Of a stretch of DNA of 64,000 bases, positions 1-64,000 are shown in pieces. The notes beneath the pieces were generated by a model. It ran no database searches. It was not told the origin of the DNA and saw nothing but the letters and a program-made list of their open reading frames with translations. Source of the stretch: Bacteroidota bacterium. Its GTDB lineage: Bacteria > Bacteroidota > Bacteroidia > Cytophagales > Cyclobacteriaceae. The translations under genes were made by a program, and so were the position numbers. The DNA lies in contig JBPXJU010000023.1 of the NCBI GenBank assembly GCA_051715445.1, positions 171,914-235,913 of the forward strand, read 5' to 3'. Position 1 is the stretch's first letter. The number at the start of each line of letters is the position of its first letter.

Positions 1-1520
1 GCAGTAACCCAAAAACCTTTTTGCGGATTGAATACATTCGGTAAATCTTTAATGGGCAAGTATCCTTCCCACTCATAGCTGCCATCACCGGGCACGGGCA
101 CAAGTCCATCCCAGTTTTTTCGAATAGGTGCTATACCCACTGTTTGCCAACCGATATTTCCTTTCGAATCGGCCCAGATCATGTTCTCACCGGGAATATG
201 ACTGTAGGAACAGGCTTCGCGAAATTCTTCCCACGTAGTGGCGCCATCCATACGTAGGCTGGCCATATAGGGTGCACCACCGGGCTCCATCCAGGCAGCG
301 CGTACAGCATACGCTTTGTTTCGTTTTGTGTCAACAAATGTTACCGGTCCATGCCGGGTAAACTTATGTTGCACATATACATCGGCTGAATTTTTTATGT
401 GAATAGTGTCGGCAATTATATTCATGTCTTCCCAGCCGCCTTTATACAGATATTGATTCTGATTTTGGGGATTGAGATCATACACATAAATGTCTTCGCT
501 ATCAATATTAAAAATGGTAAGACCCCATGCACCAGATTCATTGTGTCCAATGGAAACTCCCGGAATAGTTGGTTCGCCACCACCCACTACATTCCAACCG
601 GGCGCATTCAAATGAACCATGTATCGCAACGAGGGTGCCGACAAGGCACGATGCGGGTCGTTAGCCAACATTGGAAAACCGGTTTCTGATTTTGCACCAC
701 TTACAATCCAATTGTTGCTACCGATCGATCGCTGTTCAGTATCCATCATTTCGTCATACGCATCCTGGTCGGTGCGTGCTAGTTGCAGGTAGTGGAGTTG
801 ATCGGGATTGGCGTGGCTTGCCAGATGTTCGGGCTTAAGGGCAATCTTCTGTTCGCGAAAGGCTTTGTACAACTCCAGGATATCTTCAAACAAACCGTTG
901 GCATCAATTTTTTTATCGAGCGTTAAACGCGGAGTGCCGGGTTCGAACGAGCGTAAGTCCTTAACTTTTTCTTCGCCCAGCAAAACAACTTGTCTTGCTA
1001 TTTCTAATTCAGCAGGCAGGTTGCTCAACAATCCCTGATGCCGGGAGATTACCACATCGGGTGTCCATAACTTAGGTTTGATGTTGAGCAGTTTAAATTC
1101 TATTGGCAACAGGTCTGGATTTTTTTCGGTTTCACGGATGTAGGCGTTAATACCTTTTGTAAAAGCAGTAATGATGGCTTCGCCATGGGGATGATAATGA
1201 TTAAATTCTTTTTTAAGATCGCCCCGAAACTTAAATAAGCGGGCACCGATATCGCGCTTCACTTCAGCTTCGCCTAATAGTTCGGCCACAGTACCCGTGG
1301 CTTGCCTGTGCCAGATCTCAAATTGAAAGAGACGATCTTTAGCGGCAGCATATCCTTGTGCAAAAAATAGATCGTGTTCGTTTTGCGCATAGATGTGATT
1401 AACCCCGGCTGAGTCGCGCAGAATTTCTACCGGTTGCTGAAGCTCAGCAACGTTGAGTGTATTCTTGGAGTTTTTACAACCGATAACAAAAAGCAAAAGC
1501 AGACAGGGCAGGTATTTCAT
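1..1520 (-). CDS. penicillin acylase family protein (peptidase S45, Ntn hydrolase), lipoprotein; 3' end outside window
   Basis: Not in the ORF track; translated by hand from ATG at 1520: MKYLPCLLLLFVIGC (lipobox), EILRDSAGVNHIYAQNEHDLFFAQGY..A.DRLFQ, and beta-subunit start GSNNWIVSG...LANDPHR near 720-650. Confidence 0.9.
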   Translation of the reverse strand, partial: MKYLPCLLLLFVIGCKNSKNTLNVAELQQPVEILRDSAGVNHIYAQNEHDLFFAQGYAAAKDRLFQFEIWHRQATGTVAELLGEAEVKRDIGARLFKFRGDLKKEFNHYHPHGEAIITAFTKGINAYIRETEKNPDLLPIEFKLLNIKPKLWTPDVVISRHQGLLSNLPAELEIARQVVLLGEEKVKDLRSFEPGTPRLTLDKKIDANGLFEDILELYKAFREQKIALKPEHLASHANPDQLHYLQLARTDQDAYDEMMDTEQRSIGSNNWIVSGAKSETGFPMLANDPHRALSAPSLRYMVHLNAPGWNVVGGGEPTIPGVSIGHNESGAWGLTIFNIDSEDIYVYDLNPQNQNQYLYKGGWEDMNIIADTIHIKNSADVYVQHKFTRHGPVTFVDTKRNKAYAVRAAWMEPGGAPYMASLRMDGATTWEEFREACSYSHIPGENMIWADSKGNIGWQTVGIAPIRKNWDGLVPVPGDGSYEWEGYLPIKDLPNVFNPQKGFWVT

Positions 1521-1631
1521 GCGTTAATTTTTTATTTTCTTAATGGTCACATGGAATTCGCATTTTGAGACTTTACATTCGGACAGTACATTTATTACAT
1601 CCGTTTTGGGTATGCTCATTCATATTTTGAT

Positions 1632-2921
1632 TTAACCGTTTGCAATCTTCAGTACTGCATCAATAAACCGATCCAGATCTTTGGTAGTGGTGTACACATG
1701 TGGAGTAATCCGAACCGCGTTCAGTTTCTCCCACTTTACTGAGGTGGTGTGTATTTGAAATTGATTAAAAAGCTTAGCTGAGATTTCCGCAGCCTCCATG
1801 CCCTCTATACTAAACGTGCCCAGTGCACAGGAATATTCTGGCTTTAAGGAAATGTGCAATTTGATTTTAGGATGTTTGGCAACTGCCTCGCACCAATATA
1901 ATTTCAGGTAATGCAAGCGCTCTTGCTTGCGCATGGCGCCAATGGCATTATGAAAATCTATGGCTTGCCCAATAGCTTGCTCGGGTGCGAACGACCGCGT
2001 GCCCAGCGCTTCAAACTTTCTGATGTCGGAGCTTTGTGGTTTTTCGACTGAGAACATGGGCCACGTTTTTTCAATTAACGATTTGCGCATGTGCAACATA
2101 CCGGTGCCAAACGGTGCGCACAGCCATTTGTGTAAACTGGTGCCAAAGTAGTCGCAATCAAAATCAGAAATTTTATAATCGAGGTGCGCAAAAGAATGTG
2201 CCGCATCTACAATGGTGGTAATACCCCGCTTGCGGGCTTCGGCACAAAGTTTAGTTACAGGTGAAATTTGGCCACTCCAGTTAATGATGTGTGTCAGGTG
2301 CCATACTTTGGTTTTGGAAGTGGTAGCTCCAATAAAAAGATTGATCAGGGCTTCATCGTTGATGATTGGTAGTTCAGGGGTGATCCAATTTATTTTGATG
2401 CCTTCGCGCAGTTCGCGTTGTTTCCAGGCATGAATCATGTTAGGATAATCATAACGCGTCATTACAATTTCATCGCCTCGTTTAAGGTCAGTGCCCCAGG
2501 TTACGGTACCCAATGCTTCGGTGGTGTTTCGGTTTATAGCCAATGTATCGGCATCCACTCCGGCAAGATCGGCCAGTTTTCTGCGCAAGGGTTCGCGCCC
2601 GGCATCAAGAATGCGCCACATGTAATAAGTAGGTGCTTCGTTGCTTAAATGGTAATACCGATCAACAGCATCCTGCACTACTTTAGGTTGCGGACTAACA
2701 CCACCATTATTCAGGTTCATAATATTGGCACTAACCGTGTACGCTTGTGCCATGCGGGCCCACAGTTCTTCATCGGCAGCGGCCAGCGTTGGCGAAAGTT
2801 TGTTGAGTGAAACCAATGCATCGCTGATATCTTCGGCCAAAGCCTGACTGGCGATTGAGGTTAGCGAAAGCGCACCGGTAGCGCCTAAGGCTTTTTGAAA
2901 GAATGATCTGCGGGTAGACAT
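1632..2921 (-). CDS. Tat-exported class V PLP aminotransferase-family protein (isopenicillin-N epimerase/cysteine desulfhydrolase-like)
   Basis: Start probably Met8 (MSTRRSFFQKALG, twin-Arg); motifs LNNGGVSP, DAAHSFAH, TSLHKWL (PLP Lys); no IscS/SufS catalytic Cys loop. Confidence 0.85.
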   Translation of the reverse strand: MSTRRSFFQKALGATGALSLTSIASQALAEDISDALVSLNKLSPTLAAADEELWARMAQAYTVSANIMNLNNGGVSPQPKVVQDAVDRYYHLSNEAPTYYMWRILDAGREPLRRKLADLAGVDADTLAINRNTTEALGTVTWGTDLKRGDEIVMTRYDYPNMIHAWKQRELREGIKINWITPELPIINDEALINLFIGATTSKTKVWHLTHIINWSGQISPVTKLCAEARKRGITTIVDAAHSFAHLDYKISDFDCDYFGTSLHKWLCAPFGTGMLHMRKSLIEKTWPMFSVEKPQSSDIRKFEALGTRSFAPEQAIGQAIDFHNAIGAMRKQERLHYLKLYWCEAVAKHPKIKLHISLKPEYSCALGTFSIEGMEAAEISAKLFNQFQIHTTSVKWEKLNAVRITPHVYTTTKDLDRFIDAVLKIANG

Positions 2922-3089
2922 GAGGAGTAGTTTGAAATTCAATGTAGCCGTTTCTCATCTTGATGCCAAAGTGAATGGGTGCAACTAACTAAATTGTATT
3001 TTAACGGTAGATGCCGAATACGGCATCAGGTATCCTCCTCCGTTTCGTGATGATACGATCTTAAAGCTCGATTGTCCTTGTGTAAAAAA

Positions 3090-4322
3090 TCACTTCACCT
3101 GTTCCAATCTTCTCAACGCTGGTGCTTTCCAGGCCGTAATACTTACTACGCCCAGCGTCATTAATCCGCCAAAAATTACAGATGGAACCAACCCGAGTAA
3201 CCTGGCTGCAATACCCGATTCCAGCATCCCGATTTCATTCGATGAACCAATGAACATACTGTTTACTGCGGCAACCCGCCCTTTCATGTTTTCGGGGGTA
3301 AGTGTATGGATTAAGGTGCTGCGCACAACTACACTCACACAATCAAACATTCCGCTAATAATTAATAATGCCATTGAAACCCAAAACCAGCTTGAGAGAC
3401 TAAACGCAATCATGGAAACACCAAAGCCAGCCACACACCACAGTAACGTTTTTCCGATTTTCTTTTTGATTGGATGACGCGTAATGTACACGGCCATTAA
3501 TACCGCACCAATGGCGGGTGCAGACCGTAAAAATCCCAGGCCGGTTTTGCCAATGTGCAAAATCTCATCTGCAAAGAAGGGTAACAAGGCAACTGCGCCA
3601 CCAAACAAAACAGCAAATAAATCAAGTGAGATGGCACTAAGAATGATCTGATGACTGAACACAAACTTTAAACCGGCTTTGATTTTTGTCCATGTACCTT
3701 GCTCGGTAGTTACGGGTGGTAATGGTCGGTTGGGTATCGACAGGTAGCTAAAGAAAGCAATTCCAATGGAGAGCGCTACAGCAGAGTAAGCCGCGGTGAT
3801 TCCAAAGAAACCATAAATCAAACCACCAATCATGGGGCCGCAAACAGCGCCACCTTCCCAAATGGTGCTATTCCAGGTAATCGCATTTTGATAAAGCGAC
3901 CGGTCGATCAGTTGCGGCATAAATGAAAAAGTTGCAGGCGATAAAAAACCGCGGGCAATACCACTCACAAAAATTACAGCATAGATGGCGAAGGGTCCGT
4001 TATCAATAATAAAGGCTCCCAGGTTTGTGGTAAAGTACAGGAGCATAGCGGAGCATCCGGCCAGCACGCTTACGCAGGTGACAATAATTTTTTTTCGTTC
4101 TACAACATCGGCTAAGTGGCCCGCATAAAGCGAAACGCTGATAGCCGGAATGGCTTCTGCCAGGCCAATAAGTCCGAGGGCTAATGGATCTTTCGTGAGT
4201 TCATAAATCTGCCAACCTACAATTACACCTTGCATTTGCATGGCCAGTGTAATAAACAACCGCGAAGTAACAAACAACCTGAAGTCGCGAATGCGAACGG
4301 CTGCGTATGGATCAGTACTCAT
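3090..4322 (-). CDS. MFS transporter (DHA3/EntS-like)
   Basis: About 12 hydrophobic segments, YAGHLADVVERK motif-A-like loop, C-terminal GRVAAVNSMFIGSSNEIG; start taken at MSTDPY. Confidence 0.9.
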   Translation of the reverse strand: MSTDPYAAVRIRDFRLFVTSRLFITLAMQMQGVIVGWQIYELTKDPLALGLIGLAEAIPAISVSLYAGHLADVVERKKIIVTCVSVLAGCSAMLLYFTTNLGAFIIDNGPFAIYAVIFVSGIARGFLSPATFSFMPQLIDRSLYQNAITWNSTIWEGGAVCGPMIGGLIYGFFGITAAYSAVALSIGIAFFSYLSIPNRPLPPVTTEQGTWTKIKAGLKFVFSHQIILSAISLDLFAVLFGGAVALLPFFADEILHIGKTGLGFLRSAPAIGAVLMAVYITRHPIKKKIGKTLLWCVAGFGVSMIAFSLSSWFWVSMALLIISGMFDCVSVVVRSTLIHTLTPENMKGRVAAVNSMFIGSSNEIGMLESGIAARLLGLVPSVIFGGLMTLGVVSITAWKAPALRRLEQVK

Positions 4323-4324
4323 TT

Positions 4325-4867
4325 CTAAGAAAGAAGATTTTGTACAGCGGCAACAGCTTTCTGCTGGCGTTGTGCCCACGTGCCTCCAATTTCAACAAAG
4401 GGAACAGCAGCATTTACAACTTCATGTTTAAATAACTGCCAGAAGTGTTCGCGCTTATCGGGGTGTTCGCGTTGCGGATCGTCCACCCAGGGTATATCAA
4501 TGTAGCAGAGCAAGTATAAATCGTAGTGCCGCTTTTTAATCATTTGGAGGATCTCTTCATCGCACCGACCGTATTTATAGTCGCTCCAGATTTTAATCGT
4601 GATCAGGTTAGTATCGCAAATCATTACGCGATTGGAATCGCGCAGCCACTCATCCTCCAACCGCAACTGGCCATGTGCAATTTTTAGCAAGTCGGCTTGT
4701 TGGTAGGGGCGCCCTAATTTGTCGAGATATGCCCGGGCATACTCGGGTATCCAACAGGTATTAAAATGGGTAGCCAGAAATTTTGAGAGTTCTGATTTAC
4801 CGGTACACTCCGGCCCGATTACACAAACCTTTTTAATAACGGGTAAATCATGGGCAGCAGCAGACAT
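4325..4867 (-). CDS. NadR-type ribosylnicotinamide-kinase-like P-loop protein (AAA_28), kinase domain only
   Basis: GPECTGKS Walker A, EYARAYL, ICDTNL, LYLL..IDIPWVDDPQR. Confidence 0.8.
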   Translation of the reverse strand: MSAAAHDLPVIKKVCVIGPECTGKSELSKFLATHFNTCWIPEYARAYLDKLGRPYQQADLLKIAHGQLRLEDEWLRDSNRVMICDTNLITIKIWSDYKYGRCDEEILQMIKKRHYDLYLLCYIDIPWVDDPQREHPDKREHFWQLFKHEVVNAAVPFVEIGGTWAQRQQKAVAAVQNLLS

Positions 4868-4974
4868 AACGCGCTTACTTTTTCGCCAAAATAACCATTT
4901 AATTGCTATCCGGTGGACGAAACTGCATCGTGGGTTTCGCTAATCGGGCTTGTATAATTATCTTTCGCTAAACT

Positions 4975-6438
4975 TTGAAGTGTGTGAAGCGCAGAAAAGC
5001 AATTAAAAGTATTGGTTTGGGTCTTACAGCCGGGTTGTGGTTACCCTCGGCATTATCATCTTGCAAAAAAGACGATCCGGGTCCTGAAGTTCCATTCGAT
5101 GGAACGGTAGCCATAATTGGTGGCGGTGCAGCAGGTTTATACACTGCCGATATTTTGAGTTCGAAGGGAATCAATGTAATTATTCTGGAAGCCAGCAACC
5201 AATTGGGTGGCCGGGTACGTTCGCTTCGCAATCAGCACGAAATTCTGGTACAAACCACAGCCGATTTTCCGGTTGAACTGGGTGCGGAAGTAGTTTACGG
5301 AACCGATTCTGCGTGGGGAAACATCATAAAAAACTACACACTAACACGAATAGAATTAGATTCTCAGGCAGTTGAACAATTTATTCTGGAGAACCAGGCA
5401 AAATCAGCCACCGACTGGGGCGCAGATGCTGATCTGCAAGCGGTAAGAAATTTTATTGATGGATTGCCAGGCTATTCGGGTGGCGATGTTTCCATGAATC
5501 AGGCAGCGGGTGTAAGTGCCCGTGCACAAGCCTTGCTGAATTCAATGGCGGGTAATCGTTTTGGTTCCAACAGCGATAGGGTGGGCGCTAAAGGCGTAGC
5601 CGAAGCGTTAAGTTTGATTGAACACGATAATGTAGCTTACCTGATCAAGACCAATCCATTGCAGGATATTATTACTTCGCGCTTTAGCGGAGTAGTGAGT
5701 AAAGTGCAATTGAATACAGCAATCAAAACCATTAATTATTCGGGTGAAAAAATCATTCTCACCGATCAAAACAGCAATCAGATTGAAGTTGATAAAGTAA
5801 TAGTAACAGCACCGCTGGGTGTTTTAAAAACCGGAGGCATTGCTTTTAGCCCGGGTTTGCCCGCAGCAAAAGTTACCGCTATGAATAAAATTGGCTTTGA
5901 TCACAGTTTGCGGATTGTGATAGACTTCAAAAGAAATTTCTGGGGCGATAACAGTGGATACCTGTGGGGCGGCACCGAGGGCCCCGCGTATTTCAATACC
6001 GGAGTATTACGAAGTGAATTTTACAGAACATTGTCTGTTACCGTGCACGGACCAAAGGCTAAAGAACTTTCCGATCTTGGCGATGGTATGCTTGATGCCG
6101 TGTTGGCTGAATTGGATTCTATTTATAATAATCAGGCTACGTTGTATGTTCGTAGAGAACTTATACTGGATGATCTGGGAAATGTGATAGGTGAAGGCGA
6201 TCCAATCTGGTTTAAAGCCGATTGGGGTAAAGATGAACTCTTTAAAGGCGGAATGTCTTTTTTACCGCCAGGATCAAGCCTGCAGGATCGGATTGACTTT
6301 TCAGCACCCATCAACAACAAAGTATTCTTTGCTGGCGAAGCCACGGATGATAAAGGAGATGCCGGTACAGTTAATGGTGCATTAAATTCAGCCGCGCGGG
6401 TGGCAGAAGAAGTAGTGCAGTCGATTATCAATGCATAA
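4975..6438 (+). CDS. flavin-dependent amine oxidase family protein, Tat lipoprotein
   Basis: KRRKAIK + hydrophobic stretch + LSSC lipobox; GGGAAG, EASNQLGGRV, ELGAE, FFAGEAT, GTVNGALNSA; true start may be GTG 4984. Confidence 0.85.
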   Translation: MKCVKRRKAIKSIGLGLTAGLWLPSALSSCKKDDPGPEVPFDGTVAIIGGGAAGLYTADILSSKGINVIILEASNQLGGRVRSLRNQHEILVQTTADFPVELGAEVVYGTDSAWGNIIKNYTLTRIELDSQAVEQFILENQAKSATDWGADADLQAVRNFIDGLPGYSGGDVSMNQAAGVSARAQALLNSMAGNRFGSNSDRVGAKGVAEALSLIEHDNVAYLIKTNPLQDIITSRFSGVVSKVQLNTAIKTINYSGEKIILTDQNSNQIEVDKVIVTAPLGVLKTGGIAFSPGLPAAKVTAMNKIGFDHSLRIVIDFKRNFWGDNSGYLWGGTEGPAYFNTGVLRSEFYRTLSVTVHGPKAKELSDLGDGMLDAVLAELDSIYNNQATLYVRRELILDDLGNVIGEGDPIWFKADWGKDELFKGGMSFLPPGSSLQDRIDFSAPINNKVFFAGEATDDKGDAGTVNGALNSAARVAEEVVQSIINA

Positions 6439-7726
6439 GCGTTTTTGTATAGCTTCAATCAAAGTTAAAGATTCAATCAGGCGAAGCAGTTCGGAATTGC
6501 TTTTCATAGTGCTTGTTTGTTTTGCTTGTCAGCCATCCCATCAGCAGCATACAGCGCCCAAACCCAAAGCACTCTTCATCATAGTTGATGGCATTCCGGC
6601 CGATGTAATTGAAAAATTGGAGTTACCGGTATTGAGCGAAATTGCTCAGGCGGGCGGTTACACGCGTGCTTATACCGGTGGCCTGGCTGCGGGTTATAGT
6701 AAAACCCCAACCATTTCGGCAGTAGGCTATAATAGTTTACTAACGGGTACGTGGGCCAACAAGCACAATGTGTGGGATAATGATATTGCTGATCCTAATT
6801 ATAATTACTGGAATATTTTCAGAATTGCCGAAGCAAGCGATCCAGATCTTACCACGGCAATTTTTTCAACCTGGTTAGATAACCGGACAAAACTTATTGG
6901 CGAAGGATTAAAGGCAGCGGGATCAATTAAACTTGATTTAAAGTATGATAGCCTGGAGTATGATACGGTGAGGTTTCCGCATAATGCAGACCGGAAATTC
7001 ATTCAACAAATTGATGAGGCTGTGGCAGATGCTGCTGCAAAAGCTGTGGCCGAAAATGCACCCGATCTAACCTGGGTATATCTGGAGTTTACCGATGACA
7101 TGGGCCACATGTATGGCGATAGCCCGCAATATTATGACGCCATCCGAGCAGCAGATGTACAAATCGGAAAAATCTGGCAAGCCATTAAAGCGCGTGAAAA
7201 GAACAACAAAGAAGATTGGTTGATTGTGATTACAACCGATCATGGTCGCGATACGGAAACGGGGAAGCATCATGGTGGACAATCTGATCGTGAGCGGTTA
7301 ACGTGGATTACCACTAACAGCAAAAAGCTGAATCAACATTTTAAGGAAACCCCGGCAATGGTAGATATTATGCCATCCATGGCCAGCCATCTTAATCTGG
7401 CTATTCCTGAAGCGATACAAAAAGAATCAGATGGAGTTCCTTTTATTGGTGCAGTGGATATTTCAGCGTTAAAGGCTTCACGCGAAGCGGAAGAAATTTT
7501 GATTGAGTGGAAACTAATGAACCCCACGCTTGACAGCCTGGATGTTTTTATAGCAACAACCAATAATTTTTCAACCGGTTCAACCGATGAGTATAAAAAA
7601 GTGAAAACAGTAGCGGCCGGTGAATTGAATTTCAGATTCAAGCCAGAAGTAGAATCTCCCTTTTATAAAGTGTTGGTGAAATCGCCCACGCAATATCTCA
7701 ATGCGTGGGTTGTTGAATCGCTTTAA
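6431..7726 (+). CDS. alkaline phosphatase superfamily / nucleotide pyrophosphatase-phosphodiesterase-like lipoprotein
   Basis: IIVDGIP, KTPTISAVGY, FTDDMGH, TTDHG metal-ligand motifs; CFAC lipobox; overlaps upstream stop. Confidence 0.8.
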   Translation: MHKRFCIASIKVKDSIRRSSSELLFIVLVCFACQPSHQQHTAPKPKALFIIVDGIPADVIEKLELPVLSEIAQAGGYTRAYTGGLAAGYSKTPTISAVGYNSLLTGTWANKHNVWDNDIADPNYNYWNIFRIAEASDPDLTTAIFSTWLDNRTKLIGEGLKAAGSIKLDLKYDSLEYDTVRFPHNADRKFIQQIDEAVADAAAKAVAENAPDLTWVYLEFTDDMGHMYGDSPQYYDAIRAADVQIGKIWQAIKAREKNNKEDWLIVITTDHGRDTETGKHHGGQSDRERLTWITTNSKKLNQHFKETPAMVDIMPSMASHLNLAIPEAIQKESDGVPFIGAVDISALKASREAEEILIEWKLMNPTLDSLDVFIATTNNFSTGSTDEYKKVKTVAAGELNFRFKPEVESPFYKVLVKSPTQYLNAWVVESL

Positions 7727-7733
7727 ACGATGG

Positions 7734-8165
7734 TTACAAATTCTCCTTCACAAATTGTTGGCAATAGGTTTTAATCTCCCCTCGTACTGCGCGAAATTGT
7801 TCCATTATTTCTGATTCTGTTCCGGTTGATTTAGCAGGATCACGAAAGTTGTGGTGAAACTTTTTTGCTTTTGAAGGGAAAATCGGGCAATGTTCTTTTG
7901 CGTTGTCGCACACGGTTATTACAAAATCAAAATCGAGATGTTGGTATTCATTTACGTGATTGGAGGTGTGGTGCGAAATATCTATACCATCTTCTTTCAT
8001 GGTGGCAATGGCCCGAGGATTAACACCGTGCGTTTCAATACCAGCACTGTACACAGTGGCTTTATCACCAGCAAAATATTTCAGGTAACCATCAGCAATC
8101 TGGCTACGGCAACTATTGCCTGTGCATAATACGAGGATGTTTTTTTGATTCATAGGTTTAAACAA
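7734..8165 (-). CDS. arsC: thioredoxin-type arsenate reductase (LMW-PTP fold)
   Basis: CTGNSCRSQ P-loop, TVCD....CP redox Cys pair, FRDP; downstream of arsM/arsR. Confidence 0.9.
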   Translation of the reverse strand: MFKPMNQKNILVLCTGNSCRSQIADGYLKYFAGDKATVYSAGIETHGVNPRAIATMKEDGIDISHHTSNHVNEYQHLDFDFVITVCDNAKEHCPIFPSKAKKFHHNFRDPAKSTGTESEIMEQFRAVRGEIKTYCQQFVKENL

Positions 8166-8278
8166 CTAACCAAACGATATTGATGATGCAAAATTTAGGA
8201 TCGAATCCGAAAGCAACTTGTACTACAATTACCGATGTGGTAATCACAATTGGCTTTCGATACTTTTTGAAGAAAGTT

Positions 8279-9115
8279 TTAATTGCAGCAATCTGTTCCA
8301 CAGCAGGATTTTATTTTTTCGGCATAAACAGTGATACTGAAAATACCAGTAGCTCCGGCTCTGAATTCAGCAAGTTGTTCTTCATTTAAATATTGATTCA
8401 GAATATCATCGGGTAAAGTAATTGCCTTTTCTTTCTGTATGGTGATGTTGCTAAAGCCATTCGTTTTAATCAGGCTAAGGTATTCTTCTTTTTGGATAGC
8501 ACCCGAAACACAGCCTGCATATAATTCAGCATCTTTTTGCAATGCCTCGGGAAGTTCGCCAACCAACACAATATCCGAAATGCTAAAGTGACCACCCGTT
8601 TTTAATACGCGGAAGATTTCTTTGAACACGCCATCTTTGTTGGGAACAAGATTTAGCACACAATTGCTTACCACTACATCGGCTATGTTTGCTGAAACGG
8701 GCATCTGCTCAATATCGCCTAGCCTGAATTCAACATTTTGAAAACCAAGTTTAGCTGCATTGGCTTTTGCTTTTTCGATCATAGCTGGGGTAAAATCTAT
8801 GCCGATAACCCGACCATCTTCTCCGGCTTCCGCACGGGCAACGAAACAATCATTGCCAGCTCCGCTTCCCAGATCAATTACAGTATTTCCTTTCTTTATT
8901 TTCGCAAATTGTGTAGGCAGTCCGCAACCTAAACCCAGATCGGCATCGGGATTATAACCATCTAATTGGCCATAATCATCACTCATAATAGTAGTTACTT
9001 CAGTGGAACAACTGCCAGATCCGCAACATGATGATTGATTGGTTTCTTTATCCTGCAAAGCGATAGTGCTGTACTTTTGTTTTACAATCTCTTTTAGTTG
9101 ATCCTCGGTTTTCAT
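8279..9115 (-). CDS. arsM: arsenite S-adenosylmethionine methyltransferase
   Basis: Start at MKTEDQ (ATG 9115); SSCCG, LGLGCG, DLGSGAG, SNCVLNL, YAGCVSGA, Cys-rich tail SCCGTDCCN. Confidence 0.93.
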   Translation of the reverse strand: MKTEDQLKEIVKQKYSTIALQDKETNQSSCCGSGSCSTEVTTIMSDDYGQLDGYNPDADLGLGCGLPTQFAKIKKGNTVIDLGSGAGNDCFVARAEAGEDGRVIGIDFTPAMIEKAKANAAKLGFQNVEFRLGDIEQMPVSANIADVVVSNCVLNLVPNKDGVFKEIFRVLKTGGHFSISDIVLVGELPEALQKDAELYAGCVSGAIQKEEYLSLIKTNGFSNITIQKEKAITLPDDILNQYLNEEQLAEFRAGATGIFSITVYAEKIKSCCGTDCCN

Positions 9116-9131
9116 AGCAATGTATTTAAGT

Positions 9132-9461
9132 TTAACAACATGTATTTTTCTTTTGAAGTTTAGTTGAAATGTCAGCAAAGTATTCCTGAAGTTTTGAGAT
9201 GCCTTTTTCGTCAATACAATAGCAGATGGCGTTACCTTCTACATTACCTTTAATCAGGCCTGCATTTTTTAACTCTTTCAAATGTTGCGAAATGGTGGGC
9301 TGCGCAAGCGGTAGTTCATTCACAATATCTCCGCAAATGCAGGTATCTACTTTAATCAGGTATTCAATAATGGCAACGCGGGCAGGGTGGCCCAATGCTT
9401 TGGTTAGGGTAGCAATTCCGTTTTGCTTACTGGTAAAAGAGGATGTTTTGCTGGCGCCCAT
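9132..9461 (-). CDS. arsR: ArsR/SmtB family repressor
   Basis: ALGHPAR, CICGD, LAQPTISQHLKELK winged HTH, ICYC, C-terminal CC; heads ars operon. Confidence 0.9.
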   Translation of the reverse strand: MGASKTSSFTSKQNGIATLTKALGHPARVAIIEYLIKVDTCICGDIVNELPLAQPTISQHLKELKNAGLIKGNVEGNAICYCIDEKGISKLQEYFADISTKLQKKNTCC

Positions 9462-9471
9462 TGATTTATTT

Positions 9472-9487
9472 TAATATTGCAATATTA
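9472..9487. promoter_or_regulatory. probable ArsR operator
   Basis: Perfect 16-bp palindrome TAATATTGCAATATTA, 10 bp upstream of the arsR ATG. Confidence 0.65.
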
Positions 9488-9596
9488 CGATATAGTTTAC
9501 ATATTGAGTTGTACATCACGAGTTTTTCTTCAAAAAATTTAAAATCTTAGCTGAAATGATGTTTTTTCAGGGCCAAGAAGGAATAGATTCTCAAAT

Positions 9597-11054
9597 TTAA
9601 TCCTCGCCCAAACTCAGGTTTCTCAATCCGGCTGCCCAATACAAGCTGGCTTTTTGTTTTTCGAACTCCGCCCGAAGTTTCAGTAACTTGGATTGGGATT
9701 GAATGAGCTTTTCCTGTTGCACATTGATTTTGAATAAATCACTTTCACCATTTTCCAGATTCAGTAGTTCACCCTGCAGCAGGCGTTGGTAATTAGCAGC
9801 CATTAAATTTTGCTGTTGCAATAACGTATTGGTATTTACCAGCTGGTTAAACGTGGCTTGTACCTGGTTTAAGATTTCGCGTTCAGTTTGAGTGCGTTCG
9901 TAAGTTGTGTTTTGAATTTTTAACCGCGTTTGGGCAACCTTGGCGCGCTCTTTCCGCAAAAGAATAGGCATATAAAAATCTAACCCGAATTTATAATTAT
10001 TCAGAAAAGTAAAAGTTTGAAACTCACCCGTGGGACGTAAAGGCTGGTTAAGAAAATTATAGTTCAGGTTCAGTCTTGGTTTTAAATATTCGGTGGCGAG
10101 TTTACGATCGATCTCCAGTTGATCAAGCTTAACGGAAAGTTTTTGCAGTTCAGGATGGTTTGTGGTAGCAAGTTTTAATAATTGCTCCAATGCAGCATTT
10201 GATAGTATTTCCGGCTCGCCAATGGGTTGTGGAGCAAGTCTTGCTGAAATCTGTAGTGGATTACCAACAGAATCCCACAAATGGTTGGAAAGCTTAACAG
10301 ATGAATTGATCAGATCCAGGTAAGCTTCTTGTCGCTCTACCTGCCGTTGCTGGCGGGTTATGTCGGCCTGCAGTGTATCCAGTCCGCTGGCTTCACCCAA
10401 CTGCTCGTTCAACCTAACTCTTCTGAAAATTTCTTCTGCAATTTGAGCGTTGCGGGTGTTAAGTTGATAATTGAAGTAAGCATAATACCATTGCCAGTAA
10501 TCCTTTGCTGCTTCCAATAAAATCTTGTTAATCAGTTTTACTTGTTCAGCTTCTGCAAGGGTAATACCCAGTTGTGCTTGTTTAAGGGTGGCTCTTCGTT
10601 CGTCTGTAAACAACCCGCGACCAATTGGTAAAGAAAGTCCTGCAAATAATTGCCGGTTGTAATCTTCATCGGGTAATTGATTTTCAATGCTCAGGTAGGT
10701 ACCGGTGTTGCGTTCAATTCCAACTTTAGGATCAACCGGAAACCAGGTAGGTACCGTAAACGACCCATACCATTTATTGTAATATTCTTTTTGATCGTAC
10801 TCTTTCAGGTTGCCTTGTACTTCTATTTTCGGATCGAAGGCACCACGCGCAAAACGGATATCCTGCCGGGCCACCTCGCTCAGTAACTCAGCTTGTTTAA
10901 TAAGCGGATGATACTGCCACATGGATGCATACAGATTATTAAGCGTAAAGGTTGTTACACTATCGGGTACCTGTAATGCATCCGTTAAAGCAGTTTGTGC
11001 CAGGCAGCTAACCGAACTCCATATAAACAACCCTATGAAGAATAGACGCTTCAT
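9597..11054 (-). CDS. TolC family outer membrane channel
   Basis: Signal peptide, helical repeats, RGAFDPK, GLSLPIGRG, GLDFYMPI, GESDLF. Confidence 0.9.
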   Translation of the reverse strand: MKRLFFIGLFIWSSVSCLAQTALTDALQVPDSVTTFTLNNLYASMWQYHPLIKQAELLSEVARQDIRFARGAFDPKIEVQGNLKEYDQKEYYNKWYGSFTVPTWFPVDPKVGIERNTGTYLSIENQLPDEDYNRQLFAGLSLPIGRGLFTDERRATLKQAQLGITLAEAEQVKLINKILLEAAKDYWQWYYAYFNYQLNTRNAQIAEEIFRRVRLNEQLGEASGLDTLQADITRQQRQVERQEAYLDLINSSVKLSNHLWDSVGNPLQISARLAPQPIGEPEILSNAALEQLLKLATTNHPELQKLSVKLDQLEIDRKLATEYLKPRLNLNYNFLNQPLRPTGEFQTFTFLNNYKFGLDFYMPILLRKERAKVAQTRLKIQNTTYERTQTEREILNQVQATFNQLVNTNTLLQQQNLMAANYQRLLQGELLNLENGESDLFKINVQQEKLIQSQSKLLKLRAEFEKQKASLYWAAGLRNLSLGED

Positions 11055-12340
11055 TTTTTGTCGGTAGTTTTGTATTCCTGAGTAGCATTATTCATATCTA
11101 ATGGCTCTTCATATAAACTTGGCGGGAAACCGTTAAGCTGTCGCCAGATTTCGTACCACACCGGTACATCATCTAACATTACCCAACCCTGGGTGCCCGA
11201 ACCATTCCGGATTTTTTTCGGCCAAGGATCATCGTTTTTATCGGGTATAACCAGAATGCGAAACTCACCAGGCTTTGAATTCACATAGTCAATCACTTCT
11301 ACAGTTCCACCAAACGAACCCACTGACACGCTGGGCCAACCACTAAACTGCAGGGCTGGAAAACCATCAAACTCGATGCGTACATGCCGGCCCTTACTGA
11401 TCAGCGGAACATCCATTGCCTTTACATACATCTCTACGGCAACATCATTGGATTGTGGCATGATGGTACATACCGGCTCTCCTTCTTTTAATGTTTCGCC
11501 TATACCTGCACGCGCGGCCTTGACCACAAAACCATTTTGGGGCGCAAGAATAAAATATTGCTGACTGCGAATTTCCATGTTAGCCAACTCGTTGCGCAGT
11601 TTGGCCAACTCTGCCTGAGTGTCAAATTGCTCGGCAAGTGTATTACTCAGGTCCGAATCGGCTTTATTAATTTTATCTAAGTATTCAGCCTCTACCCGTT
11701 CTATTTCAATACGGGCATTAGTCAGATCAGCTTCAGCACCCTGATACTTATACTCCATGTCCTGATACTTGGTAAGTGGAATGTTTCCGGCCTCAAACAA
11801 TTTTTTGTTTCGCTCAAACTGATTTTTTGCGTTGGCAAATTTTACCTGCTCAGCTTCCAGTTTGGCTTTGGATTGTTCTATTTTAGTGCGCATCCCATCA
11901 CGCAAGGCATTGATTTGCTTTTGTAATGCTTTGGCTTTATCGTCTTTTGATCTTAAACTATTCTCTTTTGATGCAATTACTTCGCGCAAGCGCAGGAGCA
12001 ACTGGGGGTCAAAATATTTTTCTTTTACTTCGCTAACTACGGCAATGGTATCGCCTTTATTTACCAGTTGGCCCTCATTCACATTCCAGGTTTGAATTCG
12101 GCCGGCAATAACTGTTTCTACGGTTTGCGGGCGGTTGGCCGGATTAAGCGCAGTAACTTTACCATTACCCCGAATGTTTTGTTGCCAGGGAAGAAACAGG
12201 ATAATAAAGAAAACAACCCCTATGCCCATGAGCCAGCGCGCCAGTATCTTACCCGCCATGGGTGTGTTCAGCGAGCGCAAAGAATATAGCCGGTCTTGCG
12301 GCATCATTTTCTCTACTGAATTTGAGGATATCTTGAGCAT
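11051..12340 (-). CDS. HlyD family membrane fusion protein
   Basis: N-terminal TM, lipoyl half-motifs (IAGRI..W.VNEGQ.V.KGD; ILAPQNGFV), long coiled coil. Confidence 0.9.
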   Translation of the reverse strand: MLKISSNSVEKMMPQDRLYSLRSLNTPMAGKILARWLMGIGVVFFIILFLPWQQNIRGNGKVTALNPANRPQTVETVIAGRIQTWNVNEGQLVNKGDTIAVVSEVKEKYFDPQLLLRLREVIASKENSLRSKDDKAKALQKQINALRDGMRTKIEQSKAKLEAEQVKFANAKNQFERNKKLFEAGNIPLTKYQDMEYKYQGAEADLTNARIEIERVEAEYLDKINKADSDLSNTLAEQFDTQAELAKLRNELANMEIRSQQYFILAPQNGFVVKAARAGIGETLKEGEPVCTIMPQSNDVAVEMYVKAMDVPLISKGRHVRIEFDGFPALQFSGWPSVSVGSFGGTVEVIDYVNSKPGEFRILVIPDKNDDPWPKKIRNGSGTQGWVMLDDVPVWYEIWRQLNGFPPSLYEEPLDMNNATQEYKTTDKK

Positions 12341-12343
12341 CGG

Positions 12344-14515
12344 TTAGGCGATTAAATCTTTCAACAATTCTTTTTTAGTTAACTCCTCCATGGTGCCCTC
12401 GTGTTGTACTATACCTTCGTCTAATACAAGTACCCGATCGCACGCACTCATGATCAAAGGATCTTTCGACACAATAATTACTGTCCACGGGTGGTTAGGC
12501 TGCGTAATGCATTTGAGCAACTCTAACTTGTCGGTTTTGGCAAGCGGTGTAAAGAAGTCGTTCAGCACTAAAAGTTGTGGTTTTTTAGCCAGGCATCGGG
12601 CCAGAATAAGTTTTTGAATAACTGTTTTGGTTAATCCTTTACCACCGCTAATAATCGGTGTGTCTAATCCTTTCGGCAGGGCATTGATGGTGTCGCTTAA
12701 TCCTACTTGTTGCAGGGCATAAATGGCATCATGCACCGAGGTAGTTATGCGGCCCAGTGTAATGTTTTCAAGTATGGTACCATCAAACAGATCTTCCTGC
12801 GAAATGTTTTTGGCAACCTGATCACGTAAATGTGTAAGATCAATATCGCGCAAGGAATAATTGTTGATGGTAACCACGCCTTCATAATCGGTGTATAAGC
12901 CGGTAAGCAGATTCATCAATGTAGTTTTGCCTGAGTTTCCTTGCCCGGTAATGCAAATTGTTTCTCCCGGTTTAATGTCCAGGTTAATTCCCTTTAATGC
13001 ATAATAGCCGGAAGCACTGTACCGGTATTTCAAATCCCGGGTGCGTACATGAAAGCCTCCGGTTTGGGCAACCGGAAAATCAAGACCGCCTGTTTTTTCA
13101 ATAGGCAAATCGGTAACCTGTGCTACTTTATCTACAGCCGTTAATAAATCATACACCACATCCATGTACATGATAATTTTTTCTACTGCATTTAGAGTTA
13201 AGATGATTACGATTTCGGAAGCAACAAACTGCCCGAGTGTAATCTGGCGATCAACCACCAGCAGTGTACCCATAATTAACAGTCCTCCGGTAATTAAGGC
13301 TTTAAATATTACAATGAAGGAAAACTGTGTGACCAGCACCCGGAAATGGACCTTTCGGTTTTTAAGGTAGTTGTTTAAGTTATAGTCAGTTTTACGAATG
13401 GGCAAATCCGTACTACCGGCCAGCTTAAATGAATGCAAAGCGCGACCCAACTCTTCCAGCCAATGGGCAACTTTGTATTTGTATTTAGATTCTTCAATGC
13501 TTGAACTTAAACCGCGTGGTCCGGTGAGCGAGAAAATTAACGCCAGCATGAGTAACAACACCAGTCCAAAGAAAACAAAGAAGGGGTGGTACAATGAAAT
13601 CAGTAACAACCCGAATAAAATTTGAATGACTGCTGATGAAAGGTCAATTAAAAGTTTGGGTAATCCTTTTTGAATATTAACTACATCAAAAAACCGATTG
13701 ATTAATTCCGGGGCATAGTTACGTTGCAGGGCTTCCATGCGAATACGCGGAATGCGAAAGGCAAATTCCAGCGATGCTTTGGTAAAAATTCTTCGTTGCA
13801 GAAATTCCACCAGACTAATTTGTACAACCTGCAATCCTCCACTTAACAATACACCCAGAATAACAAGGGTAATGAGTACGTAAACCGAACTGAAAAATAC
13901 ACCACCCGAAATAAGTTCAACGGTGGTTTGAATACCCAATGGAATTACCAACCCTATTAAACCGATGATAATGGCATAAAACAGGATGTAAAAAATTTCT
14001 TTTTTCTCGGTGCCGAGTAGCCGGAGTAATCGCTTAAAGGGTGTTGGAGCCTTACCATCCGTAGGTTCCATACTAACCGGGCTTTCATAATTGAACACGG
14101 CAAAGAATTCAACTTCATCAAGGCCCGTGGTATGTAAGGGCAGATTCTCTATGGAATGAAATTCTTCTGTACTGTCTGTTTCGCTCTCAATATAGATGGC
14201 TGAGATTTTTTTTCGCTTTTCAGGCGAAAGAAGAACCGGATAAATATGATTTCGCCTTTTTACAAACGTAAGAATAGGTGCGGTTTGGTTGGTAAAGAAT
14301 TCTTCAAAGGCTGTACGCTCTAACCGGTAAGGCATAAATAACATGCGCATGGCATTGCCGGCTTCAACCAGATCGCGCTTAAACTCAGTTAAATCTTCTT
14401 CGCTATAGGTGCGCTGATTAGCTTCTACTGCATGCAAATCTTCCGAAGCATAATCATGCTTCAACTTAAACGCTACTTCGCGCAGGCACCTAACAATCTG
14501 ATCGTTATTGAGCAT
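12344..14515 (-). CDS. type-I-secretion-like ABC transporter (N-terminal extra domain + TMD + degenerate NBD)
   Basis: About 6 TM, Walker A GQGNSGKT, Q-loop SQE; signature, Walker B, D-loop and H-switch are non-canonical. Confidence 0.88.
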   Translation of the reverse strand: MLNNDQIVRCLREVAFKLKHDYASEDLHAVEANQRTYSEEDLTEFKRDLVEAGNAMRMLFMPYRLERTAFEEFFTNQTAPILTFVKRRNHIYPVLLSPEKRKKISAIYIESETDSTEEFHSIENLPLHTTGLDEVEFFAVFNYESPVSMEPTDGKAPTPFKRLLRLLGTEKKEIFYILFYAIIIGLIGLVIPLGIQTTVELISGGVFFSSVYVLITLVILGVLLSGGLQVVQISLVEFLQRRIFTKASLEFAFRIPRIRMEALQRNYAPELINRFFDVVNIQKGLPKLLIDLSSAVIQILFGLLLISLYHPFFVFFGLVLLLMLALIFSLTGPRGLSSSIEESKYKYKVAHWLEELGRALHSFKLAGSTDLPIRKTDYNLNNYLKNRKVHFRVLVTQFSFIVIFKALITGGLLIMGTLLVVDRQITLGQFVASEIVIILTLNAVEKIIMYMDVVYDLLTAVDKVAQVTDLPIEKTGGLDFPVAQTGGFHVRTRDLKYRYSASGYYALKGINLDIKPGETICITGQGNSGKTTLMNLLTGLYTDYEGVVTINNYSLRDIDLTHLRDQVAKNISQEDLFDGTILENITLGRITTSVHDAIYALQQVGLSDTINALPKGLDTPIISGGKGLTKTVIQKLILARCLAKKPQLLVLNDFFTPLAKTDKLELLKCITQPNHPWTVIIVSKDPLIMSACDRVLVLDEGIVQHEGTMEELTKKELLKDLIA

Positions 14516-14520
14516 GGGTA

Positions 14521-15192
14521 TCAGCTTATGGATTTAAACAATAATGACTCAAGAAATTTTTCTAACTCATGTTGACGGTCGTCACTCTTACCCAGATTGG
14601 TAAGGGCTGGTAAATGTTCTGCAAAAAATACCTGTTGTTTGGCCGTAAGTAAAAGCGTACTGATTAAGGCGTGCGGGTAAGGATAGGCCGGATTAATTTC
14701 AGCCACCCAGCCACCAATTTTTTTACATAACAACTTGAAGCCGCCAAACAAACCCTCTCGGTTATCGCTGTCAACCTGTTTGGTTAAATAGGTTTTATCA
14801 AGTTCGGCCACCACAATTCTATGCAGCGCTACCTCATCAATAAAATCGAACGTATCGTCAAACTTTTTTTCAGAGGCTACCACTTTAATGCAGGCCTTAA
14901 GCTTTTCTTGTGGTGTGGCCAGATTGCTGGTAAATACTTCAATGCGGTATTCTAACCAGGTCCAGTACCAGCCTGTCAGGTATAACAAAAGCCGGTGTTT
15001 GTTTTCGAAATAGCGGTAGACAGATGCTTCGGTCGAGTCGATTTCTTCGGCTAGTTTTTTAAATGTGAATTGCTCGAAGCCGAGTGTATCAATCAGTCTT
15101 ACACTGGTGCTGATAATCTTCTGGCCAAGTTCAGTCTGCTGGGGGTCGCGCAGGTATAAATGAGGATTTAATCTAAAGTAGAGAGTTGCCAT
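14521..15192 (-). CDS. TetR/AcrR family regulator
   Basis: GFEQFTFKKLAEEIDSTEASVYRYFENK HTH; first gene of the operon. Confidence 0.92.
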   Translation of the reverse strand: MATLYFRLNPHLYLRDPQQTELGQKIISTSVRLIDTLGFEQFTFKKLAEEIDSTEASVYRYFENKHRLLLYLTGWYWTWLEYRIEVFTSNLATPQEKLKACIKVVASEKKFDDTFDFIDEVALHRIVVAELDKTYLTKQVDSDNREGLFGGFKLLCKKIGGWVAEINPAYPYPHALISTLLLTAKQQVFFAEHLPALTNLGKSDDRQHELEKFLESLLFKSIS

Positions 15193-15195
15193 TTT

Positions 15196-15252
15196 GATAA
15201 CAAAACTATCTTTATTGATAGTAATACTATCTTAACTGATAGTATTAGTAAA
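15196..15252. promoter_or_regulatory. three phased TetR operator-like sites overlapping a -7 promoter element
   Basis: GATAACAAAACTATC (15196), perfect GATAGTAATACTATC (15217), GATAGTATTAGTAAA (15238); minus-strand TAGTTTTG at 15208-15201. Confidence 0.65.
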
Positions 15253-15310
15253 ATGTTTCAAAAGGCTTGAAAAATTCTTTCAAAACCCCATTTTTCATCA
15301 AAATGGAGGG

Positions 15311-16096
15311 TTAAATCCCGCTTTCGCGAATCAGGATAAAGAGGCCCATAGCTAAGGTAAGCCAGCCAAAAGCCTTGCGCAGATAAGCAGCAGGTCGCTT
15401 GCGGGCTATGGCATGGCCAGCCAGAATTCCACCCACAGCCAGGGCGGTTATGGTAAGTAAAAAAGACCAATCGATGGCATGCGTAAGTACATCGCCCAAA
15501 AAACCGAGCAAGGAATTAATGGCTATTATAAATAGCGAAGTACCTACCGCTATTTTAAAATTGAGTCCGGTTAGAAATATCAGTGCGGGTATAATCAGAA
15601 ACCCGCCACCGGCACCCACCAGGCCGGTTAAAAAGCCGATCAGGATTCCCTGCACAACTACCAGAAATGTGCGGAAGCGCGTGTGCTTCGCTTCGGGCTC
15701 CTTTCGGTTTTTAATCATAGAGAAAGAAGCAAGAACCATTAAAATACCAAATAGCCCCAACAGCAGTGCCCGTTTGGTAAGGGTAAACGATTCGGTTTGA
15801 AAAACAATTTCAGGTATAGCCGGTACAATCCATTTACGTGTGCTGAATATGGCTACAATGGAAGGAATGCCAAACAGAATTCCGGTTCGAAGATTAACAA
15901 GGTGCTCGCGGTATTTGGGAATAGCGCCTACCAAACTGGTTGTGCCTACAATGAACAACGAATAAGCTGACGCCATTACCGGTTCGATACCAAACAGGTA
16001 AACTAATATAGGAATGGAAAGGATAGAACCACCGCCACCTAACGCACCTAAAACCATACCCACCGCAATGGCAGCAAAATATCCGAGTATTTCCAT
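15311..16096 (-). CDS. TSUP (TauE/SafE) family permease
   Basis: GALGGGGSILSIP and GLVGAGGGFLIIP repeats, AVGTSL; start MEILGY. Confidence 0.9.
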   Translation of the reverse strand: MEILGYFAAIAVGMVLGALGGGGSILSIPILVYLFGIEPVMASAYSLFIVGTTSLVGAIPKYREHLVNLRTGILFGIPSIVAIFSTRKWIVPAIPEIVFQTESFTLTKRALLLGLFGILMVLASFSMIKNRKEPEAKHTRFRTFLVVVQGILIGFLTGLVGAGGGFLIIPALIFLTGLNFKIAVGTSLFIIAINSLLGFLGDVLTHAIDWSFLLTITALAVGGILAGHAIARKRPAAYLRKAFGWLTLAMGLFILIRESGI

Positions 16097-16112
16097 TATA
16101 ACAGCATCGCAA

Positions 16113-16808
16113 TTAAAGGCGACTGTAATCCACAATAAACGAATCGGGGAATTTCTTTTTTACTTCAGTTAGTAATTCATCGGCTTTGGGTCGCGTGCTT
16201 AAAGGCCCAAGTATTAAACTATAATACTTTACTCCGTTAATCACCTTTACCTGCACCATTACATTTTTCTTATACGAGTTCTTCAGGTTGTCGGAAAGGC
16301 GCATCAGGTTAACCAACTCCTGATAGGTTCCTATCTGCACGCCAAAGCCTTTGGGCAGTAATCGAGTTATACCAAAATCGTAAAATTCTTTTTCTTCTAC
16401 GGTAACGTGATCAATACTTACCGGGCCTTCGCCTTTATTGGCTCTGCTTTTGCCATCTCCGGCATCAATCACTTCAATTTTTACTTCGGCTATACCTTGG
16501 TTAATAAAACCAAGCTTTTCCGCTGCCGATTTTGAAAGATCGATAATCCGGCCTTCCACATACGGGCCGCGGTCGTTAATTACCACTTCAACGGTTTCGT
16601 TGTTGGCCAGGTTGGTAACTTTTACTTTAGTGCCGAACGGAAGAGTTTTATGGGCCGCTGTAAGTTTGGAGTGTTTATACTTCTCTCCACTGGCTGTAGG
16701 GCTGCCTTCAAATTTGTCGGCATAGAATGAAGCCTTTCCGGTTTGGGTCTGCGCCAGCACAACTCCGGTTGCGCAAATGGCAAAAAATAGCAAGACGAGT
16801 TTTTTCAT
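16113..16808 (-). CDS. rlpA: septal ring lytic transglycosylase RlpA with C-terminal SPOR-like domain
   Basis: GKASFY, TASGE, TAAHKTLPFGT, INDRGP, IIDLS; GFGVQIG SPOR start. Confidence 0.9.
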   Translation of the reverse strand: MKKLVLLFFAICATGVVLAQTQTGKASFYADKFEGSPTASGEKYKHSKLTAAHKTLPFGTKVKVTNLANNETVEVVINDRGPYVEGRIIDLSKSAAEKLGFINQGIAEVKIEVIDAGDGKSRANKGEGPVSIDHVTVEEKEFYDFGITRLLPKGFGVQIGTYQELVNLMRLSDNLKNSYKKNVMVQVKVINGVKYYSLILGPLSTRPKADELLTEVKKKFPDSFIVDYSRL

Positions 16809-16976
16809 GATTCAAAGTTACTAAGGTTTGAAGAAACCTTTCAGGTCTTTTATGGCGCAATAAAAAAGCGGTTGTCTTAACATAAAAGCTCAGGCAGGCA
16901 TTTGAAATTAACTTTTTAGACAGCCTCTTTAGCCGTTAACTTTTAAATCTGGTATTGGTAATCGGGCTTTTTAAGT

Positions 16977-16984
16977 TAACTTTG
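16977..16984 (+). promoter_or_regulatory. Bacteroidota -7 element for guaB
   Basis: TAACTTTG matches TAnnTTTG, 33 nt upstream of the ATG. Confidence 0.55.
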
Positions 16985-17017
16985 CCCGGCAAATAACGAA
17001 TCCTAATCTTATTTGCC

Positions 17018-18490
17018 ATGGCTCTCGATTCTTCCAAATTCCTTTTTGAAGCCCTTACATACGATGACGTGCTGCTGGTTCCGGCCTACAGCGAAGTGCT
17101 TCCGCGCGAAACCTCAACAGTTGGCTCGCTTACAAAAAAAATAAAGCTCAACATCCCCATTATTTCGGCTGCGATGGATACCGTTACCGAAGCCGAACTC
17201 GCTATTGGTATTGCGCTGGAAGGTGGCCTTGGGTTTATTCATAAAAACATGACCATTGCCGAGCAGGCCGCCCAGGTACGTAAGGTAAAACGCTCGCAAA
17301 GTGGAATGATCCTCGATCCGGTAACACTGCAAATAAACTCTACCGTTCGCGATGCTGAAAAAATTATGCGCGAGTTTAAGATTGGTGGAATTCCCGTGGT
17401 AGATGGCAACGGCAAACTGGTAGGTATTATCACCAACCGCGACCTGCGTTTTCAAAAAGATATGTCGTTGCCTATCGAGCAGATCATGACGAAAGAAAAC
17501 CTGATTACGGCACCGGAAGGAATTACGTTGGAGAAAGCAGAAGTTATTTTGCAGAAATACAAAATTGAAAAACTCCCTATTATAAACAAGAAAGGCAAAC
17601 TTACCGGCCTTGTTACCTATAAGGACATCTTAAAGAAAAAAAATAAACCCAATGCCTGCCATGATGAATACGGGCGCCTGCGGGTAGGTGCCGCTGTGGG
17701 TGTAACAGCCGATTTAGCAGAACGGATTAGTGCATTAAAAAATTCCGGTGTTGATATAATCAGCATCGATACAGCTCATGGCCACTCCAAAGGTGTGATA
17801 GAAGCCGCAAAGAATGTGCGTAAAAAATTTCCTGAACTTCAACTGGTTGTTGGCAACATTGCAACTGGCGAAGCAGCTAAAGCATTGGCTAAAGCTGGAG
17901 CCGATGCGGTGAAAGTTGGGGTTGGCCCGGGCAGTATTTGTACCACGCGTATTGTAGCCGGTATCGGATTACCACAACTTTCGGCAGTATATGAAGCAGC
18001 AAAAGCGTTACGCGGAAGCGAGGTGAAAGTAATTGCCGATGGAGGAATTCGGTTTTCGGGCGATGTAGTTAAAGCCTTGGCAGCCGGTGCAGATAGTGTA
18101 ATGATAGGTTCTTTGCTGGCCGGCACAGAAGAAGCACCGGGCGAAATGATAATTTATGAAGGCCGCAAATTCAAAACCTATCGGGGTATGGGTTCACTCG
18201 AAGCAATGGATGACGGCTCGAAAGACCGCTATTTTCAGGATGCCGAAGATGATATTAAAAAACTGGTACCCGAAGGAATTTCCGGTCGTGTACCATTCAA
18301 AGGTTCAGTTGCCGAAGTGTTGTATCAATTGGTGGGTGGCCTTAAAGCTGGTATGGGTTATTGCGGAGCAAAAAATCTGGAGAAGTTGAAATCGGCCAGG
18401 TTTGTAAAGATTACATCGGCCGGTGTGCACGAAAGCCATCCGCACGATGTAACCATTACCCGCGAGGCGCCTAATTATAGCCGCAAGTAA
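17018..18490 (+). CDS. guaB: IMP dehydrogenase
   Basis: [18 protein letters not shown] pair, GPGSICTTR catalytic Cys, IADGG, YRGMGS. Confidence 0.98.
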
Positions 18491-18581
18491 CACGTTCGTT
18501 TCGGTTTAACGCCTATTAATTAATATTGTAAAACCATCAAGCCCGGTATGCGTACACGGGCTGTATTGAGATTTAAAACGC

Positions 18582-20645
18582 GTGTTTAAAACGAAAGCAA
18601 TTATCAGATTACTTTTTCTAGGCTCTATAATAGCCTGGCTGGTATTGGTGTTTGCAGACATCACGGTATTGTATAGCGAAATCCGGCAGTTGCCACCGGG
18701 GGTGCCTAAGTGGCTGCCCAGCTTAATGCTGGATTTATTTATTGTTTGTCTGTTCTATTATTACCGTTACCGGATCGAGAAAGATGAGAGCCTGAGTTTT
18801 ACCGATCTGCTGTGGAAAGTATTTGCCACCGGGTTAATTGCCACAGTTGTTTCATTGGTGTTCCGGTTAGGTGAGTTTTTATTAGGCACAACCAAGCTGG
18901 CATCCGATCCTTTATTCAAGGATTTTATCTATCAGATCAACCTTGCCTTATTCTTAAGCTTTTTGTTGTCAGCCTATACCTCCTGGAAAAGGCTTATTCT
19001 CTATCAAAAATCAAAGTGGCTTATTCGTACCTGGATGGTATTTGAGTTGTGCCTGTTTCTTACTCTGCTCTACGATAGTCTTCAACTTTCATTTTCGCCT
19101 ACAGCCAACACCATCATCATTATAATAATTGCCTTGCTGGTAATTGTGCTTTCGGCCAATATGCGTTGGGTGGCTTATCTGAACTTTAAGCAAAAATGGA
19201 CCAGCCTTTTACTTTTGTTGCTTTCCTTCTTTTACCTGGGCTACTTTCTGTTTACGGTCAATTCCCTTTCGGCATTTATCAACGCAGCCGATCCCTCCTT
19301 TCAGGACTTCAGCAGTCATATTTTTAATGTGTGCCTGCTGTGCTTTGTAATGGTGTATAGCATTTTTTCTTTTCTGGTTATTTTGTTCAACCTGCCTACT
19401 TCATCTGTGTTTGAACAAAAACTGGAAGAGGTAATAAACTTTCAACGGATCAGTCAGTCAATTCAAACCGAACAGAATGAAGAAAGCGTTTATAATATTT
19501 TATTGGAGAGTTCGGTTAGTGCTGTATTTGCCGATGCCGCCTGGCTAGAGATTGAAAGCGCAAGCAATGGCAACAAATTTTTTACCTATAAAATTACCGA
19601 ACAGGAGTCGCTACAAATCCGCAACCACCTCAAACAAAATAATGTAAAGGGAGCACTGGATCAGAGTAGCGATAAAACAAAGAATTTGTCCAAATACCTG
19701 GCATCGCTAAAAGGTGTGCGCTTCCGTTCGCTCATTGCATTTCCTATAATAGTGAAAGGTGAAACAATTGGTACCCTTGCGTTATTAAAAGAATTGCCCG
19801 AAGGTTTCAACAAAGAAATGATGCGCATTGTATCGGCATTTGCAAACCAGGCCGGTATTTCTATTGAGAACTTCCGGCTGATGGAGCAGGCTTTTCAAAC
19901 AGAGCGTTACAAAGAGGAACTAAAAATTGCGAAGACAGTACAAAAGAGTTTGCTGCCAACAAAACTGGAAAATGATCCGGACTTCGAAATTTCTGCTTTC
20001 GCACAATCAGCCGATGAGGTGGGTGGTGATTATTATGACACACTACGCATAAACGACCATCAGGTAGCGCTTATCATTGCCGATGTTTCGGGTAAGGGAA
20101 CAAGTGCGGCCTTCCACATGTCGCAGATGAAAGGAATTTTTCATAGTCTGGCACAGCAGGAACTGGAACCAAAAGAATTTATGGAACGCGCCAACAAAGC
20201 GTTGGCATTTTGTCTGGAACGAGGATCATTTATTTCGGCCACTTATTTTGTGGTAGATACCAAAACAAAAACCATTCGCTACTCGCGTGCAGGGCATTGC
20301 CCGGTGTTGTATTACAAAGCCAGCGAAAATAAAACCCAATACCTGAAAGACAGAGGCACTGCATTAGGAATGGTGCGCACCCGCGATTATAGCCGGTTGG
20401 TAGAAAACAACGAAGTGCAGTATGCTCCGGGCGATGTAATGGTTCTGTACACCGATGGAATTACCGAAGCAAAAAACACAAAAGGTGAAGAGTTTGATTA
20501 TGACCGGCTGGAGGCTGCGTTACGCGAAGTAGCTGAAAAAAGTTCCCAGCAAATTGAAAAACATATTATCTCGCGGTTGTATGAGTTTTCAGGCTCTACA
20601 CTGATAAATGACGACTATACGTCTATGACAATAAAGTTCAGGTAA
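18582..20645 (+). CDS. membrane-bound SpoIIE/RsbU-like PP2C phosphatase with GAF domain
   Basis: About 8 N-terminal TM segments, GAF-like region, VGGDYYD, IADVSGKG, RAGHCP, LYTDGITE, DDYT; GTG start. Confidence 0.9.
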   Translation: MFKTKAIIRLLFLGSIIAWLVLVFADITVLYSEIRQLPPGVPKWLPSLMLDLFIVCLFYYYRYRIEKDESLSFTDLLWKVFATGLIATVVSLVFRLGEFLLGTTKLASDPLFKDFIYQINLALFLSFLLSAYTSWKRLILYQKSKWLIRTWMVFELCLFLTLLYDSLQLSFSPTANTIIIIIIALLVIVLSANMRWVAYLNFKQKWTSLLLLLLSFFYLGYFLFTVNSLSAFINAADPSFQDFSSHIFNVCLLCFVMVYSIFSFLVILFNLPTSSVFEQKLEEVINFQRISQSIQTEQNEESVYNILLESSVSAVFADAAWLEIESASNGNKFFTYKITEQESLQIRNHLKQNNVKGALDQSSDKTKNLSKYLASLKGVRFRSLIAFPIIVKGETIGTLALLKELPEGFNKEMMRIVSAFANQAGISIENFRLMEQAFQTERYKEELKIAKTVQKSLLPTKLENDPDFEISAFAQSADEVGGDYYDTLRINDHQVALIIADVSGKGTSAAFHMSQMKGIFHSLAQQELEPKEFMERANKALAFCLERGSFISATYFVVDTKTKTIRYSRAGHCPVLYYKASENKTQYLKDRGTALGMVRTRDYSRLVENNEVQYAPGDVMVLYTDGITEAKNTKGEEFDYDRLEAALREVAEKSSQQIEKHIISRLYEFSGSTLINDDYTSMTIKFR

Positions 20646-20681
20646 ACAATAAAAAAATAAAAACGTTAAAAAGAGTAACCC

Positions 20682-21032
20682 ATGGTTCACATTAAACGAT
20701 TACAGGAAGATGGCGCAGATATTATCTCAGTAATAGGAGAAATTGACGCAAGTTCTTCTATAGAGTTAGATTTGGCCATTGCGAAAAGCGTGGGCGAGGG
20801 CTTTAAAAAAATTCTGGTGGACTGCAGTGCGCTGGAATATATTTCCTCTGCCGGGTTAGGGGTTTTTATGTCGTACATAGAAGAGTTGAGAGACAAAAAT
20901 ATTCCAATGGTGTTGTTTGGTATGAAGGAGAAGGTAGCGAATACGTTTAGCATTTTAGGTCTGGCCGAATTGTTGCATATCGCTCCAACCAAGCCGGAAG
21001 CAAAGAAATTGGCCGATGAATTATCAGTATAA
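20682..21032 (+). CDS. STAS domain anti-sigma antagonist (RsbV/SpoIIAA-like)
   Basis: GEIDAS, VDCSALEYISSAGLG with phosphorylatable Ser. Confidence 0.9.
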   Translation: MVHIKRLQEDGADIISVIGEIDASSSIELDLAIAKSVGEGFKKILVDCSALEYISSAGLGVFMSYIEELRDKNIPMVLFGMKEKVANTFSILGLAELLHIAPTKPEAKKLADELSV

Positions 21033-21429
21033 CATAGGGTGTAGCCTCAGCAACCTGAAGGGCATTCGCGAGTTTGTTAGAACTTCGCTGAAGGACCAGC
21101 AGGTGCCTGAGATTGAAATGAGCGCAATTGTGCTGGCGTTAGACGAAATGTGTTCTAACCTGATGATCCACGCGCATCATTGTAATCCTGATCACATGCT
21201 GGAGTTGCATATCGATATTCCGGCAAGGGGAAAGTTTATTTTCGAAATTGTGGACGATGGCTCTTTATTCAATATAAATGAGTTTCATGAGCCCGATCTG
21301 GGCAACCTGGTTCACCAAAAACGCAAGGGCGGTTTAGGCATAAGGCTGGTAAAGGCCATAATGGACAACGTGGAGTATCTGAAACGGGACGAAAAGAACG
21401 TCTGTCGCCTTACCAAGATCATTAAATAG
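21016..21429 (+). CDS. RsbW/SpoIIAB-like anti-sigma serine kinase (HATPase_c_2)
   Basis: LALDEMCSN N-box, DDG, GGLGIRLV. Confidence 0.88.
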   Translation: MNYQYNIGCSLSNLKGIREFVRTSLKDQQVPEIEMSAIVLALDEMCSNLMIHAHHCNPDHMLELHIDIPARGKFIFEIVDDGSLFNINEFHEPDLGNLVHQKRKGGLGIRLVKAIMDNVEYLKRDEKNVCRLTKIIK

Positions 21430-21504
21430 GCCTCGCAAAGCCTGTTATTCCCTTCTAAAAAAACCCTATTTTTACGGTCTTGTTCACTTTACAAAAGCGA
21501 GTGT

Positions 21505-23451
21505 ATGCGGGTATTTTGGTTCTTGATTGTTGGCATCCTTTTTTCAGTAGCTTCACAAGCGCAGCAAAATAAGCAGGCTGCCACTAAACCGTTGTTTACC
21601 GCGGGTGGTGCAGTTGTAAGCACCGATGAGTTTGCCTACACCTATCGCAAAAACCACCAGAACAATCCGCAGGATTTTACAGATGAAAAAATCAACGAGT
21701 ACCTGCAGTTGTTTATCAACTTTAAATTGAAAGTAGCCGAGGCCCGCACCCGGGGGTTAGATACAACGGCTAAGTTTAATTCTGAATTCAAAACCTATCG
21801 CGAAGAACTAAAGAAACCTTACCGGGCCGAAGAAGATGCCCTGGAGAAATTGGTGCAGCAGACTTACCAGCGATTAACAGAAGAACTAAGGGCGGCCCAT
21901 ATTCTTATTTCAGTTGCAGAAGGTGCGGCTCCTGCTGATACACTTACGGCTTACCAAAAAGCTGAAGACATTAGAAAACGAATTACTGCCGGTGAAGATT
22001 TTGAAAAACTGGCCCGCGAATTTTCGCAAGACCCATCTGCCAAAGTGAACGGTGGCGACCTGGGTTATTTTACAGCGTTGCAAATGGTGGGTCCGTTTGA
22101 AGAAGCGGCTTTTTCAACACCGGTAGGGAGTATCTCACCAATTGTGCGCACGCGTTTTGGCTATCACCTTATAAAAGTAAAAGATCGTAAACCCTCGCGT
22201 GGCGAGGTGGAGGTATCGCACATTTTGTTACGTGCCGGTGGCGATGAAAGTGCGCTGCGCAGCAAAGCATTTTCAGTGCACGATCAGTTAAGGGGTGGTC
22301 GCAGCTGGGACGAAGTGTGCAAAGAGTTTTCAGATGACAAGAATACCAGCGAACAAGGAGGTAGGTTGCGGCCATTTGGTGTTGGAGCGTTGGCATCGGT
22401 ACCCGAGTTTGAAACGATGGCATTTTCCATGCAGCAGCCGGGCGAAATTTCAGATCCCTTTCAATCAGCTTTAGGATGGCACATCATCCGCTTTGAGCGA
22501 AAAATTCCGTTGCCTTCGCAGAAAGAAATGGATGCATCACTAAGGCGCAGGCTGGGTCGCGATGAACGCGTACAACAATCGCAACAATTGCAAAAGATGG
22601 CCCGCAGAAAAAAATTCCAGTTTGTGGAGCAGCGCGAAACGCTCGAAAAAATTTTAGCCAAAGTTGATAGCTCCCTGACAAAAGCTAACTGGACCTACAA
22701 ACCCGAAGCGGCACTGGGCTCGCAACAACTTTTTTCTGTCGGCAACACTCCCTATACGGTGAATCAGTTTGTAAACTTTGTTCAAAAAAATCAAAAGGCA
22801 ACGCGACTGGCCCCGCGGACTTATGCCCAACAGTTGTATGACGAGTGGGCGGAAGAAAAAATTCAAACCGCGGAAGAAGAAAAATTAAAACAGGAAAATC
22901 CGGATTTCAAAAATCTGCTTACCGAATACTATGAAGGAATTTTGCTGTTTGAGATTATGGAAAAAGAGGTGTGGAATAAAGCCTCGGAAGATACTGTAGG
23001 GCAGAAGAAATTTTACGAAGCCAATAAGAGTAAGTACCAGGCTGGCGATCGGGTAGAAGCACGATACTTTGCCACCAACGATAAAAAGATAATTACCGAA
23101 ACGTTGGCCAAAATCAATAAGGGCGATACACTTTCAGCAGCCGATCTGCGTAAATTCAAAGCCGTTCAGAATTTCAGAACTTACGAAAAGAAAGACAGCA
23201 AAGTAATTGATCAGGTAACGTGGGTTAATGGTTTGCACGAAGCCGAGGTAGATGGCTTGCATTACCTTGTTGAGATTAAGCGACTGGTGCCTCCGGGTAT
23301 AAAAGAGTATAACGAAGCACGCGCGCAGGTAATAGCCGATTATCAGGACGAACTGGAAAAACAGTGGATAGCAGATTTACGCCAAAAGTATCCCGTTAAA
23401 ATCAATAAAAAAGGTAAGAAAGCCGTTATAGCAGAGTTAACCAAAAAATGA
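21505..23451 (+). CDS. periplasmic parvulin PPIase with two rotamase domains
   Basis: Signal peptide; AAHILI..FEKLAREFSQDP..GGDLG..FGYHLIK and VSHILL..SDD..GG.L..GWHIIR. Confidence 0.9.
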   Translation: MRVFWFLIVGILFSVASQAQQNKQAATKPLFTAGGAVVSTDEFAYTYRKNHQNNPQDFTDEKINEYLQLFINFKLKVAEARTRGLDTTAKFNSEFKTYREELKKPYRAEEDALEKLVQQTYQRLTEELRAAHILISVAEGAAPADTLTAYQKAEDIRKRITAGEDFEKLAREFSQDPSAKVNGGDLGYFTALQMVGPFEEAAFSTPVGSISPIVRTRFGYHLIKVKDRKPSRGEVEVSHILLRAGGDESALRSKAFSVHDQLRGGRSWDEVCKEFSDDKNTSEQGGRLRPFGVGALASVPEFETMAFSMQQPGEISDPFQSALGWHIIRFERKIPLPSQKEMDASLRRRLGRDERVQQSQQLQKMARRKKFQFVEQRETLEKILAKVDSSLTKANWTYKPEAALGSQQLFSVGNTPYTVNQFVNFVQKNQKATRLAPRTYAQQLYDEWAEEKIQTAEEEKLKQENPDFKNLLTEYYEGILLFEIMEKEVWNKASEDTVGQKKFYEANKSKYQAGDRVEARYFATNDKKIITETLAKINKGDTLSAADLRKFKAVQNFRTYEKKDSKVIDQVTWVNGLHEAEVDGLHYLVEIKRLVPPGIKEYNEARAQVIADYQDELEKQWIADLRQKYPVKINKKGKKAVIAELTKK

Positions 23452-24341
23452 GCGTTACCGTACGACATATTATTTCGGTTGTAATTTGTTCCGTATTGCT
23501 GGGTATGGGCGGATGCGACCTTATTCGAATGAAGAAAGAAAAGAGCGAGGCCGAGAATACCCGCAAAACGGTGGCGCGGGTGCACAACTCTTTACTTTAT
23601 CAGGATGAATTGGCGGGCATTATTCCGGCAGGAGCCACAGCCGATGATAGTATTGCACGGGTTACAGCCTATGTAAACAGTTGGATTCGTAAGCAGTTGG
23701 TTATTCATGAGGCCACTAAAAATATTGACATTAATGAAGCCGAAGTAGAACGGAAGGTGCTGGATTATCGCTACAGCCTTATCGGCTATGAGTATCAGAA
23801 CTATTACATTCAGAAAAACCTGAATGATAGCGTGAGCGATAAGGAAATTCAGGAGTACTATAATTCGCGACTGGATAATTTTATTCTGAAACAAAACATT
23901 GTTCAGGGCACGTACATCAAAGTTCCCAAAGAAGCGCCCCGCACCAAACGCATTAAAGATCTGATGTATTCCCGTAAGGAAAAGGATGTGGCCGAACTGC
24001 GTTCGTATTGCCTGAGTTTTTCGGCAGCGTATCACCTGGCTGATTCATCGTGGATTGAGTTTGATAAACTGGTGGTGAACTCACCGCTGGCGGAAATACC
24101 TAATAAGGTTCAGTTTTTACGCAGCCACAACTACTACGAAACTACCGATGCCGAATTTTTGTATTTCCTGAAGATTGATGCCTACAAAATGTCTGATAAT
24201 GTATCGCCACTGGAATTTGTGAAACAGGACATTAAAAACATTATTTTAAACAAAAGAAAAGTTGAACTTGCACGTAAATTGGAAGACGAAGTGTATGAAA
24301 ATGCCGCTAAACAAAACGATTTCGAAATATATAATCACTAG
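23448..24341 (+). CDS. PPIase-cluster lipoprotein (degenerate rotamase/SurA-N-like)
   Basis: GMGGC lipobox, VARVHNSLLY, C-terminal PLEFVKQDIKNIILNKRK; conserved-looking position between two PPIases. Confidence 0.75.
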   Translation: MSVTVRHIISVVICSVLLGMGGCDLIRMKKEKSEAENTRKTVARVHNSLLYQDELAGIIPAGATADDSIARVTAYVNSWIRKQLVIHEATKNIDINEAEVERKVLDYRYSLIGYEYQNYYIQKNLNDSVSDKEIQEYYNSRLDNFILKQNIVQGTYIKVPKEAPRTKRIKDLMYSRKEKDVAELRSYCLSFSAAYHLADSSWIEFDKLVVNSPLAEIPNKVQFLRSHNYYETTDAEFLYFLKIDAYKMSDNVSPLEFVKQDIKNIILNKRKVELARKLEDEVYENAAKQNDFEIYNH

Positions 24342-25650
24342 TGCGCTGGTGCTTGTTGCCTGGACAACGGCCCGTGCGCAGGATAATGGCTTTGTGGTAG
24401 ATAAGATAATCGCCAAAGTAGATAATTACATCGTGCTGAAGAGCGAACTGGAAACTGCTTACCAGGCTTATCTGGCCGAAGGAAATCCTCAATCGCAGGA
24501 AGCCCGTTGCGAACTTTTTAACAGGCTAATCATTAACAAGCTAATGGTGGCCAAAGCCGAGATCGACTCTGTAATTGTTACCGATATTGAGGTTGATGGT
24601 AATACCGAACAACGGATGGCCATGATTCTTCAAAATTCAGGAAACTCACCCGAACAATTAGAACGTGCTTACGGTAAAACCCTGGAGCAAATTAAATTGG
24701 AATTGCGGGAGCAGATTCGCGAGCAGTTGATTGCACGCGAAATGACCAACCGCATTACACAAGACATAACGGTTACACCTGCAGAGATAAAAAAATTCTT
24801 TAACAAGATTCCGGCCGATAGTCTGCCTTTTTATTCATCGGATGTGGAGGTAGCACAAATTGTACGCACAGCTAAGGTAAGTGCAGCTCAGGAAGAAGAA
24901 GCCCGAAAAAAATTGATTGATCTTCGGGAGCGCTTGCTGAAGGGCGAAAACTTTACTGAGCTGGCCATGAAAAACTCAGAAGACCAAAGCGCACAATACA
25001 ACGGAGGCGAATTGGGATACGTGGGCCGTGGAGCCATGGTACCTGAATTTGAAGCGCAGGCATTTAAGCTGAAGTTGGGCGAGATTTCTCAACCCTTTAA
25101 GTCGCCTTTCGGGTTTCACATTATGCAATTGATTGATCGTAGAGGTAATGAATACAACTCGCGCCACATTTTGATATCAGCGGTGCCTTCTGAAGATGAT
25201 ATAAAGCAAGCTGAGAAATTTTTAGATAGTATTCGCACTAAAATAACTACGGATAAACTCAAGTTTGAACAAATAGCAAAGGAGATTTCAGACGATGCCA
25301 ACACTAAAGGCCTGGGCGGATTTTTTACCGATGCCGATGGCTCCACCCGGATTTCCATGCGCGATATTGATCCCGTTGTTTATCTCAACATTGACACCAT
25401 GAAAGTGGGGAACATCTCCAAACCCCTGCGGTATCGCACCGATGATGGTAAAGAGGCGGTGAGAATTCTGTATTTTAAAACCAAGCTGGCTCCGCACGTA
25501 GCAAACCTGAAGGACGATTGGAGCAGGATTCAATCGGCCGCACTTGCTGAAAAGAAAGACCTTACCTTGGATAAATGGTTTACCAAAGCCCGGCAAGATG
25601 TGTTCATTAACATCGACCCGGCCTATAACTATTGTAAAATTCTGGAGTAG
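24295..25650 (+). CDS. surA: SurA-like chaperone/PPIase
   Basis: VVDKIIAKVDNYIVLKSE, two parvulin domains (GGELG, FGFHIMQL, RHILI); start 24295 or 24301. Confidence 0.85.
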   Translation: MKMPLNKTISKYIITSALVLVAWTTARAQDNGFVVDKIIAKVDNYIVLKSELETAYQAYLAEGNPQSQEARCELFNRLIINKLMVAKAEIDSVIVTDIEVDGNTEQRMAMILQNSGNSPEQLERAYGKTLEQIKLELREQIREQLIAREMTNRITQDITVTPAEIKKFFNKIPADSLPFYSSDVEVAQIVRTAKVSAAQEEEARKKLIDLRERLLKGENFTELAMKNSEDQSAQYNGGELGYVGRGAMVPEFEAQAFKLKLGEISQPFKSPFGFHIMQLIDRRGNEYNSRHILISAVPSEDDIKQAEKFLDSIRTKITTDKLKFEQIAKEISDDANTKGLGGFFTDADGSTRISMRDIDPVVYLNIDTMKVGNISKPLRYRTDDGKEAVRILYFKTKLAPHVANLKDDWSRIQSAALAEKKDLTLDKWFTKARQDVFINIDPAYNYCKILE

Positions 25651-25718
25651 CAACCGCTGGTGTACTTGTGCCAACCTGACCCCGCAAAACCCGTATCTTT
25701 CCGTTATAAACAAATTGT

Positions 25719-26681
25719 ATGGCGCAGATTTTTTCTAACGATGTTGAAGCAGCCGATGCTCTGAAGCAAGCTTATGCTAACCTGAAAAAGGAAATCGCGA
25801 AAGTGGTAGTAGGCCAGGATGATGTTGTACGATTAGTGCTTACCGGAATTTTTTGCCAGGGTCATTCATTACTGGTGGGGGTGCCCGGATTAGCCAAAAC
25901 ATTGTTGGTGCAAACTATTGCCACCTCACTCGATCTTAATTTTAAGCGAATTCAATTCACGCCCGACTTAATGCCATCGGACATAGTGGGTGCTGAAACC
26001 ATGGACAAAGAGCGCAACTTTCAATTTGTAAAAGGGCCCATTTTTGCCAACATTATTCTGGCCGATGAGATAAACCGTACGCCACCTAAAACACAAGCCG
26101 CCTTACTGGAGTCGATGCAGGAATATGCGGTTACTATTGCCGGCAAGCAGTACGAATTACCACGACCATTCTTTGTTCTGGCAACTCAAAATCCAATTGA
26201 ACAGGAAGGAACGTACCCGTTGCCAGAAGCTCAGCTCGATCGTTTTATGTTCAACATCTGGTTGGATTACCCATCTTATCATCAGGAAGTGGACATTGTA
26301 AAAAGCACCACTGCCGATGATGTGAAAAAGGTAACAAAAGTGCTAACGGCTGATGAGATAGTAACCTTTCAACATCTGGTGCGCAGAGTTCCGGTTGCCG
26401 ATAATGTGGTTGAGTATGCTGTTAAACTTTCGCAAGCTACAAGACCCGCACAAGGCAATACGGTGGCTAACGAGTATTTAGAGTGGGGTGCTGGTCCCCG
26501 TGCCTCGCAGTACCTGGTACTGGGTGCAAAATGTAATGCATTGATTAACGGAAAATACTCACCCGATATTGAAGATGTACAAGCGGTTGCCCGGCCGGTG
26601 TTGCGCCACCGCATTGTGCGCAACTTCAAAGCGGAAGCTGAGGGTGTAAGCGTTGATAATCTGATTGAGAAGTTGCTCTGA
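25719..26681 (+). CDS. MoxR family AAA+ ATPase
   Basis: GVPGLAKT, RIQFTPDLMPSDI, LADEINRTPPKTQAALLE, ATQNPIEQEGTYPLPEAQLDRF. Confidence 0.96.
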   Translation: MAQIFSNDVEAADALKQAYANLKKEIAKVVVGQDDVVRLVLTGIFCQGHSLLVGVPGLAKTLLVQTIATSLDLNFKRIQFTPDLMPSDIVGAETMDKERNFQFVKGPIFANIILADEINRTPPKTQAALLESMQEYAVTIAGKQYELPRPFFVLATQNPIEQEGTYPLPEAQLDRFMFNIWLDYPSYHQEVDIVKSTTADDVKKVTKVLTADEIVTFQHLVRRVPVADNVVEYAVKLSQATRPAQGNTVANEYLEWGAGPRASQYLVLGAKCNALINGKYSPDIEDVQAVARPVLRHRIVRNFKAEAEGVSVDNLIEKLL

Positions 26682-26682
26682 T

Positions 26683-27363
26683 TTAAGAAGCCACCTCCAA
26701 CCGAAATCCAACTCCATGATAATTCACAATCTGAACGCGCGGATCTTCTTTTAGATATTTGCGCAGTTTGGAAATGAATACGTCCATAGAGCGACCCAGA
26801 AAATAATCATCATTACCCCAAACCGCGTTCAGAATTTCTTCCCGTTTCAACACACGATCTTTGTTTTTGCAAAGCAGTTTTAATACTTCAGCTTCTTTTT
26901 GTGTGAGCGACTTTTCGCCACTGTTATGAAGGAGTGTAAAATTGGTACAGTCAAACTGAAAATCGCCTAAGGTAAAATTCTGGGTTTGTGGCTGGGGAGT
27001 ACTTCTGCGCAGGAAGACTTCAATACGCAGGCATAATTCTTCCATGCTAAAAGGCTTCACAATGTAATCGTCACCACCTTGTTTAAAGCCCTCAATCTTG
27101 TCTTCCTGCATGGATTTGGCCGTTACAAAAAGAATTGGCACTTGCTGATTCTGGCTGCGGATTTGTTTGGCTAGCGTAAAGCCATCTTTTTTGGGCATCA
27201 TTACATCCAGAATACACAAATCGTAAGATGCTTGATTAAACTGGTTGAAGCCGTCTTCGCCATTATTACACCACGTAACGGCATAGCCGCGTTGTTCCAG
27301 GTTATCTTTAATTACAAAACCCAGGTTAGGATCGTCTTCCGTTAAAAGGATTTTTGCCTGCAT
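26683..27363 (-). CDS. OmpR family response regulator (RprY-like)
   Basis: EDD, LDVMMPKKDG, TAK, KPF, RSMDVFISKLRK, HGVGF; start MQAKIL. Confidence 0.93.
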   Translation of the reverse strand: MQAKILLTEDDPNLGFVIKDNLEQRGYAVTWCNNGEDGFNQFNQASYDLCILDVMMPKKDGFTLAKQIRSQNQQVPILFVTAKSMQEDKIEGFKQGGDDYIVKPFSMEELCLRIEVFLRRSTPQPQTQNFTLGDFQFDCTNFTLLHNSGEKSLTQKEAEVLKLLCKNKDRVLKREEILNAVWGNDDYFLGRSMDVFISKLRKYLKEDPRVQIVNYHGVGFRLEVAS

Positions 27364-27370
27364 AGTATTT

Positions 27371-28624
27371 CTAAACAAGAGGTAATACGATAGAAAAGCA
27401 ACTTCCGTTGCCTGGTTCGCTACTCACCGCAATTTTTCCTTTGTGCCCTTCTACAATAAGCTTTACATAACTAAGCCCCAGGCCAAAACCTTTTACATCG
27501 TGAAGGTTGCCAGTAGGTACCCGGTAAAACCGGAAGAAAATTTTACGTTGATCTTCGGGCTTAATACCGATACCATTATCCTGAATGTCGATCTGAATAC
27601 TGCCGTTTACGTTCTTACTCCGTACGATAATTTCAGGAGCGTTTGCATTGTATTTTATGGCGTTATCCAACAGGTTAAAAAACACATTGGTAAGGTGAAG
27701 TTTATCAGCAGCGAGTTGCGACCGGGTAGCCTGTAAATCAAGCGAGATGGTAGCCTTTGAGTGGATAGCATTAGTATTAACAGCATCCTGAATCAAATCG
27801 TGCACATCAACAGTTTCTTTCTTCAACCCAATATCTTCTTTTTCCAAACGGGCCATTTGTAGCACCCGCTCTACTTGTTGCTTTAAGCGCTGATTTTCAT
27901 TTTCAATTATTGTGGCATAGTTAAGCAGGCGTTCTGGCGCTTTTACAATATTGGGATCTTTTAGTACCGCAGTTGAGATGGCAATTGTGGATAGCGGAGT
28001 TTTAAACTCGTGGGTCATGTTGTTGATAAAATCTTTCTGAATTTCAGATAAGCGTCTTTGCTTCAGAATTACTAACAACGTGTACACAAAAAAGAAAATC
28101 ACCACCAGTAAAACCGCGGACGAGAATCCCCAGATTCCCATCTGGCTGATCAGGTTCGCTTCCACCAGGGGAAAGCGTACTCCAAAATAATACCCATCGT
28201 TTTGCCAGGTAGGCAATTCTGAAAAGCTGGCCGGCAAAACTTTTTTGGGCGAAACGTAAGTGCCACCGGCCATGCACTTACTGGCGCAATCATAAACACC
28301 GTACTCAAAATCGGCAGTAACATGACGTTTTTCAAATTCTGTAACCAATAGAAATTCCAGCAGGTTGTTATCGATTGGGCCATTTACCAGCACGGTAAAA
28401 TAGTTGGTAGAAATCTGGTTTACGAGCGTGTTAGCAGGCGATGGGGTTTTATTTATCTCCAGAATTTTGTTGGCCACGTTACTTAAGGCGGCCGTTACAT
28501 CCTGATTAAATTGATTTTTTCGCAGATCAAAGGCTTTGCGTACCCAATAGATTTGAGTGGCGGTGATACCCACTATGCTAACAGCGGCTAAAATAATTAC
28601 AATCCGTAGAGTTAGTCTGCTCAC
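27371..28624 (-). CDS. sensor histidine kinase (RprX-like)
   Basis: Two TM, NNMTHEFKTPL H-box, NLLDNAIKY, DNGIGI, GFGLGL; probable GTG start 28624. Confidence 0.92.
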   Translation of the reverse strand: MSRLTLRIVIILAAVSIVGITATQIYWVRKAFDLRKNQFNQDVTAALSNVANKILEINKTPSPANTLVNQISTNYFTVLVNGPIDNNLLEFLLVTEFEKRHVTADFEYGVYDCASKCMAGGTYVSPKKVLPASFSELPTWQNDGYYFGVRFPLVEANLISQMGIWGFSSAVLLVVIFFFVYTLLVILKQRRLSEIQKDFINNMTHEFKTPLSTIAISTAVLKDPNIVKAPERLLNYATIIENENQRLKQQVERVLQMARLEKEDIGLKKETVDVHDLIQDAVNTNAIHSKATISLDLQATRSQLAADKLHLTNVFFNLLDNAIKYNANAPEIIVRSKNVNGSIQIDIQDNGIGIKPEDQRKIFFRFYRVPTGNLHDVKGFGLGLSYVKLIVEGHKGKIAVSSEPGNGSCFSIVLPLV

Positions 28625-28662
28625 CTTACAAAGGTAGGCAGTATTTAAATGCCGGTTAGGCT

Positions 28663-28700
28663 TTAACAAGTCCTTAACACTATTTAGGTACCCGTTAACA
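28663..28700. promoter_or_regulatory. TTAACA direct-repeat array (OmpR-type box candidate)
   Basis: TTAACA at 28663, 28674 and 28695 (11- and 21-bp steps) between the divergent HK and DUF1573 genes. Confidence 0.5.
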
Positions 28701-28776
28701 CCGGGCCTGCTTTTTGTGTTAGAAGTTTGTATCGTTTATCGAAACCCAGTAAGTTTAACCTAAAATTGATGAGAAT

Positions 28777-29208
28777 ATGAAAAATTGGATGTTTGTAGCG
28801 GCTCTGGTGTTCTGTGCGGCAGCAGTATATGCGCAGCAGGTTCCACAGCCAACCACACTTAACAAGAATGAAGTAAAGGCCGATGTGGCTGTATTTAGCT
28901 GGGACAATACCACCCACGATTTTGGAAAAGTAAAGCAAGGCACACCGGTTACCCACGAGTTTAAATTTACCAATACCGGAAAGGTACCTCTGGTAATTAC
29001 CAATGTGCAGGCTTCGTGCGGTTGCACCACCCCAGCCTGGACAAAAGAGCCGGTAATGCCCGGTGGTCAGGGTTTTATTAAAGCAACATACAACGCAGCA
29101 TCGGCTGGTGCTTTTAATAAAACAGTTACCGTAACCGCTAATATTGAAACCGGATTTATTCAACTTACCATTAAAGGCGAAGTACAACCTACAGATGTGG
29201 GTAAGTGA
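28777..29208 (+). CDS. DUF1573 domain secreted protein
   Basis: Signal peptide; HDFGKV, F.FTNTG..PLVI..V.ASCGCT, PG..G.I. Confidence 0.9.
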   Translation: MKNWMFVAALVFCAAAVYAQQVPQPTTLNKNEVKADVAVFSWDNTTHDFGKVKQGTPVTHEFKFTNTGKVPLVITNVQASCGCTTPAWTKEPVMPGGQGFIKATYNAASAGAFNKTVTVTANIETGFIQLTIKGEVQPTDVGK

Positions 29209-29231
29209 TCTCCTTCGTTGAAAGAGAAACA

Positions 29232-29259
29232 AAAAAGTCAGGCCATCGCCTGACTTTTT
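29232..29259. terminator. bidirectional intrinsic terminator
   Basis: AAAAAGTCAGGC-CATC-GCCTGACTTTTT between convergent genes. Confidence 0.9.
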
Positions 29260-29266
29260 CTTTTTA

Positions 29267-29710
29267 TCATCGTTGGTTTTTTCGTTTTGAAGTAATCTTA
29301 ATTACACCGGCACCTCCCGCTTCACCAAAAGGTTGCAACTTTACAGGGTCTTTAATTACTTCTATCGATTGAATACTGTTTGGATCTATGGAGGAAATGT
29401 CATCCACTTGTTTCCCATCCAAAAGATATAGTGGTTTGTTAGCTGTACTGGCTTTAGTAGTTACCAGAACAACACCATGCTTACCCGCTTCACCATACTG
29501 ATCAATGGCTTCCTGTCCTCTCAAAACTTTTATCTCCTTAATCTTTTCGGGATTTAGCTTCTGCAAAGCATGGGCAGAGTCTGAGCGCAAATATTTTATT
29601 CCATCTATTACAATTATGGGATCTTCTTTTTTCTCCTCTTTCGCTGCTGGCTCTTGCGCGAAACAACAAACACTAAGAAATACCAATACTTGTGCTAATA
29701 AAGCTTTCAT
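29267..29710 (-). CDS. secreted protein made of two TonB-plug-like repeats
   Basis: Signal peptide; PIIVIDG..LNP..I..I.VL....YG..G..GVVLVTTK and PLYLLDG..IDP..I.SI.VIK....FG..G..GVIKITSK. Confidence 0.75.
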   Translation of the reverse strand: MKALLAQVLVFLSVCCFAQEPAAKEEKKEDPIIVIDGIKYLRSDSAHALQKLNPEKIKEIKVLRGQEAIDQYGEAGKHGVVLVTTKASTANKPLYLLDGKQVDDISSIDPNSIQSIEVIKDPVKLQPFGEAGGAGVIKITSKRKNQR

Positions 29711-29740
29711 GCGAATTAGATTTTGATCTAAGATAAAGAA

Positions 29741-30532
29741 TTAATCGGTATAATACGTATCAATGATGTGTTGACTGATTACACGATAAATTTCAGTTAC
29801 CCGTTCATCTTCATTCAGAAATTGAATGTGGTTATCCAGAATTTCCAGATCGCCCCGTTTGGCAGGGCCGGTTTGCGAATACCGGGGGCCTATCGTTAAT
29901 CCTTTTTGAAGGGTTTCGGTAATGAGTGGTTTGAGTAAATTATAATCGAGCGAATTTTGCTGCATAATTTGCTGAGCGAGCGTAAGCATGTGATTGGTAA
30001 AGTTAGAGGCAAACACAGCCGCTACATGCAAAGCCTTGCGCTCTTCTGAAGTTATTTTGTGAACCTGTTTACTCAAACCTTTTGCCAGCGCAAGAACAAC
30101 AGCTGCGGCTTCATCGGTTAAGGTTTCTACAAAAAGCGGAATGGTTGAGAAATCAACTTTGCGTTCTTTACTAAATGTTTGCAGTGGATACAATACACCC
30201 ACATGTGGAGTGGCCGCATATTGTAATTCAGTGATGGGAATACTTCCTGAAGTATGAATTAAAACGGCATCATCGGGTAAAATAATTTCGCGCGCCATTT
30301 GGGCAATAGCGTCATCGCGCACCGCCATAATAAAAATGGACGAATTGGAGGTAGAAAAATCCAGCGTTGCTTTTACTTCGGCCTGGTACAAGCGTTCGGT
30401 AAGTGCTTCGGCATGTTGGGGGTTGGGGCTGTAAACCTCTTTCACTACAAAACCTGCATTATCCAAAGCCGGAGCCAAATGCCAAGCTAAGTTACCGGAG
30501 CCAATAAACGATATAAAAACCTGAGCTGCCAT
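29741..30532 (-). CDS. Rossmann-like and DUF2520 domain protein
   Basis: IGSGNLA, AVRDDAI, HTSGS, YPLQTFS, LHVAAVFASNF, QTGPAKRGD; start MAAQ. Confidence 0.9.
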   Translation of the reverse strand: MAAQVFISFIGSGNLAWHLAPALDNAGFVVKEVYSPNPQHAEALTERLYQAEVKATLDFSTSNSSIFIMAVRDDAIAQMAREIILPDDAVLIHTSGSIPITELQYAATPHVGVLYPLQTFSKERKVDFSTIPLFVETLTDEAAAVVLALAKGLSKQVHKITSEERKALHVAAVFASNFTNHMLTLAQQIMQQNSLDYNLLKPLITETLQKGLTIGPRYSQTGPAKRGDLEILDNHIQFLNEDERVTEIYRVISQHIIDTYYTD

Positions 30533-30758
30533 GCGATTAAATTTAGGTAAAACCCTGAAATGTGCATAACTAAAAGACAGCCAACAGACTGTTACTAAAA
30601 ATTTCCAATTGCAAAGGCTAACGATTGCAAAGGTGACCTGATGCAGCAAGGTCTTAAAGGCTTGTGTGCTTATTAAAAATAATTAGTAACACATGATATT
30701 AATCAGTTCGCAATGCAAAATCGCATGGTATCTTTCGGCCATTAAAAGTCACCATGGT

Positions 30759-32054
30759 ATGAACATTCCTTATATGTCCGCAGCAGAAGCGGTAAAACTT
30801 ATTCAGTCAGGCGATCGCGTATTTATCCACGGAAGTGCCGCGACCCCGCAAGCATTACTAAAGACGCTTGCCGAAAACTCCGAACACCTGCGGCAGGTGG
30901 AGTTAACAGCTGTTAGTACGCTTGGGCAACTGGATCTTGCCAAGCCGGAATTTAAGGACAGGTTTTACTTCAACTCTTTATTTGTTTCAGAAAACATCCG
31001 GGCTTGCGTAAATGGCGATAATGGTGAATACATTCCAATTTTTTTAAGTGAGATTTCGCGCCTTTTCGAGAAAGGAATTTTAACTATCGATGTGGCCCTG
31101 ATTCATATTTCACCACCCGATAAGCATGGCTTTTGTTCATTGGGCACTTCCGTAGATGTAGCCAAATCGGCTGTGAAGCATGCCAAAAAAATTATTGCGC
31201 AGGTTAATCCCAACATGCCCCGCACGCATGGCGATGGGTTTATCCATATCAGCAAATTGAATGCGATGGTAGAAGTTCAGGATGCATTGCCTCAGGTTAA
31301 TTATGGAGCACGCATTTCTGAATCCGATCGTATTATCGGGCAGAAGGTGGCCGAGTTGGTAGAAGATCGCAGTACCCTTCAGATGGGTATTGGCGCGATT
31401 CCCGATGCGGTATTGCAATCGCTGGGTCATTGTAAAGACCTGGGTGTACATACCGAAATGTTTTCGGATGGTGTGATTGATCTGGTGAAACAAGGTGTGG
31501 TCACCAATGCGTACAAGAAAAAACATCGGGGTAAAGTGGTTACGGCTTTTGCAATTGGTACCGATAAACTCTACAACTTTATTGACGATAACCCGGGCTT
31601 TGGATTTTTGGAAGCCGATTACGTGAATGACACGCGTGTGATTCGCGCGAACCCCAAAGTGGTGGCAATAAACAGCGCGATTGAAATTGATTTAACTGGC
31701 CAGGTGTGTGCCGATTCTATTGGTACGTATCAATACTCGGGCGTAGGCGGGCAAATGGATTTTATTCGGGGAGCTTCTTTATCGGAAGGTGGCAAACCGA
31801 TTATTACGCTGGCTTCGGCTACTAAAAAAGGTGAATCGAAAATTGTTCCGTTCTTAAAACCCGGAGCCGGTGTGGTTTCTACCCGGGCACACGTACATTA
31901 TGTGGTTACGGAGTATGGTATTGCGAATCTGTATGGAAAAAATTTGCATCAACGCGCATTGGCGTTAATGAACATTGCACACCCCAACAACCGCGAAATG
32001 TTAGATCGGGAGATTGTTAAACGTTTTGGAAGCAGGCAGTTTGCGGTGAGTTAG
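30759..32054 (+). CDS. acetyl-CoA hydrolase/CoA-transferase
   Basis: GSAATP, LQMGIGAIPD, HTEMFSDG, SGVGGQMDF, VVTEYG; start MNIPY. Confidence 0.93.
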   Translation: MNIPYMSAAEAVKLIQSGDRVFIHGSAATPQALLKTLAENSEHLRQVELTAVSTLGQLDLAKPEFKDRFYFNSLFVSENIRACVNGDNGEYIPIFLSEISRLFEKGILTIDVALIHISPPDKHGFCSLGTSVDVAKSAVKHAKKIIAQVNPNMPRTHGDGFIHISKLNAMVEVQDALPQVNYGARISESDRIIGQKVAELVEDRSTLQMGIGAIPDAVLQSLGHCKDLGVHTEMFSDGVIDLVKQGVVTNAYKKKHRGKVVTAFAIGTDKLYNFIDDNPGFGFLEADYVNDTRVIRANPKVVAINSAIEIDLTGQVCADSIGTYQYSGVGGQMDFIRGASLSEGGKPIITLASATKKGESKIVPFLKPGAGVVSTRAHVHYVVTEYGIANLYGKNLHQRALALMNIAHPNNREMLDREIVKRFGSRQFAVS

Positions 32055-33196
32055 ACACCAACTTTCACAGTATAGATTGATGCAAGTTTTTCAATAACAA
32101 AATCAATCTCATCGCTTGTATTGTATTTGCTGAAAGAAAAACGCACTGCACCGCGTTTGGAGTTAGGGTAAATAGCGCCCAGCACATGCGAGCCTGTACT
32201 GGCTCCGCTGGAGCACGCACTGCCACCCGATGCAGAAATTCCTTGCATATCTAAGTTGAACAGCAGCATGTCGTTCTCCTCGTTTTCCGGAAGGCTAACG
32301 TTTAGTACGGTATATAAGCTTTTATCCAGGTCGGCAGAACTTCCGTGGAAACTTACTCCCGGAACAGCGGCCTGAAGTTTAGCGATCATCTGTTTTTTCA
32401 ACGCTGTGATGTGTGCTTCGTGTGCATCCATTTCGCGGTAACAGATTTCGAGTGCTTTGGCGAGACCGATAATACCATACACATTTTCAGTACCCCCACG
32501 CATGTTGCGCTCTTGCGCACCACCATGCACAAACTGCTTTATCTTTTTGTCTTTGTTGATATACATGAAGCCAACTCCTTTCGGTCCATGAAACTTATGC
32601 GCTGCGGCTGTCATACCATGCACTTTTAGTTTCTTCATGTCGTGCCGGTAGTGTCCCATGGTTTGCACCGTATCAGAATGAAAATAGGCTCCGTACTGTT
32701 CGCATAAATTGCCAACCGCCTCCAGACTTAACAAATTCCCAATTTCATTATTGGCATGCATTAGCGATACCAATGCATTGGGATGCGTTTTTAATAACTC
32801 CTCCAGATGCTGTAAATCCACATTGCCCTGTGCATCCAGTTTTACAAAGTGCAGTTCAATGGCTTTTTGTTTTTCTAACGTTTCAAGGGTGTGGGTTACC
32901 GCGTGGTGTTCGATGGGGGTGGAGATAGCATGTTTAATTCCGTACGTTTCAACCGCACAGCGGATAATCGCATTATCGGCTTCGGTACCCCCCGAAGTAA
33001 AAATGATTTCGCCCGGAGTGCAGTTCAGCAACTCGGCAATTTTTTTTCGGGATGATTCAATTGCAGCCCTAACCTTACGCCCATGGGCGTGAGTGGAAGA
33101 GGGATTTCCAAAATCTTCCAGCATGAAGGGTTTCATGGCTTCAAATACCTCCGGGTCGAGCGGAGTAGTAGCAGCATTATCCAGGTAAACTCGCAT
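32051..33196 (-). CDS. iscS: IscS/NifS-type cysteine desulfurase
   Basis: YLDNAATT, HANNEIG, AAHKFHGPKG, RGGTENV, SGGSACSSG catalytic Cys. Confidence 0.93.
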   Translation of the reverse strand: MRVYLDNAATTPLDPEVFEAMKPFMLEDFGNPSSTHAHGRKVRAAIESSRKKIAELLNCTPGEIIFTSGGTEADNAIIRCAVETYGIKHAISTPIEHHAVTHTLETLEKQKAIELHFVKLDAQGNVDLQHLEELLKTHPNALVSLMHANNEIGNLLSLEAVGNLCEQYGAYFHSDTVQTMGHYRHDMKKLKVHGMTAAAHKFHGPKGVGFMYINKDKKIKQFVHGGAQERNMRGGTENVYGIIGLAKALEICYREMDAHEAHITALKKQMIAKLQAAVPGVSFHGSSADLDKSLYTVLNVSLPENEENDMLLFNLDMQGISASGGSACSSGASTGSHVLGAIYPNSKRGAVRFSFSKYNTSDEIDFVIEKLASIYTVKVGV

Positions 33197-33205
33197 AGCG
33201 CAAAA

Positions 33206-34591
33206 TTATTGAATAATTTCCTGAATGTCAGCGATTATACGCTGGGCCAATTGCGTGGCCTTCTTTTCATTCTGCGATTCGGCATAGATGCGGATAATGG
33301 GCTCCGTATTGCTTTTGCGCAGGTGTACCCACTCCTTTTCTTTTTCGAAATCGATTTTCACCCCATCGATGGTATTAATGTTTTCGTGGATATATTTTGC
33401 CTTTACCTTTTCCAACACCTGATCCACATTAATCTGGGGCGTAAGTTCAATCTTGTTTTTGGAAATGAAATAAGCCGGATAGGATTTGCGTAATGCGGAA
33501 ACCGTAAGCTTAGCCTTGGCGAGATGACTCAAGAACAAAGCAATGCCCATCAACGCATCGCGGCCGTAATGAAAATCGGGAACGATGATACCGCCATTAC
33601 CTTCGCCACCAATAACTGCTTTAACGGCCTTCATTTTGTTTACCACATTTACTTCGCCAACGGCTGCAGCAGCATACTGACCTCCGGCAAGCTCGGTTAT
33701 ATCGCGCAGTGCCCGGGTAGAAGATAGGTTGGAAACGGTATTTCCTTTTTTCTTTTTCAGGATGTATTCGGCCACCGCCACCAGCGTGTATTCTTCACCA
33801 AAAGGTTTACCATCTTCCTGAATCAGTGCCAAACGATCTACATCCGGATCAACCACAATACCCAGGTCGCATTTTTCTTTCTTAACTACAGCCGTAATCT
33901 TTTTAAGATGTTCAGGAAGCGGCTCAGGATTGTGAGCAAATTTACCATTGGGTTCGCAATACAACGGTACAATTTTCTTCACACCCAATGCCTTTAACAA
34001 CAGCGGCACAGCAATACCACCGGTTGAGTTCACAGCATCTATTGCAATTTTGAATTTAGCGTTTTGAATGGCACGTTTATCTACCAGCTTATGCTTTAAA
34101 ATCAGGTTAATGTGTTTTTGAATGTACGTGTCGTTTTGGGTGTAACTACCGATTTCGGTAACCGGTGCAAAATCAAAACTATCTTGTTGGGCAACTTGTA
34201 ACACATGCGCACCATCTTCTGCCGAAATAAATTCGCCTTTCTCATTCAACAGCTTCAGTGCATTCCATTGCACGGGGTTGTGGCTGGCTGTAAGAATAAT
34301 TCCACCTCCGGCTTTTTCTAATGGTACGGCAATTTCAACCGTAGGGGTGGTGGATAAACCAAGATCAACCACGTTAAGGCCAAGACCTTGCAGGGTGGCG
34401 GAAACCAGTTGACTAACCATTTCGCCAGAAGGACGGGCATCGCGCCCGATTATAATTTTTTTTCCACCGCGGGCTTTCACCCATGTACCAAAAGCGGCAG
34501 CAAATTTTACAACATCAACAGGTGTTAAGGCTTCGCCCGGTTTACCGCCAATGGTACCGCGTATGCCTGAAATGGATTTGATTAAGGTCAC
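33206..34591 (-). CDS. glmM: phosphoglucosamine mutase / phosphohexomutase
   Basis: SISGIRG, TASHNP, DPDVDR, GGEGNGG, RKSNTEP; GTG start. Confidence 0.88.
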   Translation of the reverse strand: MTLIKSISGIRGTIGGKPGEALTPVDVVKFAAAFGTWVKARGGKKIIIGRDARPSGEMVSQLVSATLQGLGLNVVDLGLSTTPTVEIAVPLEKAGGGIILTASHNPVQWNALKLLNEKGEFISAEDGAHVLQVAQQDSFDFAPVTEIGSYTQNDTYIQKHINLILKHKLVDKRAIQNAKFKIAIDAVNSTGGIAVPLLLKALGVKKIVPLYCEPNGKFAHNPEPLPEHLKKITAVVKKEKCDLGIVVDPDVDRLALIQEDGKPFGEEYTLVAVAEYILKKKKGNTVSNLSSTRALRDITELAGGQYAAAAVGEVNVVNKMKAVKAVIGGEGNGGIIVPDFHYGRDALMGIALFLSHLAKAKLTVSALRKSYPAYFISKNKIELTPQINVDQVLEKVKAKYIHENINTIDGVKIDFEKEKEWVHLRKSNTEPIIRIYAESQNEKKATQLAQRIIADIQEIIQ

Positions 34592-34723
34592 GATTAAAAA
34601 ATTTGGGCGAAGTTAACGCAATCTGCAGAACCAATTGGAATGGAGGCCACAATATTGTCAGTCCGAACCGCTCAGGCAGAAAAGATGGTTGGGATTTCTA
34701 TCAAATCAGGAGGAGACGAAAGA

Positions 34724-34972
34724 CTAACCTTTCTTTCTGATCTCTGGCATTTCTGCAATGGCTTGAGCTTTCTCTTTTTCCGGATCGCCACAGGCATCAC
34801 CCGCACCTACTACTTTACCACAATAGCCACAGGTAATTCCTTCTTTCGCCAGGAACGGACTTTGTGTAGCGCAGGTCCCTCTGAATTCGCCATTCTTTAC
34901 GAACAATAACCGGACAGACATCAGAATGAAGAAGAGCGCAAAAATTCCGAGTGTTACAAGAAAGATAGCCAT
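34724..34972 (-). CDS. small single-TM protein with four Cys (NqrM-like layout)
   Basis: MAIFLVTLGIFALFFILMSV + GTCATQSPFL...CGYCG.....C. Confidence 0.75.
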   Translation of the reverse strand: MAIFLVTLGIFALFFILMSVRLLFVKNGEFRGTCATQSPFLAKEGITCGYCGKVVGAGDACGDPEKEKAQAIAEMPEIRKKG

Positions 34973-35057
34973 ACTGCTGCGGTTTTGATTTGACGAATAC
35001 CGATTTTTGTTGCGGTAAAAATACAACAGTTAATTTGCATAGATAAGTTTCATACCT

Positions 35058-35873
35058 ATGAAAAAAAGCCCACTTTCAGCGCCAGATCCAAACCGTGAGG
35101 CCAAATTAAAAGCATTCGACCGGCTGCTTACCGTTATGGACGAATTGCGCGAGAACTGCCCGTGGGATAAAAAGCAAACGCTGGAATCGTTGCGGCATTT
35201 AACCATAGAGGAAACCTACGAATTATCGGATGCCATTCTGGAGGGTAACCTAAACGAAGTAAAGAAAGAACTGGGCGACTTAATGCTGCACAATGTGTTT
35301 TATGCCCGCATTGCTTCTGAACAAGGGGTATTTAATGTGGCCGATGTGTTGAATGCTATTTGCGATAAGTTAATTGAAAGGCATCCGCACATCTATGGCG
35401 ATGTAATTGCTACGGATGAAAAAACCGTAAAAGAAAACTGGGAGAAAATCAAACTGAAGACGGGAAACAAATCTGTTCTGGAAGGCGTACCCAAGTCGTT
35501 GCCAGCTTTGGTAAAGGCCATTCGCATACAAGACAAAGCGCGGGGTGTGGGTTTTGATTGGGAAAGAAAAGAACAAGTGTGGGAAAAAGTGGAGGAGGAG
35601 ATGAGCGAATTTAAAAACGAGTTTAATGTGGAGTCAAATGATGCGATCAATAAAGAAAAGGCAATGGCCGAATTTGGCGATCTATTGTTTTCGTTAGTGA
35701 ACTATGCGCGGTTTATCAACCTTGATCCCGAAGAGGCTTTGGAACGCACCAACAAAAAATTTATTAAACGATTTCAATACCTCGAAACGGAATCAGCTAA
35801 AGATGGTAAGAAGATGGGCGAGATGACACTGGCCGAAATGGATGAATACTGGAACCGGGCTAAAAATATTTAA
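35058..35873 (+). CDS. mazG: nucleoside triphosphate pyrophosphohydrolase
   Basis: CPWDKKQT, EETYEL, ELGDL, RHPH, GFDW, EFGDLLF. Confidence 0.95.
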   Translation: MKKSPLSAPDPNREAKLKAFDRLLTVMDELRENCPWDKKQTLESLRHLTIEETYELSDAILEGNLNEVKKELGDLMLHNVFYARIASEQGVFNVADVLNAICDKLIERHPHIYGDVIATDEKTVKENWEKIKLKTGNKSVLEGVPKSLPALVKAIRIQDKARGVGFDWERKEQVWEKVEEEMSEFKNEFNVESNDAINKEKAMAEFGDLLFSLVNYARFINLDPEEALERTNKKFIKRFQYLETESAKDGKKMGEMTLAEMDEYWNRAKNI

Positions 35874-38347
35874 TTATCAATCTCCCACTCAAACTCTTCT
35901 TCCGTAAGCTCCAGTTCTTTTTTCTTTTTCTGGCCTTTTAGCTTGAAGGCATCTTTCAATTCCTGCACTTCTTTTTTTAAGTCGCTGGTAATTTTTTTCT
36001 TAACCGCGTCTTTATCCAGACTTACATCATACACATCGGTAGTGCCGGTAATCTTTAAGAATATTTTTGCATTACCGCTGCCATCTTCTTCAATAGCACC
36101 AAAGGCTTCATCAGGGTCAATCTTCTTTTTGTTGCGAAGGGGTGCTACTACCCGATATTCTATTCGCTGATCAAAGGTATGAGTGCCACTTAACTGAATG
36201 GTGGTAACATTACTCTTTACTTCCATTTGCGGTAAGTAAATGGTTTGGTTTTCAATGTGAATTTCATTTTTTAAATCGGCAAAACGCAATTTGCTTAGCC
36301 CTTCATCGTCCAGGTATTTGTTGAGCTTTTTCATAGGCTCAAAGTTGTTCAACTCACCATTTTTGATGGTTGCGCTGATATCGGCAATTAATGTGGGTGC
36401 AATCAGGTTAAGCTTTTCATTCAGGGTCATTTCAAGATCTACGTTCGCGTAAGCCCGGCCTTTCAGGTGTTTATCTTCAATAAAAGTCTGATCGAAATTC
36501 TCAAACACGTAGAACACGCTATCTACCTGCAACCCATCAAGCTTAAAGGTTGAGATTACATCAATTGCCTTTGGGTTTTTTGCATCAACTATTCCATTTA
36601 AGGTAAGGGCGCCACCCATCACATTCATGGTAATGTTGCGCGACACCGCTACTTGATTTTTAACCAACAGATCGCCTTTGATGTTGCTCGGCTTGAAGCG
36701 CCTGTATTTCATCTTCTTCACATCACAATTAAAATTGAGTTGTACAAGAGGCGAAATGTGAAACTGGTACTCGTTGGATTCTTCCTGCTCAAATCCTATA
36801 GAAAAAAGCTGATCGAGATCTAAGAAATCCGATTTAAGGTCGGTTTCTATGCCGATGGGTTGGTTTTCAAACAATAGAAAGGTAATGATGTTTTTAAAGA
36901 ACCCGTTGAGTTGAAAATCGCTATTCTCAAAATGTCCACGCACATTGCTCAGAGCAAGGTCGTTATTATTGAATTGTAAGGTTCCGTTAATATCCTTAAA
37001 ACGAATGCCCTGTTTGCCATATGCAAAGTTTACATTGTTTAAGGTTATGGCTCCGTTGGTTTTTACTTTTTGAGCTGTAGCTTTTTTCTTGAGCAACGAA
37101 GTTTTACCCTCAAACATAATGTCGGCATCAATCAGGCCCATCAGCTCTTTAACTTCCGGTATCGGATAAAAACTATTGATGGATGCTGCATCTAATTCGC
37201 CTTTAAAATCAAGTGTGATGTAGGGATCGTTAAATTGACTGATGCCGAGGTTTCCGGTAAATGTTTTGCCATTTAACTCACCTTCCATATCCTTCAGAAA
37301 TAATCGTGCATCACTGAAATCAGTTAGTGATGGACTAGCAAACGAGCCATTGAGATTAGCTTTTGAAATACGCGATTGATAATCGGGATGGTATAGCGTG
37401 GCATCCTTACATCCAAACGATGCTGAAATAAACGGACTCTTTTTGTCGCTGATTTCGCCTTTTAATGTGAGATTAAAAAACACATCGCCATCGCTGCGAT
37501 ATTGTTTCAGTTTTTTACTGGTTTCATCGGGTAATAATGAAAGCAGCGTTTGGATGTCGGTATCTTTTCCGGCCGCTGTAAGGTCTATCAGGTTTTTGTC
37601 TTTAAATGTATAGTGGCCACCGATTTCAAACTGGGAGCGGGCGATTTTTAAAACGGATGAGTTGAAGTCAACTATCTTTTTATCATCATCATAGTCAACC
37701 CGGGCATCTACTTCAAAAGTTTTGTTGGTTAGAAATAGCGTTCTGCCCACGCCAATCTGCTCGGTAATTACATCGCCTTTAGCGGTTATGTTATACAAGT
37801 CGTTTGTCACAATAATAGAGGCAGTAAGTTTTTCGCTATTGAAAACGTGATGTTGGTCGGCTTGTTGATCGAGGTAACTCACAATGGTATTAATCAACCG
37901 CACATTACGCAGATCGAATTGAACCATACCCGTTCCACTGCCCTGAACTTCTTTAAGAATAATATAATTGGCTTTACCGGCTGCATTACTACGCAGATTG
38001 GTTTCGCTTTCGGTAATGGATAATCCACGAATGGAATAGTTGCCTTTCCACAGTTCAACGGGACTTAGCGTAAAGGCCATATGCCGGGCTGTTAATAGCG
38101 GGTAAATGCCGGGGTGGCTGTCTTCGATGTAAACATCGGTAAGTACAATGGCCAGGTTGGGAAAATCATCAAACATAGACACATCGATTTTGCCGATTTT
38201 TACCGGGGTGTTCAGGTGTTTGTTGGCTTCTGTTACGAACCGCTGAATAATCTTGTCCTTAAACAGAAATACGGAGGTAACTGCACTGGCAAAAAGTATG
38301 GCCAGTACTACTGCGGTGTAAATCAGGATTTTCTTAAGCCGCTTCAA
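35870..38347 (-). CDS. AsmA-like family protein
   Basis: N-terminal TM anchor, long beta-rich body, C-terminal LRFADLKNEIHI/GTHTFD pattern; TTG start. Confidence 0.75.
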   Translation of the reverse strand: MKRLKKILIYTAVVLAILFASAVTSVFLFKDKIIQRFVTEANKHLNTPVKIGKIDVSMFDDFPNLAIVLTDVYIEDSHPGIYPLLTARHMAFTLSPVELWKGNYSIRGLSITESETNLRSNAAGKANYIILKEVQGSGTGMVQFDLRNVRLINTIVSYLDQQADQHHVFNSEKLTASIIVTNDLYNITAKGDVITEQIGVGRTLFLTNKTFEVDARVDYDDDKKIVDFNSSVLKIARSQFEIGGHYTFKDKNLIDLTAAGKDTDIQTLLSLLPDETSKKLKQYRSDGDVFFNLTLKGEISDKKSPFISASFGCKDATLYHPDYQSRISKANLNGSFASPSLTDFSDARLFLKDMEGELNGKTFTGNLGISQFNDPYITLDFKGELDAASINSFYPIPEVKELMGLIDADIMFEGKTSLLKKKATAQKVKTNGAITLNNVNFAYGKQGIRFKDINGTLQFNNNDLALSNVRGHFENSDFQLNGFFKNIITFLLFENQPIGIETDLKSDFLDLDQLFSIGFEQEESNEYQFHISPLVQLNFNCDVKKMKYRRFKPSNIKGDLLVKNQVAVSRNITMNVMGGALTLNGIVDAKNPKAIDVISTFKLDGLQVDSVFYVFENFDQTFIEDKHLKGRAYANVDLEMTLNEKLNLIAPTLIADISATIKNGELNNFEPMKKLNKYLDDEGLSKLRFADLKNEIHIENQTIYLPQMEVKSNVTTIQLSGTHTFDQRIEYRVVAPLRNKKKIDPDEAFGAIEEDGSGNAKIFLKITGTTDVYDVSLDKDAVKKKITSDLKKEVQELKDAFKLKGQKKKKELELTEEEFEWEIDN

Positions 38348-38458
38348 AAAAGTTTAAAAAATGATTAGGCAAAAATAGGACACAAGAATTAAACCATACC
38401 GATAAGACGTACGGATATGGGTAGGAATAACGAGGTGTTGAAGACAAAATTTTATTTT

Positions 38459-38489
38459 TTTGCACAATTCCAATTCTCTTTTACCTTTG
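38459..38489 (+). promoter_or_regulatory. Bacteroidota -33/-7 promoter of tRNA-Val
   Basis: TTTG (38459-62), 19-nt spacer, TACCTTTG (38482-89). Confidence 0.8.
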
Positions 38490-38505
38490 CAGTCCCAAAA
38501 CAAAA

Positions 38506-38580
38506 GGGAGCTTAGCTCAGCTGGTTCAGAGCATCTGCCTTACAAGCAGAGGGTCGGGGGTTCGAACCCCTCAGCTCCCA
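38506..38580 (+). tRNA. trnV: tRNA-Val (TAC), CCA not encoded
   Basis: Acceptor GGGAGCT/AGCTCCC, D-arm TAGCTCAGCTGG, anticodon arm TCTGC-CTTACAA-GCAGA, T-loop TTCGAA. Confidence 0.98.
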
Positions 38581-38582
38581 CT

Positions 38583-38609
38583 AAAGCCACTGTTTCAGTG
38601 GCTTTTTTT
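38583..38609. terminator. intrinsic terminator after tRNA (probably also serves the convergent gene)
   Basis: AAAGCCACTG-TTT-CAGTGGC-T7. Confidence 0.9.
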
Positions 38610-39213
38610 ATTTCCAATAATCATACTGCATATACCGCGCGGTTTCAAGGGCTACTTCCGGCCCTTGCAATCTGGCTACCACATAAAAAGCCATATCAAT
38701 ACCGGCCGACACCCCGGCTGAAAGAATGACTTTGCCATTGTCCACATAGCGTTGATCGGCAAGCACTTTGGTGGTGGGTGCTAGTTGCTTCAAAGCATCA
38801 ACAGCCATAAAATGTGTGGTGGCTTGCAGGCCCTCCAACAATCCGGCCTTGGCCAGAATTAGTGCGCCCGTACAAACCGAAAGCACCAGTTCAGCTTTAG
38901 CATTTTGCTGTTTAACCCAATTAACCATAACCGGGTTGTCCATTTCCCTTCGCGAACCAAACGGCTTACCATCTGGGTAATACCCACCGCCACCGGGCAC
39001 CAGAAAAATGTCGGCAGCAGGGGCATTCTCAAACAAATAAGTGGGTTTAACAACCAGGTTATTGCGGGCTGTTATTGTTTCTTTTTCGGCTACGGTAAAT
39101 ACTTCATAAGGCTCGCCTGTGTTTCTTTTCCCGGTAACGGAAAAAACTTCAAAAGGTCCGGCAAAATCCAGTACCTCCACCTCATCAAACAAAACAATAG
39201 CAATTTTCTTCAC
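38608..39213 (-). CDS. DJ-1/PfpI family protein
   Basis: EVLDFAGPFEVF, VPGG, SVCTGA, SAGVSAGIDM. Confidence 0.9.
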   Translation of the reverse strand: MKKIAIVLFDEVEVLDFAGPFEVFSVTGKRNTGEPYEVFTVAEKETITARNNLVVKPTYLFENAPAADIFLVPGGGGYYPDGKPFGSRREMDNPVMVNWVKQQNAKAELVLSVCTGALILAKAGLLEGLQATTHFMAVDALKQLAPTTKVLADQRYVDNGKVILSAGVSAGIDMAFYVVARLQGPEVALETARYMQYDYWK

Positions 39214-39320
39214 AACCAGTTTAGTTAGATGACGGTTAGAACAAAGTTAACATGCGGATTGAGGATTTAAGATAAGACTAAAATTCAAGTAACTTGTGTT
39301 GAATCAAAGAATCAAAAGCA

Positions 39321-39680
39321 ATGAAAAGACTAATGCTTCTCTTCACGATGTTTTTAACCGGCTTGCTGGCACACGCACAAACCGATAGTTTATTTATAGT
39401 ACCCTATACCACAGGTACAGCCTGGGATGTTGCCAAACAACCGCAGGAGCAACCGTGGTTCAAAGAACACTCAGCCAACTTATCGAAGTTGCGAAAGGAT
39501 GGCATAATTAAAGCCGGTGCCCGCTATGCCGACAAAGGAATTATTGTGATAGCCGCTAAAACAATGGCCTCAGCCAAAGAACTTATTTTTGCTGATGCCG
39601 CTGTGGTGAATAAACTTTTTGTTGCAGAAGTAGAGAAGTTGAATGTTTTTTATGAGGGCTGCCTGGAGCGACCAAAATGA
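39321..39680 (+). CDS. secreted YciI-like protein
   Basis: Signal peptide; EHSANL..L...G...AG, GIIVI, D.AV pattern. Confidence 0.6.
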   Translation: MKRLMLLFTMFLTGLLAHAQTDSLFIVPYTTGTAWDVAKQPQEQPWFKEHSANLSKLRKDGIIKAGARYADKGIIVIAAKTMASAKELIFADAAVVNKLFVAEVEKLNVFYEGCLERPK

Positions 39681-39695
39681 TGTTTACTTTGTAGC

Positions 39696-40505
39696 ATGAG
39701 TATTGAAAAGAAAATTGAAGTAAACGGAGTTAAGATCAGTTATCAGGAAGCGGGTTCGGCTACTGCATTGCCAATAGTTTTTATTCATGGGTTTCCATTT
39801 AACAAAACAATGTGGGCTGGCCAGTTAGCTGCATTTAAAGGGAACTATCGGCCAATAGCATTTGATGTTCGTGGGCATGGAAAGTCAGAAGCGGGTTCAG
39901 CTGATTTCAGTATGGATCTTTTTGCGGATGATCTGCTGGCATTTTTAGATACAATGAAAATTGAGAAAGCCGTTGTATGCGGACTTTCCATGGGTGGTTA
40001 CATTGCGCTTAACGCGATACAGAAACAACCCAATCGTTTTGCGGGGCTTATCTTAACCGATACGCAGTGCGGAGCGGATACACCCGAAGGCAAAGAAAAA
40101 CGCATGAAGACCATTGCCTTTATAAAGAAAAATGGATTAGAAGTTTATTCCGATGAATCGTTGAAGAACCTGCTTGCACCAGCTTCCTTTCAATCGCGGA
40201 AGGAAGAAGTAAAATTTATTCATCAAATTATTTTGAATACCCCGCCAGAGGTTGTGTGCAGAACGTTGCAGGCATTGGCCGATCGCACCGAAAGCTGTTC
40301 TTATTTGCCAAAGATTAAAGCTCCGGTTTGTGTAGTGGTGGGAAGTGAGGATAAGATTACACCACCGGCAGTAGCGCAAAAAATGGCAGCCGCTATTTCG
40401 GAGGCCCGGTTGGAGGTAATTGAAAACGCGGGCCACCTTACTAATCTGGAAGCACCCGAAGAATTTAATAAGCGGGTGTTGAAGTTTTTAACACACCTCC
40501 ATTAA
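39696..40505 (+). CDS. alpha/beta hydrolase (enol-lactonase-like)
   Basis: FIHGFP, DVRGHG, GLSMGG, GSED, AGH. Confidence 0.92.
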   Translation: MSIEKKIEVNGVKISYQEAGSATALPIVFIHGFPFNKTMWAGQLAAFKGNYRPIAFDVRGHGKSEAGSADFSMDLFADDLLAFLDTMKIEKAVVCGLSMGGYIALNAIQKQPNRFAGLILTDTQCGADTPEGKEKRMKTIAFIKKNGLEVYSDESLKNLLAPASFQSRKEEVKFIHQIILNTPPEVVCRTLQALADRTESCSYLPKIKAPVCVVVGSEDKITPPAVAQKMAAAISEARLEVIENAGHLTNLEAPEEFNKRVLKFLTHLH

Positions 40506-40535
40506 CTTATTCTACGCATAGTTTTTCATCACAAT

Positions 40536-41294
40536 CTAATAAGGCGATGGACTTACACTTGTCCACCCGCCATCTACAATTAACGTTTGCCCGGTAATAT
40601 GCCCGGCTTCAGGTGAAACCAAAAATAAAACTGCTGTTGCAATGTCGGCTGTAGAGGCTGGTTTACCGATGGGTGTTATCCGCGACCAGGTGCTTTCATA
40701 GTCTGCATCGCTCTTTGTTCGCTCCGTAGCCGTGGCTCCGGGGGCAACAGTATTTACGGTAATGTTATAAGGCGATAATTCAACCACAAGATTTTTGGCG
40801 AGCATTTCCAGTGCTGCTTTACTCATACCGTAAGCGGCCAGATTTTTATGCGCCTGATGTCCTGTTACAGACGACATAAATAAAATGCGGCCACCACTTT
40901 TCTGATCGCGCATTTGTGTTGCTGCACGTTGTGCCAGGAAAAAACTTCCGCCCAGGTTAAGGCGCATTACTTTAAAAAAATCATCGGGTGCATAGTCGAA
41001 GAAATCACCAAACAAGGTAATGCCGGCATTGGCAATCACCACGTCAACCTTGCCAAACGTAGTTACGGTTTCGTTCACCAGGTGGTTAATAAAGCTTACA
41101 TCGCTACAATCGCCACCCAGCGCAATGCAGTTTCCTTTTTCCTGTCGGATTTTTTGTGCAGCCTCTTCTGCCAGCGCAACTTCAATGTCATTTAGCACTA
41201 CCTGTGCACCTTCGGCCGCAAGCCTGCGGCAAATTTCCAAACCAATGCCTTGCCCGGCACCAGTAACAATCGCAACACGGTTTTTGAATCGCAT
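40536..41294 (-). CDS. SDR family oxidoreductase
   Basis: TGAGQGIG, NAG, YGMSK, NTVAPG, VDGG. Confidence 0.95.
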   Translation of the reverse strand: MRFKNRVAIVTGAGQGIGLEICRRLAAEGAQVVLNDIEVALAEEAAQKIRQEKGNCIALGGDCSDVSFINHLVNETVTTFGKVDVVIANAGITLFGDFFDYAPDDFFKVMRLNLGGSFFLAQRAATQMRDQKSGGRILFMSSVTGHQAHKNLAAYGMSKAALEMLAKNLVVELSPYNITVNTVAPGATATERTKSDADYESTWSRITPIGKPASTADIATAVLFLVSPEAGHITGQTLIVDGGWTSVSPSPY

Positions 41295-41399
41295 TTTGCT
41301 ATCAGGTTAGAGTGAACGTACAAGTGGATGTTACGCAAGGCACCATTTTCATGTCGGATTTGGACAAACTGACAACCCTGATGTTTTGTGGAACATCAA

Positions 41400-41897
41400 T
41401 TACAATATAGTATTCTTATAGGCCTCCATCATCTCGTTATAGTTTTGTTTTTTGGCCATAGCGTTAACCACAGCCACCAATCGCCTGGTTTTGGTTTGCG
41501 ATGACCTGGCGTTTTCAATCCACGCGCTGTATAAATATTGCATGTAAGGGCTTAATGTTTTGAAAAATTCTGAAGCGGCCGGATCTTCCTTCAGGCATTG
41601 AAGCAGGTAGCGCGAAATTTTTGGCTTGCTTTCATCCACTTCCATCTCAATTGTAATTTTATCACCAGCTTTTTTGCCGGTGCCTTTGCGCATGGTGGCA
41701 TTTACAGGCAGTAAGAAATTGCCATTACCCATCGACATAAGCGAAGTTCTTTCAAAAGTAAAAGCATCTAACCGACCCTTAACCCGAAAGGCCTTCTTAC
41801 CCGGCTTCAATTTGTTAGCCTGGGCTGAAGATACGATCACATAAGTCCACCCACCCGGTTTATTTTGTTTCTGAAGTTTGGCTGTAAACCGAATCAC
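41400..41897 (-). CDS. DUF1905 + YdeI/OmdA domain protein
   Basis: GGWTYV, VKG.LD, LLPVNATMRK, F..LS......Y..WI..A....T..RR. Confidence 0.8.
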   Translation of the reverse strand: MIRFTAKLQKQNKPGGWTYVIVSSAQANKLKPGKKAFRVKGRLDAFTFERTSLMSMGNGNFLLPVNATMRKGTGKKAGDKITIEMEVDESKPKISRYLLQCLKEDPAASEFFKTLSPYMQYLYSAWIENARSSQTKTRRLVAVVNAMAKKQNYNEMMEAYKNTIL

Positions 41898-41900
41898 AAA

Positions 41901-43688
41901 TCAAATGGTTTTCATTAATTCAGCACGGTATTCGGTAAGGATGCGCGCTTTGGAAAGAAAGCCGAGGTACTGTTTATCTTTTACGACAGGCAGATTCCAT
42001 TGTCGCGTTTCATCAAACTTTTTCAGAATAACTGAAATACTGTCGTTAAAATCTACTGCGTGGGCTTCCGTCATCAGGTCTTTTGCAAAAGTGGTATCGT
42101 AAAGTTTGTTGTTGAAGATGATTTCGCGCACATGATCCAGATGCACTACACCCACCAACTCACCTTCGCGTGTTACCACCGGAAATGTGTTTCGTTTGGA
42201 GATTGAAATAACGCGAACCAGTAAACGCAAACTATCATTGGGGCGGATGGCCGAAAAATTTTGTTCCAGTAGATCCTGCAGATTGAGTTTGCTTAACAGA
42301 ATCTGATCGCGGTTATCGGCAGTAATATTAAGTAACCGCGAAAGTTTTTTTCCTTCCATAGAAAGCGGCTCGAAGTTTCGGGCTATGGCCAGACTTAATG
42401 CCGCAACAATCATGAGCGGAATAATCAGATCATAGCCTCCGGTTATTTCGGCAATCAGGAATATCGCGCAAAGCGGAGCATAGAAGATTCCACTTAGAAT
42501 ACCGGCCATGGCTACCAATGTAAAATTGGTTTCAGGTATTTGTGCAATGCCCGTCAGGTTAATCAACCGTGCAAACGCAAACCCCAGGTATGCTCCTACA
42601 AAAAGTGAAGGCCCGAAGTTGCCCCCGTTACCACCACTACCCAACGTTAACCCAACAGCCAATACTTTAATGAGCACAAGCGCACCAATGAACATTAAAA
42701 TGGTATAATCATTTTGCAGGTACTGGTAAATGATGCTCCCGTTTGCAACTTCAAGCGGTTTAAGGTTGGCCAGCATTTTTATACTCTGGTATCCTTCGCC
42801 AAACAGCGATGGGAAGAACAGGAGTAACACTGCCAATGCAAGTCCTCCTAGAATTATTTTCGTACGATTATTACTGCGGGCCGCAAAAAATTTCTCAGTG
42901 CGTTCTAACGTTCGCGCATAAAACAGCGACACCAATCCGGCCAGCAAGCCAAGTATAATGTAGAAATGAATGTTATGATAGTTGAAAGGTGCTTGCAGCG
43001 AGAAGGAAAGAATAATTCCTTCAGCTAAAATAATTTTAGAAAGCAACGCCCCGGTGGCAGCTGCAATGATAATAGGGATGAAGGCGCCAACGGTAACATC
43101 GGTTAATAATACTTCAATGGCAAATAATACTCCGGCAACAGGTGCATTAAAGGCCGCAGCAATACCGGCTGCTGCTCCGCAAGCCAGTAAAATGGTGCGG
43201 TCTTTATAAGGAAGATGGAAGTAGCTGCTGTAATTTGATCCGATAGCCGAACCCGTACTGACCATGGGCGACTCCAGTCCGACAGAACCACCGAAGCCAA
43301 CCGTTAAGGCACTGGTAATAATATGCGAGTAGGTTTGGCTTACCGGAAGTTTGGCCGATTTACGGGCAATAGAATAACCAATTTCAGCACTGCCTTTTTT
43401 GAAGTTACCCTTCAAACCAAATTTGATATAGATCACGGTTAGGGTAATACCAACAACCGGAAAAAGCGCGAAGAGGTAAAACTGCTCGTAGGTGGTAGCA
43501 TAATGATTAACCCAAACGCCAATGGTATGCACAAAAAACTTAAGTACAATTGCTGCCAGTGCTGAGAGTATGCCCACCAAAACACACGAGAGCATAAAAA
43601 ACTGGCGGGGTGATAACCGGTTGCGAGCAATAAAGAACAACTGCTTCAGGGTACGAAAAATAAACCGCTCGGTTTTGTGAGATTGCAT
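41901..43688 (-). CDS. ClC family chloride channel/transporter with CBS pair
   Basis: GSVGLESP, AAAFNAPVAGVLFAIE, GGNGGNFGPSLF, C-terminal CBS domains. Confidence 0.93.
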   Translation of the reverse strand: MQSHKTERFIFRTLKQLFFIARNRLSPRQFFMLSCVLVGILSALAAIVLKFFVHTIGVWVNHYATTYEQFYLFALFPVVGITLTVIYIKFGLKGNFKKGSAEIGYSIARKSAKLPVSQTYSHIITSALTVGFGGSVGLESPMVSTGSAIGSNYSSYFHLPYKDRTILLACGAAAGIAAAFNAPVAGVLFAIEVLLTDVTVGAFIPIIIAAATGALLSKIILAEGIILSFSLQAPFNYHNIHFYIILGLLAGLVSLFYARTLERTEKFFAARSNNRTKIILGGLALAVLLLFFPSLFGEGYQSIKMLANLKPLEVANGSIIYQYLQNDYTILMFIGALVLIKVLAVGLTLGSGGNGGNFGPSLFVGAYLGFAFARLINLTGIAQIPETNFTLVAMAGILSGIFYAPLCAIFLIAEITGGYDLIIPLMIVAALSLAIARNFEPLSMEGKKLSRLLNITADNRDQILLSKLNLQDLLEQNFSAIRPNDSLRLLVRVISISKRNTFPVVTREGELVGVVHLDHVREIIFNNKLYDTTFAKDLMTEAHAVDFNDSISVILKKFDETRQWNLPVVKDKQYLGFLSKARILTEYRAELMKTI

Positions 43689-43799
43689 GGTGCAAATTAA
43701 AAAGCCTTTGTTAAAAACAGGGTATTCATAAAGAATGATTTAGTGTGTGAAACTTAATTCTTTGTAATGTTGTATAAACAATAATTGAGTTTGTAAATA

Positions 43800-44255
43800 A
43801 TGTCGTTAGAATCTGAAATAAAGCAGTCCCGGTTTCAAAGTGAACATCAGAAGGCCGCCATCAATGTGTTGCTTACCGGCAATTGGTTGTACCATCAGAA
43901 TGCACTTTTTTTAAAACCATTTGGACTTACACCCGAGCAGTTTAATGTGTTGCGGATTTTACGCGGCAACAATTCCAAACCGATGATGCTTTTAGACATT
44001 ACCGAAAGGATGATTGATAAAAGCAGCAACTGCACACGGTTGGTTGAAAAACTACGGCAAAAAGGTTGGGTTAAACGCGAAATCTGTGCAACCAATCGCA
44101 GGCAGGTAGATATAATTATAACCCCAAAAGGCCTTGCTGTTTTAACCAGGATAGATGCAGCTATTTCTCAGAATCCGTTTCAACACTTGCAAACCCGATT
44201 AACAAGGACAGAAGCCTCAGAACTTAATAGACTTTTAGATAAGGTTCGCGGTTAA
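43800..44255 (+). CDS. MarR family regulator
   Basis: LTPEQFNVLRILRG, SNCTRLVEKL, DRR-like NRRQV.I.IT.KG. Confidence 0.92.
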   Translation: MSLESEIKQSRFQSEHQKAAINVLLTGNWLYHQNALFLKPFGLTPEQFNVLRILRGNNSKPMMLLDITERMIDKSSNCTRLVEKLRQKGWVKREICATNRRQVDIIITPKGLAVLTRIDAAISQNPFQHLQTRLTRTEASELNRLLDKVRG

Positions 44256-44606
44256 TTCGAATCGTGGTTTTAGCAAACCCAGAATTTTATTTGGCCAAAT
44301 TCCAATACTTAAGAATTTATTAAAATAATTATGCAATCGGTTGATATTGCATTTTTACCCCTCTGAACAGGGTCATTACCCTCTGATTTTTCCATTTTGT
44401 TAAGGTATCGTTAAAATTTAGCCATGATTTTCAAAAATCATTATGATTTTTTTAAAACAGGCTTGTATTTAACCCTTCCGTAATCGGATTCTATAAAAAA
44501 TATTTAAAACTGGGTTAAAAATTACCATCAGGTTTGGATTCTTGTGCTTGTAATCCTAAAAAGAAACCTAAACCCAACCCTCAAATAACCCTAACCCATT
44601 TCACTT

Positions 44607-45932
44607 ATGATTGAAGTTTTATCTGATTCTACCGTACTCGACCCGGGCACGGCCGCAGCCCTGGCCGATTCTCTTCAGGTTCTCTCTGCGCGTATTACCG
44701 CAGCACAGAACACTGCGGCATTTACTACTAACAATGTGTGGATGATTCTTTCAGCCGCACTCGTATTTATTATGTCGCTTGGTTTTGCCTGCGTGGAGTC
44801 GGGTTTTACCCAGGCAAAAAACACGGTTAATATCCTGTTCAAAAATACAGTAGATACTGCCATTGGTATTGTGGTGTTTGCCTTGTTTGGTTTTGCCCTG
44901 ATGTACCCCGGCACATTTAACGGCTGGTTTGGCTTTGCCGGTTTTGGATTAAGCACCCCCGAAGGTTACGAACCTATTGCTTATGCCGGTGGTAAGTATA
45001 CCTACTGGACCGATTTTCTTTTTCAGGCTGTGTTTTGTGCTACTGCCGGTACAATTGTATCGGGCGCTGTAGCTGAACGTATTAAAATCAGTGCATACTT
45101 TATCTTCACACTTTTCCTTACGGGATTAATCTATCCGATTTTAGGAAGTTGGAAGTGGGGTGGCGGCTGGCTGAATGAATATGGTTTTTATGACTTTGCA
45201 GGTTCAACTATTGTACACTCAGTAGGTGGTTGGGCGGCATTGGCCGGAGTAATAGTATTAGGCCCTCGTCTGGGTAAATACGATAATGGTTCCCCTAAAA
45301 CTTTTGCTAACTCTTCTGTACCACTTGCTGTAATTGGTGTGTTCCTGTTGTGGCTGGGTTGGTTCGGATTTAATGGTGGTTCTGTACTATCGGCAGATCC
45401 TGAATTAATCTCATTGGTGTGCGTAACTACTGCACTCGCTGCTTGTACCGGTGGCATTGGCGGTATGATTGGTGGATTGATTGCCTTTAAACGCCTTGAT
45501 CTGGGTATGGTACTAAACGGTATTCTTGCCGGCCTGGTAGGTATTACTGCCGGAGCCGATCAGATGTCTCCCAACGAAGCCATATTCATTGGTCTGCTTT
45601 GCGGAACGGTAGTAGTGTTTGCAGTTATCTTTTTTGATAAAGCTAAAATCGATGATCCTGTGGGTGCCATCTCGGTGCATCTGGTGTGTGGTATCATCGG
45701 TACACTTGCTGTTGGTGCATTGGGAAAACTAGCCGGTGGTGAACAATTCGTAAAACAATTAGTAGGCGTTGCTGCCTATGGTGGCGGAGCCTTTGTGGGT
45801 TCGCTGCTTGTATTCTTTATTCTTAATAAGGTAATGAAAGGTGGTATTCGGGTATCGGCTCAGCACGAGAAAGAAGGCTTGGATAGCCATGAGCATGGTA
45901 TGCGTGGATACACTATTACCTATGAAGAATAA
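44607..45932 (+). CDS. amt: ammonium transporter
   Basis: FQAVF, SGAVAER, DFAGSTIVH, GWFGFNGGS, DDPVGAISVH (twin His). Confidence 0.97.
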   Translation: MIEVLSDSTVLDPGTAAALADSLQVLSARITAAQNTAAFTTNNVWMILSAALVFIMSLGFACVESGFTQAKNTVNILFKNTVDTAIGIVVFALFGFALMYPGTFNGWFGFAGFGLSTPEGYEPIAYAGGKYTYWTDFLFQAVFCATAGTIVSGAVAERIKISAYFIFTLFLTGLIYPILGSWKWGGGWLNEYGFYDFAGSTIVHSVGGWAALAGVIVLGPRLGKYDNGSPKTFANSSVPLAVIGVFLLWLGWFGFNGGSVLSADPELISLVCVTTALAACTGGIGGMIGGLIAFKRLDLGMVLNGILAGLVGITAGADQMSPNEAIFIGLLCGTVVVFAVIFFDKAKIDDPVGAISVHLVCGIIGTLAVGALGKLAGGEQFVKQLVGVAAYGGGAFVGSLLVFFILNKVMKGGIRVSAQHEKEGLDSHEHGMRGYTITYEE

Positions 45933-45942
45933 ATAAAAATAA

Positions 45943-46055
45943 TTGCCATGCAATGCAAGTTGGCCAGGCGGGCCACTTGCTAGCGCGGCAAAAAAAACAC
46001 CAGGAAGTCTCAGCTGATAATTGCAGTCATCCACTGAGAATCTCCCTGGCCATTG
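45943..46055 (+). ncRNA. candidate structured intercistronic RNA
   Basis: Two GC-rich stems plus an exact 8-nt cross-complementarity (see findings); no known family recognised. Confidence 0.3.
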
Positions 46056-46079
46056 TAAAAAATTACAACCCTCAAAATT

Positions 46080-47351
46080 ATGAAAAACCCTATAAGCGTA
46101 TTGTCCTTATTGGCAATTATTACATTATCGGTAAATGCAGTTGCACAGGAAACACCCGTGTATGCATCGGCCAACACAAACGATAAAGAGAAGAAGAAAA
46201 AAGAAGAGCAGAAAAACGAGGAGATGAAAACAACTGATCAAAAAGAAGAGGAAGAAGAACCAACCTTTACACTGTCAGGATCAATTGATACCTATTTTCA
46301 CTCTTCATTTGGTTACCGTAATGGTGGCACTGTTGCACCCTCAACATCATTTGCAAATTTAAAGGGCTTCTCTTTGGGAATGGCAAATTTGATTGCTTCT
46401 TATAACGGAGAAAAATCAGGCTTTGTAGCAGATTTGGTTTTTGGGCCACGGGGATCTGATGCGGTTTTTAATTCAGGAATTGGATCTTATACAAACCTTG
46501 CTGGTGGAAGCAGTGGCCAGATCGTTAATCAATTGTATGGTTATTATAAATTCAATGATAAGGTTACGCTTAACCTCGGGCAGTTCAATACATTTCTAGG
46601 TTACGAAGTAATCTCGCCTGCGGTTAACTTTCATTACTCTACCTCATATCTCTTTTCTTGGGGGCCTTTCAATCACACCGGTGCGCGTTTGGATATAGCT
46701 GGTGAAAATGGATTGGTTGCCAAATTGGCGGTTATGAACCCAACAGATTTTCTTGAATTCAATCCGGTAAATACCTATACAGTGGGCGCTCAGATTGGTA
46801 AAACATCGGATGCCGGTGGCGTATGGTTAAACTTTTTGTATGGCGATCAGGATGGTACTTTGAATGAGGATGATGGTAGCTTAGGTACTGGCGATAGCTC
46901 TTTGGGAAGTTTATTTCAGGGAGATATTACGCTTGGTTATAATTTAAGTGAGAAGTTCTACTTAGGTTTTAATACTTCTTTCCAAACCGTGGCCGCTGGT
47001 GAAGAAGTTGATGCAGGTGGAGACATTGTAGATATTGATGCTGATGCCTCTTCTTTCTTTGGTGTAGCAGTCTATCCAAAAGTTACCGTTTCCGAAACTT
47101 TCGCCTTAGGGCTACGTGCTGAGTATTTCGCAATCAAAAATTACCACCTGCCATTGTTTGGCCTTGATGATGAAGGCAACGGAAATGTAATAGAGTTTAC
47201 ATTATCCGGAAATTATAAAGTGGGTGGCTTTACGTTCATTCCTGAATTGCGTGTGGATATGACTTCAGAGAATTCTTTTAATAAAGAGTTTGATGCTGTA
47301 GATAAAAAATTGCTACCAACCCTTAACCTGGCAGCTGTCTATAAATTTTAA
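46080..47351 (+). CDS. outer membrane beta-barrel porin (BBP2/OmpL-like)
   Basis: Signal peptide; GSIDTYF, GQFNTFLGYEVISP..N..YSTSYLFS.GPF.HTG; C-terminal YKF. Confidence 0.85.
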   Translation: MKNPISVLSLLAIITLSVNAVAQETPVYASANTNDKEKKKKEEQKNEEMKTTDQKEEEEEPTFTLSGSIDTYFHSSFGYRNGGTVAPSTSFANLKGFSLGMANLIASYNGEKSGFVADLVFGPRGSDAVFNSGIGSYTNLAGGSSGQIVNQLYGYYKFNDKVTLNLGQFNTFLGYEVISPAVNFHYSTSYLFSWGPFNHTGARLDIAGENGLVAKLAVMNPTDFLEFNPVNTYTVGAQIGKTSDAGGVWLNFLYGDQDGTLNEDDGSLGTGDSSLGSLFQGDITLGYNLSEKFYLGFNTSFQTVAAGEEVDAGGDIVDIDADASSFFGVAVYPKVTVSETFALGLRAEYFAIKNYHLPLFGLDDEGNGNVIEFTLSGNYKVGGFTFIPELRVDMTSENSFNKEFDAVDKKLLPTLNLAAVYKF

Positions 47352-47378
47352 ATCAATCCATAACAAACAAAACTACCT

Positions 47379-48437
47379 ATGTCAAAATCAAAACTTGAGT
47401 ACATCTGGCTGGATGGATACGCACCCACCCAAAGCCTGCGCAGTAAAACCAAAATTGTTAAAAACTTTAATGGCACATTAGAAGATTGTCCCATGTGGTC
47501 GTTCGATGGAAGTTCTACCGAACAGGCACCTGGTGGTTCAAGCGATTGTTTGCTCGAACCGGTAGCCATATTTCCAGATCCCGCAAGGAAAGATGCATAC
47601 CTGGTAATGTGCGAAGTATTAAGTCCCGATGGCACCCCACATCCAACAAACGGCCGCGCTACAATTGAAGATGACGACCGCGACTTCTGGTTTGGGTTTG
47701 AACAGGAGTACTTCCTGTGGGACCCGGGCACTAATAAACCCCTCGGGTTTCCGGAGAATGGATACCCTGCACCACAAGGTCCGTACTATTGCTCTGTGGG
47801 TGCAAAGAATGCATTCGGTCGTTCTATTGTAGAAGAGCATCTTGATTATTGTTTGGCTGCGGGCATTAACGTAGAAGGCATCAATGCCGAAGTAGCACCA
47901 GGCCAATGGGAGTTTCAGATTTTTGCAAAAGGTGCAAAAGAGGCAGGCGATCAGGTGTGGGTAGCGCGTTACCTGCTGGAGCGCACGGCCGAAAAGTATG
48001 GTGTAGCTATTAATTGGCATTGCAAACCATTAGGAGCAACCGATTGGAATGGCTCAGGTATGCATGCCAACTTCTCTAACTCGTTGTTGCGCGAGGCCGG
48101 TTCGAAAGATACTTACGATATGGTGTGCAACGCATTTGCCCCGTATGTAAAAGAACATATTGCTGTGTACGGTGCCGATAACCACCTGCGCTTAACCGGC
48201 AAACACGAAACCCAAAGCATCGATAAATTTTCTTATGGTATTTCCGATAGGGGCGCCTCTATCCGCATTCCGATTGCCACCGTTGAAAACGGATGGAAAG
48301 GATGGCTGGAAGATCGCAGACCCAACTCGGCAGCCGACCCTTACAAAGTTGCAGCCCGCATCATCACCACGGTGAAAACTGCGGATAAACTGGAACCAGT
48401 ATTGGTTAGCATGAACGGTAACGGAAAAGGGAGGTAG
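47379..48437 (+). CDS. glnII: glutamine synthetase type II
   Basis: LEYIWLDG, WSFDGSST, FGFEQEY, GINAEVAPGQWEFQI, DWNGSGMHANFS, RGASIRIP, LEDRRP. Confidence 0.95.
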   Translation: MSKSKLEYIWLDGYAPTQSLRSKTKIVKNFNGTLEDCPMWSFDGSSTEQAPGGSSDCLLEPVAIFPDPARKDAYLVMCEVLSPDGTPHPTNGRATIEDDDRDFWFGFEQEYFLWDPGTNKPLGFPENGYPAPQGPYYCSVGAKNAFGRSIVEEHLDYCLAAGINVEGINAEVAPGQWEFQIFAKGAKEAGDQVWVARYLLERTAEKYGVAINWHCKPLGATDWNGSGMHANFSNSLLREAGSKDTYDMVCNAFAPYVKEHIAVYGADNHLRLTGKHETQSIDKFSYGISDRGASIRIPIATVENGWKGWLEDRRPNSAADPYKVAARIITTVKTADKLEPVLVSMNGNGKGR

Positions 48438-48457
48438 ACTTTTCCGTGTGTGAAGTG

Positions 48458-48487
48458 AAAAGGGGAAGCGTAAGCTTCTCCTTTTTT
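48458..48487 (+). terminator. intrinsic terminator after glnII
   Basis: AAAAGGGGAAGC-GTAA-GCTTCTCCTTTTTT. Confidence 0.85.
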
Positions 48488-48798
48488 ATTTCTGCGCAAA
48501 TGCACCTAAATCAATTATTAGAAAAGTATTAGAAATCGATTTTTTGACAGTTTTTCGCTTTATATGGTTTTTGAGCTTTTGAAATAAAAATCAGCGTGTT
48601 TTTAAACTGCACCGGGCAGTGTTATGATCTGTGTTAAATACCAACCAATAGGGTTCCCACAAAGGAGGGTTTTAAAAACACCCCCGCTTAGTTTTTTGAA
48701 AATTACTATCGGAGGCATCAAATCCACATGCCATGCAGTGTATGCTTTTGCCATAGGTTTTCAAGTTAAATTGGTAGAAACATAAATCAGAATTTACC

Positions 48799-49011
48799 AT
48801 GAACAACGTGATAGACATTAGCCGCAACGATTTGTTGAAGCAAGAATTGAAATCAAAGTATGTGGATTTATCCGATGCAGAAATCAACCGGGTGGATACT
48901 TCGTTTGAGCAGTTGGTTGAAGACATCACCAACAAAACCCATAAGCAAAAAGAAGAAGTAGCGCATCAGGTGGAGGAATTAATGGCCTATGCCAAATCCA
49001 AATCACTTTAA
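48799..49011 (+). CDS. small acidic helical protein, distantly CsbD-like
   Basis: LK.KY.DLSD.E...L...I..KT...KEE pattern; followed by a terminator. Confidence 0.6.
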   Translation: MNNVIDISRNDLLKQELKSKYVDLSDAEINRVDTSFEQLVEDITNKTHKQKEEVAHQVEELMAYAKSKSL

Positions 49012-49059
49012 CACCGTAACCTGCCGTTAGTTTAAATGGCAGTGTTTTAGTTACCTCTT

Positions 49060-49086
49060 AAAACTCCCAGGGTTGGGAGTTTTTTG
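49060..49086 (+). terminator. intrinsic terminator
   Basis: AAAACTCCCA-GGGT-TGGGAGTTTTTT. Confidence 0.88.
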
Positions 49087-49353
49087 TTTTTATGTTCATT
49101 TAAAAAAAATATTTTGACTGAAAGAGCAAGCTCATTTATAACCCATCATTGTTCTGTTTGATGCTTTTTAGTTCAAATGGAAGTTGTAAAAAGAAGGGTA
49201 TTTCGGGATATGCTTTAAAAAAATATTAACGGTAGTTTTAGCAACACCATAGTGGTTGAAAAACTGCCACATCTGAAATGCAGGATGTTAACTGAAAATC
49301 TTTCATGCAATTTTATGAGTACAAATCTCTATTTGTAATTTTGAAACCAGACG

Positions 49354-49704
49354 ATGCCAAAAATCGTTTATAAGTTGATGAGAAGGTTTTTTACATGCGT
49401 GCTTACACTGGTGTTTTTGATCTCCAGCGTAATGGTTTGGGCCTCGCCCTTCGCTGATACATTGCGCGCAGAAGAAGGCATCGAGTCCGCAGAAGAACGT
49501 GCAGAAAATGGGATTTCCTCATTTACTACTTACTTCTCAAAGATTCGTAAGAACCCCGTGCCAGAAGTTGACAGGTTAATTTATGCTTGCAACCTGCAAG
49601 CAGTTCAATTTGAAGGACTTCGGGCTCAACTTAAGTTCAATCAAAATCAAACTAGAAAAACAAATATTCCAATACATATAGCAAAACAGGTTTTTTTGAT
49701 TTAG
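49354..49704 (+). CDS. hypothetical secreted/membrane protein
   Basis: Signal-like N-terminus; TAATTTTG -7 element at 49336-43. Confidence 0.5.
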   Translation: MPKIVYKLMRRFFTCVLTLVFLISSVMVWASPFADTLRAEEGIESAEERAENGISSFTTYFSKIRKNPVPEVDRLIYACNLQAVQFEGLRAQLKFNQNQTRKTNIPIHIAKQVFLI

Positions 49705-49766
49705 GAGTGGATTCTACCAATATCTACCTCTATACCATCCTTTTTTAATTCAAAAATTTACCTTCT

Positions 49767-50054
49767 ATGAAAAACTATCTTAAAATTTCAGCCGTTGTGG
49801 CTTTCGTATTTATTGTTTCAAGTGCCATGGCACAATCATCTGAAAACGTCTGGCCGGTTTCTAAAGATGTAAACCGCTACAGCAACAAAAGCTTAGTTGC
49901 ACACAAGCCCACTAAGCTTAAGTTGGTTGGCACACCAGTTTTTGTAACCAGCAAAATGCAAAGCCCTTCAAAAGAGGTGACTGCCGGAAATGTAACTTCT
50001 ACTTACCCCATGTGGACCGTAAGTAAAGGCGTTAACCGAATCGGGAAAAAATAA
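49767..50054 (+). CDS. small secreted protein with a duplicated WxVSKxVNR motif
   Basis: Signal peptide ending AMA-Q; WPVSKDVNR and WTVSKGVNR. Confidence 0.7.
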   Translation: MKNYLKISAVVAFVFIVSSAMAQSSENVWPVSKDVNRYSNKSLVAHKPTKLKLVGTPVFVTSKMQSPSKEVTAGNVTSTYPMWTVSKGVNRIGKK

Positions 50055-50072
50055 TTCTGATATGGTCTATAG

Positions 50073-50103
50073 AAAAGGTCGCTGATCTCAGCGACCTTTT
50101 TTT
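50073..50103 (+). terminator. intrinsic terminator
   Basis: AAAAGGTCGCTG-ATCT-CAGCGACCTTTTTTT. Confidence 0.9.
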
Positions 50104-50139
50104 GTTTGTAAAGTCTTTTGGTTTTGAATTTCTTCGGGC

Positions 50140-50742
50140 ATGTTTAAAAACGAGTTTCAGAATACAGTAACCAATCACGAAGTTGGTTCGCGTTTATTAG
50201 CCGAAATCAACTTAGCATACACACATCACTCCCGGCACTACCACACGCTGGCCCATTTGGATCAATTGGTTGCAGAACTGAAACCATTTCAGGATCAATT
50301 CACGTGTTGGGATACAGTAGTATTTGCAATTGCCTATCACGATTTTATTTACAAGGCCACTGCTCGCGACAATGAAGAACAGAGTGCCGCTGTAGCCTGT
50401 AAGCGATTAAAAGAAATTGATTTTTCGGTTTCTGAAACAACGCGATGTGTGGAATTTATTCTTGCCACAAAAAAGCATGAACCGGTAAATCGTGAGATTG
50501 ATTTGTTTACCGATGCCGACCTGGCCATACTTGGCGCAACGCCCCAACGCTACCAGCAATACACCATGGAAATAAGAAAAGAATATTCCGTCTATCCGGA
50601 TTTGATCTATAAACCCGGCCGGAAAAAAGTGTTGCAGCATTTTTTAAGCATGCAGCGGATTTATAAAACAGCTGAGTTTTACGAACGATATGAGCAACCG
50701 GCAAGAGTGAATTTGAAGGAAGAACTTGAGAGGTTAAGCTGA
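50140..50742 (+). CDS. HD superfamily metal-dependent phosphohydrolase
   Basis: RHYHTLAH, AIAYHD, DADLAILG. Confidence 0.85.
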   Translation: MFKNEFQNTVTNHEVGSRLLAEINLAYTHHSRHYHTLAHLDQLVAELKPFQDQFTCWDTVVFAIAYHDFIYKATARDNEEQSAAVACKRLKEIDFSVSETTRCVEFILATKKHEPVNREIDLFTDADLAILGATPQRYQQYTMEIRKEYSVYPDLIYKPGRKKVLQHFLSMQRIYKTAEFYERYEQPARVNLKEELERLS

Positions 50743-50745
50743 GTA

Positions 50746-51463
50746 TTAGCGGTTAAACAGATTTTTTAACTTCCACCACAAACCTCGCGGGCTGTATCGT
50801 CTGACCGAAACGGCACCACCTACCACAATCGCTCCTAAAACCTGAAGATCTTGATTCATTACAATTCTTAGGTTTTGGTTTTGTTGAGGGCGAAACCCCG
50901 ATCTCAGTAGTTTTGTATCCAATAAATGAAATCACCAACGCTTCGTTTATTTGTGGGTTGTGAATAGTTATTTCAAATTTTCCGTTTGCATCGGTTACAG
51001 TTTCAGCAGCAAATCCTTTGCGTACAATGTTTACTCCGGGTATGCCGAGTGAATCAACCTCATCGATTACAAGACCCTTAATGGTAAGCACTGTTGGTAC
51101 TTTTAGTTTTAAGCCAACCTTCTTTTCTTCATCTATTTGTTCTTGTGGCGTGGTGGTAGCGGTTTGCGCCTGAACGGGTTCGTTAACCAGTAGCATCAAA
51201 AATGCGATAAAGGCTGCCCATGCCGAATGCACTTTGGCCGGAGTTTCAGTTTGATAAATTTTGAGTTGCGGTTGTTTGAACCGACCGCAAGTAGACGTTG
51301 TGCTGCTTTTAAAGTAATGCTTGATTTCATCATCTGTCCAGTTGGTAAAATCGATCACCTCTTTTTGACAGGCCCCGCAAAATTTTCCTTTTTGAGTAGG
51401 TGTAAAGGTGTTCCAGTTTTCGTGGCAGGGTGTGGGTACGGTAAGGGCAAAGTGCTTTTTCAT
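50746..51463 (-). pseudogene. carboxypeptidase-regulatory-like domain protein, apparently frameshifted
   Basis: N-terminal PTPCHENW..FC..C.K.V.DF and GVNI..KG...TD.NG.F..SFIGY; protein-like C-terminus LRIVM..VVGG..RRYSPRGLWWKLKNLFNR lies in another frame. Confidence 0.7.
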
Positions 51464-51599
51464 GGTTAAGGTTTTGAACAGGATGCGCGTCCAGACCTAA
51501 ATCCATAAGCATTGCGACTTTAAATTTTAATATCGATCAAAAACCTTTTCAGAAAGGCACGGTATTCTCCAACGAAAATTCAGCTATACGATGCAGGAC

Positions 51600-53966
51600 T
51601 TACTCGCTCCTTAACGAATTTGCCGGATTGGCCTTTGCAGCCCGTAGTGCTTGTGTGCTTACAATTAGCAACGCAAACAACAGCGCAATAACTCCGGTAA
51701 GCGGAAATATCCACCAGGCCAAAGGTGTACGGATGGTATAGCGTTCCAGATAAGCAGTAAGGCCCCACCAGGCTAATGGCGATGACACCACAAAGGCAAT
51801 AATTACCAACACCGAAAAATCTTTCGACATTAAACCCACCAGGCTGGGTACTGATGCCCCCATCACTTTTCGGATTCCAATTTCTTTGGTACGTTGTTCA
51901 GCTGTAAAAGAAGCCAAACCAAACAAGCCTAATCCGGTAATGATAATAGTAAGCGTTGCAAACAAACTGGCCAGTGTGCTGGTAAGGTTAATGGTGGTAA
52001 ACTTTTTTTGAAACTCCTGATCAGCAAAGCGATATTCAAATGGGTAGGCTGGCGCATATTTTTCAAATACGGCTTTCACGGCATTAAGAGAGGCTTGCAG
52101 GTTGTCGGTTTTTTTGAGGCGAATGGATACGGAGCCACCCCAATCCTCCAGGATCATAAACATCGGACTAACAGGTCGGAAAGGCGAGCCCATCAATACA
52201 TCATCTACAACCCCGATCAATTTACGTTTTTCGCCCCAAAGGTCTAGTTCTGTGCCGATGTAATCACCCTTCAATCCCATTACATCCAGCCCTGCTTTAT
52301 TAACGAGTATGGCTGATGAATCGCTCTTGAAATCTTCTGAGAAATCGCGACCCTCCAGCAGTTTAATGCCCATCGTTTTGGTATAGTCATATTCAGTAAC
52401 AACTGTTGTAAAAATTACCCGCAGTTCTTCTGGCTTTCCGGGCCATCCTAAAAAATTGTTCGAGTTAATATCTGTAATCTCGCTATTGGCTCTTGTTACG
52501 GATTCAACCACACCGGTATTTAGCAATTCAAGTTTAATAGCACGGTAGTTTTCTCTTACCTCATTGGTATAGTCTACCGCCATCAGATTTTCCTGTTGGT
52601 AACCCAACTCGCGGCCCTTCACCAATTGTATCTGTTGATAGATTACAATTGTGCCAATGATGAGCAGAATAGAAAACCCAAACTGCAGAACTACTAATAT
52701 CTTGCGAGGTGTGCTGGCACCCTTGCCAATAGTTGGCTTACCTTTTAAAACCTTAACCGGTTGAAACGAGGATAGATAAAAGGCAGGATAACTACCCGAG
52801 ATTATTCCGGTAACCAAAATAATACCGAGAGTAAAAATCCAGAACTGCGATGACGTATAATCAATTACCAGTTTTTTATCTACCAGGTTATTGTAATACG
52901 GTAATAATAATTGGGCAGCCAGAATAGCAAAGGCAAACGCGAGAAAAGAAATAAAGGTAGACTCGCCAATAAACTGCAGAATTAATTCATAACGTTTGGA
53001 GCCAACACTTTTACGAACACCCACTTCACGGGCTCTGCGTTCGCTGCGTGCCGTGGCTAAGTTCATAAAGTTAATGCAGGCAATAATGATGATGAAAATG
53101 GCGATTACGGTAAACATCTGCACATAATCGTTCATGCCGCCTGTCTCTATGCCATTGTCAAAATTTCCGAATAGGCGCCAGCGCTCCATCGGGTATAAAA
53201 AGTATTCGGGCTTGGTATCGGTTTCGCCATGTTCCTGTAGCATCATCTTCACACTGGCCTCCACATCGGGTTGGTTTTTGGCATCATTCAATTCTGCAAA
53301 TACCTGAAAGGAATAGTTGCCCCAATTGGTTGTGTTTTCGCGTACCCATTCATTGTTTTGTTCTCTGAACTTCCACGGCATTAAAAAATCAAACTGAAAA
53401 GTGGAGTTGCCCGGGATGTCTTTTAAAATACCCGATACTTTTAAATCGTACTCGTTATCCAGGCGAATAACTTTGTTAATCGGATCTTCATCGCCAAATA
53501 AAGATTTGGCTGTTGACTCAGTAATAACAATTGAGGGCGGAGCATCCAATACCTGCTCGGCAGTACCTACCACCAGCGGAAACTCAAACATTTCCAGAAA
53601 TTCTTCGCTTACCCAATAACCGCGTTTAATCAACCGGTTTTCGCCAACGGTGATCAGGTGGGTACTGCCCCAGTCAGTAACAGCCATGCGGGCAATGTTA
53701 CTGTTGGCGGTTTTGAAGGCTTCGTAGGTAGGCAGGGGTACGCTGGTCCACGAGCTTATTTTGCCATCAAATTGTGCCCGCACCCAAACCTGATACAAGC
53801 GGTCTACTTTGGGAACAAATTTGTCAAAACTGGTTTCATCCGCAACCCATAGCAAAATCAGGATACTACAGGTAATGCCTAAAGCCAGGCCCGTAATGTT
53901 TATGAAAGAATAAAACCCATTTTTAAACAGGTTGCGAACCATTACGAGAAAGTAATTGCGAAACAT
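51600..53966 (-). CDS. FtsX/MacB-type ABC transporter permease
   Basis: MFRNYF..RNL, INFMNLATARSERRAREVGVRK, RTKEIGIRKVMGAS, NPANSLRSE. Confidence 0.93.
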   Translation of the reverse strand: MFRNYFLVMVRNLFKNGFYSFINITGLALGITCSILILLWVADETSFDKFVPKVDRLYQVWVRAQFDGKISSWTSVPLPTYEAFKTANSNIARMAVTDWGSTHLITVGENRLIKRGYWVSEEFLEMFEFPLVVGTAEQVLDAPPSIVITESTAKSLFGDEDPINKVIRLDNEYDLKVSGILKDIPGNSTFQFDFLMPWKFREQNNEWVRENTTNWGNYSFQVFAELNDAKNQPDVEASVKMMLQEHGETDTKPEYFLYPMERWRLFGNFDNGIETGGMNDYVQMFTVIAIFIIIIACINFMNLATARSERRAREVGVRKSVGSKRYELILQFIGESTFISFLAFAFAILAAQLLLPYYNNLVDKKLVIDYTSSQFWIFTLGIILVTGIISGSYPAFYLSSFQPVKVLKGKPTIGKGASTPRKILVVLQFGFSILLIIGTIVIYQQIQLVKGRELGYQQENLMAVDYTNEVRENYRAIKLELLNTGVVESVTRANSEITDINSNNFLGWPGKPEELRVIFTTVVTEYDYTKTMGIKLLEGRDFSEDFKSDSSAILVNKAGLDVMGLKGDYIGTELDLWGEKRKLIGVVDDVLMGSPFRPVSPMFMILEDWGGSVSIRLKKTDNLQASLNAVKAVFEKYAPAYPFEYRFADQEFQKKFTTINLTSTLASLFATLTIIITGLGLFGLASFTAEQRTKEIGIRKVMGASVPSLVGLMSKDFSVLVIIAFVVSSPLAWWGLTAYLERYTIRTPLAWWIFPLTGVIALLFALLIVSTQALRAAKANPANSLRSE

Positions 53967-54103
53967 AGGGGTGGAGTTAGACTGGTATTACTTGACTTTT
54001 TTAAAAAGGTATCAGGCCAGGCAGAAAATATTTTCTACCAAGACTGATTAAAACCAGAATTAGTTGCAGTGGCGCGCAATTTTTTTTCGAAGCGGCAAAA
54101 AAA

Positions 54104-54141
54104 TGTTCAGGGATGTACACCCCCTAATGCAAAACCGTACA
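54104..54141. promoter_or_regulatory. tandem imperfect palindromes upstream of the ABC permease
   Basis: TGTTCA-GGGA-TGTACA at 54104 and a half-conserved AATGCA-AAAC-CGTACA 22 bp later. Confidence 0.35.
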
Positions 54142-54142
54142 G

Positions 54143-54319
54143 TTATTTATCGGGCATTACCAGCGCCATAATGAGGTAAAGGAGCAGGCCGGTACCAAAG
54201 CAAAGAAAGGCAACAATAAAAATAATGCGCATAATGGTAGGATCCAGATTGAAATAGTTAGCCAGACCACTACAAACCCCAAAAAGTTTCTTTTCTCCTT
54301 TTACTAATCGCGTTGCCAT
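54143..54319 (-). CDS. PspC domain protein
   Basis: KKLFGVCSGLANYFNLDPTIMR..YLIMALVMP; start MATRL. Confidence 0.9.
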   Translation of the reverse strand: MATRLVKGEKKLFGVCSGLANYFNLDPTIMRIIFIVAFLCFGTGLLLYLIMALVMPDK

Positions 54320-54455
54320 AAATTTATTGTTTGATCGAAGATACGAAATCAGAATGAAAAATCGTGCCGGATTAAATGACTTCGGGTCTATCACAATGCA
54401 AATAGCGCATGGTAAAATCTAAGGAAGAGTGTTATTTTAGCAGTAAATCTGAACT

Positions 54456-55217
54456 ATGAATAAATTTATAACAGGGGTGACGGTAATTGCTCTTGGCTTT
54501 TTATCAGCTTGTGTTTTGCCTACCGAAAAAAAGGAAAGCAAGTCCGAAGGAATTAAGAAACGCGACAGCGTTCGAGTGGAGACAGCAAACCACTCAAATG
54601 GAAAGCTTAAGGCAGAGGTTCCCTATGCGGGTAAAAAGAAACATGGCTTAGCAAAAACTTACGATAAGGATGGTAATATAATGCTGGAACTGCCTTATGT
54701 GTTTGGAAAACGCGAAGGGCAGTCCAAGAAGTACTATGAAGGAGGCAAACAGATTTATCAGACAACAGAATATAAAAATGATCTGCTTCATGGCATGCAG
54801 GTAAAGTATCGTGAAAATGGTGATGTAATGTCAGAGGCAAGGTATGAGAATGACTTTCCTTGTGCAGGGGTAAAAGAATATTATACCGACAAAACCTTAA
54901 AGAAGGAATACCCCAAATTGATTATTACCCCTATCGACAGAATTCAAAGCCAAGGTGTTTATCAGTTGAATATTTCTATGTCCGAAAAGGTGCGAAAAGT
55001 AAAATACTATACCGGAGAACTATCGCCAGCAGGATGTCTGAACGATGATTTATATTCCGTTCTGCTAGACGAGCAGAAAAAGACAGGCGTGATAAAATAC
55101 AATATTCCGCCAGGAGCATTTTTGATGGAAGAACTTAACATTATAGCGGCAGTGGAAACCATTTACGGCAATACTTATGTCGTTCAACGCACTCACAACC
55201 TGGCTATTGAGAATTAA
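54456..55217 (+). CDS. MORN-variant (YwqK-like) repeat lipoprotein
   Basis: FLSAC lipobox; repeats Y..GKKHG..K.Y, Y..GKREG..K.YY, Y.NDLLHG....Y. Confidence 0.8.
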   Translation: MNKFITGVTVIALGFLSACVLPTEKKESKSEGIKKRDSVRVETANHSNGKLKAEVPYAGKKKHGLAKTYDKDGNIMLELPYVFGKREGQSKKYYEGGKQIYQTTEYKNDLLHGMQVKYRENGDVMSEARYENDFPCAGVKEYYTDKTLKKEYPKLIITPIDRIQSQGVYQLNISMSEKVRKVKYYTGELSPAGCLNDDLYSVLLDEQKKTGVIKYNIPPGAFLMEELNIIAAVETIYGNTYVVQRTHNLAIEN

Positions 55218-56776
55218 CCGCCACCCAACATTTGCCTGCGCATTTTCAGTTGCAAGTCATCGGGCACAATCTCCAACCCTTTCTGCAAAAATTGTTTAGC
55301 CTTTGTCTTTTGTCCTTTCCTAAAGAAGTAAACACATGCTTCTGAGTAAGCCTGGCCTATTATTGGAGGGTTCATGATAGTAATGTTTTTATTGGTATAA
55401 AAATCTTCAAAGAGCTTCTGATATTTTTCACCTCGTTTTTCATCACCGTTTTGGAAACTTTCACCAAACTCAGCAGCGTACAGCATGGCAAGCATCGAAT
55501 TGAAATTGCTGTTTTCTTGTAAGACCGGAAAGCGCGTTTTGTAGGCTTCCAGCGAATCCATCACCACACTATTCTTTCTCTCATTACGAAATGATTGCGC
55601 GAGGCAGGAAACAAACACACCGCTCAAGTCAACATTATTGGGCTGAATCTCCATCGCTTTACTGAAGAAAGGTTTGGCCCGAACATAATTTCCCTGATTA
55701 TAAAATACACGTCCGTTTTCGTAGTAATAAATAAAATTTATCTCATCCAGGGTTTCTTTATCTGTTATGTTTTGAGTAATCGCTTCGTAACATCTCTTGT
55801 AAAGTAGTTTGTCGTTGTTCTTAAACAGAACGGTTTGAGTAAGATTATAAAACTCGCCTTTTATCATGTCTACGGTAACACCTTTTTCCTTCAATCTGGA
55901 AATACGGCCAATTAGCGCGGCCTTTTGAAGAGGGTCAAGATTGGGCATTTCCAGCTTTGCGGCTGTAGAGTGGAGCAACAGATATTCAGAGCGGATATTG
56001 GGGTAGTACAGGTAACCCTTTTTGATTTGCTCATATGCCCCAGCGACATCATTATGATCCTGTTTAAAGATTCCGTCATTCAGATAGTGAATTCCAACCA
56101 GCTGTGTGAGGTTAATATTTTCACTTTGAAAATAATACTTGTTGAACAGCTCGTCAGTTGTTGAATTGGTAACCTCCGAACTGCCAATTACTTTTTGATT
56201 TTTTAGGTTGTTAATGAAATTACTCTTGTAGGTATTATCAAATGTCAGAAACCCGAAAACAGGTGTGGTGGTTTCAATCATTATATTGTCTGCATTGGGG
56301 TAAGCAACCAGATAAACATGGGTTGGCTTTTCTTTAATGGTGTACGGGATGTTTAGTTTTTCGAAGAATAGTGCATATAAGGCTGTGGCGGTTACACAAT
56401 TATAATTACCGGTGCGACTGATTTCATAAAATCGGTTCTCTGCTTCATACTTAGAGAGGAACCTACTGTGCACCAATTGATAAATATATTTTATCTTTTT
56501 GTCGTTCTTCTTCTTATAAGATTCTGAGGATTGTATCTCTTTCAATGTAGCATTGAAGCGTTCCTCAAAGTTTTTCGCGTCCTGTGTTGCAGTAGGTGAA
56601 TTGGCGAAGAAGAGGGAAATAAAATCGGTATTTCCATTTTTGAAATGATTTTCAAACGCGGTGGATTCATATGGCGTGGTAAATTCCAGTTCTTTCCATC
56701 GTACAAGTGAATCAGTTTGAGTTTGGGCACCACATTTAAGGCTTAAAACTAAAATAATAGCTAATGGTAATTTCAT
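55214..56776 (-). CDS. secreted transglutaminase-like (Cys-His-Glu) protein with C-terminal TPR
   Basis: Signal peptide from MKLPL; GNYNCVTATALY...PTHVYL...IETT; TPR-like helices. Confidence 0.65.
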   Translation of the reverse strand: MKLPLAIILVLSLKCGAQTQTDSLVRWKELEFTTPYESTAFENHFKNGNTDFISLFFANSPTATQDAKNFEERFNATLKEIQSSESYKKKNDKKIKYIYQLVHSRFLSKYEAENRFYEISRTGNYNCVTATALYALFFEKLNIPYTIKEKPTHVYLVAYPNADNIMIETTTPVFGFLTFDNTYKSNFINNLKNQKVIGSSEVTNSTTDELFNKYYFQSENINLTQLVGIHYLNDGIFKQDHNDVAGAYEQIKKGYLYYPNIRSEYLLLHSTAAKLEMPNLDPLQKAALIGRISRLKEKGVTVDMIKGEFYNLTQTVLFKNNDKLLYKRCYEAITQNITDKETLDEINFIYYYENGRVFYNQGNYVRAKPFFSKAMEIQPNNVDLSGVFVSCLAQSFRNERKNSVVMDSLEAYKTRFPVLQENSNFNSMLAMLYAAEFGESFQNGDEKRGEKYQKLFEDFYTNKNITIMNPPIIGQAYSEACVYFFRKGQKTKAKQFLQKGLEIVPDDLQLKMRRQMLGGG

Positions 56777-56890
56777 TTTTACAAAAATCAACAACTTAAA
56801 ATTAGGAAATTAACATATAAAAAAGCACCGCTTTTGTCATTGTTATTGTACCCGATTTAGATGTATTTTTAACCTTTTGTAAAGGCAGTT

Positions 56891-57688
56891 ATGGTTCTAA
56901 AATTTCGACAATTAATTTGGTTGGGTATTTATGTGATCCTGTTTGCATGTTCGCCAGACAAAACTAAGCAGGAAACTTTAGCCGATCCGCTAAAAATGAA
57001 CTACGCTATCCGCAGCATGTGGCCGCACGATCCGGAGGCTTTTACACAAGGCCTGCTGATTCACAATGGCGAATTGTTTGAAAGTACGGGCCAGTATGGA
57101 ACTTCGTGGATTGGAATTGTGGACATCAACACGGGGAAAGCGGATAAAAAAGTTGTTTTGGATAAACAATACTTTGGGGAAGGCATAGCTATACTCAACA
57201 ACAAAATTTTTCAGCTTACCTGGCAGAATAAGGTTGGCTTTGTATATGATCTGAAAACATTTAAGAAGTTAAATGATTTTCGATTTGATTCATTTGCCAA
57301 AGAGGGATGGGGGCTAACGCACGATAATGTCAACCTGATCATGAGCGATGGTACCAACACCTTACATTATTTAGACACGGTTACACTGCAAGTTGTTAAA
57401 TCTGTAAAAGTTACAGACGACAATGGGCCGGTCAAAAATCTGAATGAATTGGAATTCATTGATGGATTTGTATTTGCCAATGTTTGGCAAACCAATCTGA
57501 TTTTAAAAATTGATCCGGGTACCGGTAAAGTTGTAGGCCGGATAGACCTTTCGAAGTTAGCGAGCGATGCCCGCAAGGCCAGCCCACAAGTAGATGTGCT
57601 GAATGGAATAGCCTGGCATCCGGAAACCAAATCAATTTTAGTAACCGGAAAAAACTGGCCCAACATTTACATTCTTAAAATTGATTAA
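56891..57688 (+). CDS. glutaminyl-peptide cyclotransferase (bacterial/plant type), lipoprotein
   Basis: LFAC lipobox; HD..AFTQGL, ESTG.YG, FGEG, EGWG, LNELE, VLNGIA. Confidence 0.93.
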   Translation: MVLKFRQLIWLGIYVILFACSPDKTKQETLADPLKMNYAIRSMWPHDPEAFTQGLLIHNGELFESTGQYGTSWIGIVDINTGKADKKVVLDKQYFGEGIAILNNKIFQLTWQNKVGFVYDLKTFKKLNDFRFDSFAKEGWGLTHDNVNLIMSDGTNTLHYLDTVTLQVVKSVKVTDDNGPVKNLNELEFIDGFVFANVWQTNLILKIDPGTGKVVGRIDLSKLASDARKASPQVDVLNGIAWHPETKSILVTGKNWPNIYILKID

Positions 57689-57734
57689 TACTTCATCAAC
57701 AGCACGCGGATTGACGGCCAGACATCTGTAAAAA

Positions 57735-58799
57735 TTATTGAGTACCCGTATAACGATACTTAAATATTTCATCCCATGCCTTTAGTGCTGGTTTGGTGTT
57801 AAAGTTTACATCTACTAAACCGATGTATAGAAAGTAACCGATGTTATCGGGTACATCATCAGGCACAGCTGTAATATCAAAATCAGTGAAGAGTAATTGA
57901 AACACAGCTGTTGCACGTACCTCGTTTAGCAACCGGGCGTGATGCTCAATGTATGCTTTCTGGATTTCAGGCGAACTTACAAATGACCGATCAGGAGTAG
58001 TTACAGATGCTGAACTCCAACCACCCTCGGTAACAAATACCGGAATATTTTTTCCTTCTACTAATCTTGTATAATAGTTGAGTGGAATATCCGTAGGATT
58101 ATCAAACCCAAAATACGGATAGGAAGATAGCCCGAGTTCCTGAATAAAAGGAAAGTCTGCGAAATCTTGTGCTATGCCGGTATATGAACCACCTACCAAT
58201 TTTCCCCAGGCGTGGTCAACCTGCACACTAACGCTTAATGGAACTGTTGCGTTGCGGGCACGAACCGCTGTAGCAGTGGCATTAACGGCAGTTTTCAAAC
58301 CTTTATAAATTGCTGCAGGCGATGCATCGCGGATAAGATTGGTTTCCAAAGCAAGTCCTAAATGGTCGGGCTTCAGAATGCTATCCATGGCAATCGTAAA
58401 TTTTTGATAGAGCATTTGCATATCAGCATCAGCAATACTTTTATTGACTTGTTGTAGATCAACCGCATCAGCGGCACGATCTAGTCCATTTTGCGGATCG
58501 ATGTAAATCCAGAGTGTGAAATCTTTACTTCGATAAAAATCGACCAGAACTTTGTAATTGTTCACTACATAATCATTCACGGTCATGCCATCCAGTAACT
58601 CAGCCCATGGTACTTCTGTTGTAATCATCGCCACATCGGCACGTTGCGACCACAGGTTAAGCGACTGGAGAAATAAATCTATTTCAATGCGCGGTGCTGA
58701 GTTTTGAAAGCCCATCCTAAACGTTCGGGTAGCAGGATCTTCCTCTTTTTTACATCCACTAAACAAAAGTAGGCCCGCGATAAAAAAGCAGATTTTCAT
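57735..58799 (-). CDS. lipoprotein with clan GH-A glycoside-hydrolase-like TIM barrel
   Basis: FSGC lipobox; GLALETN, LGLSSYPY, FVTEGGW, IGLVD..KPA. Confidence 0.6.
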   Translation of the reverse strand: MKICFFIAGLLLFSGCKKEEDPATRTFRMGFQNSAPRIEIDLFLQSLNLWSQRADVAMITTEVPWAELLDGMTVNDYVVNNYKVLVDFYRSKDFTLWIYIDPQNGLDRAADAVDLQQVNKSIADADMQMLYQKFTIAMDSILKPDHLGLALETNLIRDASPAAIYKGLKTAVNATATAVRARNATVPLSVSVQVDHAWGKLVGGSYTGIAQDFADFPFIQELGLSSYPYFGFDNPTDIPLNYYTRLVEGKNIPVFVTEGGWSSASVTTPDRSFVSSPEIQKAYIEHHARLLNEVRATAVFQLLFTDFDITAVPDDVPDNIGYFLYIGLVDVNFNTKPALKAWDEIFKYRYTGTQ

Positions 58800-58927
58800 G
58801 ATGTTAAAAGTACAAATTCCTGACGTGGTAAGTTTCGTACCAGATGTAAGTTTATCTGAAGTGGTTGCATCTATTTTTTGAAGAGGAATGTTATACTTAA
58901 TAAATCATATCAGTAATTTGTGCGTGA

Positions 58928-61174
58928 ATGGAAACGCCTGATTTTAAAAAATTTGCCAGCCGGTTTTTGAACACCACATCAAGTCATGTTTTTTTAACAG
59001 GTAAAGCAGGCACGGGTAAAACAACTTTTTTGAAAAGTCTGGCCGGGCACACCCACAAAAATTTTATAGTGGTGGCGCCTACAGGTATTGCCGCACTGAA
59101 TGCGGGCGGTGTTACTATTCATTCACAATTTTTAATTCCTCCCGCCACTTTTATTCCCGATCGCTACCTCCCCGAAAACCTCACTGCCGGAGGACGATAT
59201 ATTAACACGCAAACACTGGCCCGCAAACATCCGCTTAACAGTGGCCGCAAGCAGGTTTTGAGGGCTATCGATTTATTGGTAATTGATGAGGTGAGTATGC
59301 TGCGGGCCGATTTACTGGACGCGATCGATTATCGTATGAAGGCAGCACGCGGAAATTTTAGCCAAAGCTTTGGTGGCGTTCAGGTGTTGTTTATTGGTGA
59401 CTTATTTCAGTTGCCACCGGTTACCCGAAATGATGAGCAGGAATTGTTGAGTCGGTATTATCCATCGCCCTGGTTTTACGAGGCGCTGGCTTTGCGCGAT
59501 AATCAACCCGTGTATATCGAATTAGACAAAATTTTCCGGCAGCACGATGAGGCCTTCATTCGCATTTTAAATAACCTGCGCAACAGTATTATTGAGCCAG
59601 ACGATGTTGATGAACTTAATAGGCATTATCAAACCCCCGATCAGATTGATAAATTGCAGGAAGTGATCACGCTCACTACCCATAATTATAAAGCCGATCA
59701 GTTGAACCGGCAAGCGTTGGATAACCTGCCCATGGAATCGCATTATTTTGAAGCAGTTCTGGATGGTGAGTTTCCGGAGAGTATGTACCCGGTGCAGCCA
59801 CAGCTGGAGTTGAAAGAAGGTGCACAGATTATGTTTGTGCGTAACGATACCAGTTTAGACAAAAAATATTTTAATGGGAAACTGGCAACGGTTGTTCGCA
59901 TTGATGAAGATGATGTTTGGGTGCAGATGGCCGGCACAAAGGAATTATATCAACTTTCGCGCGAACGGTGGGAAAACAAAAAATATTCGGTTGACAAAAC
60001 CAATCATGTATTGAACGAAGATGTGATTGGCTCGTTTGAACAATACCCGGTTAAGTTGGCGTGGGCGATAACGGTGCATAAAAGTCAGGGGTTAACCTTT
60101 GATAAAGCAGTTATTGATGTGGCCCAGGCTTTTGCCGATGGCCAGGTGTATGTGGCACTCTCGCGATTACGGTCGTTAGATGGATTGATTCTTCGTTCAA
60201 AAATTAATCCGCAAGCCATTCGTACCGATACCAACATTCAGTCTTTTACAAACCAGGCCCATCAACCCGATAAGTTAGATCAGGTAATCGAAGCCCGGCA
60301 GCGGCAATACATAGCACAATTGCTTACGCAGACTTTTTCGTTCGAGGGATTGTTGAAAGAAATAAATTACGTAGAAAAGAACAAAGAGCCAGAGCAATTT
60401 GAAGATCCCACCATGAAGCCTGTGTTGGTTCAGATTACCGATGCATTAACCCATGAAAAGATTAATACTGAACGGTTTCGGAATCAATTAGTGAACCTTA
60501 TTACGTCATCCACACACGAGCAGTTATTGGAGCGCATTGAAAAAGGCAGCGCATATTATCGTAAACTGATACTAGACCAACTTCGGTTGCTGCTTAACCA
60601 CCTCGAATCAGTAAAGAGACAGAAACGAGTAAAGACATACCTCGCCCAACTACAGGAAATAGACCAGTTGCTTTCGCGCAAGCTAACCGAGTTGCACCAG
60701 GCGCACCTGATTGTAGCGCAGATAATACGGGGAACAGAATTATTTGATTTACGGGCAGTACGAACAACAGTGGATACAGAACGCGCAAAACTTTTGCAAG
60801 AAACCAATGCGTCCTTCCTTGATAAGCCCGCCAAAAAGAAGAGCCGGGAAAAACGAAAAAAGGCTGGCGATAAAAGCACATACGATGTTACACTGGAGAT
60901 GTTTAAGAGCGGAATGAAGCCAGACGAGATTGCCAAAGAGCGCGGACTTGTACTAAGTACAATTGAAAGTCATTTAGCCAAAGCCGTTGAAACCGCACGA
61001 TTGGAGATTGAAACCTTTATGCCACAAGCCGAAGTTGATGAGATTATCAAGGCCATGCAGCAACTACCCGAATCTTTTGCTTCGAAAGCGTTGTATGATA
61101 CGCTGAACGGTAAGTATGGTTATGGCAAGCTGAAGGCGGTTATGGCGTATGTGAAAAGCGCAAATCAGGAGTGA
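58928..61174 (+). CDS. PIF1/RecD-like SF1B helicase with C-terminal HTH
   Basis: TGKAGTGKT, IDEVSM, GDLFQLPP, WAITVHKSQG, YVALSR; C-terminal IAKERGL..STIESHL. Confidence 0.92.
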   Translation: METPDFKKFASRFLNTTSSHVFLTGKAGTGKTTFLKSLAGHTHKNFIVVAPTGIAALNAGGVTIHSQFLIPPATFIPDRYLPENLTAGGRYINTQTLARKHPLNSGRKQVLRAIDLLVIDEVSMLRADLLDAIDYRMKAARGNFSQSFGGVQVLFIGDLFQLPPVTRNDEQELLSRYYPSPWFYEALALRDNQPVYIELDKIFRQHDEAFIRILNNLRNSIIEPDDVDELNRHYQTPDQIDKLQEVITLTTHNYKADQLNRQALDNLPMESHYFEAVLDGEFPESMYPVQPQLELKEGAQIMFVRNDTSLDKKYFNGKLATVVRIDEDDVWVQMAGTKELYQLSRERWENKKYSVDKTNHVLNEDVIGSFEQYPVKLAWAITVHKSQGLTFDKAVIDVAQAFADGQVYVALSRLRSLDGLILRSKINPQAIRTDTNIQSFTNQAHQPDKLDQVIEARQRQYIAQLLTQTFSFEGLLKEINYVEKNKEPEQFEDPTMKPVLVQITDALTHEKINTERFRNQLVNLITSSTHEQLLERIEKGSAYYRKLILDQLRLLLNHLESVKRQKRVKTYLAQLQEIDQLLSRKLTELHQAHLIVAQIIRGTELFDLRAVRTTVDTERAKLLQETNASFLDKPAKKKSREKRKKAGDKSTYDVTLEMFKSGMKPDEIAKERGLVLSTIESHLAKAVETARLEIETFMPQAEVDEIIKAMQQLPESFASKALYDTLNGKYGYGKLKAVMAYVKSANQE

Positions 61175-61283
61175 TACTACTTTTTAAGAATGAAAATGGC
61201 TAACCAGAAAAATCACTTTTAAAAGTGCTGTATTGTAGATAGATTTCTGATTCAGGATAAACAGCATTCAAACCTAACAGACA

Positions 61284-61790
61284 ATGAAAAAGATAATTAT
61301 TCTTATTTTACTCGTGGCACCAGCAGTAACAAAAGCGCAGACTAAAGATTACAGCTCCGATGTAAAATCGGTGGATGCCATTATACACGCGTTGTACGAG
61401 GTGATTTCAGGCGACCCCGGTACTGCACGCGATTGGGATCGCTTTCGGTTTTTATTTAAAACTGACGCTAAACTCATTCCTTCCCGCAAGGATGACAAAG
61501 GCAATTTTGATTTGCGTACCATGACACCCGAAGAGTATGTGCAATTTTTTTCATCGCGCATCAGCACCGGTTTTTTTGAACGCGAACTAAGTCGCAAAGA
61601 GGATGCCTTCGGAACGGTTGTACATGCCTTCAGCACTTACGAAACCAAAGAGAAGAAAGATGGCCCGGTAACCAATCGCGGTATTAACAGCATTCAGTTG
61701 TTTAAAGACAAAGACCGCTACTACATTGTAAATATTTTCTGGTGTGCTGAAAGTCTGGGGTTTCCGTTGCCGGATAAGTATCTGAAATAA
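61284..61790 (+). CDS. secreted hypothetical protein (NTF2-like fold predicted)
   Basis: Signal peptide; ALYEVISG, RDWDRFR.LF, GFFE.E, RGINSIQL. Confidence 0.65.
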   Translation: MKKIIILILLVAPAVTKAQTKDYSSDVKSVDAIIHALYEVISGDPGTARDWDRFRFLFKTDAKLIPSRKDDKGNFDLRTMTPEEYVQFFSSRISTGFFERELSRKEDAFGTVVHAFSTYETKEKKDGPVTNRGINSIQLFKDKDRYYIVNIFWCAESLGFPLPDKYLK

Positions 61791-61792
61791 GA

Positions 61793-62167
61793 CTATTCCT
61801 CGCCCTGGTTAACCATAAACATGGCGGTGGGTATAAACCTGTTGAAGAGTTCATCTTTTAAAGATTCATCTATGGGCAAGGTGGCTATGGCCTGGTTCAT
61901 GCAGGCCAGCCAGGCTACAGCTTCATCATTGCCGATGGGATGCGGCAAATGGCGGGCGCGCAACTGTGGGTGACCATATTGTTGCGAATAAAGTGCGGGG
62001 CCACCCAGAAATTGCGTTAAGAACAACCGTTGTTTTTCTTTAATCAACTCTTTATCGGTTTTAAACAGGTGACTGATTTGCGGATGTACGAAAACGAGAT
62101 CGTAGAATTGATCAACCAATCGTGAGATATTTTCGGAACCGAGTTTTTCGTAGAGAGTGGGTGGCAT
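61793..62167 (-). CDS. group II truncated hemoglobin
   Basis: FYDLV, FLTQFLGGP..Y, GHP.LRARH, W..CM. Confidence 0.9.
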   Translation of the reverse strand: MPPTLYEKLGSENISRLVDQFYDLVFVHPQISHLFKTDKELIKEKQRLFLTQFLGGPALYSQQYGHPQLRARHLPHPIGNDEAVAWLACMNQAIATLPIDESLKDELFNRFIPTAMFMVNQGEE

Positions 62168-62194
62168 TAGACTAATTTAACTTCACCGTGGCCT

Positions 62195-64000
62195 TTATGG
62201 TTTAGGTTTATGATCTTTCTTCTTCCTCGTCATTATCGGTTGTATCAACTTTGCAACTAACCCTGTCCAGCCGGTTTGGTGGTTGGCACCTAAACCGCGG
62301 CCGGTATCACCGTCAAAGTATTCGTAGAAAAGTAAGTTGTCTTTAAAGTGCGGGTTATTCTGAAACAATTCATCATCGCCATACATGGGTCGTTTGCCTT
62401 CGGCATTGGTTTTAAACATGGCGATAAGGCGTTGCGAAAGTTCGCTGGCAATTTCGCGCAGGGTAAGCATGTTGCCCGAGCCGGTAGGGTGTTCTACTTT
62501 AAAGTCATCGCCATAATAATGATGGAAGCGTTGTAATGATTCAATAATCAGATAGTTTACCGGAAACCAAACCGGCCCCCGCCAGTTGCTGTTGCCACCA
62601 AATAAATACGAATCGCTTTCGCCCGATTGATAACGTACTGTAAACTGACTGCCATTGGCATGCAGCACATAGGGATTATCCAAATGATGCCGCGAAAGTG
62701 CACGCACGCCATAAGGCGATAAAAATTCTTTTTCATCTAACATGCGTTTGAGCAAACGCTTCATCCGGTGGCCCCGTAGTAATGAAAGCAGGTGCCGTTG
62801 ATTTTTTCCGCGTTCGCCCCAGCGCGAAATCAGGTTGGCCAGGTCGGGCCGGTTCTGTAAAAACCAATCGAGCCGTGCGGTAAACTCCGGCATCATCTGA
62901 AAAATTTCTTCGTCTAATACTTCAACTGCAAACAACGGAATAAGACCCACCATCGAACGAACTTTCAACTTCAGGCGGTCGCTAGTGGGCAGGTGCAACA
63001 CATCATAGAAAAATTCATCTTCTTCATCCCACAGGTTAATGCCCTCGTTGTTTACATTGGCCATAGCACCTGCGATGTATAAAAAGTGTTCAAAAAATTT
63101 TGTGGCCAGACTTTGATACGTTGGGTTTTCTTTCGCCAACTCCAGCGACATGCGCAAGAGGTTGAGTGTGTACATCGCCATCCAACTGGTACCATCCGAT
63201 TGTTCGATGTAACCACCGGTAGGCAAGTGTGTACTGCTGCGATCAAACACACCAATATTATCCATACCTAAAAATCCACCCTGAAAAATGTTATTGCCGC
63301 TCTCGTCTTTCTTATTTACCCACCACGTAAAGTTGAGCAACAGCTTGTGAAAGATCTCTTCTAAAAATTTCCGATCGCGTTTGCCACCCTGCAGGTTGCT
63401 ATCAATGCGATATACGCGCCATGCAGCCCACGCATGCACGGGTGGGTTTACATCACTAAATGCCCACTCGTAGGCTGGTAATTGCCCATTGGGATGCATG
63501 TACCATTCTTTCGTAAGCAACAGCAATTGATTCTTGGCAAACTCCGGATCAATCATGGCCAACGGAATAGCATGAAAGGCAAGATCCCACGCAGCGTACC
63601 ACGGATACTCCCATTTATCCGGCATTGAAATTATGTCGGAGTTATGAAGATGATCCCACTCGCGATTTCTACCGCGCCTGCGCTCGTGTGGTGGTGGTGG
63701 CTGATGCGGGTCGCCCCGAAGCCATACATCCAGATCGTAATAGTAAAATTGTTTACTCCACAACATGCCGGCCAATGCCTGCCGTTGAATCATTTTTTCT
63801 TCGGCCGATGAAATATCTTTTTGTAAGTCAGCATAGTACTCATCCGCTTCGGCCTTTGCTTTTTTAAGAAGCTGCTCGAATTGTTGAAAAGGTTTTTGAT
63901 AAAACTGCGATCCCAACCGAAGCCGGACTATTTTCGATTCACCGGCTTTTAGCGACAGATCAATGCGATAAGCTGCCTTAGTTCCTTTTTTTATTTTGTT
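62195..64000 (-). CDS. GH63/MGH1-like glucosidase; 5' end outside window
   Basis: Frame stays open upstream of the track start to base 64000 ([15 protein letters not shown]); [51 protein letters not shown]. Confidence 0.92.

What the first reader, a model, noticed from the sequence alone, without database searches (positions are those of the whole stretch)
12344..14515. Sole ABC subunit of a T1SS-like operon looks ATPase-dead
Seen: Walker A (GQGNSGKT) and the Q-loop are intact, but signature LSGGQ reads LTKTV, Walker B hhhhDE reads LVLND, D-loop SALD reads TPLA and the H-switch reads VSKD. The N-terminal extra domain lacks the C39 QxxxxDCG motif. Known: such degeneracy normally marks the inactive half of a heterodimer that has a canonical partner. 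No partner is encoded here, so this may be an export or sensing machine that binds but does not hydrolyse ATP, uses a distant partner, or uses another energy source. This is the best candidate for an uncharacterised system. The degeneracy may be shared across the family in Bacteroidota.
Basis: partly seen in the sequence, partly recalled or inferred. Interest (0 to 1): 0.7.

Follow-up and report, generated by a model that had tools for sequence, protein, structure and literature searches.

The report
ATPase-dead ABC pump family in Bacteroidota
This gene encodes the only ABC subunit of a TetR-controlled three-part envelope exporter, and across Bacteroidota it has lost the residues needed to burn ATP while staying under strong selection, so the pump probably uses some other energy source.

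Summary
The 723-aa ORF lies on the minus strand at 12344-14515. It keeps the A-loop Tyr, Walker A and the Q-loop Gln. The signature reads LTKTV, Walker B LLVLND, the D-loop TPLA and the H-switch VSKD. It sits in a tightly packed operon, TetR > ABC > HlyD-type adaptor > TolC-type channel, and there is no other ABC domain in the 64 kb.

The degeneracy is a family trait. None of 118 close homologues or 144 representatives at 37-60% identity has LSGGQ, and none combines Walker B DE, the H-loop His and the Q-loop Gln. 23 of 144 have no basic residue at the Walker A lysine position. The membrane domain is far better conserved than the NBD, including a near-invariant TM6 Glu. The NBD is still under purifying selection (dN/dS about 0.02-0.05).

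In 81 related loci, nearly all from Bacteroidota, ABC>HlyD>TolC is conserved with a single ABC gene. No cargo gene or partner is conserved. A shared TetR operator is present in 36 of 84 loci.

The Walker B/H-loop side and the signature side are both degenerate, so even a canonical partner would not restore a consensus ATP site.

Best reading: a homodimeric pseudo-ATPase exporter. The energy source is inferred, most likely proton-motive force, and is untested.

The parts
15217..15231 (.). 15-bp palindrome GATAGT-ATT-ACTATC, the probable TetR operator. It sits inside a larger array of half-sites, ACTATC-N6-GATAGT-ATT-ACTATC-N6-GATAGT, at 15205-15243.
   Evidence: RATAGT-N3-ACTATY occurs once in the 64 kb (0.02 expected). 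It is present in 36 of 84 related loci. In 33 of them it occurs at a single place, just upstream of the TetR gene or, where no TetR is adjacent, just upstream of the ABC gene.
15201..15208 (-). TAGTTTTG, a match to the Bacteroidota -7 promoter box TAnnTTTG. It lies 9 nt upstream of the TetR ATG and overlaps the last operator half-site.
   Evidence: Sequence read. The promoter consensus comes from established knowledge of Bacteroidetes promoters. This is an inference, not a test.
14521..15192 (-). TetR-family repressor gene (223 aa), first gene of the operon.
   Evidence: Pfam TetR_N, E = 4.5e-8. A TetR homologue lies directly upstream of the ABC gene in 39 of 81 related loci.
12344..14515 (-). 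ABC exporter-fold protein (723 aa): C39-like domain, six-helix TMD and a degenerate NBD.
   Evidence: Pfam ABC_membrane and ABC_tran. AF2 model pLDDT 86, with PCAT1 and HlyB as the best Foldseek hits. All NCBIfam hits fall far below their cut-offs.
14051..14515 (-). N-terminal C39-like domain (aa 1-155) without catalytic Cys or His.
   Evidence: About half of the family lacks this domain altogether.
13106..14038 (-). Transmembrane domain (aa 160-470), the most conserved part of the protein.
   Evidence: 53 positions are at least 90% conserved across 145 sequences, against 8 in the NBD. Mean identity to the query is 51%, against 33% for the NBD.
13214..13216 (-). Codon of E434 in TM6 (motif QFVASEIVI), a membrane-embedded carboxylate in the periplasmic half of the helix.
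   Evidence: Glu in 143/144 representatives and 80/81 genome loci. It aligns to Asn in ComA. Its position in TM6 follows from the DSSP and hydropathy segments.
12347..13048 (-). Nucleotide-binding domain (aa 490-723). The fold residues are kept and the catalytic residues are lost.
   Evidence: dN/dS is 0.024-0.05.
13019..13021 (-). A-loop Tyr499, intact.
   Evidence: Y in 115/118 close homologues, with His in the other three. Y or F in 106/145 sequences of the representative alignment, query included.
12923..12946 (-). Walker A GQGNSGKT, intact.
   Evidence: The pattern G....GK[ST] is kept in 109/118 close homologues, but only in 83/144 representatives.
12620..12634 (-). Signature position reads LTKTV instead of LSGGQ.
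   Evidence: LSGG[QE] is present in 0/118, 0/144 and 0/81 sequences.
12557..12574 (-). Walker B reads LLVLND: the Walker B Asp is Asn and the catalytic Glu is Asp.
   Evidence: The dipeptide is ND in 112/118 and NE in 6/118 close homologues.
12539..12550 (-). D-loop position reads TPLA instead of SALD.
12461..12472 (-). H-switch position reads VSKD, with Lys in place of His. It is part of a family-specific S-(N/K)-D-P motif.
   Evidence: His is present in 0/118 close homologues and 18/144 representatives.
11051..12340 (-). HlyD-type membrane-fusion (adaptor) protein, 429 aa, with one N-terminal TM helix (aa about 33-54) and a long coiled-coil.
   Evidence: Pfam HlyD_3 and HlyD_D23; TIGR01843 at 95 bits. 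Hydropathy. The weak PDB matches are EmrA, LipC and HlyD. It starts 3 nt after the ABC stop codon.
9597..11054 (-). TolC-type outer-membrane factor, 485 aa, with a signal peptide. Its start overlaps the adaptor's stop codon by 4 nt.
   Evidence: Pfam OEP, E = 3.7e-35. Gene junction ATGA.

Best explanation
The locus is a self-contained, TetR-repressed tripartite exporter that spans the cell envelope. Its inner-membrane component has the ABC-exporter fold with a C39-like N-terminal domain. It works with a HlyD-type adaptor and a TolC-type outer-membrane channel.

The inner-membrane component is most likely a homodimer, and both of its composite nucleotide sites lack the residues that catalyse ATP hydrolysis. 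It is therefore a pseudo-ATPase.

Its NBD is kept under purifying selection. In this lineage it still carries the A-loop Tyr and an intact P-loop. It probably binds nucleotide without hydrolysing it and acts as a dimerisation or regulatory module coupled to the membrane domain.

The energy for export would then come from elsewhere. The most likely source is the proton-motive force, acting through the highly conserved membrane domain. The leading candidate coupling residue is the near-invariant membrane-embedded Glu434 in TM6.

The substrate is probably a small molecule sensed by the TetR repressor, not a dedicated protein cargo.

Shown here: the anatomy, the operon, the family-wide loss of catalytic motifs, selection on the NBD, the absence of a linked partner or cargo gene, and the conserved operator.

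Inferred: loss of hydrolysis, the homodimer, non-hydrolytic nucleotide binding, proton coupling and the type of substrate.
For: Anatomy and operon:
-.

Loss of catalytic motifs:
- The motifs are lost in this protein.
- They are fixed in 118 close homologues.
- Among 144 representatives at 37-60% identity, 0 have LSGGQ, 17 have the Q-loop Gln, 18 have the H-loop His, and none has DE+H+Q together. 23 lack a basic residue at the Walker A Lys position.

Reversed conservation pattern:
- The TMD has 53 positions at least 90% conserved, against 8 in the NBD. The 8 are fold-core Gly, Asn, Arg and Pro residues.

Selection on the NBD:
- dN/dS is 0.024-0.05 for the NBD, so it is not decaying.
- Retention of Walker A correlates with retention of an acidic Walker B residue (odds ratio 8.7, p = 2e-6). 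Nucleotide/Mg binding is therefore kept or lost as a unit.

Genomic context:
- 81 related loci, nearly all from Bacteroidota, were compared. Nearly all keep ABC>HlyD>TolC with one ABC gene. A second ABC gene lies within 10 kb in only 4, and never in a conserved position.
- No neighbour other than TetR is conserved, and no conserved small ORF was found.
- A conserved palindromic operator is present.

TM6 glutamate:
- E434 is Glu in 143/144 and 80/81 sequences, and ComA has Asn at the aligned position.

Precedents for ion-coupled transport in this fold:
- LmrA's membrane domain works as a secondary-active translocator and needs E314 in TM6 (PMC6155054).
- MsbA transport is proton-coupled (PMC4979069).
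- SbmA is a proton-driven transporter structurally related to the ABC TMD (PMC8442886, PMC13316013).

Direction of change:
- Near-canonical relatives in Ignavibacteria/Kapabacteria (LSTGE/LSTGQ, DE, His) suggest that the family descends from a working ATPase.
Against: - No biochemical data exist. Hydrolysis by non-canonical residues, for example D653 acting as a weak base, cannot be excluded from sequence alone.
- E434, E237 and the ICL1 motif PELxNRFFD are also present in the near-canonical relatives. They are family features, not adaptations that arose when the ATPase motifs were lost.
- The coupling-helix region is strongly conserved. That fits an NBD that still drives the TMD.
- The whole genome could not be searched for an unlinked partner.
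- Homodimer geometry was not modelled, because only monomer prediction was available.
- Transcription evidence is weak: contigs from one run labelled as a metatranscriptome.
Confidence: 0.5

Rival explanations
1. Residual, non-canonical ATP hydrolysis still powers the pump. The intact A-loop, P-loop and Q-loop bind Mg-ATP, and D653 or the family-specific S-x-D-P motif replaces the lost catalytic Glu and His. On this view it is a slow but genuine primary transporter.
For: - Walker A and the A-loop are strictly kept in the window's subfamily.
- The NBD is under purifying selection.
- The ICL1 coupling helix is highly conserved.
- S683 and D685 are invariant in close homologues.
- Walker A and Walker B acidity co-vary.
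Against: - Five catalytic elements are changed at once: the signature, the Walker B Asp, the catalytic Glu, the D-loop and the H-loop. From established ABC enzymology, single changes at these positions reduce ATPase activity to near zero, for example HlyB H662A and E-to-Q mutants.
- 23/144 representatives lack the Walker A Lys, and several lack the whole P-loop, yet they keep the TMD and the operon.
- The Q-loop Gln is kept in only 17/144.
Confidence: 0.2
2. It is the inactive half of a heterodimer whose canonical partner is encoded elsewhere in the genome.
For: - Degenerate motifs are typical of heterodimeric exporters such as TM287/288, TmrAB and MsRv1273c/72c, which are among the Foldseek hits.
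- The rest of the genome could not be inspected.
Against: - Known heterodimer pairs are encoded side by side. Here one ABC gene is conserved in 81 loci across the phylum.
- The Walker B/H-loop side and the signature side are both degenerate, so neither composite site would be a consensus site even with a perfect partner.
- There is no ABC paralogue in 64 kb.
Confidence: 0.1
3. It is not an energised pump. The ABC-fold protein is a gated channel, a sensor, or a scaffold that holds the adaptor-TolC duct. It lets a substrate move down its gradient, or signals nucleotide status, in the manner of CFTR or SUR.
For: - The catalytic motifs are lost while the nucleotide-binding determinants are kept.
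- The TMD is very strongly conserved.
- No cargo gene is linked.
Against: - A three-component duct under a TetR repressor with a conserved operator looks like an inducible efflux system.
- Passive release into the medium through TolC would be an unusual arrangement.
- There is no direct evidence either way.
Confidence: 0.15
4. The NBD is a decaying relic, or the gene is a pseudogene.
For: The NBD evolves about 3 times faster than the TMD at non-synonymous sites, and it is less conserved than the TMD.
Against: - dN/dS for the NBD is 0.024-0.05.
- The ORF is intact in hundreds of species.
- All full-length family members keep the NBD and its fold-core residues.
- The model is confident throughout.
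Confidence: 0.02

Closest known systems
HlyB/HlyD/TolC-type type 1 secretion systems and PCAT exporters (PCAT1, ComA)
   Same: - Same three-component operon logic: ABC, MFP and OMF.
- Same overall fold. Foldseek matches are HlyB 8dck_A (TMq 0.74) and PCAT1 (E = 2e-31).
- The N-terminal domain has the C39-like fold, and like the HlyB CLD it lacks the catalytic Cys.
   Different: - All catalytic ATPase motifs except Walker A and the Q-loop are lost.
- Scores are far below the NCBIfam T1SS and PCAT cut-offs: 140-188 bits against 510-853.
- There is no linked RTX or GG-leader cargo.
- A TetR repressor is linked.
- The TMD, not the NBD, is the conserved part.
Heterodimeric ABC exporters with one degenerate site (TM287/288, TmrAB, BmrCD, MsRv1273c/72c)
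   Same: - Type IV exporter fold.
- Non-canonical catalytic Glu (Asp) and H-loop, as in their degenerate subunit.
- They are good structural matches.
   Different: - Those are two adjacent genes with one fully consensus site. Here there is a single gene.
- Here both sides of the composite site are degenerate, so no consensus site can form.
SbmA/BacA (SLiPT) proton-driven peptide transporters
   Same: They show that the ABC-exporter-type membrane domain can run on the proton gradient without ATP hydrolysis (PMC8442886, PMC13316013). This is the proposed working analogy.
   Different: - SbmA has lost the NBD entirely, is an importer, and has no adaptor or TolC partner.
- This family keeps a full NBD.
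- No sequence relationship to SbmA was tested.
LmrA and MsbA ion-coupled transport
   Same: [quoted passage not shown]
- MsbA transport is proton-coupled (PMC4979069).
- The family here has a near-invariant TM6 Glu.
   Different: - LmrA and MsbA have fully canonical NBDs and hydrolyse ATP.
- Positional equivalence of E434 and LmrA E314 was not tested.
EmrAB-TolC and other TetR/MarR-regulated tripartite efflux pumps
   Same: - Repressor-controlled tripartite efflux with a non-lipoprotein, single-TM adaptor.
- EmrA is the best PDB sequence match of the adaptor, though weak at 31 bits.
   Different: The inner-membrane component there is an MFS transporter, not an ABC-fold protein.

Membership tests
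ABC transporter superfamily, type IV (B-family) exporter fold | Six-helix ABC_membrane TMD fused to an ABC_tran NBD. | tested here: met
   Pfam PF00664 (51 bits) and PF00005 (65.6 bits), both above cut-off. The AF2 model matches PCAT1, HlyB, Sav1866 and TM287/288.
Catalytically competent ABC ATPase | Walker A GxxGxGK[ST] and an A-loop aromatic residue. | tested here: met
   GQGNSGKT and Y499. Kept in 109/118 close homologues, but only in 83/144 representatives.
Catalytically competent ABC ATPase | Signature motif LSGGQ. | tested here: not met
   LTKTV. 0 of 343 family sequences have LSGG[QE].
Catalytically competent ABC ATPase | Walker B hhhhD followed by the catalytic Glu. | tested here: not met
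   LLVLND. ND or NE in 118/118 close homologues.
Catalytically competent ABC ATPase | H-loop His and D-loop SALD. | tested here: not met
   VSKD and TPLA. His is present in 18/144 representatives.
Catalytically competent ABC ATPase | Measured Mg-ATP hydrolysis. | not testable with these tools
   Needs purified protein.
Type 1 secretion system (HlyB/PrtD/LssB types) | ABC, HlyD-type MFP and TolC-type OMF encoded together. | tested here: met
Type 1 secretion system (HlyB/PrtD/LssB types) | Score above the curated family HMM cut-offs (TIGR01846, TIGR01842, TIGR03375; adaptor TIGR01843). | tested here: not met
   140, 137 and 186 bits against cut-offs of 726, 510 and 693. The adaptor scores 95 against 209.
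Type 1 secretion system (HlyB/PrtD/LssB types) | Linked secreted cargo (RTX or a C-terminal signal protein). | tested here: not met
   No gene family other than TetR is conserved within 6 kb in 81 loci. Unlinked cargo cannot be excluded.
Peptidase-containing ABC transporters (PCAT) | N-terminal C39 domain with catalytic Cys and His, and a GG-leader peptide substrate. | tested here: not met
   The fold is C39-like. No alignment column is invariant and no Cys or His is conserved. No Pfam Peptidase_C39 hit. No conserved upstream small ORF.
Heterodimeric ABC exporters with a degenerate site | Two adjacent half-transporter genes, one consensus ATP site and one degenerate site. | tested here: not met
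   A single ABC gene in the window and in nearly all 81 loci. Both contributions to the composite site are degenerate.
SbmA-like (SLiPT) secondary transporters | TMD-only protein driven by the proton gradient. | tested here: not met
   A full NBD is present. Proton coupling is not testable here. This is a working analogy only, not a membership claim.
TetR-regulated efflux operon | TetR_N HTH repressor gene adjacent to the pump, with a palindromic operator at the promoter. | tested here: met
   TetR_N. The palindrome is unique in the window (0.02 expected) and is positionally conserved in 36 of 84 loci. Binding itself was not tested.

The most novel reading that the evidence does not exclude
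A phylum-wide family of ABC-fold tripartite exporters has given up ATP hydrolysis and runs on the proton-motive force, or another non-ATP source. Its NBD survives as a non-hydrolytic nucleotide sensor or dimerisation module. That would make it a living evolutionary intermediate between primary ABC exporters and NBD-less secondary transporters such as SbmA. It would also be the first TolC-coupled pump of this kind.
Probability: 0.3. Interest if true: 0.85.

Novelty: new variant of a known kind. Interest (0 to 1): 0.66.

Why it matters
ABC exporters are defined by ATP hydrolysis at two composite sites. Known degenerate sites always sit beside a working one. A large family that has lost both sites, remains under strong selection and stays embedded in a conserved tripartite pump is a different situation.

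If the reading is right, the family gives a natural system for three questions:
- What can an NBD do without catalysis?
- Can the ABC-exporter fold be driven by ion gradients? This has been argued from LmrA and MsbA and shown for SbmA.
- How does a TolC-coupled duct get its energy in that case?

The family is also present in at least 588 of the species genomes scanned, nearly all of the loci examined being Bacteroidota, with no curated family model and only generic names. Its substrate is therefore likely to matter for Bacteroidota envelope physiology or efflux.

Tried and rejected
**Literature.** Five full-text searches looked for a prior description: degenerate ABC with Bacteroidetes/HlyD/TolC, homodimeric exporters with both sites degenerate, Bacteroidetes T1SS with TetR, Riemerella TolC/HlyD/ABC, and non-catalytic tripartite ABC. 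None found this family. The library lacks most subscription journals, so this is weak negative evidence.

**N-terminal domain.** Pfam and PDB sequence searches of this domain found nothing significant. Only structure prediction revealed the C39-like fold.

**Linked cargo or partner.** All-against-all clustering of about 1,500 neighbouring ORFs found no family in more than 10 of 81 loci. A search for conserved small ORFs upstream of TetR-less loci found only pairs from sister genomes.

**A-loop versus Walker A.** These do not co-vary (odds ratio 1.07), so this gives no support for coordinated loss. Walker A against Walker B does co-vary.

**H310 and Y309.** I tested whether these track loss of the ATPase motifs. 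They are absent from the three near-canonical relatives but also from eight degenerate ones, so this is suggestive only.

**Sigma-70 promoter and terminator scan.** Uninformative: 14 found against 14.1 expected.

**dS.** Near saturation even for the closest available orthologues. The dN/dS values are approximate, though they are clearly far below 1.

**Pseudogene reading.** Rejected on dN/dS and on ORF integrity.
Full report
**1. The observation**

The ORF at 12344-14515 is on the minus strand and encodes 723 aa.
- Walker A: GQGNSGKT (aa 524-531).
- Q-loop: Gln573.
- Signature position: LTKTV (628-632).
- Walker B position: LLVLND (648-653).
- D-loop position: TPLA (656-659).
- H-switch position: VSKD (682-685).

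The HMMER alignment to the NBDs of BSEP and ABCB1 puts these residues opposite LSGGQ, hhhhDE, SALD and the H-loop His. The A-loop Tyr (Y499) is also present.

Pfam finds ABC_membrane and ABC_tran above threshold. Every specific NCBIfam model is far below its cut-off. This includes the T1SS families HlyB, PrtD and LssB, the PCAT families and MsbA, at 137-188 bits against 510-853.

No other ABC domain exists in the 64-kb window.

**2. Operon**

Four genes are packed on the minus strand, with gaps of 5 and 3 nt and one 4-nt overlap:
- a TetR-family regulator (14521-15192);
- the ABC protein;
- a HlyD-type adaptor with one N-terminal TM helix and a long coiled-coil (11051-12340);
- a TolC-type outer-membrane factor with a signal peptide (9597-11054).

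Upstream of the TetR ATG lies the palindrome GATAGT-ATT-ACTATC (15217-15231), flanked by further half-sites. It overlaps TAGTTTTG, which matches the Bacteroidota -7 box.

The pattern RATAGT-N3-ACTATY occurs once in the window, against 0.02 expected. It is present in 36 of 84 related loci. In 33 of them it occurs at a single place, just upstream of the TetR gene or, in loci with no adjacent TetR, just upstream of the ABC gene. The module is therefore an old TetR regulon.

**3. Fold**

An AlphaFold2 model of the whole protein is confident (pLDDT 86). It shows an elbow helix, six long TM helices and an NBD. Its best Foldseek matches are PCAT1 (E = 2e-31), HlyB in the HlyB/D complex (TMq 0.74 over 725 columns), TM287/288, Sav1866 and TmrAB.

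The N-terminal 155 residues have no sequence match but model at pLDDT 92. They match the C39 peptidase domains of PCAT1 and ComA and a Vibrio C39-like domain, with TM 0.5-0.57 and E about 1e-2. An alignment of 30 such domains has no invariant column and no conserved Cys or His. It is therefore a catalytically dead C39-like domain, as in HlyB. About half of the wider family lacks it entirely.

**4. The degeneracy is a family character**

In 118 homologues of at least 64% identity, all from Cyclobacteriaceae/Cytophagales metagenomes or genomes:
- the Walker B Asp position is Asn in 118/118;
- the next residue is Asp or Glu;
- S683 and D685 are invariant;
- the H-loop His and LSGGQ never occur.

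An exhaustive HMMER search of 1.84 billion cluster representatives gave 150 top hits at 37-60% identity and 406-940 bits. The best canonical ABC proteins of the PDB score about 160 bits. Among 144 aligned representatives:
- none has LSGGQ;
- the Q-loop Gln survives in 17;
- the H-loop His survives in 18;
- none combines Walker B DE, the H-loop His and the Q-loop Gln;
- the full Walker A pattern survives in 83;
- 23 have no basic residue at the Walker A lysine position, and several have no recognisable P-loop.

Retention of Walker A is correlated with retention of an acidic Walker B residue (odds ratio 8.7, p = 2e-6). Mg-nucleotide binding therefore appears to be kept or lost as a unit. It is kept in most lineages, including this one in part, and abandoned in some.

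**5. Conservation is reversed relative to ordinary ABC transporters**

Across the representatives the TMD is 51% identical to the query and the NBD 33%. Among close homologues the figures are 87% and 71%.

53 TMD positions are at least 90% conserved, against 8 in the NBD. Those 8 are fold-core Gly, Asn, Arg and Pro residues that canonical NBDs also have.

Conserved TMD features include:
- the ICL1 coupling-helix motif PELxNRFFD;
- E237 at the cytoplasmic end of TM2;
- a polar cluster towards the periplasmic side: P192, Q196, Y309, H310, G428, Q429;
- Glu434 in TM6 (motif QFVASEIVI), which is Glu in 143/144 representatives and 80/81 genome loci.

ComA has Asn at the position aligned with E434.

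**6. The NBD is not decaying**

Nei-Gojobori estimates against orthologues of 95% and 90% amino-acid identity give dN/dS of 0.024-0.05 for the NBD. The TMD gives 0.013 and the C39-like domain 0.04-0.06. dS is near saturation, so the ratios are approximate, but they are clearly far below 1. The NBD therefore has a selected function that does not need the catalytic residues.

**7. Genomic context across the phylum**

A scan of one genome per species found at least 588 loci. The best 80, together with L001, make up the 81 loci compared. They come from Cytophagales, Flavobacteriales, Saprospiraceae/Lewinellaceae, Sphingobacteriales and Hymenobacteraceae, plus one Gemmatimonas.
- Nearly all have ABC>HlyD>TolC in that order with a single ABC gene.
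- 39 of 81 have the TetR gene directly upstream.
- A second ABC gene lies within 10 kb in only 4, at different positions and with weak similarity.
- Apart from TetR, no neighbouring gene family is shared by more than 10 of the 81 loci, and those loci are simply close relatives.
- No conserved small ORF precedes the TetR-less loci.

There is thus no linked cargo and no linked partner.

**8. Why a distant partner is unlikely**

In known heterodimeric exporters the degenerate subunit contributes non-canonical Walker B and H-loop residues but keeps a canonical signature motif, because that motif completes the partner's consensus site. This is established knowledge, for example for TM287/288 and TmrAB.

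Here both contributions are degenerate. With a perfect partner, one site would lack the catalytic residues and the other would lack the signature. Combined with the single-gene synteny, this makes the heterodimer reading the weakest option. It cannot be excluded without whole-genome data.

**9. Evolutionary direction**

Three representatives at the bottom of the hit list, P0250, P0252 and P0266, keep LSRGQ/LSTGE/LSTGQ, Walker B DE and the H-loop His. P0252 and P0266 cluster with proteins from Ignavibacteria/Kapabacteria. They share E434, E237 and PELxNRFFD, but lack H310, and the two most canonical also lack Y309 and Q196.

This suggests descent from a working ATPase, with erosion of catalysis inside Bacteroidota. 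It also means the TM6 Glu predates that erosion and is not a compensatory novelty. No rooted tree was made, so the direction is an inference.

**10. Mechanism**

Shown: a TetR-controlled, self-contained ABC-fold/adaptor/TolC module whose ABC component lacks the catalytic apparatus family-wide and is under selection.

Inferred: the protein works as a homodimer that cannot hydrolyse ATP by the canonical mechanism. In this lineage it probably still binds nucleotide, given the A-loop Tyr and P-loop, although the Walker B Asn would weaken Mg coordination.

A cycle of binding and releasing unchanged ATP supplies no net energy. Uphill export would therefore need another source. The most plausible one is the proton-motive force acting through the conserved TMD, with E434 as the candidate protonation site. 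Three precedents support this:
- LmrA's membrane domain acts as a secondary-active translocator and needs E314 in TM6 (PMC6155054).
- MsbA transport is proton-coupled (PMC4979069).
- SbmA is a proton-driven transporter with an ABC-type TMD (PMC8442886, PMC13316013).

The TetR control and the lack of cargo genes point to a small-molecule substrate.

My confidence is about 0.75 for the pseudo-ATPase homodimer part and about 0.3 for proton coupling.

**11. Rivals**
- Residual non-canonical hydrolysis (0.2).
- Gated channel, sensor or scaffold without energised transport (0.15).
- Unlinked canonical partner (0.1).
- Relic or pseudogene (refuted).

**12. Other evidence**

The sequence is found in wastewater, activated-sludge and bioreactor metagenomes. 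Contigs from one run labelled as a metatranscriptome cover parts of all four genes at low depth. This is weak evidence of expression, because DNA carry-over is possible.

**13. Novelty**

The held literature contains no description of this family. Public annotations are generic: 'ATP-binding cassette domain-containing protein' and 'ABC-type bacteriocin/lantibiotic exporter'. No curated HMM claims it.

I classify it as a new variant of a known kind, namely tripartite ABC-type exporters. If the energy-coupling inference holds, it could be something more.

Noticed in passing
window 7734-9461 (minus strand): Directly downstream of the TolC gene, on the same strand, is an arsenic cluster: ArsR-type HTH_5 regulator (9132-9461), arsenite methyltransferase ArsM (8279-9214; NF008823, 364 bits) and an LMWPc ArsC-type phosphatase/reductase (7734-8165). 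The same cluster follows the pump in L082 and L083 but not in L084 or L001, so it is not part of the module.
   Followed up: partly
window 18582-21429 (plus strand): A partner-switching module: a GAF-SpoIIE (PP2C) phosphatase (18582-20645), a STAS anti-anti-sigma protein (20682-21032) and a HATPase_c_2 anti-sigma kinase (21016-21429). It is syntenic in close relatives.
   Followed up: no
L024 9978-9992; L042 10016-10030; L052 9901-9915; L063 9927-9941; L068 9940-9954; L081 9911-9925: The palindrome RATAGT-N3-ACTATY sits directly in front of the ABC gene in loci with no TetR gene upstream. In L068 a TetR homologue lies downstream on the other strand. The family seems to be controlled by the same repressor type even when the repressor is unlinked.
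   Followed up: partly
proteins P0252, P0266, P0250 (Ignavibacteria/Kapabacteria clusters): These near-canonical relatives keep LSTGE/LSTGQ/LSRGQ, Walker B DE and the H-loop His. P0252 and P0266 carry a much longer N-terminal extension (about 260 aa, 832-840 aa in total). They may represent the ancestral, ATP-hydrolysing state of the family.
   Followed up: partly
proteins P0152, P0166, P0168, P0189, P0190, P0193; L074 (Gemmatimonas): This subgroup has Gln at the Walker A Lys position (Arg in L074) but keeps the H-loop His and a DD or DN Walker B. That is close to the opposite combination from the window's subfamily, so different lineages have dismantled the ATP site in different orders.
   Followed up: no
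window codons for Y309/H310 (about 13586-13591) and Q196: Y309, H310 and Q196, near the periplasmic face, are 92-98% conserved in the family. H310 is absent from all three near-canonical relatives, and Y309 and Q196 are absent from the two most canonical. H310 is also missing in eight degenerate members, so the link to loss of the ATPase motifs is only suggestive.
   Followed up: partly
window 15311-16808 (minus strand): A TauE/SafE-type permease (15311-16135) and an RlpA-like DPBB+SPOR lytic transglycosylase (16113-16808) lie upstream of the operon on the same strand. They are syntenic only in close relatives. In L082 the TauE gene is split into two ORFs.
   Followed up: no
window 9000-16000, run X18: Contigs from a sludge run labelled as a metatranscriptome, from a 95-99% identical strain, cover parts of TolC, the adaptor, the ABC gene and TetR at word depth 3-6. 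This is weak evidence that the operon is expressed in situ.
   Followed up: partly

Follow-up and report, generated by a model that had tools for sequence, protein, structure and literature searches.

In Escherichia coli, the small RNA GadY is encoded within the spacer of two co-directional genes, on the strand opposite to them, and its pairing directs the processing of the bicistronic mRNA. Another group of antisense regulators, the PUL-associated DonS and DonS-like cis-antisense RNAs, is found in Bacteroides, in the same phylum as the organism analysed here; according to the part of PMC7366714 available to us, they are encoded opposite the 5' part of outer-membrane protein genes, homologues of susC, and repression of the neighbouring locus is their presumed role. 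Structured RNAs have also been described beside glutamine synthetase and ammonium transporter genes, namely the glnA RNA (RF01739) and Downstream-peptide (RF01704) (PMC2864571, partial text), both of which are sense-strand elements of cyanobacteria and marine metagenomes. Finally, the small RNAs NsiR4 of cyanobacteria and GlnZ of enterobacteria (for GlnZ, PMC9731577, partial text) are tied to the regulation of glutamine synthetase. The source of GlnZ is the 3' UTR of glnA, on the sense strand.

Here, we describe a computational analysis of the spacer between an ammonium transporter gene (amt) and a porin gene that is followed by a glutamine synthetase gene (glnII), within a 64,000-nucleotide stretch of DNA from a Bacteroidota bacterium (the window). 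To our knowledge, nitrogen control in Bacteroidota is poorly understood, and beyond gut Bacteroides the post-transcriptional regulators of the phylum have barely been charted. The strand-sensitive evidence presented below suggests that the functional RNA of this spacer most likely lies on the minus strand, opposite amt and the porin gene, where we predict, as the probable product, a small RNA of ~80 nt (45990..46070) antisense to the amt-porin spacer. Such an RNA would most likely act as a bacterial regulator of an ordinary type, as opposed to a switch that senses a metabolite. Small antisense RNAs equipped with a promoter and a terminator of their own are well known; what is new is the family.

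The DonS-like RNAs and GadY would be the closest analogues of the predicted RNA. Like GadY, it would be an antisense RNA located between two co-directional genes of one transcript. GadY, however, belongs to another phylum, is unrelated in sequence and overlaps the 3' UTR of the upstream gene, whereas here the overlap would extend to where translation of the downstream gene begins, and the putative promoter overlaps that gene's start codon. To DonS there is no sequence or Rfam relation; the cluster here comprises a BBP2 porin and GlnII and is concerned with nitrogen, not polysaccharide, and the RNA lies between two co-directional genes and is known from sequence alone. In contrast to the sense-strand RF01739 and RF01704, whose models find no match, it is the antisense strand that is favoured here. 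NsiR4 and GlnZ show no homology to the predicted RNA, and its minus-strand location is unlike the sense-strand origin of GlnZ. The motif thus compared is a candidate RNA family with covariation support, locked to a porin-glutamine synthetase module in several genera of soil and wastewater Cytophagales, and would provide a testable handle on nitrogen regulation in Bacteroidota.

Gene order and hairpins of the amt-porin spacer

The genes and the terminator of the region, in window coordinates, are as follows.

41901-43688, minus strand: CLC channel gene
43800-44255, plus strand: MarR-family regulator gene
44607..45932, plus strand: ammonium transporter gene (amt), 441 aa, Pfam Ammonium_transp 3.6e-111
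46080..47351, plus strand: outer-membrane beta-barrel porin (BBP2 / OmpL-like), 423 aa, Pfam PF07642 6.3e-59
47379..48437, plus strand: GlnII-like glutamine synthetase, 352 aa, Pfam Gln-synt_N and Gln-synt_C
48457..48486, plus strand: intrinsic terminator 3' of glnII, a 13-pair hairpin followed by a T run

Amt scored 383.5 bits against NCBIfam TIGR00836, exceeding the cut-off of 343.3, and the glutamine synthetase scored 402.9 bits against NCBIfam GlnII, under the cut-off of 500. Between the amt stop codon (45930-45932) and the porin ATG (46080) lies a spacer of 147 nt. Further upstream, the MarR-amt intergenic region (350 nt) also carries a hairpin and T run at 44368-44385, as well as the window's sole Rfam match to NsiR4, on the minus strand at 44299-44361, which is chance-level (17.9 bits against a gathering threshold of 40, E 1.7).

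The hairpins described in the spacer by the original prediction are present. Stem 1, GCAAG-T-TGGCC / GGCCA-CTTGC, occupies 45955-45980 and is enclosed by TTGCC (45943-47) and GGCAA (45987-91); an A8 run follows at 45990-45997; and stem 2 pairs CCAGG (46000-04) with CCTGG (46045-49) and, within these, TCTCAG (46008-13) with CTGAGA (46034-39). On the plus strand, as had also been stated, no run of U comes after either stem. A third small hairpin, at 46053-46068, had been missed. Both strands of the 147-nt spacer fold better than any of 200 shuffled sequences, the plus strand at -45.9 kcal/mol (z -4.35) and the minus strand at -58.9 kcal/mol (z -6.03). The minus-strand elements to which the remainder of the analysis refers are listed here.

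45943..45991, minus strand: stem 1, a variable GC-rich hairpin, then the U-rich run AAUUAUUUUUAUUU
45990..45997, minus strand: U8 run (read as A8 on the plus strand), 2 nt past the long hairpin; putative 3' terminus of the predicted RNA
46042-46050 with 45999-46007, minus strand: P1 of the long interrupted hairpin (stem 2, 45999..46050)
46033-46039 with 46008-46014, minus strand: P2 of the long hairpin
46027-46031 with 46016-46020, minus strand: P3 of the long hairpin, with the apical loop at 46021-46026
46052..46069, minus strand: P0, a small hairpin rich in A/U at the 5' side of the predicted RNA
46073..46080, minus strand: TAATTTTG, a match to the Bacteroidetes -7 element TAHHTTTG

It had been proposed that the two stems form a two-state switch, in which TGGCCAGG of stem 1 pairs with CCTGGCCA of stem 2 and both stems are broken. 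The complementarity of 8 nt on which this reading is based does exist: TGGCCAGG (45961-68) is exactly complementary to CCTGGCCA (46045-52), the end of which lies 27 nt 5' of the ATG at 46080, and the match hinges on the palindrome TGGCCA, which is present twice. The energetics and the comparison with relatives nevertheless make such a switch extremely unlikely. Forcing the TGGCCAGG/CCTGGCCA helix yields -33.2 kcal/mol as against -45.9 kcal/mol, a penalty of 12.7 kcal/mol, and the probability of these pairs in the ensemble is ~5e-9. The closest relative, locus L058, has the same stem 2 (66 nt identical) and a different stem 1 that lacks the complementary word, so that the pairing is lost there; most members of the motif family have no stem 1 at all; and a search for a conserved alternative pairing on the plus strand found none. 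The idea of a structured RNA in a nitrogen-assimilation cluster thus held, and the element proved to be conserved, whereas its operation as a switch, the unity of its two stems and its placement on the sense strand did not: stem 2 belongs to a conserved motif, stem 1 is a separate, variable hairpin, and the sense-strand riboswitch or attenuator that had been envisaged is less likely than an RNA on the strand opposite amt and porin.

No match to a described RNA family was found in the spacer. Rfam 15 cmscan of both strands gave nothing in the spacer at E up to 10, and a search of nine related loci gave nothing at the motif at E up to 5. The remark that the element does not resemble the glnA riboswitch is borne out, since RF01739 is among the models without a match in either search. 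A glutamine riboswitch was rejected on these grounds for both RF01739 and RF01704, neither of whose models, which describe a three-stem junction with E-loop and pseudoknot, gives a match. The literature covered, with subscription journals and supplements outside its scope, yielded no description of an RNA of such kind.

Distribution and conservation of the motif

A search with the porin in public genomes and metagenomes yielded 43 loci, which are labelled mostly as Ohtaekwangia, Chryseolinea, Chryseosolibacter, Fulvivirgaceae, Cyclobacteriaceae or Cytophagales, and roughly two thirds of which share an element in the 200 nt upstream of the porin ATG. This motif consists of stem 2 and the tail up to the porin ATG (45990-46080 in the window), and it adjoins porin-glnII in ~30 Cytophagales loci. 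As laid out in alignment A2, it comprises a conserved TCAC, the three-part hairpin P1/P2/P3, a near-invariant tail forming the A/U hairpin P0, and CAAAnnTATG at the start codon. A covariance model (R1) built on it gave 33 matches in 53 sources, 32 of which were judged real and 31 of which are distinct. The clade that carries the motif lies within Cytophagales, the relatives being labelled Ohtaekwangia, Chryseosolibacter and Fulvivirgaceae. We regard the motif as an undescribed RNA family, represented by one copy per genome beside porin-glnII.

Single-copy occurrence was found by both BLAST and covariance model. In the genome from which the window derives (3.83 Mb), the 147-nt spacer matched only itself, other BLAST matches being 14-30 nt long with E values of at least 0.49, and the covariance model found one real copy, the next match having an E value of 5.2. 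A REP-like element, which would have spoken against the original prediction, is thereby set aside, and a REP-like or MITE repeat is ruled out, one copy per genome having been found instead of many. One good copy was likewise present in four of five further whole genomes, and 10 of the 11 copies located by whole-genome searches adjoin the porin gene, the exception being a second copy in genome G036. That copy (L089:1501-1602) is unlinked and lies ~0.9 kb after a porin gene; no plus-strand gene is found downstream of it, and a convergent minus-strand gene for a helicase-like protein ends there. Its -7 box region is degenerate, and its antisense strand has a hairpin followed by UUUCU.

Within the family, the covariance model matched 5 of 150 other sampled genomes, including one of the two other genomes of the same genus. 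The latter, G146 (locus L087), has the commoner of two apical types (see below). The other, G027, which is reported to be 100% complete, gave no match to the 801-nt amt-spacer-porin DNA or to the RNA model, so that not every member of the genus has the module. In 150 other genomes from the order, the covariance model found, besides a known family member, two weak matches (E 0.001 and 0.006); these occur in other families, are not near amt, porin or glnII, and were judged unrelated. When the 801-nt DNA was used as query against 150 other genomes of the family, 62 matched, through the coding flanks only: no match ran past query position 343 or started before position 602, so that the spacer itself remained unmatched. 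The order amt-porin-glnII is present in 12 fetched loci, and every one of their spacers folds to a GC-rich hairpin, the sequences being unrelated.

The closest relatives, loci L058 and L061, encode Amt proteins that are 89.5% and 83% identical to that of the window, and their alignment with it reveals unequal conservation. Between the window and L058, identity is 85/88 over the motif part (45992-46079), with a perfect run of 66 nt (45991-46056), compared with 244/303 over the last 300 nt of amt, 240/305 over the first 300 nt of the porin gene and 44/63 over the stem 1 part. In the three-way alignment with L061, stem 1 likewise diverges and stem 2 with its tail is almost unchanged. Two types of Amt, ~85% and ~28% identical to that of the window, are encoded upstream of the same motif-porin-glnII unit (loci L041-L083). 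Because two such different amt types precede it, the motif travels with the porin gene and not with amt. With the second type (~28%), only 5-12 nt separate the stop codon of amt from the motif, too little for the porin gene to have a promoter of its own there.

In the A2 and A4 alignments, the apex of the hairpin occurs in two forms. The commoner is a short helix, GGGU/ACCC, that closes a loop of 7 nt; the rarer and longer one (window 46016-46031) is that of the window copy, L058, L061, L047-L049 and L057. In the commoner loop type alone, a pseudoknot between the loop UCAC and GUGA after P1 is possible.

Strand, ends and promoter of the predicted RNA

The covariation that the original prediction had put forward as a check was examined on the motif alignments, and the helices covary in both orientations. 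In the plus-orientation alignment (A3), 83.5% of cells are paired, against 73.7% in shuffles, and 13 of 18 pairs have changed on both sides; in the minus-orientation alignment (A5), 19 of 24 pairs have changed on both sides, and P1 and P2 are 95.5% and 92.8% paired. The observed values were attained by none of 500 shuffles in either alignment, and the scores of slid controls were far lower. Since A3 and A5 were fitted to the proposed structures, the sequences are related and A5 includes two doubtful rows (L030 and L098), these figures are supportive and do not constitute a formal test. Individual examples include compensatory changes in the inner helix of L061 and, in P0, a compensatory A-U to U-A change between the window and L058; four central pairs of P0 are kept in most A5 rows.

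The mismatches that remain distinguish the two strands. In the plus orientation there are 60 A.C or C.A cells against 12 G.U or U.G cells, with the qualification that the kinship of the sequences makes cell counts overstate independent events and that the A.C excess resides mainly in five columns. Because these 60 cells become wobble pairs on the minus strand, 507 of 550 cells pair there, as against 459 of 550 on the plus strand, and pairing of P1 rises from 75.8% to 95.5%. In 24 of 31 instances the minus strand also folds more stably than the plus strand, the respective means being -29.65 and -22.69 kcal/mol; for the predicted RNA of the window the minus-strand fold has -32.8 kcal/mol. Strand-sensitive statistics can thus overturn a sense-strand reading made by eye. 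All copies but one sit at a fixed position right before the porin ATG, which is equally to be expected of a sense-strand leader; the exception, the second copy in G036, is not a 5' leader because it has no plus-strand gene downstream. Nine public sequencing runs contain the stretch, each of them with a small share or of unknown kind, and the four that were examined consist of contigs. These contigs, among them one from an RNA library (45830-45978) and one probably from DNA (45891-46126), carry no strand, start, end or level and are evidence neither way. The possibility that the minus strand has a conserved small ORF was rejected: that of the window copy has 8 codons, but the AUG is missing in most members.

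The sequences at the ends of the hairpins differ between the strands as well. In the window copy, only the minus strand has a GC-rich hairpin followed by a U run, the hallmark of an intrinsic terminator; on the plus strand an A-rich sequence follows both hairpins, and stem 1 is not a terminator there because A8 follows it. The minus-strand U8 and the U-rich run after stem 1 would explain both the A8 run and the absence of a U tract from the sense strand. We read stem 1 as a probable second terminator, which would serve the putative antisense RNA as a back-up, and in L058 and L061 a minus-strand hairpin and U run are retained despite the divergence of stem 1. Across the 31 instances, a run of at least four U within 12 nt of P1 is present on the minus strand in 11 and a further hairpin followed by a U-rich run in 14; some of these further hairpins lie opposite the coding sequence of amt and could have arisen by chance. 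One or other type of end occurs in 24 of 31 instances on the minus strand, compared with 3 of 31 in the same stretch of the plus strand, and seven have no minus-strand terminator-like end by the rule used. A terminator scanner restricted to one plain stem with a loop of 3-8 nt listed neither spacer hairpin, its rule being blind to an interrupted hairpin.

At the other end of the motif, the conserved CAAAnnTATG has the reverse complement CATAnnTTTG and so contains the Bacteroidetes -7 element TAnnTTTG. In the window this box is TAATTTTG, whose first T is the complement of the A in the porin ATG. According to the part of PMC6847099 available to us, T-12, A-11, T-8, T-7, T-6 and G-5 are near-invariant in this element, the refined consensus is TAHHTTTG and a -33 element is barely evident; the introduction of PMC7366714, likewise seen in part, agrees on the -7 consensus and on a weak -33 element, which in Flavobacterium is weak or undetectable by both accounts. 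With the consensus that these portions of the two papers give, and the distance from it to the start site, the antisense start would lie at ~46068-46070. Of 32 aligned rows, 22 have TAnnTTTG exactly and vary at the two free positions, where no row has G; in the other 10 the exact box is absent, six of them differing only in the final G, which is replaced by A. No TTG or TTTG is conserved at a fixed -33 spacing, the commonest spacing being shared by 6 of 31 instances, and a sigma-70 promoter scan found nothing in the spacer. The box occurs in the same register at 4 of 2980 crude ORF starts of the genome, and 34 starts carry it anywhere from -20 to +3; given this rarity, it is not a general start-codon feature here. 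Over the window as a whole TAnnTTTG is depleted, with 47 occurrences found and 74 expected. A second TAGTTTTG, at 47368-47375 on the minus strand, lies just ahead of the glnII ATG (47379); it is absent from L058 and is probably there by chance.

Mode of action and competing explanations

We propose that transcription of the minus-strand RNA would be directed by the sigma-A type -7 box TAATTTTG (46080->46073), which overlaps the porin start codon, and would begin near 46069. The transcript would form P0 and then the long conserved hairpin P1-P3 (stem 2), and it would end at U8 (45997->45990), with stem 1 and its U-rich run serving as a second terminator. Its complementarity to the RNA between the amt and porin cistrons would be complete, extending to a point ~10 nt short of the porin AUG, and the antisense promoter would fire head-on against transcription arriving from amt. 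Pairing might block translation of the porin and of coupled glnII, or might trigger a cleavage that uncouples amt from porin-glnII. In this phylum translation proceeds without Shine-Dalgarno pairing and relies on an unstructured A-rich start region, as stated in the part of PMC6847099 available to us; if starts are sensitive to structure in this manner, antisense pairing would hinder the translation of porin and glnII, or would yield a duplex for cleavage. Antisense control of porin-glnII in cis can be put forward tentatively as the mode of action overall, and since the loops are conserved in sequence, the RNA may equally have a target in trans or bind a protein.

That the minus-strand RNA is real and acts mainly in trans on other mRNAs, or binds a protein, so that its position beside porin-glnII reflects co-regulation, strikes us as unlikely. 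The conserved loop and linker sequences, which a pure antisense RNA would not need, and the second, unlinked copy in G036 are what such a role would predict; inspection of 30 loci by eye, however, revealed no conserved complementarity between the RNA loops and glnII start regions, and the tight linkage of 10 of 11 copies to the porin gene suits a role in cis. A similarly doubtful place belongs to a sense-strand cis RNA, a leader of porin-glnII (riboswitch-like, protein-binding, attenuator or processing site) that would respond to nitrogen and act on termination or translation. Its fixed distance to the porin ATG in all copies but one, the covariation of its helices in the plus orientation and the nitrogen-assimilation genes downstream are consistent with a leader; so are the plus-strand hairpin, which is followed by the U-rich stretch UUAUUGUU and a small hairpin near the start codon, and the sensitivity of translation in the phylum to structure near the start (PMC6847099, in the part available). 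A leader would not be expected to retain the C.A/A.C mismatches that persist in P1 (60 against 12 G.U cells, with P1 75.8% paired against 95.5% on the minus strand) or to fold more weakly on its own strand in 24 of 31 instances, and the orphan copy of G036, with no plus-strand gene downstream, the lack of any match to a riboswitch or leader in Rfam and the lack of a conserved alternative pairing also argue against it. Rather improbable, in our judgement, is a further pair of possibilities, either a new sense leader that senses a metabolite or protein and gates porin and GlnII by nitrogen status, the antisense features being secondary, or function on both strands. A sense leader, if true, would be the first nitrogen riboswitch-like element of Bacteroidota; were both strands functional, a sense leader and an antisense RNA would share sequence, which would explain why conservation exceeds that of the flanking genes.

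Two readings that dispense with a dedicated RNA are less probable again. The hairpins might be mere terminators or insulators, possibly bidirectional, as all 12 other orthologous spacers first examined fold to GC-rich hairpins of unrelated sequence and stem 1 varies in sequence yet stays a hairpin. Terminators alone would not be expected to keep 97% identity while the flanking genes fall to ~80%; they leave the conserved loops, the 5' arm and the promoter-like box unexplained, and there is no minus-strand gene upstream that would require one at the amt-porin spacer. We consider this reading very unlikely, and still more improbable is a palindromic site in the DNA for a nitrogen regulator, which would be in keeping with an inverted repeat near the start codon in a regulated cluster. 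The arms of such a site would not be expected to change sequence while staying complementary, and the strand-unequal mismatches (60 against 12) are not predicted by the symmetry of DNA. An antisense RNA remains, for these reasons, the reading that we favour.

Antisense RNAs in the amt-porin spacer may be more widely spread than the model detects. Four loci of more distant family members without a clear motif (L029, L030, L035 and L024) have an A7-A8 run before the spacer hairpin, which corresponds to a U run on the antisense strand. One of these, L030, ends in CAAAATTATG and scores 27.8 bits with a second model.
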